Positions 1 through 64,000 of a stretch of 64,000 nucleotides of DNA are shown here, in pieces. Position numbers and translations under genes: made by a program. Position 1 is the stretch's first letter. Every line of letters starts with the position of its first letter. The notes below the pieces were generated by a model. That model saw only the letters and a list, made by a program, of their open reading frames with translations, made no database searches and had not been told where the DNA came from. The stretch is from an uncultured delta proteobacterium (GTDB lineage: Bacteria > Desulfobacterota > Binatia > UBA9968): contig CAVWLW010000043.1 of assembly GCA_963755715.1 (NCBI GenBank), positions 96,001 to 160,000 on the forward strand, in the 5' to 3' direction.

Positions 1-180
1 CCGGATGTCTATATTCCGGGCCATCACGATGCGCCGGTTAACGGTTTGTGGCGAGCTACCGAGCCGCTCTTTCAGACGATCAAAGACGAAAACCCGAACA
101 TCATCACGATCTCGCGGGGGTATAGGGAGCCGATCTGCTTCGATACGGAAAATAATATCCAGCGCAGGCAACGCGGCTAA
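1..180 (+). CDS. C-terminal end of a probable MBL-fold metallohydrolase (runs off window start)
   Basis: Frame 1 reads PDVYIPGHHDAPVNGLWRATEPLFQ...RG* to TAA at 178-180; the P-x-H-H-D motif is typical of the end of MBL-fold hydrolases. Confidence 0.45.
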   Translation, partial: PDVYIPGHHDAPVNGLWRATEPLFQTIKDENPNIITISRGYREPICFDTENNIQRRQRG

Positions 181-198
181 GAATTACGTCACCTCGAA

Positions 199-489
199 CT
201 ACCGCGTCCGGTTGTACTGATAGTCTTCTCGTTCAGTTGTTCCCACCCGCAATTCCGCTGGCAGCGGCGGGCGAGTGGCATTTGCTTTCGCGTGCACGTC
301 CAATGCGGCTTGGTCGGTCCAGCGTTCGAGGATCGTTAGCTTGTCGGGATTAACCACGCTTTGAAAAACTTCGAACTGCTCGCAGCCGGGCTCGGTCATT
401 ATGTCCGCGCAGCGAGCCTTGTACAGTTTCGCCAGCTCGGATCCTTTTCCCGGTGCCGCGTTGATTCCCACGATCAATCGAATTGCCAT
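199..489 (-). CDS. Antibiotic biosynthesis monooxygenase (ABM) family / putative quinol monooxygenase
   Basis: 96 aa; EPGCEQFEVFQS...LERWTDQAALDVH motif; AAGGAG RBS upstream. Confidence 0.85.
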   Translation of the reverse strand: MAIRLIVGINAAPGKGSELAKLYKARCADIMTEPGCEQFEVFQSVVNPDKLTILERWTDQAALDVHAKANATRPPLPAELRVGTTEREDYQYNRTR

Positions 490-606
490 AGTGTCTCCTT
501 CGTTCGCCCTAAATCGGCGAGTGATAATGTATTGATCAAAATGAACTATCGTTCAGTAGCGCGGATGGTGTCAAGGAGGAAGCTCCATTGAAACGGAAAC
601 GAGATC

Positions 607-682
607 TCACCACGAAGCGCACGAAGGTTTCGGATATTATAAAGACTCTTGAACTTCGTGACCTTCGCGTTCTTCGTGGTGA
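607..682. repeat. Intergenic palindromic element built from ~9-mer tandem units (CACGAAG.. / ..CTTCGTG)
   Basis: TCACCACGAAG (607-617) is the reverse complement of CTTCGTGGTGA (672-682); extra CACGAAG/CTTCG units lie inside. Confidence 0.75.
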
Positions 683-718
683 ATTAATGCGTCAGTCAAA
701 CCGTTCAGCCAGCATCGC

Positions 719-1378
719 TTATCCGTGGCTCAAACTTCGCAGCACCGGCTCGAGCACTTTCCACAGGTTGGCGGCGACGATTTGATGGCCTTTGGCGGTC
801 GGGTGCATGCCGTCCGGCAGGTTGAGCTCGCGCACGCCGCCGACCCCTTCGAGAACAAATGGGATGAGCGGCGCTTGGTTTTTTTTTGCCAGCGCGGGAT
901 AAATTGCTTCGAATTGTGCGCCGTACTCGCGCCCCATGTTCGGCGGCACCTTCATCCCCGCGATGACAATCTTCGCGCCGGGATATTTTGCTTTTGTTCG
1001 ATCCATGATGGCCTGAAGGTTTTTCCGCGTGGTCTCGACCGGTAGTCCGCGCAAACCGTCATTCGCGCCGAGCTCCAAAACCAGAACGTCGACGCGATTT
1101 CTGAGCAGCCAGTCTATCCGGCTCAATCCGCCGGCACTGGTGTCGCCGCTTTGTCCCGCGTTGACGACTTTGAATTGCCACCGTTTGGCGTCGATTTTTT
1201 CCTGAATGAGGGCGGGATACGCTTGTTCGAGATCGAGTCCGTATCCTGCGGTGATGCTGTCCCCTAAAAACAAGATCACGCCTTGAGTGGGTGTCGCGCC
1301 CATGAGGATCAGCGACAGGACTATCGCAGCGGCAGTGCGTTCGACAAGCCTGGTGAAACGGCTGAGTTGTGTCGTCAT
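719..1378 (-). CDS. tesA: Arylesterase / acyl-CoA thioesterase, SGNH-GDSL family (TesA-like)
   Basis: FLGDSITAGYG, NAGQSGDTSAGG, ELGANDGLRG and DGMHP blocks; divergent from ybbAP-like genes. Confidence 0.9.
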   Translation of the reverse strand: MTTQLSRFTRLVERTAAAIVLSLILMGATPTQGVILFLGDSITAGYGLDLEQAYPALIQEKIDAKRWQFKVVNAGQSGDTSAGGLSRIDWLLRNRVDVLVLELGANDGLRGLPVETTRKNLQAIMDRTKAKYPGAKIVIAGMKVPPNMGREYGAQFEAIYPALAKKNQAPLIPFVLEGVGGVRELNLPDGMHPTAKGHQIVAANLWKVLEPVLRSLSHG

Positions 1379-1468
1379 CGTAAAAATTCTAAAGTTGATT
1401 TACTTGACAATAAGCTATCGAGAGATTGATCCCTTCGCTGAATTTCTCTTCGGCTACTCCCATACCGC

Positions 1469-2179
1469 ATGAGTAACGACGCCATTTTAAGCGTAGAGCA
1501 TTTGGGCAAGGTTTTTAAGAGCGGCGAGCGCAGCATTAACGTCCTGAGCGATGTGTCGTTCGCCATCGAGGGAGGCAGCACCTGCGCCATCGTCGGCCCG
1601 TCGGGCAGCGGCAAGACTACGCTGATCGCGATCTGCGCTGGGCTCGAACGGCCTAGCGAAGGCGCGGTGGTGTTTGACGGCGTCGCGCTGCACAACGCCA
1701 GCGAGGACGAGCTTGCGCGCATTCGCAATCAGTCCATCGGCTTCATTTTTCAAAATTTCCAGTTGTTGCCTTCGTTGACCGCTCTGGAAAACGTCATGGT
1801 TCCGGCCGAGATCCGCGGCGAAAACCATGCCCGCAGCCGCGCCGGGGATTTGCTGAAACAAGTGGGTCTCGACGGTCGTTTGAATCACTATCCGGTGCAG
1901 CTATCCGGCGGCGAACAGCAGCGCGTGGCGATCGCGCGCGCTTTCATCAATCAGCCCAAGATTCTCTTCGCGGATGAGCCCACCGGTAATCTCGACGCGG
2001 AAACCGCTAAAGACGTCATTAAACTCATTTTTGATTTGAACGCGACCCGCGGTACAACACTGCTGCTGGTTACGCACGACCAGGAACTGAGCCGGCAGGC
2101 GAGCCGGTTGATACAATTGAGAGGCGGCCGGCTTGCTTTAGACAGCGCTGAAACGAAAGCGGCGCGAACCAGCTTATAA
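1469..2179 (+). CDS. ABC transporter ATP-binding protein (YbbA/LolD-like)
   Basis: Walker A GPSGSGKT, LSGGEQQRVAIARA, ADEPTGNLD. Confidence 0.92.
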   Translation: MSNDAILSVEHLGKVFKSGERSINVLSDVSFAIEGGSTCAIVGPSGSGKTTLIAICAGLERPSEGAVVFDGVALHNASEDELARIRNQSIGFIFQNFQLLPSLTALENVMVPAEIRGENHARSRAGDLLKQVGLDGRLNHYPVQLSGGEQQRVAIARAFINQPKILFADEPTGNLDAETAKDVIKLIFDLNATRGTTLLLVTHDQELSRQASRLIQLRGGRLALDSAETKAARTSL

Positions 2180-2191
2180 CGTAGGCATCCG

Positions 2192-4729
2192 ATGGGAGCG
2201 ATATTTAAAGCCTGGGTTTGGCGTCTCGCTTGGCGCGACGGGCGGCAGGGCCTGCGGCCATTACTGTTTTCCATGTCGAGCGTCATCCTGGCCGTGGCCG
2301 CGGTGGTGGCGGCATTTTCGTTTCGCGACAATTTACTGTCCAATATTCAAACCCAATCCAAGAGCCTGCTCGGCGCGGACCTCGCGCTCGATAGCCGCGA
2401 GCCATTCACCGCCGAAGACGAAAATCTGTTTCGCTCAGTGGGCGGCGAACAAGCGCGTCTGATCGGCTTTGCTTCGATGGTGTTTTTTCCGCGCGGCGGT
2501 GATTCCCGGCTGATGCAAGTGCGCGCGATCAGCAGCGCCTTTCCTTTTTACGGCGCGCTGGAAAGCACGCCGCCGTTGTCATTGGCAGAATTTCACCGCG
2601 GCGCTAACGCGCTAGTCGATGAGAACGTGATGTTGCAGTTTAACGCCCAGGTGGGGGATCGGCTGAAGATCGGCGAGTATGAGTTTCGCATTGCCGGCAA
2701 GCTGGGCAAGATTCCTGGCGAAACCCTGGCGTTTTCTTTGATCAGTCCGCGCGTCTACATTCCGATGGCGTATTTGGATCGCACCGAGTTGTTACAAAAA
2801 GGCAGCCTGGTGCGCTATCGAGTTTATTTCAAGCTTCAACCTGACACCGACGTGGACCGGCTGGTGGGCAATCTCGCGCCGAAGTTGCAACAGCTGCGCT
2901 TGGAGGCCGACACCGTCAGCAAGCGCAGCGAATCGATCGCCGCGTCCATGGAAAATCTTTCCCGCTATCTCACGCTCGCGGTCTTTATCGCCGTGCTTCT
3001 TTCGGGCGTCGGGGTCGCCAGCGTCGTGCACGTCTTCGCCACGGTCAAGGCGCGATCCGCGGCGCTACTCCGATGTATCGGCGCCGCGCCGCGCGAAACT
3101 GTTTGCGTATATGTGATTCAGGTCCTTTCCTTGGCGTTCGTCAGCTCTTTGCTCGGCACCGCTCTAGGGGTGGCCGCGCAGTTCGCATTGCCGCTCGCGC
3201 TCAAAGACTTTCTACCTTTGACGACGGTGGTTTCGCTCGCGCCCCGGGGCATCATCGCCGGATGGGCGGTGGGACTGGGTACGACGCTTCTGTTCGCTCT
3301 GATTCCGTTACTGCCGTTGCGAAATATCTCGCCGCTGTCGGCGCTGCGCGCGACCTTCGATGCCGACCGGCCGGCGCGCGATTGGCTGGCGTGGATTCTT
3401 TTTGCGCTCGTCGGCGCCGGCATTTGGGCCTTTGCCGTGGCGACCACCTCAAGCATGATCTCAGGTTCGTGGTTTGCGGGCGCACTGTTGGCTGTGTTTG
3501 GTGTTCTGATTCTTCTCGCGCGCGCGGCTTCGGCGGGGATACGTAAGATTGCGCTCGGCGTTCTGCCTTTTGCCTGGCGCCAGGGATTGGCCAACTTGCA
3601 TCGCCCGAATAACCAGACGACGGCGGTCACGCTGGCAATCGGTTTGGGAACATTTTTGCTCGTCACGCTCTATAGCGTGCAGAATATGCTGGTGGCTCAG
3701 GTTGCCGGGCGCGCCGGCGCGGGGGAGCCGAATCTCGTGCTCTTCGACGTGCAAGGCGATCAGCGGCAAAGTATCGGCGAGCTTATCAAGTCGCAGGGTA
3801 TATCGTTGCGTGGCGAAGTTCCCGTGGTCACCATGCGTTTGAGTTCGGTGAAAGGGCAGAGAGTCGAAGAGCTTCGCGCCAATCCGCACGCGAGGATTCC
3901 GGGTTGGGCGCTGCGCCGCGAATATCGTTCGACGTACCGCGCCGAGCTGACGAGCACTGAGAAAATCATTGCCGGCGCTTGGCAAGGAAGAGTGGCGCCG
4001 GACACAGAGCCGATTCCAGTCTCCGTTGAAAAGGGCATCGCGGAGAGCTTGAAGATCGGCCTGGGAGATGAATTGCAGTTCGAAATCCAAGGCGTGCCGA
4101 TTACCGCGCGCGTCGCGAGCATTCGCGAGGTGGATTGGCAGCGCGTACAGCCGAACTTCTTCATGGTGTTTCCCGAAGGCGTGCTGGAGAGTGCGCCGCA
4201 GTTTTACGCTATTGTGGCGCGCGCAGAGTCCAATCAAGCGGCGGCGCGTTTGCAGCGCGCAATCGTCGAGCGGTTTGCCAACGTCTCGGTGATCGACCTG
4301 AGCCTGATTCTCAACACGTTAAACTCCATCCTCGGCAAGGTTTCCGCCGCCATGCGCTTCGTCGCGCTGTTCACGATTATCACCGGCCTCGCCGTGCTGG
4401 CCAGCGCCGTTCTCGGCAGCCGGGCGCAGCGGACGAGAGAAAGTATTCTCTTGCGAACTCTGGGCGCGCCGCGGCGTCAGATCCTCGCGGTGATTGCGGC
4501 GGAATATCTGTTATTAGGCGGTATCTCCGGCGTCGCGGGCACAGCGCTCGGCCTCGGCGCCACTTGGGGCTTGAGCATTTATTTTTTCGGCACACCGGCG
4601 GTGATTTCAGTAGCGCCGGTGTTGGCGATTCTATTCATCGTGATCGCGGCGACCGTGCTGGCCGGCGCGATCGGTTGCTGGGGCATTTTTCAGCGGTCGC
4701 CGCTCGAAGCGCTGCGCGCGGAGGCGTAG
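2192..4729 (+). CDS. ABC transporter permease, FtsX/MacB-type (YbbP-like)
   Basis: 845 aa with two FtsX-like TM repeats (LLRCIGA, LLRTLGA); conserved tesA-ybbA-ybbP arrangement. Confidence 0.88.
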   Translation: MGAIFKAWVWRLAWRDGRQGLRPLLFSMSSVILAVAAVVAAFSFRDNLLSNIQTQSKSLLGADLALDSREPFTAEDENLFRSVGGEQARLIGFASMVFFPRGGDSRLMQVRAISSAFPFYGALESTPPLSLAEFHRGANALVDENVMLQFNAQVGDRLKIGEYEFRIAGKLGKIPGETLAFSLISPRVYIPMAYLDRTELLQKGSLVRYRVYFKLQPDTDVDRLVGNLAPKLQQLRLEADTVSKRSESIAASMENLSRYLTLAVFIAVLLSGVGVASVVHVFATVKARSAALLRCIGAAPRETVCVYVIQVLSLAFVSSLLGTALGVAAQFALPLALKDFLPLTTVVSLAPRGIIAGWAVGLGTTLLFALIPLLPLRNISPLSALRATFDADRPARDWLAWILFALVGAGIWAFAVATTSSMISGSWFAGALLAVFGVLILLARAASAGIRKIALGVLPFAWRQGLANLHRPNNQTTAVTLAIGLGTFLLVTLYSVQNMLVAQVAGRAGAGEPNLVLFDVQGDQRQSIGELIKSQGISLRGEVPVVTMRLSSVKGQRVEELRANPHARIPGWALRREYRSTYRAELTSTEKIIAGAWQGRVAPDTEPIPVSVEKGIAESLKIGLGDELQFEIQGVPITARVASIREVDWQRVQPNFFMVFPEGVLESAPQFYAIVARAESNQAAARLQRAIVERFANVSVIDLSLILNTLNSILGKVSAAMRFVALFTIITGLAVLASAVLGSRAQRTRESILLRTLGAPRRQILAVIAAEYLLLGGISGVAGTALGLGATWGLSIYFFGTPAVISVAPVLAILFIVIAATVLAGAIGCWGIFQRSPLEALRAEA

Positions 4730-4750
4730 GGGCAAGGCGCGCCTTGCCCT
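4726..4750 (+). repeat. GTAG-type REP-like palindrome
   Basis: GTAG (overlapping the permease stop) followed by the perfect palindrome GGGCAAGGCG|CGCCTTGCCC. Confidence 0.6.
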
Positions 4751-4796
4751 TCATTAGAGAACCGCGTGAAACCATACGGATAGATAAGGAGCCATC

Positions 4797-7340
4797 ATGT
4801 CAGCAGAAAAGCCGTATCGATTGCCAACCAACGTCACCCCCGAACGGTATGAATTGAAACTCACGCCGGATTTAACGACTTGGACTTTTACCGGCGATGA
4901 AAAGATTTCGATTCACGTCCACGAACCGGTGCGCGAGATTATCCTAAACGCCGCTGAGTTGGAGTTGCATGCCGTATCTCTTCAGACCGCCGACGGCAAG
5001 GTACGTGAAGGCCGCGTGAACTTGGACACCGAGAATGAACGGGCGACGTTGAGCTTCGGCGAACCTGTCCCAGCCGGCCGCGGCGATTTGCAGATTCAAT
5101 TCTCCGGCATTTTGAACGACAAGCTGCACGGTTTTTACCGCAGCACCTACAAGGGCGCGGACGGCCAAGACAAGCCGTTGGCATCGACGCAGTTCGAATC
5201 GACGGATGCCCGGCGCGCCTTTCCCTGTTGGGACGAGCCCGCCTTCAAAGCGGTATATCAGGTCACGCTGGTCGTCGATGAAAAGCTCACGGCAATTTCC
5301 AACGCCCGGGTGGTGCGCGAGAACGCACTGCCGGGAAATAAGAAAGCAGTTGTGTTCGCCGATTCGATGAAGATGTCGACCTATCTCGTCGCTTTCATCG
5401 TCGGCGAATTCGAGGCGACCGCGCCGGTCATGGTTGGCAATGCGCCTCTGCGTGTTTGTGCCGTGCCCGGAAAGAAACATCTCGCGACCTTCGCCGTCGA
5501 TATCGGCAAGGCTTCGCTGGAACATTTCAGCGCTTACTACGGGATTGCCTATCCCGGCGACAAACTGGATTTGATCGCGATTCCTGACTTTGCCTCCGGC
5601 GCGATGGAAAATCTCGGCGCGATAACCTTTCGCGAAACGGCGCTGCTAGTCGATGCCGACCGAGCGACGCGCACAGAGCTCGAGCGGGTGGCGGACGTGG
5701 TGTCGCACGAAAATGCGCATATGTGGTTCGGCGATCTGGTGACGATGAAATGGTGGAACGGCCTGTGGTTGAACGAAGCGTTCGCGACTTTCATGGAAAT
5801 GCTCGCGGTCGATGCCTGGAAGCCCGAATGGCGCCGTTGGGACAGCTTCACCGTATCGCGCGCCGCGGCCATGCAGGTCGACGGATTGAAAAGCACGCGG
5901 CCTATCGAATTCCCCGTCGAACGACCTGAAGAGGCAGCCGGCATGTTCGACATTTTAACCTACGAGAAGGGCGCGTCGGTGCTGCGCATGCTCGAGCAGT
6001 ATTTGGGCGCAGAAGCGTTTCGCGACGGGATTCGACTCTATCTGCGCCGGCATGCTTATGCCAACGCCGAGACCACAGATCTGTGGGACGCTCTCGAAGA
6101 GTCGACAAAAGAGCCGGTGCGAGCGCTGATGGACACGTGGATTTTTCAAGCCGGCTATCCGTTGATCAGCGTCGAGAAAGGGCCGCGTGGTCTGCGCCTG
6201 AACCAGCAAATGTTTCGTTATCTTCAGAACGGCTCCGACCAGGAGCGAAAGTGGCACGTGCCGATTTTTTTGCGTGCGGGCACCAAGACAGGTGTGATCG
6301 AGAAAACCATTCTGCTCGCCGACGGCGAGCAAAGCGTCGAGCTTGGCGATACCGTGGAGTGGGCGGTTGTCAATGCCGGCGGTCACGGTTTTTATCGTGT
6401 GCGCTACGGCGCCGACCTTTTCGATTCGCTGAAGCACGGACTGCAGGTGCGGCTTTCGGCGGTCGAAAGATTCGGCCTCGTCAATGACACCTGGGCGTCC
6501 ACGCTTGCGGGTTTGACGTCCCTGATCGATTATCTGAGTTTGATCGATCTTCTCAGCGACGAAAACGACGTCAATGTTTGGACGACGGTGATCGGCTCGG
6601 GGCATCATTTAGAGAGAATCCTCGACGACCCACAGTGCACGACATTGGCAAAGCGCCTGCGCACGCTCCTTGGACCGGCGGTGGCGCGCTTCGGCTGGAC
6701 GCCTCGACGGGGTGAGAGCGATCTGGAAAGCCAGCTTCGCGGTGACCTGATCAACGCCCTCGGCACGCTCGGCGACGACAAAGGTTGTCAGGAAAGGGCT
6801 CGCGAGCTCTTCGCGTTATATGAAAAATCGCCCGACATCGTCGAGCGCAACTTGATCCCGGCGCTGATTGCGATCGTGGCGCATACCGGCACGGCGGCGG
6901 ACTATGATAAGTTTTACGGCAGATTCAAAAACGCCCAGACGCCGCAAGAGGAAACTCGGTTTCTTTTTGCGTTGGCAAACTTTCGCCTGCCGGAGCTGAT
7001 CGACCGCACTCTGGACCTCACGATCAACGGCGAAGTGCGCACGCAAAACTCGCCCTATCTAATGCGCGGCATTCTCTTAAACAAGCCGGCGCGGGTTAAG
7101 GCGTGGGTGTTCATGAAAGCGCATTGGGAAGAGATGCTGCGGCAATATCCGGACAACGCCATTCCGCGCATGTGCGAAGGCATCGTCGGCTTGGCGACCG
7201 CGGAGCTGGAAGCAGATGTCAGGGATTTTTTCGCGCGCCATCCCGTCAAGCAGGGGACGAAACAGATGGAGCAACATCTGGAGCGACTGCACGTAGCGGT
7301 TACTTGCCGAGAAAGATGGCGGGATTTGCTGCGCTCGTAG
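4797..7340 (+). CDS. pepN: M1 family aminopeptidase with ERAP1-like C-terminal domain
   Basis: GAMEN motif, HENAHMWFG (HExxH) followed by LWLNEAFA, and YEKG. Confidence 0.93.
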   Translation: MSAEKPYRLPTNVTPERYELKLTPDLTTWTFTGDEKISIHVHEPVREIILNAAELELHAVSLQTADGKVREGRVNLDTENERATLSFGEPVPAGRGDLQIQFSGILNDKLHGFYRSTYKGADGQDKPLASTQFESTDARRAFPCWDEPAFKAVYQVTLVVDEKLTAISNARVVRENALPGNKKAVVFADSMKMSTYLVAFIVGEFEATAPVMVGNAPLRVCAVPGKKHLATFAVDIGKASLEHFSAYYGIAYPGDKLDLIAIPDFASGAMENLGAITFRETALLVDADRATRTELERVADVVSHENAHMWFGDLVTMKWWNGLWLNEAFATFMEMLAVDAWKPEWRRWDSFTVSRAAAMQVDGLKSTRPIEFPVERPEEAAGMFDILTYEKGASVLRMLEQYLGAEAFRDGIRLYLRRHAYANAETTDLWDALEESTKEPVRALMDTWIFQAGYPLISVEKGPRGLRLNQQMFRYLQNGSDQERKWHVPIFLRAGTKTGVIEKTILLADGEQSVELGDTVEWAVVNAGGHGFYRVRYGADLFDSLKHGLQVRLSAVERFGLVNDTWASTLAGLTSLIDYLSLIDLLSDENDVNVWTTVIGSGHHLERILDDPQCTTLAKRLRTLLGPAVARFGWTPRRGESDLESQLRGDLINALGTLGDDKGCQERARELFALYEKSPDIVERNLIPALIAIVAHTGTAADYDKFYGRFKNAQTPQEETRFLFALANFRLPELIDRTLDLTINGEVRTQNSPYLMRGILLNKPARVKAWVFMKAHWEEMLRQYPDNAIPRMCEGIVGLATAELEADVRDFFARHPVKQGTKQMEQHLERLHVAVTCRERWRDLLRS

Positions 7341-7448
7341 CGAAGCGCGTCTGGCCGCACGAATTCAGTAAATCTTTTAAAATCAGGGTCTTGTTTGCGC
7401 AGCGCGAGTGCCGATTCAAAACGCGCGAAATTGCCCTTGACAAGATTG

Positions 7449-7468
7449 GTGAGTAAATGCTAACTAAC
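7449..7468. promoter_or_regulatory. Candidate TetR operator 1, just downstream of a TTGACA -35 box
   Basis: GTGAGTAAATGCTAACTAAC imperfect palindrome, matching 8177-8196 at 14 of 20 positions; TTGACA at 7437-7442. Confidence 0.5.
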
Positions 7469-7473
7469 CCGCA

Positions 7474-8163
7474 ATGGCAAACGTACCCCGATTGTCGGCC
7501 GAGGCGCGCAAGGAAGCGATCGTCGAGGCGGTCCAGGACGTTTTTGCCGAGAAGGGGTTCGACGGCACCACCACGCGAGAGTTAGCGAAAGCAGCCGGGG
7601 TTTCCGAGGCGCTGCTTTACAAGCATTTTCCGAGCAAAGAGTCGCTCTACGCCGCCATGCTCGACGGCTGCGCCAAGGGTCCGACATTCGCCGAGGCGAG
7701 CCGGATTCTGGAGCTCGACGCGTCGACCTCGACCTTGGTCGTGATGGTTCATTTTATGATTTCGCACTACGTGCTCGGTCGCCCCGGCGACAGGCATCGG
7801 GCCGCGTTGAATTCTTTATTAGTGCGCAGCTTGCTAGGGGACGGTGAGTTCGTTAGGCTGATGCATAAGAAGCTCGCTGCGGCATGGCTGAAAAAATTCG
7901 AGGCCTGCTTGCAGGCGGCGGCAAAAGCCGGAGAAATGCGCGAGGTGCCGATACGGCACGACCTCTGCGTCTGGCTGGTGCAGCACGTCGCGTTCTCCTT
8001 AATGTTGCATCTTCAGCCGAAGGTTCCGGCGGTCAATTACAAGGTCTCGCGGGAAGAGCTGGTTTCACAGGCGACCTGGTTCGGCCTGTTGGGCATCGGC
8101 ATTAAAGAGGAAGCGGTGCGGCGCTACTACAGTCCCAAGGCGTTGCGCTTGCTGGCCAGCTAA
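7474..8163 (+). CDS. TetR/AcrR family transcriptional regulator
   Basis: N-terminal HTH FAEKGFDGTTTRELAKAAGVSEALLYKHFPSKESLY. Confidence 0.93.
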   Translation: MANVPRLSAEARKEAIVEAVQDVFAEKGFDGTTTRELAKAAGVSEALLYKHFPSKESLYAAMLDGCAKGPTFAEASRILELDASTSTLVVMVHFMISHYVLGRPGDRHRAALNSLLVRSLLGDGEFVRLMHKKLAAAWLKKFEACLQAAAKAGEMREVPIRHDLCVWLVQHVAFSLMLHLQPKVPAVNYKVSREELVSQATWFGLLGIGIKEEAVRRYYSPKALRLLAS

Positions 8164-8176
8164 TTTTTTTCACAGA

Positions 8177-8196
8177 GTAAGTAAAGATTTACTAAT
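8177..8196. promoter_or_regulatory. Candidate TetR operator 2
   Basis: GTAAGTAAAGATTTACTAAT with a perfect AGTAAA-GA-TTTACT core. Confidence 0.55.
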
Positions 8197-8225
8197 CGAT
8201 CTTTGGCGATCGATACGGAGGAGTC

Positions 8226-8652
8226 ATGATACTGAAGGGTGCTAATGACAATGGCCCGGCGCAACGGACTGCCGGTCTCGATGAAAGAATTGGTTCGCTG
8301 TTTCAACCCGATACGCTATTGGGTGAGGATTATGCCGCGAATTTCCGGCGCAAGCTGCCGCTCGAAGCGGAGCGGACTTTGTTGCTCGCGGTTCTCGAAG
8401 ACGGCATTCGCTGTTATCAGGAAAATATCCACGTGACGGGCGGGAAAAGGCGAACGCTCTTCGAGGAAGCGCGCGAGTGGCTCTTTAGCGACGACGCGGA
8501 CTGGTTCTGTTCGTTCGTGTCGATCTGTACGATGCTCAATCTCGAACCTACCTACATCCGGCGCGGCCTGCGCCAGTGGGAAGCGCGGCTGCGCAAGCCG
8601 GCGCATAAAATCTCAGGGAGCCGCCGAGACCGATCAACGCCTCGTGGCGTGA
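8226..8652 (+). CDS. Conserved-looking hypothetical protein (E-x-x-L-L-L-A-V-L-E-D ... W-L-F-S ... F-x-x-I-C-x-x-L); 3' end probably frameshifted
   Basis: GGAGGAG RBS; the track ORF runs to 8756 and overlaps the MFP gene, while another frame gives ...RLVA* at 8650-8652. Confidence 0.65.
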
Positions 8653-8691
8653 AGTTGACAGATTTACTGCCAGACGGGAGACGCGCCCGGC

Positions 8692-9834
8692 ATGACTGTC
8701 CGATCTGCGCTGCTGGGGCTGGCCCTGATTTTTGCCGGTCTTGCGGCGTGCAATAAAAAGCCGGAGGCGAATTTCGAACGTCCGCCGGCTCCGGTCACCG
8801 TTGCCAGGGCCGTTGCCCGGGATGTGCCCGTTTATATCGACGCGGTGGGTAAAACGGTGGCGCGCGAGGTGGTATCGGTCCAACCGCAGGTTTCCGGGCG
8901 CATCACGCAGATTCACTTCACAGACGGCGCCAACGTTAAGATCGGCGACCTCCTTTTCACGATCGATCCCCGGCCTTATCAAGCCCAGCTAAACCAAGCC
9001 GAGGCCAACGTCGCTCAAGCCGAAGCCGCGCTCAGCTTGGCTAAGGTTAACTTCGCGCGAGTGGAGAAGGTCAGCGATCCGCGCGCCGTTTCAAGACAAG
9101 ATTTCGACGCTAGGAAAAGCGCGGTGGAAAGCGCGGAGGCGACGCTCAAACAAAATCGCGCGGCCGTGGAGAACGCGCGCTTGAATTTGGAATACTGCAC
9201 CATTCGCTCGCCGATCAACGGCCGCGCCGGGCAAAGAGCCGTCGATGTCGGCAATGTCGTGTCAGCGAATAATGGTTCGCTTCTGGTGATCCAGCGGCTC
9301 GATCCGATTTACGCCGACTTCACGGTGACCGAAAGTGAACTGAGCGGCGTGCAGCGCAATATGGCGAAACAGGCGTTGAAAGTTGAAGTCCGTTTGCCTG
9401 ACGACGGCACGGAGCCGCGCGAAGGAAAGCTGACTTTTCTCGATAACTCCGTCCAAGAAGGCTCAGGTACCGTCAAACTGCGGGCTACACTTAACAACAA
9501 CGATCGGAGTTTTTGGCCGGGCCGGTTCGTCAAGGTTCGTCTGATTTTACAAACTCAGCGCGATGCGGTCCTAGTGCCGGCGGATGCGCCGCAGTTGTCG
9601 GCGAAAGGTCCATTTGTTTACGTTGTTAAACCGGATTCGAGCGCGGAGTTGCGGCCGGTCAAAGTCGGGCAGCGGCAAGAAGACCTCATTGTCATTAAAG
9701 ACGGGCTCAAAGCGGATGAGCGTGTGGTGGTGAGCGGCCAACTCGGTGTCACCCCGGGTGGAAAAGTGCGCGTGTTACAACCAACGGATCCGGCGAAAGC
9801 TGCGCCGTCTGCAAATCCTCCGGCAAAGTCGTGA
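8692..9834 (+). CDS. RND efflux membrane fusion protein (MdtA-like), lipoprotein
   Basis: Lipobox LAAC; VSVQPQVSGRI, GDLLFTIDPRPY, TIRSPINGR. Confidence 0.92.
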   Translation: MTVRSALLGLALIFAGLAACNKKPEANFERPPAPVTVARAVARDVPVYIDAVGKTVAREVVSVQPQVSGRITQIHFTDGANVKIGDLLFTIDPRPYQAQLNQAEANVAQAEAALSLAKVNFARVEKVSDPRAVSRQDFDARKSAVESAEATLKQNRAAVENARLNLEYCTIRSPINGRAGQRAVDVGNVVSANNGSLLVIQRLDPIYADFTVTESELSGVQRNMAKQALKVEVRLPDDGTEPREGKLTFLDNSVQEGSGTVKLRATLNNNDRSFWPGRFVKVRLILQTQRDAVLVPADAPQLSAKGPFVYVVKPDSSAELRPVKVGQRQEDLIVIKDGLKADERVVVSGQLGVTPGGKVRVLQPTDPAKAAPSANPPAKS

Positions 9835-12800
9835 ATTTTTCCGAACCGTTTGTGCGCCGGCCGGTCATGACCTCGGTCTTGACCGTGGCGGTGATTCTCT
9901 TCGGTGTCCTCAGTTACTTTCGTTTGCCGGTAAACGATCTGCCGGCGGTGGATTATCCGGTCATCCAGGTTCAGGCGGATTATCCCGGCGCGAGCCCCGA
10001 GACCGTCGCTAATAACATCGCCACGCCGCTCGAGCGCCAGTTCATGCAAATCAACGGCTTGGAGCTCGTGACTTCCAAGAGCACTCAAGGGCACACCAGC
10101 CTCACGCTCCAGTTCGGTCTGAGCAAAAGCATCGACGCCGCGGCGACCGACGTGCAGACCGCGATTTCTCAAGCCACCGGCAGTCTGCCGGTGGATCTAC
10201 CGTCGCCGCCGACGTTTTCCAAGACCAATCCCAACGACCAACCGATCATGTATATCGCGCTCACCAGCGATTCGGTGACGCGCGGCCAACTTTACGATTA
10301 CGGCAGCACGCAAATCGGCCAGCGCATCAGCATCCTGCCGGGCGTATCCCGGGTGTCGGTTTTCGGCACCAAGTCGGCTATTCGCATCAAAGCCGATCCT
10401 TCGGCCATGTGGGCGCGCGGCATTTCCATCGACGATTTGTCCGCGGCGATCAAGAGTGGCACGAGTTACACCGGCGCGGGACAATTCGACGCCGGCAGCG
10501 GCACCACGCTGTTGCGGCCCCAGGGGCAGCTCGACAGCGCGCAGGCGTACAGCGATCTGATCGTCGGCTCGACCCACGGCGCGCCGGTTTATCTGCGCGA
10601 TGTCGCCACGGTGCGCGACTCGGTTCAGGACGAGCGGCTGAACATGCGCTTCTGGGCACGCGGTTACCCCGTGCCCGGCGCCACGGTGGTGCTGGCGGTC
10701 TTTCGTCAAGCCGGCGCCAACGCCGTGGAGGTGGCCAACAGCATCCGAGGTCTGCTGCCGCACATCAGCGCCGAGTTGCCGGGATCGGTGCGCATCACGC
10801 CGCTCTACGACCGCTCGCGCGGCATCGTCAACTCGGTCAACGACGTCCAGGAAACGCTGGCCATCGCATTTGTCTTGGTCGTGTTGGTCATTTTTGTGTT
10901 TCTCGGCCGAGCCACCGATACGCTCATTCCCGCCGTGGCCTTGCCGATATCGCTTTTGTTGACCTTCGTCGCCATGGGACTGCTGGGTTACAGTCTGGAT
11001 AATCTTTCGCTGATGGCGCTGACCTTGGCGATTGGCTTTCTGGTGGACGACGCCATCGTGTTTCTGGAAAACACGGTGCGCCGCATGGAGCGCGGCGAAC
11101 GGGCGCTCGAAGCGACGATTCACAGCGCCAAAGAAATCAGCTTCACGATTCTCTCCATGACCATATCGCTGGCGGCGGTTTTTATTCCGCTGGTGTTCAT
11201 GTCCGGACTGGTGGGGCGCATCTTCCGCGAGTTCGCGATCACCATCGTTGTGGCGATCATGGCGTCGGGCTTGGTTTCTTTGACCTTGACCCCGCTCATG
11301 TGCGCGCGGCTGCTCAAAGAACGCGGCGAGGGTTCCAGGCACACCTGGATGGAGCGCGTTATCGGCGCCTGGGAAAAACGCGTCCTCAGCGGCTATGGCA
11401 AATATTTGACCTGGTTCCTCGAACACCGTTGGATCTCGACGCTCGTGTGGGTGGCGTGTTTAGCGGGCACGGTTTGGTTTTTTATCATCGTGCCCAAGGC
11501 ATTCTTGCCGCCGGGCGACAGTAGCGTCGTGACCGGTGTCTTCATCGCCCGGGAAGGCTCTTCGCCTGAGCAGATGGCCGGCATTCAGGAGCGAGTCGAC
11601 GAAGTGCTGCTGAAGAACCCCAATGTCATGGCGAGTATCGAAGTCACCGGGCTCAGCCAATTCATCGCCTCGAACCAGGGCATCATGTTTACTTTTCTAA
11701 AGCCGCCAGGCGATCGCCCGCCGATTCAGGAAGAAGCCGGCAAGATGATGGGCAATATCGCTTCGATACCGGGCGTGATGGCGTTTTTGCGACCGTTTCC
11801 CGTGCTCGAGATCAGCACCGGCGCGACCAATCAGAATCAAGGGCAATACGCTTTTTCGGTTTCCGGCGTAAATCCGCAGCAGGTCTACGACGCGAGCGAG
11901 AAGCTCCTGGCCAAGTTGCGCACGTTTCCGGGATTTCTCACGGTGCAGTCGGACTATTACAACAACACGCCGAATCTCGATATCGCCATCCAGCGCGAGC
12001 AGGCCAAGATCAACGGCGTCTCCGAAGCGCGCATATTGGCGCTTTTGCGCAACGCCTACTCGCAGAATTATCTCTACCTCATCAAGAAACCGGCGGATCA
12101 ATATCAGGTGATTCTGGAAGCGCAGGACAGCGCGCGCGAAACCTCCGGATGATCTGTCTTTGCTTTACATCAAATCGGACGACGGCAAGCGTCTCGTGCC
12201 GCTGAACTCGCTGGTCACTTGGAAATCGACGATCGGACCCCAGGCGGTCAATCATCTCAATCAGTTCACCAGCGTCACCTTGAACTTCAATCTCAAGCCC
12301 GGCGTCGCCATCGGTGATGCCACCGATTTCATCACACGGGCCGCCGCTGAAGTCGTGCCGCCGACCCTGCGCGCCGATCTGCAAGGCGAGGCGCTGACGT
12401 TTCGCGATACTGTTCGAGACCTGACAGTCTTGATGGTGTTAGCAGTATTCGTCATGTACGTGATCTTGGCAATTCTCTACGAAAGCTATCTTCATCCGCT
12501 GACCGTGCTCTCGACGTTGCCTACGGCCTTGGTCGGCGGGCTCGCGACGCTTTATTTTTTTGGCGAACAGGCTTCGCTCTACGCATTCGTTGGCATGTTC
12601 ATGTTGATGGGCATCGTCAAAAAGAACGGCATCATGATCGTCGATTTTGCGCTGCAGCGCGTTGACCTCGGCGAATCCGCCGAGAAGGCCATCCACGACG
12701 CCAGCATGGATCGCTTCCGGCCGATCCTGATGACAACTCTCGCGGCGGTGTTCGGCGCGATACCGATCGCGCTCGGCTTCGGCGCCGACGGCGCGTCACG

Positions 12801-12978
12801 CCGGCCGCTCGGTCTGGTCATTGTCGGCGGATTGATCGTTTCCCAATTCATCACCCTCTTCATCACGCCGGTCATTTACCTCTATCTCGAAGAGTTCCAG
12901 GAAAAAGTATTGAATCGGACCTCGTTCTTCCGCTCGGAGCACGGCCGCCGCCAAGCCAAGCTCGATTCGCAGCCGTAA
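9831..12978 (+). CDS. RND efflux permease (MdtB/C-like), frameshift near 12145
   Basis: FVRRPV start, GFLVDDAIV, GIVKKNGIMIVDFA, RFRPILMTT; halves 9831-12152 and 12160-12978 are in different frames. Confidence 0.9.
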
Positions 12979-13101
12979 ACGTCATGATCCGCCTCGCTCG
13001 CGCGCCTACGTCAAAGCCGAGCGAAAAACCAGATCCGCGCTGATTCTTACGTTGCGGCCATGGCGTTCGATGCTTTCGAGCGTGTCTTGCATTGTTTCAG
13101 T

Positions 13102-13129
13102 GGAAACTGTAAATACTTTTCAAGTTTCC
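13102..13129. promoter_or_regulatory. Candidate operator for the second TetR
   Basis: Inverted repeat GGAAACT-N14-AGTTTCC ending about 10 bp before the ATG. Confidence 0.5.
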
Positions 13130-13138
13130 TACGTTTTT

Positions 13139-13798
13139 ATGAAGGCCCGATCCACGATAGGTTCCCGTCGAGCTGCGCCGGAGCGCGCGACCGCCGCCGC
13201 AGCGCAGCGGATCGTCACGGCGGCGCGCCAGCATTTTTTCGCGCACGGCTTTCGCGGCGTGACGATGGACGATCTGGCCGAAGAGCTCGGCATGAGCAAA
13301 AAGACGCTTTACGCCGAGTTTGCCGGCAAGGCGGCGCTTTTGCGCGCCGTGCTGCTCGATAAATTCCGCAGCGTGGAAACGGACCTCGATTCCATCATGG
13401 CGCGATGCTCAGCCGATGCTTTGGCCGCGCTCCAGCAACTGCTCGCCTGCATGCAGCGCCACACCGAGGAAATTCAGCCCCCGTTCGTGCGCGATATACG
13501 GCGTGAAGCGCCGGAGCTGTTCAAGCTCGTGGAGGAACGGCGGCGCGCAATGATTCAACGCTATTTTGGCAAAATCTTCGATGAGGGGCGCGCCGCCGGC
13601 ATCATTCGCTCGGACGTTTCGACGGAGTTGATCGTCGAGATCTTGTTGAGCGCAGTGCAAGCGATCATGAATCCGACCAAGATGGACGAGCTCGGTCTCG
13701 AGCCGAAAACCGGCTACAGCGCGATTATCGGAATACTTCTGGACGGCGTGATCACCAAGAAGGGCAGGGCGAAAGGATTTCGCTTCGGCGCGCGTTGA
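13139..13798 (+). CDS. TetR/AcrR family transcriptional regulator
   Basis: FFAHGFRGVTMDDLAEELGMSKKTLY HTH; ATG at 13139 preferred over the upstream TTG. Confidence 0.9.
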   Translation: MKARSTIGSRRAAPERATAAAAQRIVTAARQHFFAHGFRGVTMDDLAEELGMSKKTLYAEFAGKAALLRAVLLDKFRSVETDLDSIMARCSADALAALQQLLACMQRHTEEIQPPFVRDIRREAPELFKLVEERRRAMIQRYFGKIFDEGRAAGIIRSDVSTELIVEILLSAVQAIMNPTKMDELGLEPKTGYSAIIGILLDGVITKKGRAKGFRFGAR

Positions 13799-13826
13799 TC
13801 GGCGCGTTCCGAAGATGAGGGGGTTC

Positions 13827-14873
13827 ATGAAACGCAAGTTTTGGATTCCAGCCTTGATCGTCGTCGTCGCCGTGGCCGGATTGACCTGGTGGCTGATGCA
13901 GCGCCGCGGCGCCGATCGCGAACTGGTGCTCTACGGCAACATCGATCTTAGACAGGTTCAACTCGCGTTCAACAACAGCGAGCGCATCGCCGCGGTATTG
14001 GTCCAGGAGGGCGACCACGTCAAGCAGGGCCAGGTGCTGGCGCGCTTGGATACCAGCCGCCTCGAACCGCAGGTTGCCCAGGTGACAGCGCAAGCGGCGG
14101 CGCAGCAGCAAGTCGTAACCCGGCTGAGAAACGGCAGCCGGCCGGAAGAGGTCGCGCAGGCGCGCGCCAATGTCGAGTCGGCCAAGGCCGATCTCGTCAA
14201 CGCGCAGCGGCAATACGAGCGGCTGAAAAACGCCGCGGAATTATCCGGCGGCCGGGCCGTGCGCCAACAGGACGTCGACGCCGCCAAAGCTACGTTGGAA
14301 GTTGCCGTAGCAAAGCTGGCGGTGAACCAAAAGGCCCTCGATTTATCGGTGCTCGGCCCGCGCAAGGAAGATATCGCGGAAAACGAAGCGCGCCTTCGCG
14401 CCAACGAAGCGCAGGCCGCGCTATTGCGCCAGCAATTGGCTGATTCTCAGCTGATCGCACCGACGAATGCCGTCGTGCGCACGCGCATCATGGAGCCGGG
14501 CGAGATGGCGACCCCGCAAAATCCGGTGTTTTCTTTGGCCATTACCGATCCCAAGTGGGTGCGAGCTTACGTCTCGGAACCGGATTTGGGCAAAATCCAC
14601 CCCGGGATGGCTGCCACGATCGGCGTAGATAGTTTCCCAAAGCGCGGCTTCGATGGTTGGATCGGTTTTATTTCGCCAGTCGCTGAGTTCACGCCCAAAG
14701 CGGTGCAGACCGAGGAACTGCGCACTAGCCTGGTTTACGAAGTGCGTGTGTTCGTCAAGGACCCTAAGGACGAGCTGCGTCTGGGCATGCCGGCGAGCGT
14801 GTATTTTCTGAAGAATCAATCGAGCCGTCGCGCTGCGCCGGCGGGCGATTCAATGACTGAGACAAACCGCTGA
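13827..14873 (+). CDS. HlyD-family secretion/adaptor protein (YbhG-like)
   Basis: N-terminal TM, LYGNIDLRQV, AEFTPKAVQTEELRTSLVYEVRV, LRLGMP. Confidence 0.9.
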   Translation: MKRKFWIPALIVVVAVAGLTWWLMQRRGADRELVLYGNIDLRQVQLAFNNSERIAAVLVQEGDHVKQGQVLARLDTSRLEPQVAQVTAQAAAQQQVVTRLRNGSRPEEVAQARANVESAKADLVNAQRQYERLKNAAELSGGRAVRQQDVDAAKATLEVAVAKLAVNQKALDLSVLGPRKEDIAENEARLRANEAQAALLRQQLADSQLIAPTNAVVRTRIMEPGEMATPQNPVFSLAITDPKWVRAYVSEPDLGKIHPGMAATIGVDSFPKRGFDGWIGFISPVAEFTPKAVQTEELRTSLVYEVRVFVKDPKDELRLGMPASVYFLKNQSSRRAAPAGDSMTETNR

Positions 14874-14885
14874 AGAGAAGGCGCG

Positions 14886-16678
14886 ATGAGTGGAGAGGAG
14901 AAAAAAGCCGCGGCGCTTTTGGGCCGCGGTATCGAGAAAATATTTAAGCGCAACGGCGACGAGATCGTTCGGGCGCTCGATGATGTCTCGCTTGAGGTTC
15001 AAGCCGGCACACTGACCGCGCTCGTGGGGCCGGACGGCGCAGGTAAAACCACACTGATTCGTCTCGCCGCCGGGTTGATGACTGCCGACGCCGGTGAATT
15101 GAGGGTATTGGGGATCGACGTGAGCGCAGAGCCGCAGCACGTTCAAGACCGGATCGGTTACATGCCGCAGAAATTCGGTTTGTATGAAGACCTGAGCGTT
15201 CAAGAGAACCTCGATCTCTATGCGGATTTGCACGGCATCAGCGCTGAAGATCGGGCGCAGGCTTATCCGCGGCTGATGGAGATGACGGCGCTTGGCTCAT
15301 TTACGCAACGATTGGCCGGTCGGTTGTCAGGCGGCATGAAACAGAAACTTGGACTTGCTTGCACGCTGGTTTCGCGACCGGAGCTCCTGCTGCTCGATGA
15401 GCCGACCGTCGGTGTCGATCCGTTATCGCGCCGGGAGCTGTGGGAAATCATTCTGCAACTTGTCGATGAACAAAAGCTGACTGTGCTGCTGAGCACCTCC
15501 TATCTCGATGAAGCCGAGCGCTGCGGCCAAGTGAGCGTCATGCACCGCGGTAAAGTGCTGGCGGCGGGAAGCCCCGATGACATCAGTCGGCTGGCGGCCG
15601 GTCGTGTGTTTCTCGCCGACCCACCCCCCGGCCGAAAGGCCAGGGAATTTCAAGCACAACTGCTGGATCGCCCGGATATCGTCGATGCCGTGCCCGCGGG
15701 CGGCCAAGTGCGTTTTGTTCGATCCGAAAACGGTAGTGGGACGCAAGGCGACGAGATATTCGCTGGAGCATCGATTACCGCGGCAGCGCCTCGGTTCGAA
15801 GACGGCTTCATGGTGTTGTTGCATCGGACGGGCGCGCCGCGGGAATCCGTCGGCGCGATGACGCTGACGACCGCACTTGAGCCAGAATCGCGACGGCACG
15901 GCGGTGCAGGTGCGCGACTTGGTCCGCCAATTCGGCGCCTTCACGGCCGTGGATCATATTAGTTTCGACGTTCAACGCGGCGAGATCTTCGGTCTGCTCG
16001 GTCCCAACGGCGCAGGCAAGACGACGACGTTCCGCATGCTTTGCGGTCTGTTGCCGGCGTCGAGCGGCACGCTGCGCGTCGCCGGCATGGATTTACGCCG
16101 GGCGCGCGCCTCGGCGCGCCAGCGGATCGGTTACGTCGCGCAAAAGTTTTCACTCTATGGCCAGCTCACGGTGGCCGAGAATTTGGAATTTTTCGCCAGC
16201 GCGTACAGCCTGCGCGGCGACAAGAAGAAAAGCCGCATCGATTGGGCGATACGGCAATTCGATCTCGGCGAGTTTATCGATTTGGCCAGCGGCGATTTAC
16301 CGGGCGGTTTCAAGCAGCGCTTGGCGATGGCTGCCGCGCTGTTGCATGAACCCGAGCTGCTCTTTCTCGATGAGCCGACCAGCGGCGCCGATCCGTTGGC
16401 GCGGCGCGAGTTTTGGCGCCGCATCACGGCGCTTGCCGCAACAAGGCGTCACCGTCGTGGTGACCACGCACTTCATGGAAGAAGCCGAGTATTGCGACCG
16501 GGTTGCGATCATGGACGCGGGTCGGGTGTTGGCGCAAGGCACGCCCGCGGAGATTCGCGCGCGCGCGCGCTCGGATCAAAGGCGCGAGCCAAACATGGAA
16601 GACGCGTTTATCGCGGTGGTGGAGGCCGCTCGCGCAGAAGAGGCGCTGCGACGCGCTTCTTCGCGGGGAGTCGCATGA
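14886..16678 (+). CDS. Dual-domain ABC ATP-binding protein (YbhF-like), frameshifts near 15880 and 16440
   Basis: GPDGAGKTT...LSGGMKQKL...DEPT, then GPNGAGKTT...DEPTSG, then VTTHFMEEAEYCDR, spread over three frames. Confidence 0.85.
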
Positions 16679-17829
16679 TGTTCGGAACCGGGAAAAAACA
16701 GCGTCTAGCATCGGCCAAACTGCATCGCATTGGCTCTCTGATTCGCAAGGAGGCGCGCCAGATCGTGCGCGATCCGAGCAGCATCGCCATGGGCATTGTC
16801 TTGCCGGTCATGTTGATTCTGTTATTCGGCTACGGCTTGTCGCTGGACGTGACTGAGGTGCCGGTGGCCGTCGTCCTAGAAGATCCATCACCTGCGGCGA
16901 CAGAATTGGCTGCCAGTTTTCAGTTGTCGCATTATTTCGACGCCCGGTTGATGACCTCTATGACGCAGCGCTCAGGAACTCATGCTGTCGCGTAAAGTAG
17001 ACGGCATCGTGCGCATTCGGCCGGATTTTTCCCGCTCTTTGAGTCTCGGCAACGCCGAGGTGCAAGTTCTCGTGCATGGCGTCGATGCCAATCACGCGCG
17101 CATCATTCAAGCCTATGCCCAGGGCGCGATCGGGCAGTGGGCGGCGCGCCGCTCGGCTGAGGGCTTTGCGATCGCCAGCGGCCCGGTGCGTCGTGCAAAG
17201 CCGCATGTGGTTCAACGAAGTCAACGAGAGCCGCTATTTCTTGGTGCCGGGTCTGATCGTTTTGATCATGACGTTGATCGGCGCCTTGCTCACGGCGCTG
17301 GTGATGGCGCGCGAATGGGAGCGCGGCACGTTGGAGGCTTTGTTCGTGACGCCGGTGCGCACGGATGAAATCCTGCTCGGCAAGACGATTCCCTATTTCG
17401 TCCTCGGCGTCATCGGTCTCGTGCTGTGCCTGCTGGCTGCCAAGTTTCTTTTCTCCGTGCCGTTTCGCGGTTCGCTGGCTATGCTGACCGCGGCTTCGAT
17501 GCTGTACTTGCTCGTCGCCCTCGGCATCGGCCTGTTGATTTCCTCGACGGTAAAAAGCCAGTTCGTGGCGAGCCAAATCACTGTGTTGGTCACTTTTTTG
17601 CCGGCGGTGATGTTATCCGGTTTTCTCTTCGATCTGCGCAGCATGCCGGTGCTGGTGCGGCTGATGACCTATGCGCTGCCGGCGCGCTACTACGTCGCGC
17701 TGCTGCAAACGATTTTTCTCGCCGGCGATATCTGGGCGGTGATTTTGCCGAACATGGCCGTGCTCGCCGGCATGGCCGCCGCGTTAGTGCTGTTGACGTA
17801 CCGGGCGACGCGGAAGACGCTTGGCTTGA
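16675..17829 (+). CDS. ABC-2 permease (YbhS-like), several frameshifts
   Basis: IRKEARQIVRDP, AREWERGTLEALFVTP and LSGFLFDLRSMP found across frames. Confidence 0.82.
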
Positions 17830-17838
17830 GACAAGAAT

Positions 17839-18957
17839 ATGCTCGAAGCTTTTTTTCGCATTCTGGCGCTGACCCGCAAAGAATTGCTGCAGATCTTCAA
17901 GGACCCGCGCAGCCGCTACAGCTTGTTGATCCCGCCGATCTTGCAGTGCCTGATTTACGGTTACGTGGCGACCTACGATTTGAACGATGTTCCCTATGCA
18001 GTATTGGATCAAGATCGCAGCGCGGCTTCGCAAAAATTGCTGGCGGCGTTGGACGGCTCCGGCGTGTTTCACCGGGTTGCCAACCTCGAGCGCGCCGCGG
18101 ACGTGCGCAGAACTATCGATGAGCGGCGCGCTTTATTGGTGTTACAAATTCATCAGGATTTCGAGCGCCGGCTCATGTCCGGCCAGCCGGCCGACCTGCA
18201 AGTGATCGCCGATGGCAGAAACTCCAACACCGCGGGTACGGCCATCGGTTATATCGGCACGATCATCGAGTCGTTCAATGCCGCTTGGCGCAACGAGCGC
18301 GGCCAACCGGGCGCGCCGGTTCGGCTGACGACGCGCGCATGGTACAATCCCAACCTGGAGACGCGCTGGCATATGATTCCGGCTTTGATCGGCACGCTCA
18401 CGTTCGTACAAACTCTAATGCTGACCGGTTTGTCGGTGGCGCGCGAGCGCGAGCAGGGTACTTTCGATCAGTTGCTGGTGACGCCTTTCCGGCCCGTTGA
18501 GATCATGGCCGGCAAGGCATTGCCGGCGATGTTTGTCGGCATCGTTCAGGCGACCTTGGTGTTGCTCGTGGCGCAGCTCTGGTTTCGCATTCCATTCGCC
18601 GGCTCGTTCATCACGCTGTACGCGGGCTTGAGCGTGTTTCTACTCGCGGCGGTCGGCATGGGCCTGCTGTTATCGTCGGTGGCCGCCACCATGCAGCAGG
18701 CGATGCTGCTGTCATTTTTATTGATCATGCCTTTTGCGCTGCTGTCGGGGCTGACGACTCCCGTCAGCAGCATGCCGGTATTTCTCCAGTATGTGACGCT
18801 GATCAATCCATTGCGCTACGCGATCGATATCGCCCACCGGGTTTATCTCGAAGGAGTGGGTTTGGGTTTGTTAGTCCCCGAGTTGTGGCCCCTGGCGGTT
18901 ATCGCTTTGGTGACGTTAAGTGGCGCGTCTTGGATGTTTCGCCATCGACTCGCTTAG
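17839..18957 (+). CDS. ABC-2 permease (YbhR-like)
   Basis: RKELLQIFKD, DGRNSNTA, AREREQGTFDQLLVTP. Confidence 0.9.
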   Translation: MLEAFFRILALTRKELLQIFKDPRSRYSLLIPPILQCLIYGYVATYDLNDVPYAVLDQDRSAASQKLLAALDGSGVFHRVANLERAADVRRTIDERRALLVLQIHQDFERRLMSGQPADLQVIADGRNSNTAGTAIGYIGTIIESFNAAWRNERGQPGAPVRLTTRAWYNPNLETRWHMIPALIGTLTFVQTLMLTGLSVAREREQGTFDQLLVTPFRPVEIMAGKALPAMFVGIVQATLVLLVAQLWFRIPFAGSFITLYAGLSVFLLAAVGMGLLLSSVAATMQQAMLLSFLLIMPFALLSGLTTPVSSMPVFLQYVTLINPLRYAIDIAHRVYLEGVGLGLLVPELWPLAVIALVTLSGASWMFRHRLA

Positions 18958-18997
18958 CGCGTCGGATCGATCATCGATGAGAAGGAAGCTCGAAGTT

Positions 18998-20450
18998 ATG
19001 TACATGAACTTAATTCAGAAATGGAATAAGGCAGGCGCGGTTCTGCTGCTCTGCGCCGCCGGTTGCGCGGTCGGGCCCGATTACCAACGGCCCGACTTGG
19101 CGGCGCCGCCGGCGTGGCAAGAAGGAGGACAGCGCGGCGTCGACACGCGAACCGCTGACATGGCCCAGTGGTGGACGGCTTTCAAGGATCCCTTGCTCGA
19201 TTCGCTCGTCGAGCGCGCGGTCAAGTCGAATCTCGATCTGCGCATCGCCGAGGCGCGCGTGCGCGAGGAACGCGCGTTGCTTGCCGCGACTGCTTCGGGG
19301 CTCTGGCCTACGGTGGACGTTGCGGGCTCCTACAGCCGGAGCCGCGGGAGCCAGAACGCGTTGGTATTTGGCGGCGGCGGCGGGGGCGCAGCATTCTCCG
19401 GCGGCCTCATTCTGGAGCATGAATCTCTTTCAGAACGGTTTCGATGCCAATTGGGAAATCGATATATTCGGCGGCACCCGACGGCGCGTCGAAGCCGCCC
19501 AAGCGAGCCTCGAAGCGTTCGTCGAAGATCGCCGCAGCGTACTGGTGACTTTGCTCGGCGACGTGGCGAAAAATTATATCGATCTGCGCGGTTTGCAACG
19601 GCGGCTGGCGGTCGCGCAAGACAATTTGAAGGCGCAGGAGGATACTTTGGAGCTGACCAAGATCCGTTTCGACGCCGGCCTGGCGAGCGATTTCGATGTC
19701 GCTCAAGCCGAAGGCGAAGTCAAAACCACCGAGGCGCAGATCCCAACGCTCCAGACCGCTTTAAAACAAACGGCGTACCGCATCGATATTTTGCTCGGCG
19801 CGCAGCCGGGGGCCTCCTGGGGCGAACTCGCGAACGACGCGCCCGTTCCCGCGCTACCGCCGGAAGCGTACGTAGGCCTGCCAATTGATCTGCTCAGGCG
19901 TCGGCCGGACATTCGCAGCGCCGAGCGCCAATTGGCGTCGGCCACGGCGCTGGTCGGTGCCGCCACCGCGGACCTTTATCCGAAATTTTCCCTGGCCGGC
20001 TCGATCGGTTTACAGAGTATCAGCGCGAGCAATTGGTTCTCGGGGCCGAGCCGTTTTTGGTCGATTGGGCCGACGATCAGTTGGCCGGTTTTCGACGCCG
20101 GCCGGATCCGCGCGACGATCGAGGTGCGCAACGCCCAGCAGGAGCAGGCGCTGCGCTCGTATGAGCGATCCGTGTTGAATGCCTTGGGAGACGTGGAAAG
20201 CGCTTTGGTCAACTACGGCAACGAGCAGAAGCGCTATCGATCGTTAATCGAAGCGGTGGCGTCCAATCGTCGCGCCGAGCAATTGGCCAATGACTTGTAC
20301 ACTCAGGGACTCGTTCCCTTTCTCAATGTCCTCGATGCGCAACGCACGCTTTATGCGTCGGAAAGCGATCTCGCGGTGAGCGAGGCAAGCCTGGCATCGA
20401 ACCTGGTCGCCTTGTACAAAGCTTTGGGCGGCGGCTGGGAAACCAACTGA
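18998..20450 (+). CDS. Outer-membrane efflux lipoprotein (NodT/OprM family), frameshift near 19415
   Basis: Lipobox AAGC-AVGPDY, WEIDIFG, LLRRRPDIRSAE, LYKALGGGW. Confidence 0.88.
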
Positions 20451-20683
20451 GTTATTCTGTCGCGCGATAGCGCAGTAATTCACTCTCGAGCATCCTGCTT
20501 CGTGTTTACTCACATAGCTACGCGCGGGTTGGGCGTCTAAAGTTGTCGATTGCGCGAGGGAGCGGCCGCGAAGCCCGATTGCGATCGCCACTGTAGGGCT
20601 TGCCGCTGGCGCTGGTTTGATCTATGTAAATAGTTGGTTTCAGCGAGTCGTCTCAAGCTACAGAGTTAAAAGGAGAGAAGTCT

Positions 20684-21817
20684 ATGAAAGACGGATTCAA
20701 AGTGATCGACGCCGATCGGCATATTCTGGAGCCGACGGATCTTTACCAAAATTATTTGCCGGAGAAATTCAAGCATCGGGTTCGTCTGGCGGGGCCGAAC
20801 CAGACGGTGCGCGAAGTGGATGGCAAACCGGTGTCCGATTCCGCCCTGCGGCCGGGCCGGAAGTTGGAAGATTTCGGTTATATTTTTTCCTCTTCGAAGC
20901 GTTGGCGTGAGTGCTTCGCCGATGCTTACGCCAATAAGTTCGACCCGGCGTCGAACCTGCGCGACATGGATCGCGAAGGCATCGATGTCTCGGTGCTGTT
21001 TCCGACGATCGGGCTCTACATCATGTGGCGCGACGACATCGATCCCGAGCTGAGCGCGGCCATCTGCCGGGCCTACAACACCTGGCTCGCCGATTATTGC
21101 GATCACGACCGCAAGCGCTTGCACGGCGTGATGCTGATCCCGCTGCAAGATCCGGCGCGCGCCGTCGAGGAGGTGAAGTATGCGCGCGAGAAGCTCGGCC
21201 TCGTCGGTATTTTCTGGCGGCCGAATAAGTTTTGCGGCCGGACGTTTTCGAGTCCCGATTATTATCCGATCTATGACGTTTGTTCCGAGCTCGGCGTGAC
21301 CATTTGCGTTCACGAAGGCGCGCGCACCGTATTGCCGCAGGCGGGCGATGACCGCTACAGCGAATTCGGCCGCCACATCGCCTGCCATCCGCTGGAACAG
21401 ATGCTCGCCTGCTTGAACTTTTGCGCCGACGGCGTGCTTGAAAAATTTCCCAAGCTGAAAGTCGCCCACCTCGAATCGGGCTGCGGCTGGGTGCCTTTTT
21501 GGCTCGAACGCATGGACGAGCATTGGGAACACGAGTCGCACGGCTCGGCGAAAATCACCAAGGAAAAACCGAGTCATTATTTCAAGCAAAATTGCTGGGT
21601 GAGCTGCGAAGCGGGCGAAGAACTGGCGCCGGTATTTATCGAGCACGTCGGCGATGATTATTTGATGATCGCCACCGACTATCCGCACAGCGACGCCATC
21701 GATAAGTTCCCCGATAAAACCGTCGGCGCGATCAGCGGCAACAACAAGATCGCCGCCGAATCGCGGCGCAAAATCCTCTGGGACAATCCGACCAAGACGT
21801 TTGGTTTGGGAGCGTAG
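20684..21817 (+). CDS. Amidohydrolase_2 family protein
   Basis: IDADRH, DMDREGID, LESGCGW, ATDYPHSD, ILWDN motifs. Confidence 0.9.
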   Translation: MKDGFKVIDADRHILEPTDLYQNYLPEKFKHRVRLAGPNQTVREVDGKPVSDSALRPGRKLEDFGYIFSSSKRWRECFADAYANKFDPASNLRDMDREGIDVSVLFPTIGLYIMWRDDIDPELSAAICRAYNTWLADYCDHDRKRLHGVMLIPLQDPARAVEEVKYAREKLGLVGIFWRPNKFCGRTFSSPDYYPIYDVCSELGVTICVHEGARTVLPQAGDDRYSEFGRHIACHPLEQMLACLNFCADGVLEKFPKLKVAHLESGCGWVPFWLERMDEHWEHESHGSAKITKEKPSHYFKQNCWVSCEAGEELAPVFIEHVGDDYLMIATDYPHSDAIDKFPDKTVGAISGNNKIAAESRRKILWDNPTKTFGLGA

Positions 21818-21853
21818 TCAAATCCGCCCCTGATCTTTTCATAACGAGTAGTC

Positions 21854-21890
21854 AAGGCCCGAATCGTAACGGTTCGGGCCTTTGTGTTTT
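21854..21890 (+). terminator. Rho-independent terminator
   Basis: AAGGCCCGAATCG-TAA-CGGTTCGGGCCTT stem followed by TGTGTTTT. Confidence 0.8.
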
Positions 21891-21979
21891 AATTAGAGGC
21901 AAGTCGGAATAGAACCGGAGCAAAACGGGAGCGGTTTGTCAGGTGCGAAGAGAGTTCTTTGTTCTCGTCGAGTCGGCCT

Positions 21980-24900
21980 TCAAGAAGGGAGCGGGATATA
22001 ATGAGGTAGTGAAAAGGTAAACGTGGAACCTTCACCGGGTTGACTCTCCACGCGAATGTCCCCGTTCATCAATTCAAGATACTTCTTGACGATGTTGAGG
22101 CCAAGACCCACGCCATTAAAATCTCCGGTGTGCGCTTCCTTGATTTGCTCAAAGGCGCTGAAGATTCTATCCATATCCTGCGCTTCGATGCCGATGCCCG
22201 TATCGGCGATGGTAAATTCAACGCGGGCGAGGTCGCGGAGGTTTCTCACTCGCAGGCTGATCTGCCCCTGCGGCGTGAATTTAAAGGCATTGCCGATAAG
22301 ATTTTGTAAAATTTCTTCCAGCTTCGTTGCGTCGGTAACAATCGCGGGGAGTTCCGGTTCAACATCCCAACAAACCTGCAAACGATTCTGCCGGTTCAGT
22401 TGCTCGATCTGGCTTTGTGCATGAGCAACAACTTCGTTGATGTCGACGGTTGCCAACTCCATCGACATCTTCTTTGCATCCAGCCGCGACAAGGCCAATA
22501 CATCGTTCACCATTCTCAAGAGAAACTGCGAATGGTGGCGAATCTGCGTCATGGATCTTTTTTGTTCAGGATTGATATCGCCGAAGAAACCTTCGCCGGT
22601 TAGCTCCGCGTTGCCCATGATCACGTTCAATGGGGTTCGAAGCTCATGGGACATGGCTGAAATAAACTCGGACTTGGCCCGGTTAGCCTCCTCCAGTTCC
22701 TGATTCATCTGTCCCAGCTCAGCGGTTTTCTGGTTCACCTGGGTGAAGAGCCGCGCGTTTGCCGCGGCGACGCCGATTTCCTGGGCTATGGATTCGATGA
22801 GCTGTAATTCATCGGGAGCAAAGTGTCGTTTGGTTTTGTTGGCGAGGTGCAACACGCCAATGGCTTTGTCATTCGCCTTGATCGGGAACCCGGCTGCACT
22901 GGCAAATCCCAGAGAGAGTATCTTACGCCGGGAACTGATCTGTTTGTATTGCACATCATTCGGAAAATCCTCGAAAACCAATCGCTCGCCCGTCTGAAAA
23001 ATTGTGCCGGTGATTCCCGCGGACAACTCTCGCGTATTCATAGAGTGCGCAAGCTCTTCGCTCAGACCCTGGTGAGCCTGGAGACGCAATTTCCCTTCGG
23101 AGGAGTCCAGGATATAAATCCAGCTCGCGTCGAAGTTGAGCGCCTCAATCATTTTTTCGATGGCCTGTTTCAAGACCACGTCGAGATCCAAAGACTGGCT
23201 CACCGCCGTGCCGATTGTGTTCAGGACCGAGAGCTGCTGCAACCTCGTTTCCGATTGGCGGAATAGACCCGCCTTTTCGACAGCCACGGCAAGTTGTTCG
23301 GACATGGAGGTAAGCAAGCGGATTTCATCGCTCGTCAATTTTCGCGGAGAGTGCGCGTTAAAAAGTATCGCGCCAAAGATACGAGAGTGGGTCTTGATCG
23401 GGAAGACCGCGAAAAAGCTCAGCTCGGCGTTACGCGTGGCTTTAGTCGTGCTCAGCGCAGCATATCGGAGGTCCGTGCGGATATCTTCGAATATCATGGG
23501 CTCGCCGGATGCTGCGACGCTGCCGATGACTCCCTGCCCGAGTTTGAAGGTGCGTACCCGAGTCTTATATTTCGGGTCGACTTCAAACGAGGCGCGCAAC
23601 TCCAACTCTTCCGTGTCGTCGTTAAAAAGAAATACCCGCGTGCTGTCAAAACTGAATATCTCTGTGATCTTAGCGATCACTGCGTCCGCGATGTCCTTCG
23701 GAGCCAAGGATTGGTTTACCGCCGTGGTGACTTCGTAGAGCGCCGTTATCTCTTTTGTCCGTTGTTCTACTTTCTGTTCTAGAGTCGCATAGGAGTTTTG
23801 GAGAGCGTCGGTCATCTTGTTAAATTCACCCGCCAACTCCTCGATCTCGTCGCCGGTCCTAATATGGGCTCTGTGTTCAAGGTTGCCGGCGCCGATCGTT
23901 GCCACGTCCTGCCCGAGTTCTTGTATCGGTCTAGTAATCTTTTGGCTGACCCAAGCAATGATAGCGGCTCCGATGAGCAGACCCACCACCAGGAACAACA
24001 ACGCTGAGCGCTTTAATATTTCCACGTTGGCTAACGCTGCATCGACGGGCTCCTCCAGGATAATCGACCAGCCCAATTCAGGTACCGGCGCATAGGTGAC
24101 TAATACGGGGTTGCCCATCAATCCCGTCCCTTCATGGGCGGGAGCGGGATCCGGACGCGTAGGGTTGCGTAAAAATTTTTTGACTCCGTCAAGTTGTCGG
24201 AGGTTCATCCGCTTTAATACCAGCGTGGCATCTTTATGGGCGATTAGATTTCCATGCTCGTCCACCAAGTAGGCGTATCCAGAGGTGCCGAAACGAATCT
24301 TTCCAAGCACTTCCCAGAGAAACGAGAGATCGGCTTCGGCCGAAACCACCCCGGCAATGCTCTGTGCGGCGCCCCACAGCGGGATCGCCAGTGTGACGTA
24401 CGGCTGGGCTCGGTTCGAAGTGTAGACCGGGCTTATATAATCCTCTCCCTTAAGCGCTTTGATGAATTTGGGCGATTTACTTTGATCGGTTAGATCGGAG
24501 GGAAAATAAACTTTTCTGTCGGATACCTTCAGGACCTCCATACCTTGCGAGTCGATAATGGATGCATCGGAGAAGCTGCTGTCGTTTTTGACCACGAGAC
24601 CGAGGAGTAACTGTTGCTCCTTGCTTCCCAATTGATAAAGACTTAAGGCGTCGGCGGTATCTGAAAACCGCTCGATCTTTCGTCGCACAAAGTTGCGAAT
24701 TCCCTCTGCGGTGACCGAAGCCAGCTCCGACTGCAACGCGGCAGCGTCTTGCCGGATCTGTCTCACCATATAAAAATAGCCGGCGACAACGACAACCAAC
24801 AGGGCAATCCCAAAAAGGCTGAGGCCCCACATCAGGAGGCGACGCCGGATACCGCCGCCACGAAAAGGACCTAGTATTTTTTGCCAAAAATCCCGCATGA

Positions 24901-25009
24901 CCCATGGGATTGCGTTGTGCGCCGTCGGCACAATGTCGGTGGGGAGCCCAACTCGCCACGGTATTGCTGACTTGGAGGCGGAGCGGTCTTGGTTCTTAAT
25001 CTCACTCAT
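21980..25009 (-). CDS. Sensor histidine kinase (dCache-HAMP-GAF-GAF-HisKA-HATPase)
   Basis: Two TMs around a Cache-like region (GYAYLVDEHGNLIAH), HAMP (DEIEELAGEFNKM), SHELRTPL, NLIGNAFKFT, DTGIGI, GLGLNI. Confidence 0.92.
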   Translation of the reverse strand: MSEIKNQDRSASKSAIPWRVGLPTDIVPTAHNAIPWVMRDFWQKILGPFRGGGIRRRLLMWGLSLFGIALLVVVVAGYFYMVRQIRQDAAALQSELASVTAEGIRNFVRRKIERFSDTADALSLYQLGSKEQQLLLGLVVKNDSSFSDASIIDSQGMEVLKVSDRKVYFPSDLTDQSKSPKFIKALKGEDYISPVYTSNRAQPYVTLAIPLWGAAQSIAGVVSAEADLSFLWEVLGKIRFGTSGYAYLVDEHGNLIAHKDATLVLKRMNLRQLDGVKKFLRNPTRPDPAPAHEGTGLMGNPVLVTYAPVPELGWSIILEEPVDAALANVEILKRSALLFLVVGLLIGAAIIAWVSQKITRPIQELGQDVATIGAGNLEHRAHIRTGDEIEELAGEFNKMTDALQNSYATLEQKVEQRTKEITALYEVTTAVNQSLAPKDIADAVIAKITEIFSFDSTRVFLFNDDTEELELRASFEVDPKYKTRVRTFKLGQGVIGSVAASGEPMIFEDIRTDLRYAALSTTKATRNAELSFFAVFPIKTHSRIFGAILFNAHSPRKLTSDEIRLLTSMSEQLAVAVEKAGLFRQSETRLQQLSVLNTIGTAVSQSLDLDVVLKQAIEKMIEALNFDASWIYILDSSEGKLRLQAHQGLSEELAHSMNTRELSAGITGTIFQTGERLVFEDFPNDVQYKQISSRRKILSLGFASAAGFPIKANDKAIGVLHLANKTKRHFAPDELQLIESIAQEIGVAAANARLFTQVNQKTAELGQMNQELEEANRAKSEFISAMSHELRTPLNVIMGNAELTGEGFFGDINPEQKRSMTQIRHHSQFLLRMVNDVLALSRLDAKKMSMELATVDINEVVAHAQSQIEQLNRQNRLQVCWDVEPELPAIVTDATKLEEILQNLIGNAFKFTPQGQISLRVRNLRDLARVEFTIADTGIGIEAQDMDRIFSAFEQIKEAHTGDFNGVGLGLNIVKKYLELMNGDIRVESQPGEGSTFTFSLPHYIPLPS

Positions 25010-25139
25010 TAATTCCGGTCCGCCACTTTTAGTTTTTTCTTCCTATCTCCAATCACTAAACGCCAGACTCAGCTATCGCCCATCCTTGGGGCAAAATCGT
25101 AAATTGTCTTAGGTTGCTATTCCCAAGGAATTCCCACAA

Positions 25140-25156
25140 CGCAGGAATTATGCCAC
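25140..25156 (-). promoter_or_regulatory. Sigma-54 (-24/-12) promoter for the histidine kinase
   Basis: Minus strand TGGCATAATTCCTGCG fits GG-N10-GC, about 130 bp upstream of the start. Confidence 0.6.
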
Positions 25157-25575
25157 GTTTTTCAGGCCAATCTATACAACCGCAAGTAGTCTGTTTTTAA
25201 AAGGATTATTGTGCTTGCTTTAGAAAAATCAGGTGCTGTTGAGGCCGAAAACGTCACTTGTGCCGAAAATGAACAGATTTGTCGCTATTTCAAATGGCGT
25301 TTAGAGATATTAGGTCAATGGAACTGAAAGCCCAGGATGCATAATGTGCCAATAACTTAATCCCTGGGCGCCCATTTGTTGCAAACAATCTTCTAAACAC
25401 AACAAAGGTTCGTATGGCGATTTTGAGCCGACAGCGAGTTTAGGTCAAAGTCGCTGAAGCCGAAGGTTGCGTGCTCAAAGTCAAGACAACCTTGTTCGCC
25501 GTAGAGCAGCAATGAAAATCGGCTCCGCAATGCCGCGTGGTGAGATGCGCGGATTCGTTGCGGTAAAGTGCCCGG

Positions 25576-26566
25576 CTACTTGATTACCTTATCTGCCTGG
25601 ACGAGAACGTGCTGTGGTATCACAACACCAAGTTCCTTGGAGGTTTTAAGGTTGACGAAAATTTCGAATTTTGAGGCAAGCTTCACCGGCAGATCGGCAG
25701 GTTTAGCACCTTTCAAAATTTCGACTGTATACTCGGCGGCGCGTCGATAAAGATCGGATAGGTTCGCTCCGTATGAAATCAGGCCCCCCGCTTCGACGTA
25801 CCGATCTTCTTCGGTCATCGATGGCATTCTATGTTTCGTGACGAGCGGAAATAGTGTTTTCATGTGTTGAGACATCATAGGGTTTCCCACGACGATAACA
25901 GCATCGGTGTTAGCGTTTTAGCACCTTGAAATGCACCGGCGAAATCGGGTGTAGGACCACGTACCTCAAGGGAGCGAAGGTCCAGTTTAAATGCCGTCGC
26001 TGCTGCATTGTACTCTTTAAAGGCGACGGTCGGTCCTGGTGCATCGGCATCCCAAAGGATGGCAATGCGAGACAACTTTGGAAGCAGTTCCTTCAAGAGT
26101 TCTATGCGCTTGGCGCTAATATCTCGGTTAAGCCAAGCAAGGCCCGTAATATTTCCCCCAGGATGCGCAAAGCTTTCTACATATCCAGCAGCGACAGGAT
26201 CAACTGAGCTGATCATTACAATTGGGATGGTCTTGGTGGCTTCTTTCGCGGCCCGGATCACTACGTTATTAACTCCAAGAATAATATCCACTTTCTGTTG
26301 AACAAATTCTTGTACAAAAGGTGCCATCCGATCCAATCGGCCTTCCGCGTAGCGACGTTCAAGAATGATATTCTTTCCCTCGATGTAACCCAGATCCCGC
26401 AACCCTTGCTTGTAGGCTTCGTAAGTGGCGAAGGAGTATCTGGCGTGCCAATGGTAAAGATAGCGCCGATACGTGGAGGGCCTTTAGTTGGCTGTTGTGC
26501 GTTAGACAGAAGGGGCGATGTAAAAAACAATACTAATGTGAGTGATAAAACATGGCTCCGTGTCAT
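25576..26566 (-). CDS. ABC transporter substrate-binding protein (ABC_sub_bind / TrpX-like), frameshifts near 26425 and 25915
   Basis: Signal peptide; GLRDLGYIEGKNI, ATKTIPIV, DPVAAG, HPGGNITG, GGLISYG, ILKGAKPADLPV. Confidence 0.85.
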
Positions 26567-26724
26567 AAACGCAGGCTCCATCCGTCGACGAGGCAAAGGC
26601 CATAACGTGGACGGCCACAGACGTGTGGTCCAACCGGTATAATAACATGCTCCAAAAGTTTTTTGGAGGAAAATTCTTGGCCTTAGCGAGACGTATTTAG
26701 CTTATTCGCGTGAACAAACGGGCT

Positions 26725-27028
26725 CAAGTTGGCACGGACCACGTGCACGTCTTTCTGGGATATCGACCCAACCAGGATGTGCGCCAAATCATGCAATGGC
26801 TCAAGGGGATCACCTCGCGGGTGCTGCGGCAGGAATTTCCGGATCTGCACAAGAGATTTTGGGGACGACTTGGGCACGAGGGTATTTGGCGGTCAGCTCA
26901 GGCAACATCACCGACGAGTTGGTTAAAGAATACATCGAAGAGCAAGAGGGTGAACTGGTCATTAATGATAGTCGATTTCCAATCGCCAGCCTTTAAATCC
27001 CTCGGCTTCCAGCTGAGGGGTTGTTCAA
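26725..27028 (+). mobile_element. tnpA: IS200/IS605-family remnant: 5'-truncated, frameshifted tnpA plus right end
   Basis: HUH motif DHVHVF, LKGITSR, FWG..WARGY, EYIEEQ (YxxxQ); right-end hairpin CCCTCGGCT-TCC-AGCTGAGGG (26999-27019) followed by TTCAA at 27024-27028. Confidence 0.85.
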
Positions 27029-27497
27029 TTTCGTCCGACGCCGATCAAGAGATCGTCTCTGGCTCTGGAACCATCCGCGAAGAAGAGCTCGACGCCGGCG
27101 GCAATTTCCTCAAAGCCCGCGACTCGTCGGTTCAGCCGCACGACGTCCTTTAAACTCTCGTGCTTTGGCGGCGAGCAAATCGTGAAGATCAGCGCGGTGA
27201 AGTTGATTGTATGGCGTGCCGTTCAGCCTCTCATGCTCATCGGCCAGCGAAAACTGGCCGATGACCTCGCTCGTATCATGGAGTCGAAAAACATAAGCGC
27301 CGGCCGAACCGACAGTTTCGCGATCGCGTCGCCAAGACCAGAGAACATGCATCGCATTGGCGCTGAGCTGTATGGCAGCGCCGATCTCGCTCAACTGCGA
27401 CGCCTGCTCGTAAACCTCGACGTCATAGCCCGCCTTCATGAGAAGCCGCTGTTAGCCCGCCAATACCCGCGCCAGCAATCAGAATCTTTTTGATCAT
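27029..27497 (-). pseudogene. FAD-dependent monooxygenase (salicylate hydroxylase-like), N-terminal remnant
   Basis: MIKKILIAGAGIGGLTAA, YEQA..LSEIGAAIQLSANA, HRADLH; ends at a degenerate LLIGADGI motif at the IS end; several indels. Confidence 0.8.
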
Positions 27498-27808
27498 GAA
27501 AATAAATAAGTCATTGTGAGATAAATTGGTCCTAGGCTGAGAAACGCCACATTGTTCTGTTCGACAAAATACCCAACAAAATTAGGCGCGGAGAACGGCA
27601 AGAGCTTGTCGACCGCTCTCGAAAGGAAACGCATAACAGAATGGAGAAAAGGAAGATCGAAGCCATTTGAGTGCACACATGGCGAGCCGATGGATAACGA
27701 TTGTTTTCAGGATCAGAACTTTATTGTGGACTACTGTCGCCTTGATAGAGTTGGCCAATTCTACGGGGTAAAAGCGTCAGAGCATCGAGATGAGATGTCC
27801 TCATTAGT

Positions 27809-28540
27809 TTATGGATTCATGTTGGCATTGTGGGCGGTGGTAGCTGGTTCGAACGTGTAACCAAACCGTTCGATCACCGCACGGTCTTGGAGTGAGACTA
27901 GTTCCGCTAATTCGGGTGTGTAATAGCTTGAGTAATGCGAGTGATCAGCGGTGTTCTTTTTTTCGGACTCAAGTATGTGGGCTCGAATCTCATCACTCGC
28001 CGCACCGATCCGTTCTAGAAAGTGGATCAAGTCCGCTCGTAAACGTTCCTGCCGGCAGAAAAACAGTTCGTCAGCGTTTCCGAACAGGTGATTGAATCGG
28101 AAAGTGTAATATCCCACGCCAGTACCACGAATTTTCCGCAGCGCGTCTTTAGTAATGTTAGGAATATTTCTCTTACGATAGTCGACCTCGTCGGGCAGTT
28201 TCTCAATAAGAGCGTCGAGCCGGTCGTTATCGGTACCAAGATTTAAAGCGTTGCGCGTCGCGCCTTCGAATTGCTGCTTGCCATTTTCGGATAGCCATGA
28301 ATGCAGCGGAGTTGCGCCGTCCCTAGGCCAGACATGATAATACCAAGAAACATAAAATTCCCAAGGATTGCGCACCGCACCAAGTACCGGCAGGTGGGAG
28401 TATTCATTCGGTAACAAGAATCTCGGCAGGTGGTAGCCGATCTCTCGCGCTGACGGAAAAAATCTCATGATTACGTCTGTGATAAATGTCCCACCGGTTC
28501 TTGGGAAATGCACAAACACAAACTTGTCGGTGACGATCAT
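27809..28540 (-). CDS. Sulfotransferase family 2-like protein
   Basis: FVFVHFPRTGGTFI (5'-PSB-like), VRNPWEFYVSWY (3'-PB-like), C-terminal YYTPEL...D...IERFGY. Confidence 0.75.
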   Translation of the reverse strand: MIVTDKFVFVHFPRTGGTFITDVIMRFFPSAREIGYHLPRFLLPNEYSHLPVLGAVRNPWEFYVSWYYHVWPRDGATPLHSWLSENGKQQFEGATRNALNLGTDNDRLDALIEKLPDEVDYRKRNIPNITKDALRKIRGTGVGYYTFRFNHLFGNADELFFCRQERLRADLIHFLERIGAASDEIRAHILESEKKNTADHSHYSSYYTPELAELVSLQDRAVIERFGYTFEPATTAHNANMNP

Positions 28541-28603
28541 CTTCTGTCCGCCAATTTCCTAGACTGAATATCGCGGCATCATTACCTATTTGGAAAATCG
28601 CCG

Positions 28604-29419
28604 CTACAAAGCTTCCTGGCGAGGGTATTTCCGCGGATTTGATTTTTGGGCTAGCGGGTCCAGGGCTGCATCGAGAGTCGCCGAAATTTTCGCATTGAAC
28701 GAACGACGCACAGCAATTCCCAGGTTAGGCGCAGACGGCAATCGGAAAATGGAGAAAGGAATTTTTTGACGGATGGCCGTTTCAATCATGGCTTTCTGCA
28801 GCAAAGAGTTTCGCTTCACGAAGTTTTGAAACCCCTCCCGTTCGAGAATGTGTTGTTGGAATTTCTGCCAGGCGGCGCCCCGCTCCGGATGGGAGCTTCG
28901 GGATTCAATTTCACTGTCCATCAGTTGCAAGATAAATACATGCGTAGGCAACGTTCGCAATGTTTTGAGAACGATGTTGTACTCACGCTCCAATTTAGGC
29001 TGTTCGGTAACTCCCATAGTATATGTCGATAAATGGAATCGGTTGAGTAAGAAAACTGCCTTGTCGTCGCGTTCGAGTGTCACTGCAACGTAGTCCAGGA
29101 AGTTTCTCATCAGTCGAACTTGCAGTTTGAAAATGTCTTTGATCGGACGTTGATTCCATGACAGCAATAGCTCGCCTTCGGAATAGTCATATACATTTCG
29201 GCCCTCAAGCTTCTTTTTTAAATACGTCTGAAACGTGTCTTTGCCAGAGCCTGAAATTCCTTCGACAATGAGAACGCGAGAATCTAATGCATTTCTCTCC
29301 AGGAAGTAGGAATCTGAATTCTGCAGCTGCCGGAGAAGGTTTCTATGTTCCGGGGCCACTTCCGGCAGCGGCGGTTGTTCTGATGGGGCAAGTTTATCGA
29401 TTATCATTGTTTTTATCAT
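28604..29419 (-). CDS. P-loop NMP-kinase-like protein (thymidylate/deoxynucleoside kinase fold)
   Basis: VLIVEGISGSGKDT Walker A; LLNRFHLS resembles the DRxxxS motif. Confidence 0.65.
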   Translation of the reverse strand: MIKTMIIDKLAPSEQPPLPEVAPEHRNLLRQLQNSDSYFLERNALDSRVLIVEGISGSGKDTFQTYLKKKLEGRNVYDYSEGELLLSWNQRPIKDIFKLQVRLMRNFLDYVAVTLERDDKAVFLLNRFHLSTYTMGVTEQPKLEREYNIVLKTLRTLPTHVFILQLMDSEIESRSSHPERGAAWQKFQQHILEREGFQNFVKRNSLLQKAMIETAIRQKIPFSIFRLPSAPNLGIAVRRSFNAKISATLDAALDPLAQKSNPRKYPRQEAL

Positions 29420-30105
29420 CTTCCCGTCAAGAAAATCACGCCCAAATCAACTCGTTCCCGGTTCATTACAAGAATTTATTACACAAGAGTTAACTTGTAC
29501 CTAACGCATAATGCCACATACTGTCAAACTACTGCGAATATTTACAAAGAGCGTCGTTGTTGTTTACGGCAAGTCAAAAAAGGCACTGTCAATTTACCGG
29601 CTATTTTTCTCCCTTAACCGTATTCGGAAGGACGCCGAAGCAATATTAGGACCGTATGGTAAGCAAGAGGAGTTTTTCGCGTATTATCAGGATCTTACGT
29701 TTGGCGAGAAGGCTAAAGACGGCTAACTTTGTCAATCCTGCCAAAATTGGCGCATAATTAATGACAAATTGACAATTTTTTCCGTGGCGCGATGGCACAT
29801 GAATTAGGCGCGTTATGACAACTCATTTCTCGCGCAGTTTGCCCGAGCAGTCAGCTGTCTCCGGCATATTTCGTCCAAGCCCTGTCAAGGCGATCCCTAA
29901 AACCAGTTCTGCAATCGAAGTTAAAACTTCAATGCGCAATCCGGGATTGAGTGCTTCGAAACTTGTAGAAATTCGTTCTGCCTGATCCTGAGAAAAATTG
30001 GTTGCTTTCGTTCCGGCGCTTGAAGAGATAAGGGAAAATGACGTAGCTTAGCTCGGAAACCGATTCGCACGACTCGGTGAAGTTCATGTCCAGAGGAGGA
30101 TCGCA

Positions 30106-30498
30106 ATGCTAAAGACTCACGGTGTGCTGCACTTCAGTTTGCCGGTGACGGATCTGGATCGGAGCCGAAAATTTTACGAAGGGCTACTCGGCATGAAAGT
30201 CGTCGAACAGTCGGCGCGCATGGTCTTTTTACAGACCGGTGATGATTACCTCATTTTAGCAAAGGGGAGCGAGTCGCTAAAATACGACTCGCCGCAAAGT
30301 ACGCCGGTGCATCATGCGTTCAAGGTAAAACCAGAGGATTTCGAGCCGTCGATCGATGAGCTACGCAAGAACGGCGTCGAAGTTTTTAATATCGAAGATC
30401 GTAATCAGGGCGTTTTCTGGGGACCGCAGGCGTACTTTCTCGATCCGGATGGAAACAAGCTAGAAATTTATGCGGGACCTGGGGCGAAGAAGAATTAA
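30106..30498 (+). CDS. VOC / glyoxalase family protein
   Basis: HFSLPVTDLDRSRKFY, HHAF, YFLDPDGNKLE. Confidence 0.9.
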   Translation: MLKTHGVLHFSLPVTDLDRSRKFYEGLLGMKVVEQSARMVFLQTGDDYLILAKGSESLKYDSPQSTPVHHAFKVKPEDFEPSIDELRKNGVEVFNIEDRNQGVFWGPQAYFLDPDGNKLEIYAGPGAKKN

Positions 30499-30529
30499 AA
30501 AAAAATTGTGTGTGTCCTGACGCGTTGGT

Positions 30530-30562
30530 GGAGAAAGATTTCTCCCTTGGGTCGAAATGACA
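30530..30562. repeat. REP-like intergenic element
   Basis: GGAGAAAGATTTCTCCCTTGGGTCGAAATGACA; a partial similar copy sits at about 40065-40082. Confidence 0.45.
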
Positions 30563-30600
30563 TTTTGCGCTCGGTTCAGTGACATTCAGCAAGTGTCATC

Positions 30601-30632
30601 ATGTTGGGGGCGGTTTCCCGCCGCCCCCACAT
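30601..30632 (-). terminator. Hairpin terminator between convergent genes
   Basis: GGGGGCGG-TTTCCCG-CCGCCCCC stem. Confidence 0.65.
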
Positions 30633-30663
30633 CGTTCCGTTTGTAAATTTTTCTTATTTGCTT

Positions 30664-31479
30664 TTACTTTGTCGCGCGGGTGGCGCTCCACTTAGCACCG
30701 CCGGCCGTGCCTTCGATTGAATTGCCGTTGACTTGCCCCGTGTATTGCGTGCCGCCGGCATTAAAACTGATCTCAGAACCGTGCAGCTTGCCGGTGATTG
30801 GCGTAGCTGCGTTGCCATTCTTGAGCGTGCCGCTGATCGTCTGAAAAGTTTGTTTGAGTGCCAGCTCGCCGTTCGCGAGCTTCCACGTGCCTTCTACTTT
30901 CGCCGGGACGATCCATAAATGCGCCGTGCACCAGTTCGTACAGCCTTCAACCGTGGCGGTTTCGTCGTCTTTCCAGTCGTCCATATCGAAGGTGTTCGAG
31001 ACGATACGCGTACCGGGCTTTAGATTCAAAATCTTCGGGCGCAGTTTTACGTTGATGCTCGGCAGGAGAAACATCGTAATCACTTGCGCCTGCGAGAAGT
31101 CGCTTTCGAACAGATCCGCTTTCCGAAAGCTAGCCTTATCGCTCACGCCTTCTTTGGCGGCGTTGCGCTTCGATAGCTCTACCATCTCCGGATTATATTC
31201 GATGCCGAGGGCTTTCGAGCCCCGCTTGGCCGCGGTAATGACCGTGCGGCCATCGCCTGAGCCGAGATCGATCAGATAATCTTGCGGCGTGAGCTTGGCC
31301 ATATCGAGCATCTTGTCCACCAACGCTTGCGGCGTCGGCACCCACACAACGTCTTTACCGGCCTGGCCAACCTCGGGCTGGTATTCCTTGGCGGGTTGCG
31401 CCTGCGCTACACCGCCGGCCAGTGCTGCGCACAACGCAAGTGAGAAAAAAAGCTTAGGCGTAACAAGTGATCGATTCAT
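30664..31479 (-). CDS. Class I SAM-dependent methyltransferase with signal peptide, copy 1
   Basis: DVVWVPTP, IDLGSGDGR, GIEYNP; hydrophobic leader ending AQA. Confidence 0.88.
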   Translation of the reverse strand: MNRSLVTPKLFFSLALCAALAGGVAQAQPAKEYQPEVGQAGKDVVWVPTPQALVDKMLDMAKLTPQDYLIDLGSGDGRTVITAAKRGSKALGIEYNPEMVELSKRNAAKEGVSDKASFRKADLFESDFSQAQVITMFLLPSINVKLRPKILNLKPGTRIVSNTFDMDDWKDDETATVEGCTNWCTAHLWIVPAKVEGTWKLANGELALKQTFQTISGTLKNGNAATPITGKLHGSEISFNAGGTQYTGQVNGNSIEGTAGGAKWSATRATK

Positions 31480-31632
31480 AAAACTTCTCCTCCAAATCTA
31501 GTGTGATGGCTATTGTTATAGCAAGCCCGCGAGGCGGACGGGAGGGGGTTCAGGTAAAAAATCCGCTAATGTGAGAAACGAAACCCGAGCGTCGAGCTCG
31601 GGCCCAGTTTTTTTGCGTGATTGTCTTTCGAT

Positions 31633-32442
31633 TTATTGTGCAGCGCGTGTCGCGCTCCATTTGTTTCCGCCGACCGTGCCTTCCATCGCGTTGCCATTGA
31701 CTCGGCCAGTGTACGACGCATTGCCGGCGCTAAAGGAAATCTGATCGCCGTTGAGCTTGCCATTGACGGGTGTCGTGGCGTTGGCGGACTTGAGCGTGCC
31801 GGTAATCATCTGAAAGCTCTGCTTGATCGTTAGCTCGCCCTGCGGCAGTTTCCACGTTCCTTCGGTCTTGGCCGGCACGATCCACAAATGGGCGGTGCAC
31901 CAGGAGTTGCACCCGGGCAAATTGGCGGTCTCGTCCGGTTTCCACTCGCCCATATCGAAAGTGTTCGAGACGATGCGCGTACCGGGTTTGAGTTCGAGGA
32001 TTTTCGGGCGCAGTTTCATGTTGATGCTGGAAAGCAAGAACATGGTAATCACTTGAGCCTGGGAAAAGTCGCTTTCAAACAGATCGGCTTTCATGAAACT
32101 CGCTTTATCGCTCACGCCTTCTTTGGCGGCGTTGCGTTTCGACAACTCCACCATGTCCGGATTGTATTCGATGCCGAGCGCTTTCGAGCCGCGCTTGGCG
32201 GCCGTGATAACGGTGCGGCCATCGCCGGAGCCAAGATCGATGACGTAATCTTTGGGCGTAACCTTGGCCATGTCGAGCATTTTGTCGACTAAAGCCTGCG
32301 GCGTCGGTACCCAGATCACGTCTTTGCCTTCTTGGCCGACCGAAGGCTGGTAGTCCGTCGCCGGCTGCGCGGACGCTGGGTAGTCAAGCAAAGGTAGGCA
32401 CAGCGTAATCAATAAGAAACCGATGAATGCTGGTTTGAACAT
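31633..32442 (-). CDS. Class I SAM-dependent methyltransferase with signal peptide, copy 2
   Basis: Core nearly identical to copy 1; ATG 32442 with GGAGG RBS; leader ending ASA. Confidence 0.88.
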   Translation of the reverse strand: MFKPAFIGFLLITLCLPLLDYPASAQPATDYQPSVGQEGKDVIWVPTPQALVDKMLDMAKVTPKDYVIDLGSGDGRTVITAAKRGSKALGIEYNPDMVELSKRNAAKEGVSDKASFMKADLFESDFSQAQVITMFLLSSINMKLRPKILELKPGTRIVSNTFDMGEWKPDETANLPGCNSWCTAHLWIVPAKTEGTWKLPQGELTIKQSFQMITGTLKSANATTPVNGKLNGDQISFSAGNASYTGRVNGNAMEGTVGGNKWSATRAAQ

Positions 32443-32891
32443 AGGTGATCCTCCAAAGGTAGTATGCTTAAAATTTTGGCGCAGATAAACGTCATCTTGC
32501 ATACTCCAAGGCAGGAAAAATGTCTAGGAATCGGGGCCAAGCAAAACTCTAAAATGGATGTCGCCAAGTCTACTTGAACGCGAGCAAAGCGACTGCAATC
32601 TCAGTTTAGATTACAAACCCATCCGGACAGCAAGAAAGATTCTCGAGCGGAATAACAACTAAAGAATGAAGTGTCATCCCAAACGACAGAGAGGGATCTT
32701 GACCAAACTCAACCCTTTAGCCAATCTCACCGTTCATCTTCTTCTTCCTGCGTCGAAAACCTTGCCGGGATGGGACAGGGTAGACGAAAAATGGCAAAGG
32801 TCGTCACGATCCAGAATCAAATCCTCGCCGCCAAATCGCTAGAAAGTCGCCAAACTGTCCAAGTTCACCAATGGCACAGCGCGCGCGCCCA

Positions 32892-32907
32892 TGGCATGGT
32901 TCTCGCT
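32892..32907 (+). promoter_or_regulatory. Sigma-54 (-24/-12) promoter
   Basis: TGGCATGGTTCTCGCT fits GG-N10-GC, 28 bp before ATG 32936. Confidence 0.6.
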
Positions 32908-32935
32908 AAGTTACTCCGGCGAGGTTAACAAAGAG

Positions 32936-33479
32936 ATGGAAAACAGCATCGATCAAGAGAGTCCTGCAGCCGATCCCCGGCAAGATTTTGGTCGTCGATC
33001 CAAAAAACAGTCCAATGCCGAGCTCGCCGAATTACATGAAGCGCTGCGAGAGAAGGAAAAACTTCTTCAGGCCAATGAAATCGCCCGGCAAGAAATGGCT
33101 TCGTCGCAACAAGCCGAGCTTCGTGATATGAAAAGCCAGCTGACTGAAAAAGATGAGCTCCTGCTCCGCCGGCAAGCCGAATTGCACTCGCTCAAGTTTC
33201 GCTTGGAAAATCTCTCGGAGCAAATGAGTCAAATTGGCAAAGATAAAGATCGCATGATTTCTGAGATCGCCCGGCTGAACGCCGAACTCAAAGAGAAAAA
33301 GCTGATCCTCGCCAAACAAGAGCAAGAAGAATGGCAATCGATCGGTTGGCGCAACGAGCTTGAAACGAAAACTGGGAAAGCTCGGGGCTCGTTTTTCCGG
33401 CTCCGGCGAAGAGGAAAAGCAAAAAAGCGCCGAATCCTCCGCCCACCTCACGCTGGTCTTTAAAAATCAAAGTCGGTGA
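32936..33479 (+). CDS. Coiled-coil hypothetical protein; probable frameshift near 33358
   Basis: E/K/Q/L heptad-rich body; track ORF stops at 33463, while the alternative frame LKRKLGKL...NQSR* ends at 33479. Confidence 0.6.
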
Positions 33480-33663
33480 AATAGTTGCCAGCCACGGGGC
33501 GGAGTTGTCGAACCGGCGCGCAGCGGTTGCGTGCTTGCAAATACCGCCGCAAGCTTTTTAGTCCACAATTTCCATTTTTACATTGGCTGAAGCCGATCGG
33601 GCCCGCGTGACGCCGGCGCCAAAGCATCCAATCGTGGTCGGCTCGCATCATGCGAACCGCGCC

Positions 33664-34986
33664 TCAGCTTTCGAGGCTTCGGATCGCCGGCACGCGCCAT
33701 GCCACCAGCACGGCGAGAACAATGACGACGGCGCCCATGATGGCGACGGTCAACGGCGCGCCGATAAAATGCGCGGTCACACCGGCAAACATGGCGCCGA
33801 TCGGCATGAAGCCGCGGTCGAGCATGTAGAGGCTCATGACCCGGCCGCGCAACTCGTCCGGAACGATCATCTGCAGGATCGTGTTGGTGCTGGCGAGAAA
33901 GAACATCTGAAAGATGCCGACCAAAACCAAAGAAATCAGCGCCAAGGGAAAGTAAGTGATCTGCGAAAATAGAATGAGAAAAAATCCGAGGATGATAATG
34001 CTACCGACGAGAAACAACCCTTGGCGCCTGAGGCTATTGCCGAGCGATGCCAGTAACAGCACAGATATGAGGGCGCCGACGCCGGGCGCGGCCATTAAGA
34101 TTCCCAGCCCTTCGGGACCGACTTTCAGCACATCTTTTTGAAAGACCGGCATCAAAGTCTGGTACGGCACGGCAAAGATGCGCGGGACGTAAGCGAGCGT
34201 CATCAGCGCCAGCACGGCGGGCGTCGACCAGACATAGGCGAAGCCTTCCTTGAGGTTGGCCATGGCGGATGAGCGGCGCGCTCGCTCGGACGTGGGCGGC
34301 ACGTGCATCCAATAGATCATCAGCAACACGCCGCTGTAGGCGATGGCCTGGACGAAAAAATTTCCTCCCGCGCCGAACAACGCAATCATCAAGCCGCCCA
34401 ATGCGGGGCCGATGATCTTCATCAAATTAAATCCACCCGAATTCAGCGCGATGGCGTTGGCGAGATCTTCCTTGGGAACCAGGCTCGGAATCATGCTTTG
34501 CCTGACCGGTTCCGTGAAGGTCCAAGCGATTCCCGTGATCAACGTGAACACAAACACATGCCACACCTGGAGCAGTCCCGACGCCACCAGCGCGCCCATC
34601 AGCACCGCGGTGACGATCAATACCCACTGAGTGCGCAGCAGCAGCCGCTTTCGGTCCATTCGATCCGCAGCCACTCCCGCCATGGGGCCGGTGACGAGAA
34701 AAGGCAAAGCGCGCAGTCCGTTGAGCGATCCGAGCAACATCGAATTGCCGGTGAGGTCGTACACCAGCCAACCCAGCGTGACCTGCTGGATCCATTGGCC
34801 GGCGCTCATCATGAAAGTGCCGGAGCAAAGATAGCGAAAATCGGTGTGACGAAGCGAAGAGAATGTCTGAAAGCGAAAACGCTGCCGAGTCGATTCGACG
34901 GGTGCTTCAATGAGCTCCGAAAATTCTTCGTCCAAGTGTTTTGTATCCTTCGGTTGTGACCAAGTGGGGCTTCTCCTTTCTACCAA
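33664..34986 (-). CDS. MFS transporter (MFS_3-like)
   Basis: SLRHTDFR, GVAADRMDRKR, LANAIALNS, VPDELRGRVMSLY. Confidence 0.9.
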   Translation of the reverse strand: MVERRSPTWSQPKDTKHLDEEFSELIEAPVESTRQRFRFQTFSSLRHTDFRYLCSGTFMMSAGQWIQQVTLGWLVYDLTGNSMLLGSLNGLRALPFLVTGPMAGVAADRMDRKRLLLRTQWVLIVTAVLMGALVASGLLQVWHVFVFTLITGIAWTFTEPVRQSMIPSLVPKEDLANAIALNSGGFNLMKIIGPALGGLMIALFGAGGNFFVQAIAYSGVLLMIYWMHVPPTSERARRSSAMANLKEGFAYVWSTPAVLALMTLAYVPRIFAVPYQTLMPVFQKDVLKVGPEGLGILMAAPGVGALISVLLLASLGNSLRRQGLFLVGSIIILGFFLILFSQITYFPLALISLVLVGIFQMFFLASTNTILQMIVPDELRGRVMSLYMLDRGFMPIGAMFAGVTAHFIGAPLTVAIMGAVVIVLAVLVAWRVPAIRSLES

Positions 34987-35114
34987 GATTCAGTCAGGGT
35001 TGCCACAAACGCGAAGCTTTGCCGGCCGGTAATTCTACTGCTTACGATGAGGCATGCCCGCAGCAAAAATCTGGCGCTGCACGATGCTTCGCTTACGTCG
35101 GCGCCGCCGAAATA

Positions 35115-36299
35115 TCAGGCGTGCTGTTGTTTCTCCGCCCGTGCCGCGGCGAACGAATACGCGTCGTAGCCTTCGCGAATCAGCTGGATTACCTCATCCT
35201 TGGCGGGATCAAAATTGATTCCAATCAGATTCTCGCCATTTTGCGCGGCGATGATTTGCTCGCGCAGTAATTTGCGAAACATGATGACGCCGCGGTCGGC
35301 TTCGCCTAGATGCTCGCCGCCGCGGTTGGCGATCGCGCCCTGAGTTTCCCAGGCCATGTGGTCCTGGCTGGCGAAATGATTCAGATGAAACTCGCCGTCT
35401 TCATTTTTCGTCGCGATGAATTCCACCGGCGGCTCATCCGGCTGTTCGGCGACGCTGCCGTCTTTGGTCGGGGTGAAACGGAATTGAAAAACTTGGGTAT
35501 TCGAGTCGTCGATCGGCGTGCGAAAATGCATGGAGTAACCGGTGCGCACAGGGACGAAAAGAATATTGGGAAAAATCAGCGGGTGCGGCGCTTCGGCGGG
35601 AACGCCGTCACCGGCGAAGATCCGCTGTTTCTGGATCCCCGCCCAATTGGGTTCCACCACCAATTCAAAGTCGATCTTGCTGAGCTGCTGATAGTGAAAC
35701 GGCACGTAATCCTTGTCGCCCTTGAGCTTGAGCGTGTGCGAATGAAGATAATAGGTGTGCGTTGGATCGACGGAGTTTTCCATTGCCTGCAACCAATTGC
35801 ACTGCAGCACTTCGCAGACGTCGACCTTTTTGACACCGTCCCGGCGCACAAGCAAGTCCCACTTCGGCAGCAGCGGTTTCTTATCGGCAGGCCCCATGTA
35901 GGCAAAGAGCAGGCCTCCCAGCTTCTCCACGGGGTAGGCGGTGTGCTGTATCTTGTCCTTGAATCCGCTCTCGGGATTTTCAAAAGGCTGATCAATGCAC
36001 TTGCCGCACGCATCGTATTTCCAACCGTGATAGGCGCAGCGAATACCGCCGTCTTCGACGAAGCCGTAGTAGAGCGATACGCCGCGGTGCGAGCAATGCT
36101 CGGCGACGAGGCCGTAACTGCCGCGTGGATCTCGGTAGAGCACCAAATCCTCGCCTAGGATTCGGACTCGTTTTTTCGGTTTTTCATCGCTCAGCTCAGC
36201 TGCCGCCGCAACCACGTGCCAGTAGCGTCTCAGCAATTGCCCCGCGGGAGTTCCCGGGGCGACCCGGGTAAGAAAATCGTTTTCTTCGTGACTGAGCAT
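35115..36299 (-). CDS. Rieske non-heme iron oxygenase (phthalate 4,5-dioxygenase / LigX-like)
   Basis: CSHRG...CAYHGW Rieske motif, ENSVDPTHTYYLH iron site, QDHMAWETQG. Confidence 0.9.
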   Translation of the reverse strand: MLSHEENDFLTRVAPGTPAGQLLRRYWHVVAAAAELSDEKPKKRVRILGEDLVLYRDPRGSYGLVAEHCSHRGVSLYYGFVEDGGIRCAYHGWKYDACGKCIDQPFENPESGFKDKIQHTAYPVEKLGGLLFAYMGPADKKPLLPKWDLLVRRDGVKKVDVCEVLQCNWLQAMENSVDPTHTYYLHSHTLKLKGDKDYVPFHYQQLSKIDFELVVEPNWAGIQKQRIFAGDGVPAEAPHPLIFPNILFVPVRTGYSMHFRTPIDDSNTQVFQFRFTPTKDGSVAEQPDEPPVEFIATKNEDGEFHLNHFASQDHMAWETQGAIANRGGEHLGEADRGVIMFRKLLREQIIAAQNGENLIGINFDPAKDEVIQLIREGYDAYSFAAARAEKQQHA

Positions 36300-36412
36300 G
36301 GCGCAAGCTCCTTAACTTTGGTCAATGAAAAAGAATCGACATAGTAAGATTTATCAAATTGACAGTATTCGAAACACGGCTGGGGTGTCAACGTGAAGGG
36401 CAATAGGATATT

Positions 36413-37128
36413 TCACTTTGCATCGTGAAAAATAATTCCCAGCGTGTAGCGTTCGCCTGAACGGACGGTGCTGACGCCGTGGCGGAGGTTGGCGCGGTAG
36501 TAGCCGCGCGCGCCGCGAACCGGGCGATGGTGAACTGCAAAGACGACCGCATCGCCTTGGTTCGGATTGAGCGCTTCGACGCGGGATTGTTGGCGCGGGC
36601 GTTGCTCGGCGAGGACAAATTCACCGCCTTCAAAATCTTTGCCGCGTTGACTCAAAAAGAAGGTGACCTGAAACGGAAACACGATCTCACCGTATAGATC
36701 TTGATGCAGGCAGTTGAAATCACCGGCATGATACTTCAGAAGCAACGGCGTTGGGCGTTTTTGGCCGGCGCGATGGCAGCACGCGATGAAGTCCGAAAGC
36801 TGCTCAGGATATCGGATCTTGTTCCCGAGCCGTTCGGCCCATTGGTTGGCAAGCGGCGCAAGCTGCGGGTAGATCGAAGCCCTGAGATGTTGCACGATCT
36901 CGGGCAGCGGATAATTGAGATACTTATACTCGCCGCGGCCGAAAGAATAGCGCGCCATTTCAATGCGTGAACGAAAGCGAGCGGTCGTCGGCGTAATAGC
37001 CGGCGATCTCGCCGCAACGATTCTTTGCGAGCACGGCGGGAATCAGCGCAAATCCACGTTCCTCGAGATGAGAACGTACTTGCTTCCCAATCGATTTTGT
37101 GCTCGTGATTCGCCGCTAGAGTCGACAT
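36413..37128 (-). CDS. 2OG-Fe(II) oxygenase (DUF2086-like), 5' frameshifts
   Basis: FGRGEYKY, PTPLLLKY, NCLHQDLYG, LRHGVS, RYTLGIIFHDA; ATG at 37128. Confidence 0.85.
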
Positions 37129-37144
37129 CACTGCTCTTAGTTTG

Positions 37145-37636
37145 TCATCCATGCTGCAGCTTTGACTCGAGAGCCAAGAGCGCCGCTTTGGCCTGCAGGC
37201 CGCCGGCAAACCCGGTGAGCGATCCGTCCGAGCCGATGACCCGATGGCAGGGCACGATGATCGATAACGGATTTTTGCCGTTGGCCAGTCCCACCGCGCG
37301 AGAGGCGCTGGCGGAGCCGATGGCCTTGGCCAAGTCGAGGTAACTGCGGGTTTGACCGAACGGAATTTCTCTTAAGGCGCGCCAAACTTTCTTTTGGAAT
37401 TCACTCCCGTTTGGCTCGAGCGGAAGATCGAATTCGGTTCGTTTATGGGCGAAATATTCGATCAACTGTCGTTCGGCCTCAACCAGAATCGGCTGCTCGG
37501 GGGCGAGCTTGGGCGGATCGAGCTTGACCCGATCGGCTCGTTCCTGCTCCCAGAGAACCGCGACCAGCGCATGGGCGCTGGCGATCAGCTTGAGTTTGCC
37601 CACCGGCGATTCCATTTCTTTGTAGAATAGCGTCAT
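37145..37636 (-). CDS. ogt: Methylated-DNA-protein-cysteine methyltransferase
   Basis: FQKKVW..L..IPFG, RAVG, NP..IIVPCHRVIG. Confidence 0.93.
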   Translation of the reverse strand: MTLFYKEMESPVGKLKLIASAHALVAVLWEQERADRVKLDPPKLAPEQPILVEAERQLIEYFAHKRTEFDLPLEPNGSEFQKKVWRALREIPFGQTRSYLDLAKAIGSASASRAVGLANGKNPLSIIVPCHRVIGSDGSLTGFAGGLQAKAALLALESKLQHG

Positions 37637-37720
37637 GTTTTGTTTCTCCTTTTTTCTTTTTGACTGTCGCCCATTTCTCCAGTCCGTCGTTTTGCGACTT
37701 GCGGTACTCGAATCGACTCC

Positions 37721-38526
37721 TCACGCCGGCCGACAAATTTTGCACGGGCGCAGGCCGGCTGCTTTCGCTTCTCCAGGATCGGCGAAAAAGAGGATCTGCG
37801 CGCGGTCCACACCTGCGCTGCTGCGGCAGCTTGTTCGACAGATAAATTTTGGTGCCTTTGTGGCCCCAGACGATGCTATCGGGAAGTCTTTTCGTCTGCT
37901 TTGCCCAGAGCAAAACCTTCGCTCCTTAAGAGTTGCAACTTGCGCGCGGCGCCGCCGCCGTAGCCGCCAATGCCGCCGCTCGAAGTAATCACCCGATGGC
38001 ATGGCACATAAATCGGCACGGGATTGTTGTGCAAAGCATTGCCGACGGCCCTTGCCCCCTTGGGCGCTCCCGCCGCCGCGCCCAAGGCTTGATAGCTCAC
38101 TACCGCGCCGCGCGGGACTTCCCGTAGCTTCTGCAAAACTTTTTTCTGAAACGGGCTCACCGCCAGACTCAGGTCGGTGTTCCGGCGCAGCGCATCCGCG
38201 TCACCATCGAGATAGCGCCGAATCTCAGTGCCGACTTCTTTGACGCTCCTTCGGTCTTCAACGGGATCCAGTACCAGCCGAAGCTTTGCGATCGTACTTT
38301 CGAGATCGTCGCCGCCGGGCAAATAGTGGATGAGCACGATACCGCGCTCGCTCAGCGCCACGAGCAAATCACCCAACGGCGAATTCACGACGCCGACTGC
38401 GGCCTGCGGCCGGCGAATCTGTTTGAGCGCGTTATCGACACGGCGCTGAGAGCGGCGCAGCAACGCCTCGACTCTTTGGTCGCCGAATTCACTGCCGACT
38501 GTGCCAATAAGTTTTTCTATATTCAT
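37721..38526 (-). CDS. MGMT-family protein with an N-terminal helical extension and a C-terminal Ada Zn-binding domain; frameshifts at about 37850-37890
   Basis: VPCHRVIT active site; downstream frames give TKI(Y)CRTSC...FFAD..EA..AGLRPCKICRP*. Confidence 0.8.
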
Positions 38527-38531
38527 ATTGA

Positions 38532-39050
38532 TCACCACATGGATTTAAGTTTTCTCAGCGCTTGCGAAACATTCGCCCGCGCGCCTTCTTGAGAGCAGTC
38601 CAGAGCCGCGGCTATTTCCGCGTAATCCAGGCCGGCGAAATAGCGCAACTGCAACGCCTCGCGTTGTTTTGCCGGGAGCGCGGACATCAGCTCGCGCAGG
38701 CGCACAGCCGCATAGCCGTCATTTTCGTTGTGCGCTCGATGCGCTTTGCCGATCCGGTCGGCCGCCGGATTTGCCTCATCATCAGCGACGATCACGGCGG
38801 TGCGCCGGGCGCCGTCGCGCGCTCGATTGCGGCATAGGTTGACGGCGATCGCATACAACCACGGCCTGACTTCGCTGTCGGGTTCAAGACGAGGATAGGC
38901 GCGATAAGCGCGCAACCAAGTCTCCTGAAACAAGTCCGCGGCGTCTTCACGATCGCCCGACGCGCGCAGCAGATAGCGCATAATCTCCCGTTCATGACGC
39001 CGCATTATCTGCTCGAAGGGAAGCGGTAGCTGTAGTTTCGGGTGCGTCAT
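38532..39050 (-). CDS. ECF RNA polymerase sigma factor
   Basis: DAADLFQETWLRA, WLYAIAVN (region 2); LPAKQREAL..RY..GLDYAEIA (region 4). Confidence 0.92.
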   Translation of the reverse strand: MTHPKLQLPLPFEQIMRRHEREIMRYLLRASGDREDAADLFQETWLRAYRAYPRLEPDSEVRPWLYAIAVNLCRNRARDGARRTAVIVADDEANPAADRIGKAHRAHNENDGYAAVRLRELMSALPAKQREALQLRYFAGLDYAEIAAALDCSQEGARANVSQALRKLKSMW

Positions 39051-39057
39051 GTAGGTT

Positions 39058-39085
39058 GAAACCCCGCAGATGGGCAAATGTGAAA
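39058..39085 (-). promoter_or_regulatory. Candidate autoregulatory ECF promoter, probably leaderless
   Basis: Minus strand TTTCACA-N16-GTTTC-AACCTAC-ATG; no SD sequence before the ATG. Confidence 0.4.
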
Positions 39086-39174
39086 AGGTCGTATTCTTTT
39101 GAAGACCGGCCGATTCGCCGCGGCCTCTGAATTCTTGCGGCGCTGGTTTCTAACTCAAAGGCGCGCGGCAATAG

Positions 39175-39996
39175 TCAGGGAAGCTTCGCGTTCGGGCTTC
39201 GGGCATAAACGTCTGCGCGGCGGTTTTGGAGGAGCGGTAATTTTTCACGCGTTTCGCGCACTAAATCTAAATCAAGCTCAACGACTTCCAGCCCTTCATT
39301 CGTGCCGAGATCGACAACCGTTCGACCGAGCGGATCGACGATCATGCTGTGGCCGATATAAATGTTGCCGGTTTGATCCGGCGCGACGACGTAACAGCCG
39401 TTTTCCAAGGCGCGCGCTTTGATCATCGTTTGCCAATGTTCCACTTTCAGATCGCCTTGAACCCAGCCCGACGGCGCGGCTAACACATTCGCGCCCTCGA
39501 GCGCGAGCATACGCGCCATCTCTGGAAAGCGCAGATCGTAGCAGATCATCACGCCGAATTGGCATTGTCCCAATGGCACCGGTGGGGCGACGACCGTGCC
39601 GGGATAAAATTTGTCCGACTCTTTGAAACCGAAGGCGTCGTAGAGGTGGAGTTTACGGTAGACCGACGCGATGTTTCCCAGCGCATCGATCCACACGGCG
39701 CTGTCGTATACCCGATTTGCCACCGGAGCTGGTTCGTAGATAGTCGCCAGGACGGCGATGCCGATGGCTTTGGCTGCATCGCGTAGCGCTGAAACGAATT
39801 CACCCTCGGTCGTCTCGGCGATTTGCGACAGTTCCTCGGCGCTCTGGCTAGCAGGGGAGAAAGCCATTAAGAATTCCGGGAACGCGATCAGCTCGGCGCC
39901 CCGGCTGCGCGCTTCTTTTATCAAGTCGAGAGCGGCGCGGAGATTTTCTGTTTTTTCCGTTGAGGATTGGATCTGGACGACGGCGGCTTTGCTCAT
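39175..39996 (-). CDS. Carbon-nitrogen hydrolase (Nit1 / deaminated glutathione amidase-like)
   Basis: FPE, YRKLHLYD, ICYDLRFPE catalytic E-K-C triad, ARALEN. Confidence 0.88.
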   Translation of the reverse strand: MSKAAVVQIQSSTEKTENLRAALDLIKEARSRGAELIAFPEFLMAFSPASQSAEELSQIAETTEGEFVSALRDAAKAIGIAVLATIYEPAPVANRVYDSAVWIDALGNIASVYRKLHLYDAFGFKESDKFYPGTVVAPPVPLGQCQFGVMICYDLRFPEMARMLALEGANVLAAPSGWVQGDLKVEHWQTMIKARALENGCYVVAPDQTGNIYIGHSMIVDPLGRTVVDLGTNEGLEVVELDLDLVRETREKLPLLQNRRADVYARSPNAKLP

Positions 39997-40082
39997 GTTT
40001 CGGTTGAGTGTGGATTAATATCTTCGTTCACGCTATCCAAGGATGCAGGGATCGTCAAGCAGAAGGAGAAAGATCTCTCACG

Positions 40083-40853
40083 CAGTTTACCCTCTTCGGC
40101 CTGTTTTCAGCCGGCGCCTTCGCCGCTTCCGGCATATTTTTTATTTTACTGATGTACTTCGAGCGCAAAGATCCGGCGCCGTTGCTCGATTTGTCGCTCT
40201 TTAAGGTGCGCCTTCTCACGGCCGCTGTTCTGAGTCATTTCTTCGTGTCGCTTTCGCATACTTCGACGTTCTTTCTCCTGCCGTTTTACTTGCAAGGTAT
40301 TTTGCGATTCACGCCGACCCAGGTTGGATTGACGATCATCTTTTTCTCGCTGGTGATCGTGTTTCTCGCGCCGGTCGGCGGCTGGCTCGCCGACCGGCTG
40401 GGGTCGCGCATGCTTTGCACCGTGGGGTCGGTCCTGACGACCTCGAGCATGTTTGGATTTTCCCGATTGGGCGCGGAAAGCGGTCAAGTCGCCGTGATGG
40501 TTCCGTTGATGCTTTTGGGGCTGGGCTGGTCGCTTTTCCAATCACCTAATTTAAGCGGCATGTTCAACGCCGTGGAGCCGCGCTACGTCGGCGCGGTCAG
40601 CGGTCTCTCGCTTACTTCGGCGAACATCGCCAACGCGATGGGCGTCGCCGTCGGCAGCGTGCTGTTTTTGCGCTGGCTCAATTATCATGGCTTGACCGGC
40701 GCGGCGGTGCCGCCATATACAGAATGGGCTCAAGCGCCGGAAATTTTCATTAGATCTTTTCAGAGCTCATGGCTGGTGGTGGCCGGCTTGTCGTCGGTCG
40801 CGATCCTAACTTCGGCGATGCGTGGCGCGGACGCGAGGAAAAAAATTGAGTGA
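40083..40853 (+). pseudogene. C-terminal half of a DHA2-type (14-TMS) MFS transporter
   Basis: ER..P.PLLDLSLFK, LPFYLQ, GGWLADRLGSR, FQSPN; N-terminal half and a credible start are absent. Confidence 0.7.
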
Positions 40854-40928
40854 TGGTGTGTTGGAGTAATAAAGTATTCGGCGGGGGGAGTATCATTACT
40901 CCAACATTCCATTACTCCATCACTCCAA
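40848..40928. repeat. Palindromic element of 8-mer tandem units (GGAGTRAT / ATYACTCC)
   Basis: GAGTGATGGTGTGTTGGAGTAAT versus ATTACTCCAACATTCCATTACTCCATCACTCCAA; overlaps both convergent stop codons. Confidence 0.75.
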
Positions 40929-41979
40929 CTGGAGTTTTTGCCCCGTGTTCTTTGCTTTGATTTTTTCCAGCACGGCCGCGCCGAGAGCAACGTCGGCGAC
41001 GCCTTGGCCGGCGTTGTTTTTGTAGAAAGTGATTTGCTCCGGTTTGGTTCGGCCTTCTTTGTTGCCAGCGAGGATCTCGCCGATCTCGATCAACTGCTCC
41101 CAGCGGATCACGCCGCGCTCGACCGGATCGTAAATGTCCGCTTGTTCGTCCTGGATCGCTTGTTGAATCGACACGATGCCGTGCACGTGGCTTCGCGCCA
41201 ATGTCGCGTCGTCGATCTCGCGCCGTTTGGCGGCGGTGAAACCGCCTTTGACCAGGCCGACGTTGCTGCCGACGATCGTCGTCACGTGCTGGCCGGGCTC
41301 GAGCCAATTGCCGTCGAACACCGGCACGCTCGAATTGGTCGCGGTTAAAATAATATCGACGCCGCGCACCGCTTCTTCGGGGGAAGCAACTGGCGTGATA
41401 TTGAGATTCGTCACGGGTCCCATTTCTTCGGCGAATTTTTTCCGGTTCGCCGGCGCTCCGGCTGTAGACCTTCACTTCTTTCAGCTTGCGCACCTGCATG
41501 AGCGCGAGCAAATGATTCTTCGCTTGGCCGGCGGCGCCGAAAAGGCCGAGACTCGTGGCGTCGGGACGGGCGAGCAGGTCGGTGCCGACTGCGCTGGTGG
41601 CGGCCGTGCGAAGACCGGTGACGGCGATATTATTCGGTAACTCGGCGCAGGTGATCTCGCCGACGATGATGCCCTTGAGCTCGCCTTCCGCCGAATCATA
41701 CAGCACGATCACCGGATGATTGAGCCGGGGATAAACTTGCTCGTCGGCCATCGGCTTGACCCATTCACAGTGGGTCATCAGGCCCGTGGCTTTGGCCGCG
41801 GGTACGCCGCCTTGATGGACGCTCACGCGCACTCCGGTTGGAATATGAATTCGTCGGCGCGGCGCATTCAATTGCGGATTCTCACCCCATTCGCGAAAGC
41901 CCAGACGCACAGCCTCCACGGCTTCCGCCATGGAGACGATGCCGCGAATTTCTTGTGGGCTCACCAGAAGCGGTTGCAA
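40920..41979 (-). CDS. Ornithine cyclodeaminase / mu-crystallin family protein, frameshift near 41450
   Basis: TGLRTAATSA, GLFGAAGQA, ILTATNS, GRT...QITFYKN..GQGVADVA. Confidence 0.85.
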
Positions 41980-41998
41980 CTTTAGCCTCCTCGATGAT

Positions 41999-42069
41999 TA
42001 AAGGATAAGGGATAAAGGATGAAGGATAACAGTACTAATTCGAAGTTTTGCCCTTTGCCTTTATCCTTT
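41999..42069. repeat. Palindromic element of 7-mer tandem units (AAGGATR / ..TATCCTT)
   Basis: AAAGGATAAGGGATAAAGGATGAAGGATAA versus TTGCCCTTTGCCTTTATCCTTT. Confidence 0.7.
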
Positions 42070-42633
42070 CAGAGTCGTCGGTGCCACCTGCGGGCGGGCG
42101 ATCAGCTCTTCGCCCCAGCGTTTCAGATTCGGATACGTGCCGTCGATAACGACACCATAGCGCTCCCGGCGCGTATAGAACGGAATGAACGATAGGTCCG
42201 CCAGCGTGTAGACGTCGCCGACGAGATATTTTTTGCCTGCCATTTCCTTGTCGAGAGTCGTTAGATGCTGCTTCATTCGTTGTTGAGCTTTCTCGGGCTC
42301 TCGGTTGTGCGTGATGTCGGAAGCTGCGGCGTGGAGTCGAGTGCTGAAGTAATCGACCCAGATGCGCGCCTTGGAGCGCAACAGGAGGTCGGCCGGCATG
42401 AGCCGAACTTCGGGAAATTTTTCTTCGAGATATTCGTCGATGATCGCCGACTCGTAAATAACCCCCTCGCCGTCGACTAAGACCGGCACTTTGCCGTAGG
42501 GGTTTTGGCGAGTCAGATCTTCAGGCTTGTTCTTGAGATCCACTTCGATGAGCTCATAAGGCAGCTTCTTTTCGGCGAGGACAATCCTTGTCCTGTGAGC
42601 ATAGGGTCAAGTGTGGCTGGAATAGAGTTTCAT
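42061..42633 (-). CDS. Selenocysteine-containing glutathione S-transferase (omega/SspA-like, U-P-Y-A active site), 190 aa
   Basis: GGAGG RBS then ATG 42633: MKLYSSHT-TGA-PYAHRTRIVLAEKK, in frame with NPYGKVPVL and YESAII; TGA (42607-42609) sits at the CPYA Cys position; SECIS-like hairpin follows. Confidence 0.88.
42578..42594 (-). promoter_or_regulatory. Bacterial SECIS-like element of the Sec-GST
   Basis: AGGACAA-GGA-TTGTCCT, a perfect 7-bp stem with a G-led loop starting at nt 20 after the UGA. Confidence 0.75.
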
Positions 42634-42668
42634 GTCGTCCCCTCCTTGTAGTGGTCAATATCAACTGG

Positions 42669-42771
42669 ATTCAAATCGTTCAAGTCGTTCGAAATAGTTC
42701 AAATCGCCGGTTCGGAGAGGATACACGTGCATGGTTCCTAGACGACTTGAACGGCTTGAACTATTTGAACG
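42669..42771. repeat. Palindromic element of 9-mer tandem units (GTTCAARTC / TTGAAC)
   Basis: TTCAAATCGTTCAAGTCGTTCGAAATAGTTCAAATCG versus CGACTTGAACGGCTTGAACTATTTGAAC. Confidence 0.75.
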
Positions 42772-42774
42772 GGT

Positions 42775-43581
42775 CTAGCGCGTGCGCGTTTGTAACCGTT
42801 CCTGCAGCGCGTCGCCGACCAGATTGAGCGCGAGCACGGTGATCATGAGCGCGAGCCCGGGGTACGTGGTGAGATGAGGTGCGACCAGCAAGAATTGCCG
42901 GCCATCGTTCAGCATCGCGCCCCAAGACGGCGTCGGTGGTTCGACGCCGAGTCCGAGAAAGCTCAAGCTCCCTTCGGCCACAATCGCAGCGGCTAAACCA
43001 AAAGTGCTTTGAATCAAAAGCGGCGGCAGCAGATTCGGCAGCAAATGGCGCAAAATAATGCGCTTCGGACGGCAGCCGAGAGAGCGCGCCGCCTGAATGA
43101 AATCTCGTTCGCGCAGAGAAAGAATCTCGCCGCGCACGAGCCGGGCGTAGCCGGTCCAACCGATCAAACAAAGGGCGAGAATGACGTGATCGAGACCAGG
43201 ACCCAGGACGGCGGTAAACGCGATGGCGAGCAAGATGCCCGGAAACGCCATCAAAATATCGACCAGGCGCATGAGCATTTGATCGATCCAGCCGCCGAAG
43301 TAACCGGAAAGGGAGCCGATCACGACGCCGATGGCGAGCGAAAGGGCGACGGTCGTGATCCCGACCAGAAGTGAAATGCGTCCGCCATAGATTATTCGGC
43401 TCAATATATCGCGTCCCAGCTTGTCCGTGCCGAGCCAATGCTCGCGTGAACGTGCGATTAGATCCTGATCGAGGTTTTGGCCGAACGGATTATAGGGCGC
43501 GAGCGCGGGCGCGAAAAGTGCCGCGGCGGCAAGCAACAGGAGAATCGCCGCGCCGGCATAAAACCAACCTTTACTCGCCAT
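42775..43581 (-). CDS. Peptide ABC transporter permease (DppC/GsiD-like)
   Basis: HWLGTDKLGRD, LSFLGLG..PPTPSWG. Confidence 0.92.
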   Translation of the reverse strand: MASKGWFYAGAAILLLLAAAALFAPALAPYNPFGQNLDQDLIARSREHWLGTDKLGRDILSRIIYGGRISLLVGITTVALSLAIGVVIGSLSGYFGGWIDQMLMRLVDILMAFPGILLAIAFTAVLGPGLDHVILALCLIGWTGYARLVRGEILSLRERDFIQAARSLGCRPKRIILRHLLPNLLPPLLIQSTFGLAAAIVAEGSLSFLGLGVEPPTPSWGAMLNDGRQFLLVAPHLTTYPGLALMITVLALNLVGDALQERLQTRTR

Positions 43582-44494
43582 AGGTGACTCGTGGATCGAC
43601 GAGTTTGTAAACAAGGTCGGTGATGAAATTCACCAGAATATACGACACCGCGATCACCAGCACGCAGCCTTGCACGAGCGGATAGTCGCGGGTCTGGATC
43701 GCCTGTACGGTCAAGCGGCCGAGGCCGGGCCAGCTAAAAATGGTTTCGGTGATCAACGAGCCGGCGAGCACGCTGCCAAACTGCAGGCTCATGATCGTGA
43801 CGACGGAAGTGAGCGCGTTGCGCAGCGTGTGTTTTAACCAGACGCGCCGCTCGGGCAAACCTTTGGCGCGAGCGGTTTGAACGTAGTCCTCGGTCATCGC
43901 GCGCAGCAGGCTCGCGCGCAGGATGCGGATCAGGATCGCTGCCATGCCTAAGCCGAGCGTGAGCGCCGGCAAGAACAAATGGCTCAGACCGCCGCGGCCG
44001 GAAACCGGCGCCCAACCGAGCTGAATGGAAAAAATAATCATCAGCAACGGACCCAGCCAAAAATTCGGCAGCGACAAACCGAGCAGTGAAAACAGCAACG
44101 CCAGCCGATCGATCCAGCCGCCGCGCCGCACGGCCGCTAGGATGGCGAGGGGAAACGAAATCAAGACCGCGGCGATCATGGCGCACAAGGCAAGCTCCAA
44201 GGTCGCCGGCAAACGCGCGCCGATGATCGTGCCGACGCTCGTTCGTTCATAAAGCGAACGACCGAGATCGCCCGCGGCGAAATCGAGTAGAAAGGTCCGA
44301 TATTGCGTCAAGAGCGGCCGGTTGAGGCCCAAGCTTTCGCGCAGCTCTGCCTTATCCGCGGCGTTGGCGGTCTCGCCGAGCATGACCTCTACGGGATCGC
44401 CGGGAATCACATGAATCAGGAAAAATACCAGCGTGAGCACGCCGAAGAGCGTGGGCAGCAAAAGCATGAGGCGAGCGAGAATGTAACGCTTCAC
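43571..44494 (-). CDS. Peptide ABC transporter permease (DppB/GsiC-like)
   Basis: IPGDP, RLPATLEL, DYVQTARAKGL, ETIFSWPGLG, RDYPLVQG. Confidence 0.92.
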   Translation of the reverse strand: MKRYILARLMLLLPTLFGVLTLVFFLIHVIPGDPVEVMLGETANAADKAELRESLGLNRPLLTQYRTFLLDFAAGDLGRSLYERTSVGTIIGARLPATLELALCAMIAAVLISFPLAILAAVRRGGWIDRLALLFSLLGLSLPNFWLGPLLMIIFSIQLGWAPVSGRGGLSHLFLPALTLGLGMAAILIRILRASLLRAMTEDYVQTARAKGLPERRVWLKHTLRNALTSVVTIMSLQFGSVLAGSLITETIFSWPGLGRLTVQAIQTRDYPLVQGCVLVIAVSYILVNFITDLVYKLVDPRVTYGE

Positions 44495-44503
44495 GGTGTG
44501 GTG

Positions 44504-46075
44504 TCACTGCACGGCGATATGTTTGAGCGAGATCAAATCACCGTCGGGATAGGGCGTGAAATTTTTGATCGACGGTTTCTTCACGATCACGTTCTTCCAC
44601 CACCAGAGCGGCACATAAGGTAAATCGTCGGCGAGCAGACGCTGGATTTCGCCATAAATACGCTTTCGCTCGGCCGGCTCGATCGTCGCTCGACCGCGCT
44701 CGAGCAGGCGGTCGACCTCGGCATTGACATAGCGACCGCGATTGTCGCCGTTGGGCGGCACGCTCGAGCTGTGAAAAATCTGAAACAAGATATCCGGGTC
44801 CATCACGCCGACCCAAGCGAGCGAGTAAAGATGAAAGTTGCCTTTTTTTATGTCGCTGTAAAAAGTGCCCCATTCATAGCTACGGATTTCCAGTTCGATG
44901 CCCACCTGTTGCAACTGTTCCTTGATCGCCTCGGCGATGCGCCGGCGTAAATCGATGTTGGTGGTTTTGAACGAAAGACGAAAACGTGGCAGAGGGCCGG
45001 CGCCGTCGGGATCAGGAAAGCCGGCTTCATCGAGCAGTTGCTTGGCTCGGTTTGGGTCGTAGGGCCAGCGCGGAGCGTGGTCGTCGTAAGCCCAATTGAG
45101 CGGCGAGAGAACGCCGCTGGCAACGGTTCCCGTGTCTTTCAGCAGATGTCGAACCAGACTCTCTCGATCGATGGCATAGGCAAGCGCGCGCCGGACTTTG
45201 ACGTTTTTTAGGATCGGATGGGTGAGATTGATGCCGATGTACTGAAAGGTCGTGCCGGCGTAAGCGGCGACGTCTGCGGCACTATTATTTTTAAGCCAGG
45301 GAAGCATGTCGGGCTCGAGATCGTTCTGCATGAAGTCGATGTTGCCTTTTTCAAATTCGAGCACGCGCACCAAGGCGTCGGGCACGATTTTGAAAACCAC
45401 GCCGGGCAAAGGCGGCCTTTCGTCCCAATAATACGGATTGCGTTGGAGCGTGACCTTTTCGCCCGGCTCCACTGCCTGCAATCGGAACGGTCCGGAACCG
45501 GCGGGCGATTGATAATTGGTGGCACCTTCGGCGACCGAGTCCGCCGGTACGATTCCCTGCGTGAACTGCTCCACGAACGGCGCATGCGGCGCAGCAAGGT
45601 GAAATCGCAACTGATAAGCGCCGCTCTGTTCGATTGCCCGCAACGGTTTTAGCAGACCGCGTTTGGGCGAGCGATTCTTCAGATCGAGCATGGACTCGTA
45701 GGTGAATTTCACGTCGGCGGCGGTGAGCGGCCGTCCGTCGGAAAACTTTACGTCATGGCGCAAGTCGAAAACATAAGTGGTGGCGTCGATCATGCGCCAG
45801 CCCGCGGCGAGCTCGGGTTGTAAGCGCGTGTGTTGATCGGCGCGCAAGAGCGAATTGTAAATTAAGTTGCCGATGCGCACGGCGTTGGCGTCGGTGGCGT
45901 AGCGGGGATCGAGCTGAAGAGGATAACTTTCGATGCCGACGACTAAATAATCCGGCGGGCGAGCGCTCGAAGGCGACCGGCACGCGGCAAAAATCAGCAC
46001 AAGCAGAGCGGGGAAAAAATAAACAAGACGGCGGCAGGGCAAGCAAATTCTCGCCAAACAATTTTGACTGACCAT
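44504..46075 (-). CDS. Peptide ABC substrate-binding lipoprotein (family 5)
   Basis: Lipobox FAAC; LRHDVKFSDGRPLTAADVKFT, GSGPF, VRRALAYAIDRE; true start near 46075, not 46849. Confidence 0.9.
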   Translation of the reverse strand: MVSQNCLARICLPCRRLVYFFPALLVLIFAACRSPSSARPPDYLVVGIESYPLQLDPRYATDANAVRIGNLIYNSLLRADQHTRLQPELAAGWRMIDATTYVFDLRHDVKFSDGRPLTAADVKFTYESMLDLKNRSPKRGLLKPLRAIEQSGAYQLRFHLAAPHAPFVEQFTQGIVPADSVAEGATNYQSPAGSGPFRLQAVEPGEKVTLQRNPYYWDERPPLPGVVFKIVPDALVRVLEFEKGNIDFMQNDLEPDMLPWLKNNSAADVAAYAGTTFQYIGINLTHPILKNVKVRRALAYAIDRESLVRHLLKDTGTVASGVLSPLNWAYDDHAPRWPYDPNRAKQLLDEAGFPDPDGAGPLPRFRLSFKTTNIDLRRRIAEAIKEQLQQVGIELEIRSYEWGTFYSDIKKGNFHLYSLAWVGVMDPDILFQIFHSSSVPPNGDNRGRYVNAEVDRLLERGRATIEPAERKRIYGEIQRLLADDLPYVPLWWWKNVIVKKPSIKNFTPYPDGDLISLKHIAVQ

Positions 46076-46117
46076 AACCTGTTTGGTAGTATCGGTCAAT
46101 TTCCTGTTATCGAGGCT

Positions 46118-47362
46118 ATGTTGAAATATTTTATTCGCAGATGTTTGCCGTTGCTTGCAGTGCTGGCGCTGATTTTGGCTCGACCGGTGCGAGTCGTCGC
46201 TCAAGATATACCCTTCCCCGTGCTTGCCGGTCTCGAGGGCGCCGTCGAATTTTGGAAGCAAATTTTTAGCCGTTATAGCTTCGCCGAAGTGGTCTTTTTC
46301 GACCCTATGGATCCGGCGACGATTTACAGCACGTTGCGCGTGCCCGACAATGAGCTCGGCCGCGCATTGGTCGAGAAGGAGCGAGCGCGAATCGTCGCCG
46401 ACTACGACCTGATCGACGACGAAACGCGCATCCGAACGCAGCGCGGCGCCAAGGAGCATTTCGCCGAAGGTCTCAAGGTCGCCGGGCGTTATATGCAGCA
46501 AATGCAAAAAATATTTCGCGCCGAGGGACTGCCAGTGAACCTGGCCTATCTGCCTTTGGTCGAATCGTCTTTCAACGTCCGGGCGCGCTCGATTGTGGGT
46601 GCCGTCGGCATGTGGCAGTTCATGCCGGAAACCGGCAAGAAATTCATGCGCATCGATGAGAAGGTAGACGAGCGGCGTGATCCGTTCGCCTCGACGCGGG
46701 CGGCGGCGCGCCTCTTGAAAGAAAACTATCGCCTGCTCAGCAATTGGCCGCTGGCCATTACCGCCTACAATCATGGCACCGACGGGATTTTTCGCGCCAT
46801 CAAAACCGTTGAATCTGACAATCTCGTGGACTTGATTCGGAGCTATCAATCGCCGACTTTTGGTTTTGCGTCAAAGAATTTCTACGCGGAATTTCTCGCC
46901 GTGGTCGAGATCGCAACCAACAGCGATGTGTATTTTCCGTTTCTGCGCGCGCACCGCCCGGTCACGCTGCGCGAAGTGGCCTTGAGGCGCCAAGCGCCGC
47001 TCCAGGCCACGCTGAAACCGGCGGCCATCTCACAGAGTGATTTTTTTGAATGGAATCCGGCCCTCGATCCCAACGCCAAATTCATTCCCGTCGGTTACCA
47101 GATCAAACTGCCGCCGGATAAAGTCGATGACTTTCTCGCCGCAGAACGGCGGGTCGCGATGGCGGCGAGCAAAAAAGCGCCGACGACCGCGCGGTCGAAC
47201 AAGGGGAACGTAAAAAGCGTCGCTCGTCCGGCGCCGCAACCGTCCGCGCGCAAAGTCGCCGTGCCGGCAGCCCGCGCTCCGGCTGAACCGCGCAGAACGA
47301 GCGGCTCGATCAAGAGAGCCGACGTCAAAACCGCGGCTTCGCTCAAAATGGCCGCTCAATGA
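46118..47362 (+). CDS. Lytic transglycosylase (MltD-like SLT) with low-complexity basic tail
   Basis: LPLVESSFN (catalytic E), AVGMWQFM, ITAYNHG; signal peptide. Confidence 0.88.
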   Translation: MLKYFIRRCLPLLAVLALILARPVRVVAQDIPFPVLAGLEGAVEFWKQIFSRYSFAEVVFFDPMDPATIYSTLRVPDNELGRALVEKERARIVADYDLIDDETRIRTQRGAKEHFAEGLKVAGRYMQQMQKIFRAEGLPVNLAYLPLVESSFNVRARSIVGAVGMWQFMPETGKKFMRIDEKVDERRDPFASTRAAARLLKENYRLLSNWPLAITAYNHGTDGIFRAIKTVESDNLVDLIRSYQSPTFGFASKNFYAEFLAVVEIATNSDVYFPFLRAHRPVTLREVALRRQAPLQATLKPAAISQSDFFEWNPALDPNAKFIPVGYQIKLPPDKVDDFLAAERRVAMAASKKAPTTARSNKGNVKSVARPAPQPSARKVAVPAARAPAEPRRTSGSIKRADVKTAASLKMAAQ

Positions 47363-47500
47363 GCGTGGCCCCCGCGACGATGCTTTAGCTTGAAGCTCAA
47401 CATTAGTTTTCATCGATCAAATCATCTTATTCCCGCGCGCTTGCACCGATCTTGCCAACCTTGAAGGCGGCTCCGCTTAGCATATAATGATCGGTACCGT

Positions 47501-48319
47501 ATGGATGCGTTGCTGATTAAGCTGACCGCCCTCGTTTATCTGATCGTGACGGTGAGTTACTTTTTCCATTTATTTCGCGGCGCGAGCGCTACCCGGTCGC
47601 CAACAGTCCTGCTGCTCGGCGGCTTCGTCATCCATTCCATCGCCCTCACGAGTTTATTTTTTCGCGAAGGCTTTGCCACCGTCGCTGTCATGGGCGACGC
47701 CTTGCTGTTCAATAGCTGGCTGTTGGTGGGCATTTATTTGCTGATCCAGCTCAAGTATCCGCTCGCGGTGCTGGGCGGCATCGTCGCGCCGCTGGCGTTT
47801 TTGATGACGTTCGCCGCCTTCGCGGTAGGCGGGGGCGCCGGCGAGATTCCGCCGGGTTTGCAAACTTTTTGGCTGCCGCTGCACGTGACCCTGGCCTTTC
47901 TCGGCAACGCCATATTTGCTCTGGCGTTTGGCGTGAGCGTTATCTATCTCCTTCAAGAACGTCACCTTAAGCATAAAAAGCTAACTATTCTGATGAAGCG
48001 CTTTCCATCCTTGGAATCGTTGGATGGGCTCAACTACCGGCTGTTGATGTGGGGCTTCCCGTTGATGACTCTCGGCATCCTCACCGGCAGTTTGTGGGCA
48101 GGCATTCATTGGGGCGACTATTGGTCGTGGGATCCGCGGCAAATTTCTTCCGGACTTGCCTGGTTATTATATGGAGCGCTGCTGCACGGGCGCATCACCG
48201 CGGGTTTAAGAGGCAAGAAGGCCGCACTGCTGACGATGGTCGGCTTCTGTGTGGTTCTCGGCTACTTTCTCTGGGGCGACTCGATTTTTCCCAGCCGGCA
48301 CGGGGGGCGGTTCGAATAG
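47501..48319 (+). CDS. ccsA: Cytochrome c biogenesis protein CcsA
   Basis: WLPLH, GSLWA..HWGDYWSWDPRQ (WWD motif); precedes hemA. Confidence 0.88.
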   Translation: MDALLIKLTALVYLIVTVSYFFHLFRGASATRSPTVLLLGGFVIHSIALTSLFFREGFATVAVMGDALLFNSWLLVGIYLLIQLKYPLAVLGGIVAPLAFLMTFAAFAVGGGAGEIPPGLQTFWLPLHVTLAFLGNAIFALAFGVSVIYLLQERHLKHKKLTILMKRFPSLESLDGLNYRLLMWGFPLMTLGILTGSLWAGIHWGDYWSWDPRQISSGLAWLLYGALLHGRITAGLRGKKAALLTMVGFCVVLGYFLWGDSIFPSRHGGRFE

Positions 48320-48322
48320 ATC

Positions 48323-49609
48323 GTGCAGAAACAAATCGTCATTGTCGGATTGAACCATCGCAGCGCGCCGATCGAAGTGCGCGAGAGCGTGGCTTTCGAG
48401 AATGTCTACGTCAGGGAGGCGCTGGTGCACTTGCACGATTATCCTTCCATAGACGAAGGCGTGATCGTGTCGACCTGCAACCGGGTGGAGGTGATCGCGG
48501 CGGCCGGCGACGCCCGATCGGCATTCGACGATATCAATGGCTTCCTGGCGCAGCAAAAGGCCCAGCGTCACGCGGAACCGTTGGACGATCATGTTTACAT
48601 CTATGAGGGCTCCGAGGCGGTGCGGCATCTTTTCCGTGTCGCTGCCAGCCTCGACTCGATGGTCATCGGCGAGCCGCAAATTCTCGGGCAATTGAAGCAA
48701 TACTACGACGCCGCGCAACAAGCGGGAACGGTCGGCGCGATTTTGCATCGGCTGTTCCATCGGTCCTTTGCTGTGGCGAAACGGGTGCGCAGCGAAACCG
48801 GTATCGGCAGCGGCGCGGTGTCGGTGAGCTCGATTGCCGTGGACCTGGCGAAGCGCATTTTCGACCGCTTCGATGACAAGACCGTCATGCTGATCGGCGC
48901 GGGCAAGATCGGCGATCTTATGGCGCGCCATCTGCAGAGTCACGGCGTAAAAAATTTGATGGTGACCAATCGCACTTTCGAGCGCGCCGTTTCGTTGGCG
49001 GAGAAGATTCACGGCAACCCGATTCGTTTTGAGGACTTCCCGCGTTATCTCAAGATGGCCGACCTCGTCATCGGCTGCGCCGGCGCGCCGGAAATACTGA
49101 TCGAGGCGGCGACGGTGGAAAAAATTCTGCGCGAACGGAAACAAAAGGCGATGTTCTTCATCGACATCGGCGACCGGCGCAACTTCGACGCGAAGATTAA
49201 TAAACTCGACAACGTTTATCTTTACAACATCGACGATCTTAAGAGCGTCGCCGAGGAAAATCTCCAGGAACGCGCCAGCGAAGCCGAGAAGGCCGAAGGC
49301 ATCGTCCTCGAAGAGGTGCAGAGCTTTGTCCGTTGGCTGGGCTCGCTGGAGCAAGTGCCGACGATCACGGCGCTGCGGCAGCGTTTCGAAGAGATCCGCC
49401 GGCGCGAGATGGAAAAATCCCTGGGCGGAAGCCTGAAAGATCTGTCCGCGGAGCAGCGCGCGGCCGTGCAGGACATGACGACGGCGATGATCAATAAGAT
49501 GCTGCACGGGCCGATCTCGCAATTGCGAAAGAGCTCGCCCGAGGAGTTGGAAGACCCAACGCTTTACGTCGCCGCTTTGAAGAAGCTTTTCGATCTGGAG
49601 GACAAATGA
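48323..49609 (+). CDS. hemA: Glutamyl-tRNA reductase
   Basis: GLNHRSAP, STCNRVE, SLDSMVIGEPQILGQ, IGAGKIG. Confidence 0.96.
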   Translation: MQKQIVIVGLNHRSAPIEVRESVAFENVYVREALVHLHDYPSIDEGVIVSTCNRVEVIAAAGDARSAFDDINGFLAQQKAQRHAEPLDDHVYIYEGSEAVRHLFRVAASLDSMVIGEPQILGQLKQYYDAAQQAGTVGAILHRLFHRSFAVAKRVRSETGIGSGAVSVSSIAVDLAKRIFDRFDDKTVMLIGAGKIGDLMARHLQSHGVKNLMVTNRTFERAVSLAEKIHGNPIRFEDFPRYLKMADLVIGCAGAPEILIEAATVEKILRERKQKAMFFIDIGDRRNFDAKINKLDNVYLYNIDDLKSVAEENLQERASEAEKAEGIVLEEVQSFVRWLGSLEQVPTITALRQRFEEIRRREMEKSLGGSLKDLSAEQRAAVQDMTTAMINKMLHGPISQLRKSSPEELEDPTLYVAALKKLFDLEDK

Positions 49610-50517
49610 GCGGGTTGCGCATCGGCACCCGTGGCAGCGCCTTGGCCTTGGCTCAGGCGTCGTGGGTCAAACGGCAAATCGAAGAGCATGACCCGTCATT
49701 GGCAGTCGAGCTCCGCGTGATCAAAACCAGCGGCGATCGGTTTCTCGAAACGCCGATCCAAAATATTGGCGGCAAGGGGGTTTTTACCAAGGAGATCGAA
49801 GAGGCGTTGCTGCGCCAAGAAATTGATTTGGCGGTTCATTCGCTAAAGGATCTGCCGACGTGCTTGCCGTCGGGATTGGCGCTCGCCGCCGTTCCAGCAC
49901 GCGAAGAGGCGCGCGACGTGTTGGTTACGCGCGACGGCAGCTCGCTCGCCAAGCTGGCAGCGGGCGCAAAAGTGGGCACGGGCAGCCTGCGCCGGCGCGC
50001 CCAACTGTTGCACTACCGGGCAGATCTGAGTGTGCTCGCGCTGCGCGGCAATATCGACACGCGGCTTAAGAAACTTGATGCGGGCGAATTCGACGCGCTG
50101 GTGATGGCCGCGGCGGGGCTTCGAAGAATCGGCCGGGCGGATCGCAGCGGTGAATATTTGGCCGACGAGATCTGTGTCAGCGCGGTCGCTCAAGGCGCCC
50201 TCGGCCTCGAAGCGCGCAGTGACGGCAACGTGCGCGAGCGACTCGCTTTTCTTAACGATCCGGCGACTTGCGCCGAGATCGCGGCCGAGCGCGCTTTGCT
50301 CGATCGTCTGAGCGGGGGCTGTCATGTGCCGATCGGCGCTCGCGCTCGAGTCGTCGGCGATCAAATCTCGATGGTCGGCGTCGTCGCAAGTCCGGATGGC
50401 GAAAAGCTTTGCCGCGGTGAAACTTTTGGGTCCGTAAAGGAAGCCGCCGAGTTGGGCAAGCGTCTAGCGGAGCAGCTTTTGGAACGAGGCGCGGGCGAAC
50501 TGCTCGCGAGTATTTAA
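49606..50517 (+). CDS. hemC: Porphobilinogen deaminase
   Basis: IGTRGSALA, AVHSLKD, GTGSLRR, GGCHVP. Confidence 0.96.
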   Translation: MSGLRIGTRGSALALAQASWVKRQIEEHDPSLAVELRVIKTSGDRFLETPIQNIGGKGVFTKEIEEALLRQEIDLAVHSLKDLPTCLPSGLALAAVPAREEARDVLVTRDGSSLAKLAAGAKVGTGSLRRRAQLLHYRADLSVLALRGNIDTRLKKLDAGEFDALVMAAAGLRRIGRADRSGEYLADEICVSAVAQGALGLEARSDGNVRERLAFLNDPATCAEIAAERALLDRLSGGCHVPIGARARVVGDQISMVGVVASPDGEKLCRGETFGSVKEAAELGKRLAEQLLERGAGELLASI

Positions 50518-51375
50518 GTGGCGACCGAAGCTAACAGACAGCGCGAAGAGTCGCCACAGAAACCGCTGATCGGTAAACGGATCGTGGTGACGCGGGCGCG
50601 CGCCCAGGCAGAAAGCTTGGCCCGTCGCATCGAAGAACTGGGCGGCGAAGTCATAGAGTTTCCGACGATCGAAATTCAACCGCCGGAGAGCTTTGCCGCT
50701 TTCGATGCCGCGATAGAAAAAATCGCAAGCCACGACTGGCTGATCTTTACCAGCGTCAATAGCATCGAACCGTTTCTGTCGCGGCTGCAACGGAAAGGAA
50801 AGACAGTCGCGTCGTTAACCGCGCTTAAGATCGGCGCCATCGGTCCCGAGACGGCGAAGCGACTGGAAGAATCGGGCTTGCATCCGTCTCTCGTGCCGGC
50901 GCGGTACCAAGCCGAAGGGATTCTCGATGCGGTCGCGCCCGAAACGATACGCGGAAAGCGCGTGTTGATCCCGCGCGCCGCCGAAGCGCGGGAGATTTTG
51001 CCGGATACCTTGCGTCGATGGGGCGCGTTCGTCGACGTTGTCGTCGCGTACCGTACGCGGCTCCCCGCCATTGACGTGGCGCCGCTGGCCGAGCGGCTTG
51101 ACCGGAACGAGATTCACGTCATTACGTTCACGAGCTCGAGCACCGTGAGAAATTTTGTCCGGCTCTTCGGCGATAAAAATCTCGACGCGATCGTCGCGGA
51201 CAGCGCGATTGCGTGCATTGGGCCGATCACGGCGCGCACCGTGGAAGAATCGGGCGGTCATCCGGATATCGTCGCGGAGGAATTTACGATCCCCGGTATG
51301 GTGCAGGCGGTCGTTGCATACTTTGCATCAAGACCCGAAGCAGCGGGCAGGTTTTCCGGCCAGCGGGCAAACTAA
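50518..51375 (+). CDS. hemD: Uroporphyrinogen-III synthase
   Basis: [28 protein letters not shown]. Confidence 0.93.
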
Positions 51376-51389
51376 GCTTGGAGCGTGCC

Positions 51390-52376
51390 ATGAACTTTCC
51401 AATTTACCGGCCGAGGCGGCTGCGGCGTAACGAAAGGCTGCGCGAGCTGATTCGCGAAACATCGCTTGAGCCGCGGAACTTCATCTATCCGTTGTTCGTC
51501 GGTCCGGGACGTGACAAAGCCCAGCCGATTTCCTCCATGCCCGGCATTGCGCAGCTATCGGTGGATCGAGTTGTCGGCGAATGCGCCGAAGTCCGATCGC
51601 TCGGCATTCCCGCCGTGATTCTCTTCGGCATCCCGGAGGGGAAAGACGCTCTCGGCAGCGAGGCTTATGCCGAGCGCGGTGTCGTGCAGCAGGCGATTGA
51701 AACCATTAAAGAAAAATTTCCCGATCTGTTGGTGATCACCGATGTTTGTTTATGTGAATACACGGATCATGGCCACTGCGGCGTGATCAAAAACGGCGAC
51801 GTAGACAACGATGCCACGCTCGAATTATTGGCGCGAGAGGCGCTGTCGCACGCTCAGGCGGGCGCTGATATCGTCGCGCCGTCCGACATGATGGACGGCC
51901 GCGTTGGCGCGATCCGCAAAGCGCTCGATGAAAACGGCTTCGCGCAGACGCCGATCATGGCGTACGCGGCAAAATACGCTTCCGGTTTCTATGGTCCGTT
52001 TCGTGAGGCCGCCGAATCCACGCCGCAGTTCGGCGATCGGCGCTCGTATCAGATGGACCCGGCGAATGCCGAGGAGGCGATGCGCGAGGTCGAGCTCGAC
52101 ATCCGCGAAGGCGCCGACATCGTCATGGTCAAACCGGCGCTGGCGTATCTCGATGTGATCTATCGGGTCAAACAGAAGTTCGGTTATCCGCTCGCCGCCT
52201 ACAACGTGAGCGGCGAATATTCGATGATCAAGGCCGCGGGGCAAAACGGTTGGATCGACGAGTCTCGGATCATGATGGAAGTGCTTTTCGCGATTCGCCG
52301 CGCCGGCGCGGACATGATTCTGACTTACTTCGCCAAGGACGCGGCAAGATTGCTCCAGAAAAAAAATCCCTCCTAA
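51390..52376 (+). CDS. hemB: Porphobilinogen synthase
   Basis: [33 protein letters not shown]. Confidence 0.96.
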
Positions 52377-52400
52377 CCTCCCTTTGTCAAAGGGAGGAAT
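52364..52400. repeat. REP-like hairpin overlapping the hemB stop
   Basis: ATCCCTCCTAA followed by CCTCCCTTT-GTC-AAAGGGAGG. Confidence 0.55.
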
Positions 52401-52449
52401 ATCGGCCGGCACATCTACGAAATATTCAGGCAACGTCTCAGCGAGCGCG

Positions 52450-52716
52450 CTAAATCAAGTTCCACAAATCTTTGATTTTCCGGTTGAGAGTTCTTTCGCA
52501 CTCGGCTTCGCGGCCGTCGGTATGAACTTGCGACTGGGAAAAGCGAAAAATGAGAACCCGCGGTCGCTTTGACGAGCCGGACGATGAAAGTGTTTGAGTC
52601 GGCATCGAATTCGGTGGTCACAGTCGACGGCGGGGTCAGCTGCGTTTGGCGATCGCATTGGCCCAGGCTTCAATTTCAGGCGCGCGGCCTCGTCGCCTCG
52701 TCTGTGTGCTCAACAT
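52450..52716 (-). CDS. Small hypothetical protein (~85 aa) broken by several indels
   Basis: Joined frames read MLST...EIEAWANAIAK...TTEFDADSNTFIVRLVK...RVLIFRFSQSQVH...ECERTLNRKIKDLWNLI*. Confidence 0.4.
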
Positions 52717-52737
52717 AACCAGAGCGAGACGACCGAA

Positions 52738-53742
52738 TTATTTCTTTTTGTACAGCGCGTCGATAAAACCGCTCTGGTCCAGCTCGCGGATGAAGCTCAT
52801 ATCGACAAACTGCTCGGGCTTGGCTGTCTTCGCTCTAGGATCGCGCTCGGCGATGTCCTCTAGCACCGTCTTAAGTCCCTCGAGACTCGGATATTGCTTC
52901 TTCGGATAGAACGCTTCGGTCATCACGTTCTCGTAGCTTCTTTCCAGAGTCTCGCGATCGAGCCCGCTTCCCATGTATCGGCTCAGAGCTTTTATGGTGG
53001 CCTCTTTATCGGTCCACATTTTGTGAACCGCTTCCACGTGCGAGCGCACATAGCGCCGCACCGTGTCGGGGTGTTCCTTAATATATTTGCGAGTCGTCGC
53101 CGCGCCGGTGTGCTGAAACACCAAGCCCATCTGGGCGACGTCGGCGATGATCGCTAGTCCCTTTTTCTCCGCGATGAAGCTCGACGGTGGATTGATGACT
53201 GAAGCGGATACTCGGCCAGTCAGCGCAGCGCTTAAGCGCTCTGGACCGCTTCCTACTTGAACGAGAGTGACGTCTTTTCCAGGATTGAGGCCGATCTTTC
53301 TCAGGGCAAAACGTGCAATGGTATCCGTTGCCGAACCAAAACGGCTGATCGCCACCGTCCCGCCTTTGAGCTGCTCCGCGCTCTTGATTCCCGGCTTTCC
53401 CATCAGCACATAATTCAACGAGACTATTCCCCCCGCGACAAATACCGCGTCTGAGCCCGCGAAGGCGCTGTTCACTAAGCCCGGCCCGGAAACTTGGGTG
53501 ATCGGCACGTCCCCCGATACCAGCGCGAGAATGGCGGTGGTGCCGCCGGTGAAAAATATCAATTGGATATCCAGATTGTTCTTAGCAAAGATGCCGGTTT
53601 CTTTGGCGACCCAGGCCGGCAATTGATCGGCGCTGGCGGCGCTGTAGCCGACATTGAGGCGGGCAGCTTGAGCGCGGGCAAAAGAACTAAACGCCAGGTG
53701 AAACGCCAACGCTCCGATCGTTACATAAAGTATCTTTTTCAT
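52738..53742 (-). CDS. ABC substrate-binding protein, NMT1/THI5-SsuA-like
   Basis: Signal peptide ending ARA; WVAKETGIFAKNNL, LKGGTVAISRFGS, FVDMSFIREL. Confidence 0.85.
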   Translation of the reverse strand: MKKILYVTIGALAFHLAFSSFARAQAARLNVGYSAASADQLPAWVAKETGIFAKNNLDIQLIFFTGGTTAILALVSGDVPITQVSGPGLVNSAFAGSDAVFVAGGIVSLNYVLMGKPGIKSAEQLKGGTVAISRFGSATDTIARFALRKIGLNPGKDVTLVQVGSGPERLSAALTGRVSASVINPPSSFIAEKKGLAIIADVAQMGLVFQHTGAATTRKYIKEHPDTVRRYVRSHVEAVHKMWTDKEATIKALSRYMGSGLDRETLERSYENVMTEAFYPKKQYPSLEGLKTVLEDIAERDPRAKTAKPEQFVDMSFIRELDQSGFIDALYKKK

Positions 53743-53807
53743 TTTTATCGGCGCGCTCCTCGAATTTTTTTCTGGCGGAATTCTACAGGACGAAAGATGT
53801 AGAAACA

Positions 53808-53839
53808 AGAAAGCCCGGATCAAAAGACCCGGGCTTTCT
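53808..53839 (-). terminator. Rho-independent terminator after the cytochrome c gene
   Basis: AGAAAGCCCGG...CCGGGCTTTCT stem with a T-rich tail on the minus strand. Confidence 0.75.
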
Positions 53840-53880
53840 CTCGCGTCAAACTCAACTGCGCGACGAATTGCCGCGTCGAC

Positions 53881-54333
53881 TTATTCTGCGTACTTTTCGG
53901 CTCGAAATTGCTTGTGACAGGAATTGCAGGCCTCGCCCAGCGCTTTTACTTTCACGTCCACATCGTCGGCATTGCCGGCCTTTGCCGCGCTTGCCAACTC
54001 ACTAGCAGCCTTGTTCAAGTTTTTCGCCGCCTTGGAAAACTCATCGGGTTTTTCCCAAATTTCAGGTTTTGCTTTGGTTTTTCCGGTGGTGCTTCCCTTG
54101 GGGAATAGGCTCACTATTTTATCGGCCGTGCCCATGATGTCCTTGGCCTTGGCTTCTACGGTGGCGTAATCCTTGGTTTCGACTGCGCCTTTGATCGCTT
54201 TAGCCGCCGCGCTATTGCCTTTCATGGCGTCTTGCCTTTTCTGAATAACATCGGCTTGCGCAAAAACCTGCGTCGAAACGGCTAAAGCCAAAATACCAAA
54301 AAATGCTCCCGTTAGTAATTTTCGAACCATCAC
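53881..54333 (-). CDS. Class II cytochrome c (c'/c556)
   Basis: Signal peptide; RQDAMK, AKPEIW, C-terminal CNSCHKQFR. Confidence 0.92.
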   Translation of the reverse strand: MMVRKLLTGAFFGILALAVSTQVFAQADVIQKRQDAMKGNSAAAKAIKGAVETKDYATVEAKAKDIMGTADKIVSLFPKGSTTGKTKAKPEIWEKPDEFSKAAKNLNKAASELASAAKAGNADDVDVKVKALGEACNSCHKQFRAEKYAE

Positions 54334-54364
54334 TACTGTTCTCCTTTCAGGTTAAGAACAATAA

Positions 54365-54910
54365 TCACTTGCCGCTGTTTACCTTTTTTACTTCGCTCAA
54401 TAATTCTTCAGTCGACAACAGATCTTTTTCGGTATTGCCCGGCCGAATATTCAAGTAACGAATCACCCCCTCTTTATCGACAATAATGTAGGACCGTTTC
54501 GCGACTCGTCGCGGTTCGTCATAAACGCCGTAGGTCTGCATCACCTTGCCATCTCTGTCGCTCAGGAGCGCGTAGTTGATCTTGGCAAAATCGGCGAAAG
54601 CTTTTTGCGAAAATGGCGCGTTCGCGCTGATGCCGACAACTTCCGTATTCTCCGCTTGGAACGCCGGGTAATTGTCCGAACCGGACGCTTGCAAGTCTTT
54701 GATTCAAGTCGGGCTAAAGTCGAGTACGTAGAAATTGATGAGAACATTTTTACCCTTGAGACTGCTCAGCTTCAGCTTGCCTCCTTTCGAGCTGTCCAGC
54801 TCGAAGTCCGGCGCTTTGTCGCCGACTTGGAGCGCTTGGGCCAGACCCGATGTCAAAATGAGCGAAGCTGCAACTAGCAGGACCGGAAGGATTTTTTTAC
54901 GTGTTTTCAT
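54365..54910 (-). CDS. Exported selenocysteine-containing peroxiredoxin (AhpC/TSA, AhpE/BCP-like), 181 aa
   Basis: Track ORFs 54704-54910 and 54365-54694 are in one frame: LQVGDKAPDF...FYVLDFSPT-TGA-IKDL...VVGIS...LLSD...KRSYIIVDKEG; TGA (54704-54706) is at the peroxidatic position; no Cys anywhere; leader ending AQA. Confidence 0.88.
54674..54686 (-). promoter_or_regulatory. Bacterial SECIS-like element of the Sec-peroxiredoxin
   Basis: GTCCG-GTT-CGGAC hairpin with a G-led loop at nt 22-23 after the UGA. Confidence 0.6.
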
Positions 54911-54990
54911 AATCCTCTTTCTGGTTAGACGAACATCGGCAGAAAATCTTCTAAGCGTGATGCTTTATCTCTTAGAAGTTTTGCACTGTC

Positions 54991-55033
54991 AATCCCCCCA
55001 TTGGGAATTCTGAACTTCCCCCAAATGGGGATT
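54991..55033. promoter_or_regulatory. Two candidate NarL/LuxR-type binding palindromes upstream of the Sec-Prx gene
   Basis: AATCCCCCCATTGGGAATT (54991-55009) and TTCCCCCAAATGGGGATT (55016-55033); the first abuts a minus-strand TTGACA at 54987-54992. Confidence 0.55.
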
Positions 55034-55691
55034 AATCGAGTCCCTCACGGACTGCGAGGACGGCGGCCTCGGTGCGGTTTTTGACATCGAGCTTGCGGAA
55101 CAGCGACTTGAGATGGCCTTTGATGGTCTCGCGGGCAAGGCAGGTAATCTCGCTAATTTCCTCATTACTTAGTCCCTCGGACATCAAACGAAGGATTTTA
55201 AGCTCTAGATCGGTCAGGCCAAACCGTTCGGTGAACTGAGTGATGCGCGCGTGGCTTGGAGCCGGCAGATGGCCTGAGGTTTGCTCCAAGGCGAGGTGTG
55301 CCAAATAAGGCGAAGCGGGAATTTTTCCGGCGTGAGTTTGTCGAATGATCTTGATGAAATCCGCGCGGTCTGTGTCCTTCAAAATATAACCGATCGCACC
55401 GGCGCGAATCGCCGCGTTGATTTTTTCGTCCTCGTGGTGCACCGAGAGCATAAGAATTTTCGTCCGCGGCGAAACCGCCGCGATCAGCCGCGCCGCTTTG
55501 ATCCCATCCATTTTCGGCATGTCAACGTCCAGCAACGCCAGATCCGGCGTGGTCGCGCGCGCTCCCGTGACCGCCTCTTGGCCGTTGGCCGCGTCGGCGA
55601 CGACGCGGAGATCGGTGCCGGTCTCGAGCAGTATTTTTAAGCTCTGGCGGAACAGTCGTTCGTCGTCGGCGATCAGAAGTTTGATCGGCAT
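55032..55691 (-). CDS. NarL/LuxR-family response regulator
   Basis: LIADD, LLDVDMPKMDG, GYILK receiver; LTDLE...GLSNEEI...KLDVKNRTEA HTH. Confidence 0.93.
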   Translation of the reverse strand: MPIKLLIADDERLFRQSLKILLETGTDLRVVADAANGQEAVTGARATTPDLALLDVDMPKMDGIKAARLIAAVSPRTKILMLSVHHEDEKINAAIRAGAIGYILKDTDRADFIKIIRQTHAGKIPASPYLAHLALEQTSGHLPAPSHARITQFTERFGLTDLELKILRLMSEGLSNEEISEITCLARETIKGHLKSLFRKLDVKNRTEAAVLAVREGLD

Positions 55692-55767
55692 AAATCTATT
55701 GCCTCGCGACTGGTGCTTTTGTAGTTCGTCGATTTTTACCCCGAAGATTGATGGGGCGCAATAGCGG

Positions 55768-58202
55768 CTAGCGCGGATTTAACCGCAAGCTTCGCTTCGG
55801 AGAGCTCCAGTTTTCAGCGGTCGGGTTAAAGGAGATTGTCTTGCCGCGCAACCAAAGCTCGGTTTGATCGCGATAGTGCGCGGAAGTTGCGTGGCCCGAC
55901 TGGCCTGAAGGGAGAACGAATTCGGAGCGCATCGATGGACCCGTTTCCACGGCGAAGCGCAAGGATGCGCCGACGGTTTGTGCGTAGGGATTGGAGTGGC
56001 GGTAGAAGCCGACATTGACCGTCATCCCGTCGCCCGGAGTTGGCATAGGTCCGATACCGAGCACAGATTTGAGCGCGTCAACCCGACCGAGAGCATGACC
56101 CAGGTACAATTGATGTACTTTGCCCCAACACCACTGTTCCATATTCGCGCCGAATTTCTCTTCGAGCTCATCACAAGCGCCGCTAAGCGCGAGGTGCACC
56201 AGCTCGAATCGTGATCGGCGCGAAAACCAAGTCGATTTTGCCTCGGCAAAAATGCGATCGGTGGGCACGATACTTTGATTCAAAATCTCCACGTACGCCG
56301 GGTAAACCTCTTCTCCCAATACCGGAATTAAAAGATGCCGGAGCAGCTGCTGATGCATTAAATGAAAAATCGCTGCTTCGATGCTCGATACGGCACAAGC
56401 GCCGTCCCACGCGAGGAGGCGATTGGCTGCGGCTTTGACGGATACGGTTATCGTCGGCAATGCGCACGAGGTCGGTTTTGAGCGCGCCGATCAGATCGCG
56501 CGCGTGCAGTGAAACGTGATCGAGTTGCAGCGCTGCCAAGCCGCCGAGGGAGTACTTTTCGCGTTGGCCCAACAATTGTTCGATGCGGCGAATCCGATAC
56601 GGCGGGTCGAAGAAATGAGATAGATAGTAAGGATAAGCGGCGTCAGCGATCCGGTTATTGGCGCTGGCGACAACGCCTTCGGGTGGATTGTAAACATGCG
56701 GCAACTCGTCGAATGGAATATATCCAAGCCAATCGTTGCGCTCATCCCAACCGGCCACCGGCAGCAAGGACGGCACACTGGCGCGCCGCGGGATTTTTCC
56801 GGCGAGAGTATAACCGATGTTTCCTTCATGGTCGGCATAGACGAAGTTCAAGCTCGGCGCCGCGTGCAAGCGCAGGCTGTCCTGAAACTGCTTCCAGTCG
56901 CGCGCGCAATTGAGGTTATAAAGACTGTTCAGCTCCCGGCTCGGCTCGTGCGCCGTCCAGCGCGCCGTTAGGATTTCTTTGCCGTCGCTGGTCGCGCGGA
57001 AATCGCTGATGGCCGGACCGTGCCGGCTCGCGCGGACAATTTTTTCCAGCGGCTTGGCGCCCCTGACGGCGATCAGTTCTTTACGCGATTCGAGTTTCTG
57101 CCAACGATGACCGACCCGATAGAGATCCGGGTCGAGCCGATGCAATTTCTCGCGGTAAATTTCCACGTCGTCGCATAGCGCCGCGGTGATGCCCCAAGCA
57201 ATGAAACGGTTGTGACCGATTTGAACACAGGGCACGCCGGGAATCGACGCGCCCCAAACTTCATAGCCATCCAGGCCCGGCCGGACCGTTGTCAGCCCGT
57301 AAGTGCATTAGATACCAGACCGACGGCAACGACATTCTCAGATGGGGATCATTGCATAGGATGGCTTGGCCGGTGGTCGAGCGCTGCGGGGCGATGGCCC
57401 AACTGTTGCTGCCGCTGCCCGCCGGATGCCATTCGCTTGCCGCAAGAACGCCGCTCGAGAACTGCCACAATCCACGGGCGCTATCCCAACTGGAACGAGC
57501 GGTCGTGATCGCGTGATCAGGATAGGCAGGGAAGAGGTCGCGCAGCTTTTCCGGCTCGTCCACTAATTTTGCCGCGATGGCGATAAAATTGAGCCGGGTG
57601 TAGAGCGCCGTGGAAAGAAGAAAAGCGAAACCTTTGCCGATCATCAGCGTGTCCGCCGGTTGCCAAGGTTCCGGCTCCTGGCGCAGCACGCGAAACTCCC
57701 ACGGCAGCTTGCGCCCGCACCGTTCGATATAACGATTGACGCCGTCGCAATACGCGCGCAAACGCCCTCCGTCTTCGTCGGATAAGAGCGTCAGGGAATT
57801 GACTGCGGCGGCGCGAATGCCGAGCAGCCTGACGAAGTAGTCAAGATCGACGCAACTGCGGTCGCGAAATTGGCTCGACAGTTCGCGCCACGGCAGCGAG
57901 AAGTCGCCGAAAATCTGCGCCATTCGACCGCTCAAAAAGCGCCGGTTCATTTCCATTTGCCAGAGCCGTTCCTGAGCGTGCAGATAGCCTTGAGCAAAAA
58001 ATAGATCTCTCTCGTCCGTTGCCGAGACATGCGGAATAGCGTGCCGATCCCAACGTACGACGACCGGTTTGGCGAGGCCGGGAAGGATGATTTCGCCGTG
58101 ATGGATCGGCGCGGCACGCTTGTCGAGGAAGCCGATGAAAGGACGAAGGAACGCCGAAAAGACGGTTGCAGTAAAACCGCTCTTCGGCAGATCCATCGAC
58201 AC
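55768..58202 (-). CDS. Penicillin acylase family (peptidase S45) Ntn hydrolase, frameshifts near 57270 and 56445
   Basis: WDRHAIPHV, QGYLHAQERLWQM, GSGSNSW nucleophile site, NDPHL, PSGQSG...HYRDQ. Confidence 0.88.
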
Positions 58203-58232
58203 TAATGATCGGCAAAACTAGCGAGAGACATT

Positions 58233-58835
58233 CTACAGGATGGCTTTTACTGACGGCCGCGCTTTCATTCTTTCCAGGTACTTGCCAAGGCGAGGTAGCG
58301 ACGGATCGGGCAGCACGCCGAATCCTTCGAGCCGGGTGAAGCGCGGCAACAGGTCGGCGTCGACTAAAGAAAAGTCGCCCATGAGATACTGTTGAGCGCC
58401 GATTTCATTTTCCAGGCGTTGCAAAAGCTTTTTTAACTCGCTTTTGGCACCGTCGATCACCTGCTGATTCTGATCTTTTTGCTCCTTCATGAGCTCCATG
58501 CGGAGTTTCTGGTACGGTCCGTCAAAGTGGGTCATGCCGTAATCGATCAGGATCCGGGCTTTGGCTTTTTGGCCCGGCTCTTTCGGCATGAGCGGTGGAT
58601 TGGGATATTTCTCTTCGAGATATTCGTTGATGACGCACGATTCGTAGAGCACGGTGGCGTCATCGGTGAGCACCGGAACTTTGCCGTAGGGATTCATTTT
58701 GAGATAGTCGGGCGTTTTCTGTTCCTGCGCCCGCAAATCGATCGGAACAATTTCGTAGGGCAAATTCTTTTCCGCCAACACGACTTTGACCCTCTGACAG
58801 TTGGGTGAAGATTTGAAATCGTAGAGTTTGATCAT
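58233..58835 (-). CDS. Glutathione S-transferase family protein (SspA-like, S-P-N-C active-site loop)
   Basis: KLY..KSSPNCQRVKVVL, NPYGKVPVL, YESCVINEYL. Confidence 0.92.
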   Translation of the reverse strand: MIKLYDFKSSPNCQRVKVVLAEKNLPYEIVPIDLRAQEQKTPDYLKMNPYGKVPVLTDDATVLYESCVINEYLEEKYPNPPLMPKEPGQKAKARILIDYGMTHFDGPYQKLRMELMKEQKDQNQQVIDGAKSELKKLLQRLENEIGAQQYLMGDFSLVDADLLPRFTRLEGFGVLPDPSLPRLGKYLERMKARPSVKAIL

Positions 58836-58987
58836 GGCCGGGCTCCTTTCAGCAATAAATTTTCCTGCCGCAGTTATACTAAGATTTTGCCGAAAAGAAA
58901 ATCATCGACGCGAGCAAAATCTACCTTGATCTACATGGTTTTTGATGTTAAGCGAATAGCCACGAATGAAAAAATGGGTGCTCAAGC

Positions 58988-59509
58988 TTGAAACCGGATG
59001 AAGCGGCGCGACTGATCGTCGGCGGATTGAAAGGCGCGGGTATCAATCTCGTTGCGACGCTGCCGGATATCAATCTCGCCAGCTTGTTGAACGAGGTAGA
59101 AAACGACCGGGATATTCTCCACGTGCCGCTGTGTCGCGAGGAAGAAGGGATCGGCATTTGCGCCGGCGCCTATTTGGTCGGCAAGAAGTGCGCCGCGATT
59201 ATGCAGAACGGCGGATTTTTCAACAGCAACAACGCGATCGTCAGCACGCTGCTGCAATATCAAATCCCGCTATTGCTTTTGATCTATTACGCCGGTGATG
59301 TCGGCGATCGCACCTTCAGCACCACCGGCAGTCTTACCGAGCCGGTGTTGCAGGCTTTAGGGATCCGTTCCTACGTGATGCGCGATCCGCAAGATGCTCA
59401 GGAGCTGATCCAGCGCGCGCAGATCTTGACTGAGGATGCGAAGCGGCCCGTGGCGCTTTTGCTCACCAAGGAAGTTCTCGGCCGGCGCGCGCCGCTCAAA
59501 TCGCTTTGA
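58988..59509 (+). CDS. Sulfopyruvate/phosphonopyruvate decarboxylase alpha-subunit-like (ComD-like)
   Basis: TLPD, LCREEEGIGICAGAYL.GK...IMQNGG. Confidence 0.8.
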   Translation: MKPDEAARLIVGGLKGAGINLVATLPDINLASLLNEVENDRDILHVPLCREEEGIGICAGAYLVGKKCAAIMQNGGFFNSNNAIVSTLLQYQIPLLLLIYYAGDVGDRTFSTTGSLTEPVLQALGIRSYVMRDPQDAQELIQRAQILTEDAKRPVALLLTKEVLGRRAPLKSL

Positions 59510-59559
59510 AAAGAGGCTGTAAAGCTAATCTGCCGGCGGTTGGCGCCGATTAAAAATCG

Positions 59560-60165
59560 ATGAAGAGATTTGATTGTTTGCAAGCAGTGGCCGTATCCGC
59601 CGGCGAAGCTTTGGTTGTCAGCTCCGCGGGCGCCGTGACTTTGGAATGGAACGCGCTCAGGCCGTCCGATGGCAACTTTCGCGTCCGCACTCTCGGGCTT
59701 TGCTCCTCGATCGCGCTCGGCATGGCGCTTGGATTGCCGCATCGTAAAGTCATCGCCTTGGACGGTGACGGCTCCTTGTTGATGAATCTTTGTTCGCTGC
59801 CGACGATCGCCCGCATGAATCCAAAAAATCTAATTCATCTCGTGTTCGACAACGAAGTTTACGAAGCGTCCGGCAGCAAAAAAACCGCTACCGGTGCGGG
59901 CGCCGATCTGGTTGGGATGGCGCGCGCTGCCGGCATCAAGAATGCGCATTGGGCGAGTTCACCGCAAGAGTTCGAAGAGCTCATGCGCGCTGCGATGGCC
60001 GCCGATGGACTATGTTTCATCGGCGCGAAAACGAGCACTGAACGGGTCGAGGTGCCGCCCTATCCGATCGATGAAGTCGAGAACAAGTACCGGTTTTTAC
60101 GTCACGTCGAAAAAACCGAGGGAATCGAGATTTTAAGATCCAATCTGCCGGCCAGTTACAATTGA
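59560..60165 (+). CDS. ThDP-binding decarboxylase beta-subunit-like (ComE-like)
   Basis: LGMALG, DGDGSLLMNL...FDN ThDP motif. Confidence 0.82.
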   Translation: MKRFDCLQAVAVSAGEALVVSSAGAVTLEWNALRPSDGNFRVRTLGLCSSIALGMALGLPHRKVIALDGDGSLLMNLCSLPTIARMNPKNLIHLVFDNEVYEASGSKKTATGAGADLVGMARAAGIKNAHWASSPQEFEELMRAAMAADGLCFIGAKTSTERVEVPPYPIDEVENKYRFLRHVEKTEGIEILRSNLPASYN

Positions 60166-60195
60166 AATCAAACGCCGCAGGTCGCAGCGCCGATC

Positions 60196-61212
60196 ATGAA
60201 AATCGACATTGAATTCAATTCGGGGGCGCAGTTGCCCATGGACGCGATTCCCGATCTCGCGCGCGCGGCCGAAGCGCACGGCTTCGACTGCGCCTGGGGC
60301 GGGGAAGCGAATAACAAGGATCCGACGGTGATGTTGTCGGCCATTGCGGCCGTGACGACACGGCTCAAAGTCGGCTCGGCGATTTATCATATTCTCGGGC
60401 GCACGCCGGCGACCTTGGCGCTCCAGGCGATGGGGCTGGACGAACTCTCGGGAGGCCGATTTCTGCTCGGCATCGGCTCGTCCAATCCGACGATCGCCAA
60501 ATGGCATGGCCAGAGCTTCGATCGGCCGCTGTCGCGGATTCAAGAATATATTGAAATCACTCGAGCGGCGATGCGCGGCGAAAAGCTCAACTTCGAAGGA
60601 AAGTTTTTTACGGCGCAGAATTTCAAAATGGCTTTCAAGCCATCGGGGCGATCGATCCCGATTTACGTCGCGGCCTTTGGCCCGAAGATGACCCGTTTAG
60701 CGGGGCGTATTTCCGACGGCGTCTTAATCAACATGGCCAACCCGACGGAGATCAGCCGAATCGCTGCGGAGGTCAAAGCGGGCGCGCAAGAGGCCGGCAA
60801 GGATCCGGCGAAGATGGAAATCATCTGTAAGATCCGCTGCTCGATTGCGCCGAACTACGGTGTCGCGCGAGAGGCTTTGAGCCACGCGCTTACCTATTAC
60901 GCCTTGGCCGATTACTATCGTGATCTGCTCGGCCGGATGGGATTTGCCGAGGAGGTCGAGGCGATGCGCGTGGCATGGAAAACGGGCGGATTCCACGCGG
61001 CGCGCGCGCTGATCAGCGACCGAATGTTTAACTCGTTGCCGTTGGTTGCCGCGACATCTGCGCCGGAAGTGGTCGAACAGATCCGGCCTTATATCGAAGC
61101 GGGCGCAACGAGAATTATTTTGCCTTATGTCGCGGCATCGGATGATATCGTCGGCGAAATGAAAAGTTTTATCGATTACTGGAGTCCGGCGACGACTGGA
61201 TTGATGCAATGA
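60196..61212 (+). CDS. LLM-class flavin-dependent oxidoreductase
   Basis: AEAHGFD..W.GE, LDELSGGRFLLGIG, IYVAAFGPKM, SDGV. Confidence 0.9.
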   Translation: MKIDIEFNSGAQLPMDAIPDLARAAEAHGFDCAWGGEANNKDPTVMLSAIAAVTTRLKVGSAIYHILGRTPATLALQAMGLDELSGGRFLLGIGSSNPTIAKWHGQSFDRPLSRIQEYIEITRAAMRGEKLNFEGKFFTAQNFKMAFKPSGRSIPIYVAAFGPKMTRLAGRISDGVLINMANPTEISRIAAEVKAGAQEAGKDPAKMEIICKIRCSIAPNYGVAREALSHALTYYALADYYRDLLGRMGFAEEVEAMRVAWKTGGFHAARALISDRMFNSLPLVAATSAPEVVEQIRPYIEAGATRIILPYVAASDDIVGEMKSFIDYWSPATTGLMQ

Positions 61213-61224
61213 AAGTGAGGAAAG

Positions 61225-61626
61225 ATGTCGTTTGAACTCATCGACCCAAAAGGGCTGGAGCGGCCGGTCGGTTATGCGCATATCGCGAAAATTACCGGCG
61301 GAACGGTCGTTCATGTTGCTGGGCAGGCGCCCTTCGATGAGCGGGGACAGGTGGTCGGTAAAGGCGATTTTGTAGCTCAGTTCAGTCAGGTCATGAGCAA
61401 CTTAAAAACCGCCATTCAAGCGTTGGGGGGGCGGCCGAACCAGTACGCGGTCTTAACCATCTATATCACCAATCTAGAAGCCTACTGGGATAACAAAAAG
61501 CCGTTGGGAGCTGCTTATCGCCAAGTATTTGGCAAATATTTCCCGGCGATCACGCTAGTCGAAGTGAAAAGGTTGTATAACCCAGATTGTATGATCGAGA
61601 TTTCCGGTGTCGCCGTCATCGATTGA
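61225..61626 (+). CDS. RidA/YjgF family protein
   Basis: PVGY.H, VAGQ, FPAITLVEV..L......IEI. Confidence 0.88.
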   Translation: MSFELIDPKGLERPVGYAHIAKITGGTVVHVAGQAPFDERGQVVGKGDFVAQFSQVMSNLKTAIQALGGRPNQYAVLTIYITNLEAYWDNKKPLGAAYRQVFGKYFPAITLVEVKRLYNPDCMIEISGVAVID

Positions 61627-61767
61627 GACCACGACCGTCGATCCGAAGGAAATACCCTGCTCACTGCGCCATCTTTTGCGTCGAACTAGACAATCTTTGC
61701 ACAAATTACCGTCACCTTGCGATGTTCTGTATTGCGGATTCATTGTAATTCCAGCAAGTTAAACTGC

Positions 61768-61783
61768 TGGCATCTGATTTGCT
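61768..61783 (+). promoter_or_regulatory. Sigma-54 (-24/-12) promoter
   Basis: TGGCATCTGATTTGCT, a near-consensus TGGCA-N6-TTGCT, 45 bp before ATG 61829. Confidence 0.7.
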
Positions 61784-61828
61784 CTAAATTCGCACCATCA
61801 AACCAAAGGGTGGTTAAAGAAATCAAAC

Positions 61829-62038
61829 ATGATGCCTACGAACCCGATGTCAGCTTTGGATAACGAAAGAGATCAGGATCTCTTCGAAAGTGTCACCGAA
61901 GAAGAAATTATCTATCTATGGCGCTCGATTAAAGGACGCGGGCTTTCTGAAGATGAAGCCTGGCAAGCGGTTGTTACCGGCATTGCCCTTGATATGGCGT
62001 TTGCCAAAACCAGAACCTGCAAGCAGATCGAACATTAA
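61829..62038 (+). CDS. Small hypothetical protein (69 aa)
   Basis: Isolated ORF directly behind a sigma-54 promoter; acidic and helical-looking. Confidence 0.55.
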   Translation: MMPTNPMSALDNERDQDLFESVTEEEIIYLWRSIKGRGLSEDEAWQAVVTGIALDMAFAKTRTCKQIEH

Positions 62039-62191
62039 ACTTATCTTCTAGTCGCTAATCCCGTCGATTTTACCACCTCTCCATGCTCAACATAGCGCAG
62101 CGAAAAGTGCGCCTTGAGCCTGGCAGCTCCCGCATTCTACATTGACTCCCCGTGAAAAATTTGGTTCAATCCATTACTAATTGGGGGAGTT

Positions 62192-62386
62192 ATGTCGCGC
62201 ATCACTGTGGAAGATTGTCTCCAAAAAATTAACAACCGGTTTGAGTTGGTCATGCTTGCGTCGAAACGGGCACGACAGCTCTTCAGGGGCGCAAAGCCTT
62301 TGATCGAATCCGAGAATCGTGAGGTCGTGGTGGCATTGCGAGAAATCGCGGAAGGTAAAGTTAAAAAGGGTTCAGATCAGATTTGA
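62192..62386 (+). CDS. rpoZ: RNA polymerase omega subunit
   Basis: [28 protein letters not shown]...ALREIAEG. Confidence 0.95.
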
Positions 62387-62526
62387 TCAACCGCGGATTT
62401 TCTCGACAACTTTACGCCTCTTGCCAGTTTTACCCAGTATTTCAATAACCAAAGGTCGATCATTTTGAACCGGCCGACTGTCCTCGCGCCACCAAGTCTT
62501 TGGCGGTGAGGGTACCCAAACCACTC

Positions 62527-63489
62527 ATGGCCGAAGAAGACAAAACCGCCGAACTTACCTTTCCATTTCCAGACGTCAACTTGCCGGAAACTGCGCAGGG
62601 TGAAGAAGGAGAGGCCGATGCAAAAACCAAGGCCCTCGTTCCCTTCGACCCACTACAACGATATCTGACGGAAATTCGTCGTTTCAAGCTGCTCAGCCGC
62701 GAGGAAGAACACCGCCTGGCGGTGCAATACAAAGAATACGGTGACCTCGAAGCTGCCTACAAACTAGTAACCGCCAATCTTCGCCTGGTTGTCATGATTG
62801 CCCGGGAGTATCAGAAGGCGTTTAAGACTCTTCTCGATTTGATCCAAGAAGGCAATATGGGTCTTATGGAGGCGGTCAAGAATTTCGATCCGTACCGAGG
62901 CGTTCGCTTTCCCTCCTACGCCGTTTGGTGGATACGCGCCTACATGATCCGCTATATCATGAACGACTGGCGCATGGTGAAAATCGGCACGACGCAAGCG
63001 CAGCGAAAATTATTTTTCAATCTGCAAAAAGAAAAAGAAAAGATCGAGGCCGAGGGGCTCATGCCCGGGCCCAAGTTGTTGGCGCAGCGGCTCCAAGTCA
63101 AAGAAGACGAAGTCGTCGAGATGGAGCAACGGCTCGCCAGCCGTGACCTCTCGGTCGACGTGCCGATCGGCGGTGATGACGACGAAGCGACGATGCTCAG
63201 CTTCTTGCCCGATAACAAACAGACGCCGGAGCAACAGTTCGCCGACGCGCAGTATCATGAATTGCTGCACGACAAAATGGAGCAATTTGCCAAAACGCTC
63301 AAGGACAAGGAACTGGTGATTTACCGCGAGCGGCTTTTGAACGAAGAGCCGGCGACCCTGCGCGAGATTGGTGAAAAATACGGCATCAGCCGCGAGCGCG
63401 TTCGGCAAATCGAGGAGCGGGTCAAGAAAAAGCTCAAGACTTATCTCAAAGGATTCAAGGATATGAACGAAAGCTCGGGTGTGGAATAG
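62527..63489 (+). CDS. rpoH: Heat-shock sigma factor (sigma-32)
   Basis: DLIQEGNMGL, YAVWWIRA, RpoH box TTQAQRKLFFNL, ISRERVRQIE. Confidence 0.9.
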   Translation: MAEEDKTAELTFPFPDVNLPETAQGEEGEADAKTKALVPFDPLQRYLTEIRRFKLLSREEEHRLAVQYKEYGDLEAAYKLVTANLRLVVMIAREYQKAFKTLLDLIQEGNMGLMEAVKNFDPYRGVRFPSYAVWWIRAYMIRYIMNDWRMVKIGTTQAQRKLFFNLQKEKEKIEAEGLMPGPKLLAQRLQVKEDEVVEMEQRLASRDLSVDVPIGGDDDEATMLSFLPDNKQTPEQQFADAQYHELLHDKMEQFAKTLKDKELVIYRERLLNEEPATLREIGEKYGISRERVRQIEERVKKKLKTYLKGFKDMNESSGVE

Positions 63490-63652
63490 GTCGTTTCGTT
63501 AACCCCGCGTTCCATCCTTTCTTCCCCATCGATTGCTTCATCGACGTTATTCACTTCGCGCAGCCCTAATATGGAGCGCGCCGATACGATTGCTTGCGAG
63601 TTTTGCGCTCTTCTGATAGCAAAAAAGGAATCCCTTTTTCGGAGGAAGCTCT

Positions 63653-64000
63653 TTGCAATTTCAAAAAGAAGTCGAAATCCTCGCGCCGCGAGAAAAAGTT
63701 TGGCAATTTATCTGGGACGTCGACCGCTTTATCGCCTGTGTGCCGGGTTGCAAGGATGCGAAGACGATCGAGGCGGGAAAACGGTACGCGGCGACGATGG
63801 TAGAAAAGGTCGGTCCGTTCAAAGTCGAATTTCCAACGACCATCGAAGTTCTCGAGCGCGAGGAGCTGACCCGGATCAAGGCGCAGGCGTCGGGCGCCGA
63901 CAACAAGATCGGCAGCCGCATGAAGCTCGATTTGGACGTGCATCTGCGCGAAGAGGGAGACAAAACGATTCTTGGTTTTGTCGCCGGGGTCGACATCTTG
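63653..64000 (+). CDS. CoxG / SRPBCC family protein (runs off window end)
   Basis: GGAGG RBS, TTG start: MQFQKEVEILAPREKVWQFIWDVDRFIACVPGC...KVGPFKV. Confidence 0.8.
   Translation, partial: MQFQKEVEILAPREKVWQFIWDVDRFIACVPGCKDAKTIEAGKRYAATMVEKVGPFKVEFPTTIEVLEREELTRIKAQASGADNKIGSRMKLDLDVHLREEGDKTILGFVAGVDIL

Follow-up and report, generated by a model that had tools for sequence, protein, structure and literature searches.

Glutathione S-transferase (GST)-like selenoproteins were reported in 2005 from the Sargasso Sea (PMC1088965) and again in 2008 from GOS (PMC2398784), the two marine metagenome sets comprising 4 and 12 sequences, respectively, and a 2026 review places them, in the passage concerned, under PF13409 as uncharacterised (PMC13188914). 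As the tables of these sources describe them, they belong to COG0625/PF13409, contain one in-frame UGA for selenocysteine (Sec), have Cys homologs, and carry a bacterial SECIS element (bSECIS) directly downstream. The same combination is seen in the gene presented here, which has one TGA and whose product scores 77.3 bits against PF13409 (cut-off 25). The published set is marine, whereas the clade of our gene comes from Binatia of soil and sediment, and the two are likened by table descriptions. We regard the gene as a new member of this already known kind, spread order-wide in Binatia. The initial annotation of this DNA had stated that such proteins were predicted from metagenomes and little characterised, in agreement with what these sources describe from 2005 onward. 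Our literature search for Binatota with selenocysteine returned a co-mention only inside a reference list.

Omega-class GSTs possess an N-terminal extension of about 20 residues before beta1 and carry out thiol-transferase, dehydroascorbate-reductase and S-(phenacyl)glutathione-reductase chemistry via a mixed disulfide with glutathione (GSH). The Uxx-star glutaredoxin-like selenoproteins, like our protein, have a thioredoxin-fold N-domain, with Sec as the first residue of a U-x-x-x motif at the N-terminus of alpha1. Both they and the comparable Grx2 proteins differ in being about 70 residues long and lacking a GST_C domain; our protein matches each of the two models with 26 bits, far below the cut-offs of 66 and 133. 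Its best matches, both in sequence (E 2e-38 to 5e-35) and in fold (TM 0.87-0.90; 34-36% identity), are the SspA/RegF-like Cys-GSTs of Neisseria gonorrhoeae (4hoj) and Burkholderia (4qq7 and 6v91), which display C-P-F-S, with Cys rather than Sec, where our protein has U-P-Y-A. Two of these, 4hoj and 4qq7, retain the Cys and were crystallised with GSH.

A recoded TGA upstream of the called reading frame

The stretch of 64,000 nucleotides analysed here (the window) carries on its minus strand, at 42061..42633, a coding sequence (hereinafter Sec-GST) running from an ATG at 42633-42631 to a TAA at 42063-42061, with 190 codons including that for U9, followed by the stop. Mechanical ORF calling begins only at a GTG (42541..42543) and yields a frame of 160 amino acids, as the initial annotation had pointed out when it moved the start upstream, in the same frame, to the ATG behind a GGAGG ribosome-binding site. 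We recover this arrangement in full: the Shine-Dalgarno AAGGAGG (42641..42647) is separated from the ATG by a 7-nt spacer, the in-frame TGA (42607..42609) is codon 9, and the 190-residue read-through product contains no Cys. Among the 30 orthologs listed, most have a GGAGG-like purine run equally far from the ATG. The expectation that standard annotation would truncate the gene was also borne out; the database entries are almost all of 136-168 amino acids, and the eight short homologs listed start downstream of the TGA, at or near the position of GTG 42543.

Taken at face value, such gene calls, nearly all of which begin downstream, would favor the TGA being a true stop, with the product being the 160-residue frame or the locus a pseudogene or an assembly error; the apparent indels in this assembly, in a neighboring cyclodeaminase gene and in selD, point the same way. 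However, a product starting at 42543 would be deprived of beta1, alpha1 and the active site, the Shine-Dalgarno lies at the right distance from the upstream ATG, and the eight codons 5' of the TGA show protein-level conservation with synonymous variation among homologs. Moreover, TGA occupies the aligned codon in 49/49 close homologs from related genomes and in 79 of 80 metagenome loci, the single exception being a Cys form (L136), and positions 42607-42609 are identical, with no differences listed, in two independent DNA assemblies, one record spanning the whole stretch and the other covering 42560-42769 with 0 other letters. The true-stop reading is thus effectively refuted. Metatranscriptome contigs from two runs, which may contain DNA, cover only 41997-42446, with the TGA lying outside. 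We are nearly certain that 42633-42061 on the minus strand is a genuine selenoprotein gene in which UGA-9 is read as Sec.

Conservation of the Sec site and its interchange with Cys

All 61 related genomes examined, from 3 families and 11 genera, give a match to Sec-GST. When the rows were judged by eye, 57 of these had a TGA-bearing homolog; of the others, one has its match truncated by the end of the contig and three have only distant TGA-free paralogs. Outside this group, a phylum-wide search with the Sec-GST query recovered a close homolog (E <= 1e-45) in 0 of 250 other genomes. Binatia are abundant in soil and sediment, and in members from these habitats Sec-GST is found order-wide and duplicated within genomes. 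A second lineage displays a U-P-W-C motif and a different hairpin (GUGCG-GAU-CGCAC, with the loop from nt 21); a query with this form found no match in the window's own genome.

The residue aligned to Sec9 in 60 TGA-free relatives is Cys in 51 and Ser in 9, the Ser forms constituting their own branch in a quick tree (SH-aLRT). Alignment of homologs had been proposed as the check for Cys/Sec interchange at codon 9, and such interchange is seen in P0002 (78% identity) and P0013 (69%), both of which read C-P-Y-A-H-R-T-R with Cys at the Sec site, and in the metagenome form L136, which has TGT at the Sec codon and is the only Cys form with a DNA sequence.

A hairpin maintained by rare codons

The perfect AGGACAA-GGA-TTGTCCT hairpin noted in the initial annotation at nt 13-29 past the UGA is present and forms the core of the predicted fold (42578..42594, minus strand): a 7-bp stem, with AGGACAA at 42594-88 and TTGTCCT at 42584-78, encloses an apical loop GGA at 42587-85. 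The bSECIS model, as set out in the relevant part of the 2026 review, calls for an apical loop of 3-9 nt with G at its first two positions, an upper stem of 4-16 bp, a UGA-to-loop distance of 16-37 nt, and a minimum free energy no higher than -7.5 kcal/mol (PMC13188914). Our hairpin agrees with this geometry (loop 3 nt, stem 7 bp, GG first, spacing 19 nt), and its minimal form, at -7.2 kcal/mol, is marginally short of the -7.5 of the model. The whole window gave 0 Rfam matches at gathering thresholds and hence offered no curated bacterial SECIS family for comparison. Thermodynamic stability was considered as evidence for a SECIS and dropped; for the 63-nt context the predicted energy is -11.7 kcal/mol (z = 0.00), a stability matched by 93 of 200 shuffles. 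Since fold stability alone is unexceptional, it is the recurrence of the TGA together with the hairpin among homologs that is decisive for its reality.

This recurrence is manifest in the codons. Across 79 distinct sequences, the Arg at +7 is always AGG and the Val always GTC, the Arg at +5 always ends in G, the Ile/Leu third base is T in 77 and A in 2, and Thr is encoded by ACA in 65 and ACT in 14; the third bases of the flanking Pro, Ala and Leu codons take 3-4 different letters. Elsewhere in 49 Sec-GST genes, AGG accounts for 6.2% of 629 Arg codons, ACA for 6.9% of 319 Thr codons and ATT for 20.8% of 505 Ile codons. Rare synonymous codons hence maintain the hairpin, indicating a constraint at the RNA level. 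The ACT variants have the loop U-A-G-G-A-U-U with a spacing of 17, which is still inside the bSECIS model. The Cys form L136, although a single locus, serves as a control: it encodes the same peptide by AGA-ACA-CGA-ATC, its hairpin is gone, and its segment folds at only -2.3 kcal/mol as against -6.2 to -11.5 kcal/mol for the 24-nt segments of 48 folded Sec homologs. The suggested check of covariation had a mixed outcome, in that the rare-codon fixation and the Cys-form control are supportive but classical covariation is weak, the helix being almost invariant: no change is seen in 4 of the 8 pairs, both sides are changed in just 3 cells, an A:U to U:A double change occurs once (in L175 and L176), and the covariation score is reached by 13 of 500 shuffles.

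Fold and affinities of the protein

Sec-GST contains complete N- and C-terminal GST domains according to Pfam (GST_N_3 79 bits, cut-off 22; GST_N_2 77, 25; GST_N 68, 20.9; GST_C 49, 20.7). The AF2 model (mean pLDDT 97.1) predicts a complete GST fold, with beta1 at residues 2-5, alpha1 at residues 10-21, and Sec at the start of alpha1, and it superimposes on the GSH-bound structures 4hoj, 4qq7 and 4dej with TM 0.87-0.92. The core of the initial annotation, namely a Sec in U-P-Y-A where Cys-type GSTs have their catalytic Cys, is thereby supported. Its analogy to the Omega class stood for the active-site position, with the catalytic Cys of human GSTO1 (PDB 1eem) lying in C-P-F-A at the N-terminus of alpha1 precisely where our protein has U-P-Y-A, but not for kinship, as the nearest relatives are SspA/RegF (135 bits) and not Omega (91 bits, E 7e-25). 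Residue 2 of our protein corresponds to residue 25 of GSTO1, so that it starts one residue before beta1 and is devoid of the Omega N-terminal extension.

This affinity raises the possibility of an SspA/RegF-like RNA-polymerase-associated regulator that carries Sec by chance and is not an enzyme. Indeed, the best NCBIfam match is SspA (NF007016), the top-ranking PDB entries bear SspA/RegF annotations, and the source databases give a number of homologs the name 'RNA polymerase-associated protein' or 'stringent starvation protein A'. Yet the NF007016 score of 110.9 bits is far under the cut-off of 314, and the matched 'SspA' structures 4hoj and 4qq7 themselves bind glutathione and retain the Cys. 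In E. coli SspA the P-H-P motif (residues 84-86) is required for contact with RNAP/sigma-70, and sspB follows sspA, according to the relevant statements in bioRxiv 10.1101/2024.05.24.595836. P-H-P is present in the SspA/RegF-like structures 4hoj, 4qq7 and 6v91 and in 14 of 60 other relatives, but in none of the 22 Sec forms, our protein having P-E-V instead. The genomic context differs too, the neighbors being ABC permeases and a cyclodeaminase-family gene, with no sspB. We accordingly deem a regulatory role of this kind very improbable.

A conventional conjugating GST, in which Sec or the neighboring residues merely activate GSH with no covalent Se-S intermediate, also has points in its favor, such as the complete GST_N and GST_C domains, the intact G-site, and the Tau-class conjugating enzymes found among the many GSTs that match the model at TM of about 0.9. 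Against this, the counterpart of the Sec in the above 51 of 60 relatives is the catalytic Cys of C-P-[FY]-[ASC] types, while the Ser forms sit on a separate branch of the tree, and the Omega, Lambda, DHAR and Grx2-type enzymes perform mixed-disulfide chemistry rather than conjugation. Furthermore, a residue with no task beyond hydrogen bonding to GSH would hardly repay the expense of inserting Sec. On balance, we consider simple conjugation unlikely and favor a redox role for the selenol.

Selenium and glutathione machinery

The genome encodes the requisites for such an enzyme. A tRNA-Sec with anticodon TCA was detected at 76.7 bits (cut-off 47), and selB (416 bits) and selA (617 bits) score above their curated cut-offs, as does selD (213+155 bits), which has its own TGA and appears frame-shifted in the assembly. 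Were this frameshift real, no Sec synthesis would be possible; we take it for an indel of the assembly, since the cyclodeaminase gene adjoining Sec-GST breaks likewise. Apart from these recoded sites, TGA acts as an ordinary stop, terminating 14 of the 31 long frames in the window. With respect to GSH, the genome has gshB (394 bits; cut-off 299). The best genome match to the glutathione reductase model TIGR01421, at 448 bits, is below the cut-off of 556, and a dedicated GSSG reductase is hence not established from sequence.

Proposed reaction

Building on the demonstrated gene with its recoded TGA, RNA-level constraint on the hairpin, fold, active-site position, and Sec and GSH biosynthesis genes, we propose, with a probability of about 0.85, that this Candidatus Binatia bacterium produces a cytosolic 190-residue GST-fold selenoprotein, decoded and acting in redox chemistry as follows. 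SelB and Sec-tRNA(Sec) would decode UGA-9 as selenocysteine, directed by the in-frame hairpin 13-29 nt past the UGA, whose two loop G's fit the bacterial SECIS consensus. Sec9 is predicted to sit between beta1 and alpha1, in the loop that leads into the N-terminus of the latter, a position equivalent to the catalytic Cys of Cys-type GSTs and to the first Cys of the glutaredoxin C-P-Y-C. From there, its selenolate could attack a glutathionylated or disulfide substrate held at the intact GSH site, likely formed by the K-V-P-V cis-Pro loop and Y-E-S-A (K-V-P-V and [YF]-E-S-A are each found in 22/22 Sec forms), yielding a Se-S mixed intermediate with glutathione. As our protein has no Cys, there is no internal resolving residue, and a second GSH would resolve the intermediate to give GSSG, in a thiol-transferase or reductase cycle like that of monothiol glutaredoxins or GSTO. 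The chemistry and substrate are thus inferred; a GSH-dependent thiol-transferase/reductase activity, to which the fold and motif point, appears reasonably probable.

Genomic neighborhood

Upstream of Sec-GST, on the same strand, lie genes for an Opp/Dpp/Nik/Gsi-type ABC transporter: a permease C subunit (42775..43614; Opp2C 304 bits, cut-off 300; GsiD 269/484), a permease B subunit (43571..44494; Opp2B 350.5/350; GsiC 306/463), and a family-5 substrate-binding protein (44504..46222, with an approximate start). Downstream is a gene of the ornithine-cyclodeaminase/mu-crystallin family (40912..41979, minus strand), which falls in two frames in this assembly; relatives have it in one, and its synteny extends throughout the genus. 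Both permease genes are also syntenic with Sec-GST in relatives. An assignment of the transporter as a glutathione importer was rejected, with GsiB/C/D at 149/594, 306/463 and 269/484 all falling below cut-off; among transporter models only the nickel/oligopeptide-type Opp2B and Opp2C reach theirs, and the substrate is not assignable from the substrate-binding protein because all of its matches are below curated cut-offs. A terminator scan of 40700-47200 yielded 10 candidates against 9.1 in shuffles, i.e. no excess, and a promoter scan of the same region placed no site that would account for Sec-GST expression. Period-9 arrays of TTCAA/TTGAA upstream, considered as an operator, turned out to be a dispersed genome repeat (34 matches against 0 in the control).

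The conserved gene string of substrate-binding protein, two Opp/Dpp/Gsi-type permeases, Sec-GST, and cyclodeaminase/ketimine-reductase-family enzyme allows the speculation, to which we assign a low likelihood, that Sec-GST supplies the redox reaction in an uptake-and-processing module peculiar to Binatia. Here the importer might bring in a peptide or conjugate that contains glutathione or cysteine, the selenol might cleave the S-S or S-C bond of this compound reductively, and the cyclodeaminase-family enzyme might then process the released amino-acid moiety. If this is true, a GST-like selenoprotein would for the first time have a physiological substrate and a pathway; in any event, the conserved link with a peptide-type ABC importer is a concrete lead to the substrate of these proteins.

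Conclusions

The known principle is unchanged by our findings, the GST-like selenoprotein family having been predicted in 2005. They do reveal that gene callers cut off the active site across a whole order-wide enzyme family. They further suggest that a SECIS was written into the pre-existing conserved peptide H-R-T-R-I-V-L purely by rare synonymous codons, and that it decays after Sec reverts to Cys. Finally, the near-universal presence and duplication of Sec-GSTs in these Binatia imply a standing selenium demand linked to glutathione redox chemistry.

Identification of a gene for a predicted selenocysteine-containing GST-fold protein

The mechanical ORF call in the window delineates a 160-aa frame on the minus strand, running from a GTG at 42543 to a TAA at 42061. 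Upstream in the same frame, an ATG at 42633-42631, preceded across a 7-nt spacer by a Shine-Dalgarno sequence (AAGGAGG, 42647-42641, minus strand), opens a longer reading that begins M-K-L-Y-S-S-H-T, encounters a TGA at codon 9 (42609-42607) and continues P-Y-A-H-R-T-R-I-V-L-A-E-K-K. The read-through product has 190 residues, none of them cysteine, and a hairpin at nt 13-29 downstream of the TGA, made up of AGGACAA (42594-42588), GGA (42587-42585) and TTGTCCT (42584-42578), is the core of the predicted fold. All these elements had been recognized in the initial annotation, and every one of its factual statements regarding the ATG, ribosome-binding site, TGA, lack of cysteine and hairpin is correct. 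Its expectation that standard annotation would truncate such genes is likewise borne out: nearly every database protein from this clade measures 136-168 aa, and the eight short entries examined are truncated gene calls, with starts lying 3' of the TGA. We conclude that the selenoprotein reading of this gene (hereinafter Sec-GST) is genuine and correct, and that it is well supported.

The TGA is unchanged in assemblies of independent reads. At least 0.74 of the sampled words were recovered in each of 14 DNA-type runs of soil, sediment or rhizosphere origin. In two of these from different studies, X2 and X4, contigs show no listed difference across 42607-42609; X2 record 6 extends over the entire stretch, and X4 record 17 reaches from 42560 to 42769 and differs at 0 letters. 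In two metatranscriptome runs, which may include DNA, contigs cover only 42446 down to 41997, short of the TGA. Of the window's 31 longest open frames, 14 terminate in TGA, so there is no global reassignment of this codon in the genome.

A six-frame search of the window's genome and 60 relatives, all from one order and representing 11 genera in 3 families, recovered a match in 61/61 genomes, and from the rows listed 57 of these have a homolog with an in-frame TGA, at 54-99% identity. In G033 the match ends at a contig end, short of the TGA site, and in this search G001 (65% complete), G004 (92%) and G048 (93%) yielded only TGA-free paralogs of 41-45% identity. For 50 loci we read the sequence around the site: 49 close homologs, including the window gene, and the distant L073. 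The TGA occupies the aligned codon in 49/49 close homologs, followed by P-[YF]-A-H-R-T-R. Among the loci counted, L025 (genome G005) and L047 (G035) come from genomes that are flagged as unpublished; since each has the TGA as well as the hairpin, the outcome is the same without them. A metagenome scan seeded with a Cys form, P0002, retrieved 80 loci, 79 with TGA and one with TGT. No close homolog was found with the query used at E <= 1e-45 in 250 sampled genomes of the phylum outside the order. Many genomes, indeed most in the order, possess two Sec-GST paralogs. The second copy in the window's genome (L054, G000:C2:45767-46321) is 59% identical, with one TGA, a U-P-Y-A motif and an identical hairpin core whose loop is GGC.

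The hairpin as a probable SECIS element

The bacterial SECIS model set out in a 2026 review (PMC13188914) specifies an apical loop of 3-9 nt, a stem of 4-16 bp, a G within the first two nucleotides of the loop, a UGA-loop distance of 16-37 nt and a minimum free energy not exceeding -7.5 kcal/mol. With its 3-nt GGA loop, 7-bp stem and spacing of 19 nt, the window hairpin fits the loop, stem, G and spacing terms of this model, and its energy of -7.2 kcal/mol falls marginally short; an extra C:G pair in most homologs brings theirs to -8 to -11.5 kcal/mol. Stability alone is no evidence here, because the 63-nt context of the hairpin has a z-score of 0.00. Rfam contains no matching family.

The constraint on synonymous sites is more telling. 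In an alignment of 79 distinct 39-nt sequences (A2), the Pro, Ala and Leu codons flanking the hairpin each show three or four letters at the third base. Within the hairpin, the Arg+7 codon is AGG and the Val codon GTC in 79/79; the Arg+5 codon has G at its third base in 79/79 and A (67) or C (12) at its first; Thr is ACA (65) or ACT (14), never ACC or ACG; and the Ile/Leu codon ends in T (77) or A (2), never C. Across the rest of the 49 Sec-GST genes, AGG accounts for 6.2% of 629 Arg, ACA for 6.9% of 319 Thr, ATT for 20.8% of 505 Ile and GTC for 37.8% of 574 Val codons. Codons that are rare elsewhere in these genes are thus kept in the hairpin for the RNA rather than the protein, and these synonymous sites are the strong evidence for the hairpin being a SECIS. 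As a natural control, the sole Cys-form locus (L136, TGT; n=1) encodes the same H-R-T-R-I-V-L peptide with the codons AGA-ACA-CGA-ATC, which abolish the stem: the region folds at -2.3 kcal/mol, whereas values for the 79 Sec forms run from -6.2 to -11.5. The covariation across relatives that had been proposed as a check is thin in A2: four of the eight pairs are invariant, one of the changes behind the three double-sided cells is an unambiguous exchange of A:U for U:A (ACT...ATA; L175, L176), and the score is reached by 13/500 shuffles.

Evolutionary history of the active-site residue

An exhaustive representative search gave 13,372 matches at E <= 1e-3. From the best 150 of these we took 57 proteins (190-267 aa, aligned from the query's first three residues), which, together with the full-length entries P0002 (78% identity) and P0013 (69%) and the window's own paralog, constitute 60 TGA-free relatives. 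The column of residue 9 holds Cys in 51 (as C-P-[FY]-[ASC...]) and Ser in nine, and P0002, P0013 and L136 all have Cys, upholding the anticipated Cys/Sec interchange. In a quick maximum-likelihood tree with SH-aLRT support only, the 22 Sec forms included, P0002 and P0013 make up a single clade (support 95), within which the two Cys forms are nested in the window's subclade (support 98). As SECIS nucleotides are common to both Sec subclades, we infer that Sec probably originated once, with later reversions to Cys.

A GST paralog in the window (58245-58829, minus strand) is of the Ser type, with S-P-N-C at the active-site column and 41% identity to Sec-GST (alignment A1); several relatives (e.g. 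G003, G014, G019, G027 and G029) have a syntenic copy about 15-19 kb from Sec-GST on the same contig. Separately, L030, L032-L035, L047, L048 and other orthologs display a Cys three residues before Sec (S-C-H-T-U), forming a C-x-x-U arrangement absent in the window's copy; the species concerned could use this Cys as their resolving thiol.

A third, distant lineage of Sec-GSTs has a U-P-W-C (UxxC) motif: L073 and L189 (both from the unpublished G035), L190 (G045) and L191 (G032), with L189-L191 being 38% identical to the window protein. The hairpin of L189-L191, GUGCG-GAU-CGCAC, lies 16-28 nt after the TGA, with the loop starting at nt 21 and G first. It is unrelated to the U-P-Y-A hairpin and provides a second natural control that helps the SECIS reading. 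With the query used, no U-P-W-C form was found in the window's genome.

Genomic context and the selenocysteine machinery

Sec-GST lies between ABC transporter genes of the Opp/Dpp/Nik/Gsi type, coding for a binding protein (44504-46222) and permeases (43571-44494 and 42775-43614), and a gene of the ornithine-cyclodeaminase/mu-crystallin family (40912-41979), all on the minus strand. By tblastn, permeases flank it in nearly all genus-level orthologs and also in L047-L049 (61-64% identity), and the cyclodeaminase-family gene follows it in genus-level orthologs; neither is beside L050, L052, L053 or L093-L095. The Gsi models score well under their cut-offs, so a Gsi identity for the transporter was rejected and no substrate is assigned to it. 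The cyclodeaminase-family gene, a single frame in relatives, is split here across two frames (N-terminal half in ORF 40912-41979, C-terminal half in ORF 40920-41423), with an indel of the assembly as the probable cause and a pseudogene as the alternative. The permease-Sec-GST spacer (42670-42772) contains arrays of (TTCAA-N4)n and of (TTGAA-N4)n with a period of 9, which are inverted relative to each other and could pair as a long hairpin. Genome-wide, the triple-unit pattern has 34 occurrences vs 0 for a reversed control, and orthologous spacers have TTCCAA/TTGGAA variants in both arms; these arrays are a dispersed REP-like element.

The genome (7.4 Mb, 76 contigs, 93.6% complete), whose relatives in public collections go by the labels Candidatus Binatia or 'Deltaproteobacteria' MAGs, encodes a tRNA-Sec (76.7 bits, gathering score 47; anticodon TCA by ARAGORN) and a selA-selB-selD cluster on contig C3 (617, 416 and 213+155 bits, all above curated cut-offs). 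The selD gene (L019, G000:C3:71086-72013) has its own in-frame TGA (..A-G-U-A-A-K..) and a mid-gene frame change near ..E-I-L-K-G-G-A-D-K / V-K-E-S-G.., a second apparent indel of the assembly; were it real, Sec synthesis would be disabled. At 42072, contigs of X4 (DNA) and X15 (an RNA library) lack one base, which would end Sec-GST at ..A-P-T-T rather than ..A-P-T-T-L-K-G, closer to the 186 aa of most orthologs. The missing base reflects strain variation or else one more indel of the assembly.

Predicted biochemistry and general considerations

The Pfam models GST_N_3, GST_N_2, GST_N and GST_C all match Sec-GST over threshold. Among NCBIfam models SspA scores best, at 110.9 of 314 bits, and none attains its cut-off. 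In an AlphaFold2 model from an 82-row alignment (pLDDT 97.1, pTM 0.92), beta1 comprises residues 2-5 and alpha1 residues 10-21, thereby placing residue 9 at a predicted helix N-terminus. The top sequence and fold matches are the SspA/RegF-type 4hoj, 4qq7 and 6v91 (E 2e-38 to 5e-35, TM 0.87-0.90), which have C-P-F-S in place of the Sec motif, two having been crystallized with glutathione. Omega-class GSTO1 is a weaker match (91 bits), and its N-terminal extension is absent from the window protein. The P-H-P motif reported to be needed for RNAP binding by SspA (bioRxiv 10.1101/2024.05.24.595836) is absent in 22/22 Sec forms, all of which possess the GSH-site motifs K-V-P-V and [YF]-E-S-A. No second Cys is conserved among them, and 8/22 lack Cys altogether. 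The genome also encodes gshB (394 bits vs a cut-off of 299). Based on these features, and by analogy with Cys-type GSTs and monothiol glutaredoxins, we propose that Sec-GST probably catalyzes a GSH-dependent thiol-transferase/reductase cycle, which would pass via a Se-S glutathione intermediate resolved by a second GSH.

'Glutathione S-transferase' was listed as a new selenoprotein family, with four sequences, in the Sargasso Sea study (PMC1088965), and the GOS study gives 12 Sec vs 1,036 Cys sequences for it (PMC2398784); the 2026 review places a 'GST-like protein' (PF13409) among selenoproteins 'largely uncharacterized' in function (PMC13188914). The likeness of these to the Binatia proteins is drawn from published descriptions and table rows. 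Beyond a reference-list mention, we found no literature pairing Binatota with selenocysteine. Sec-GST is a new, lineage-wide representative of a known, biochemically unstudied family, ordinary in kind, and its conserved transporter neighbourhood offers a testable lead to its function.
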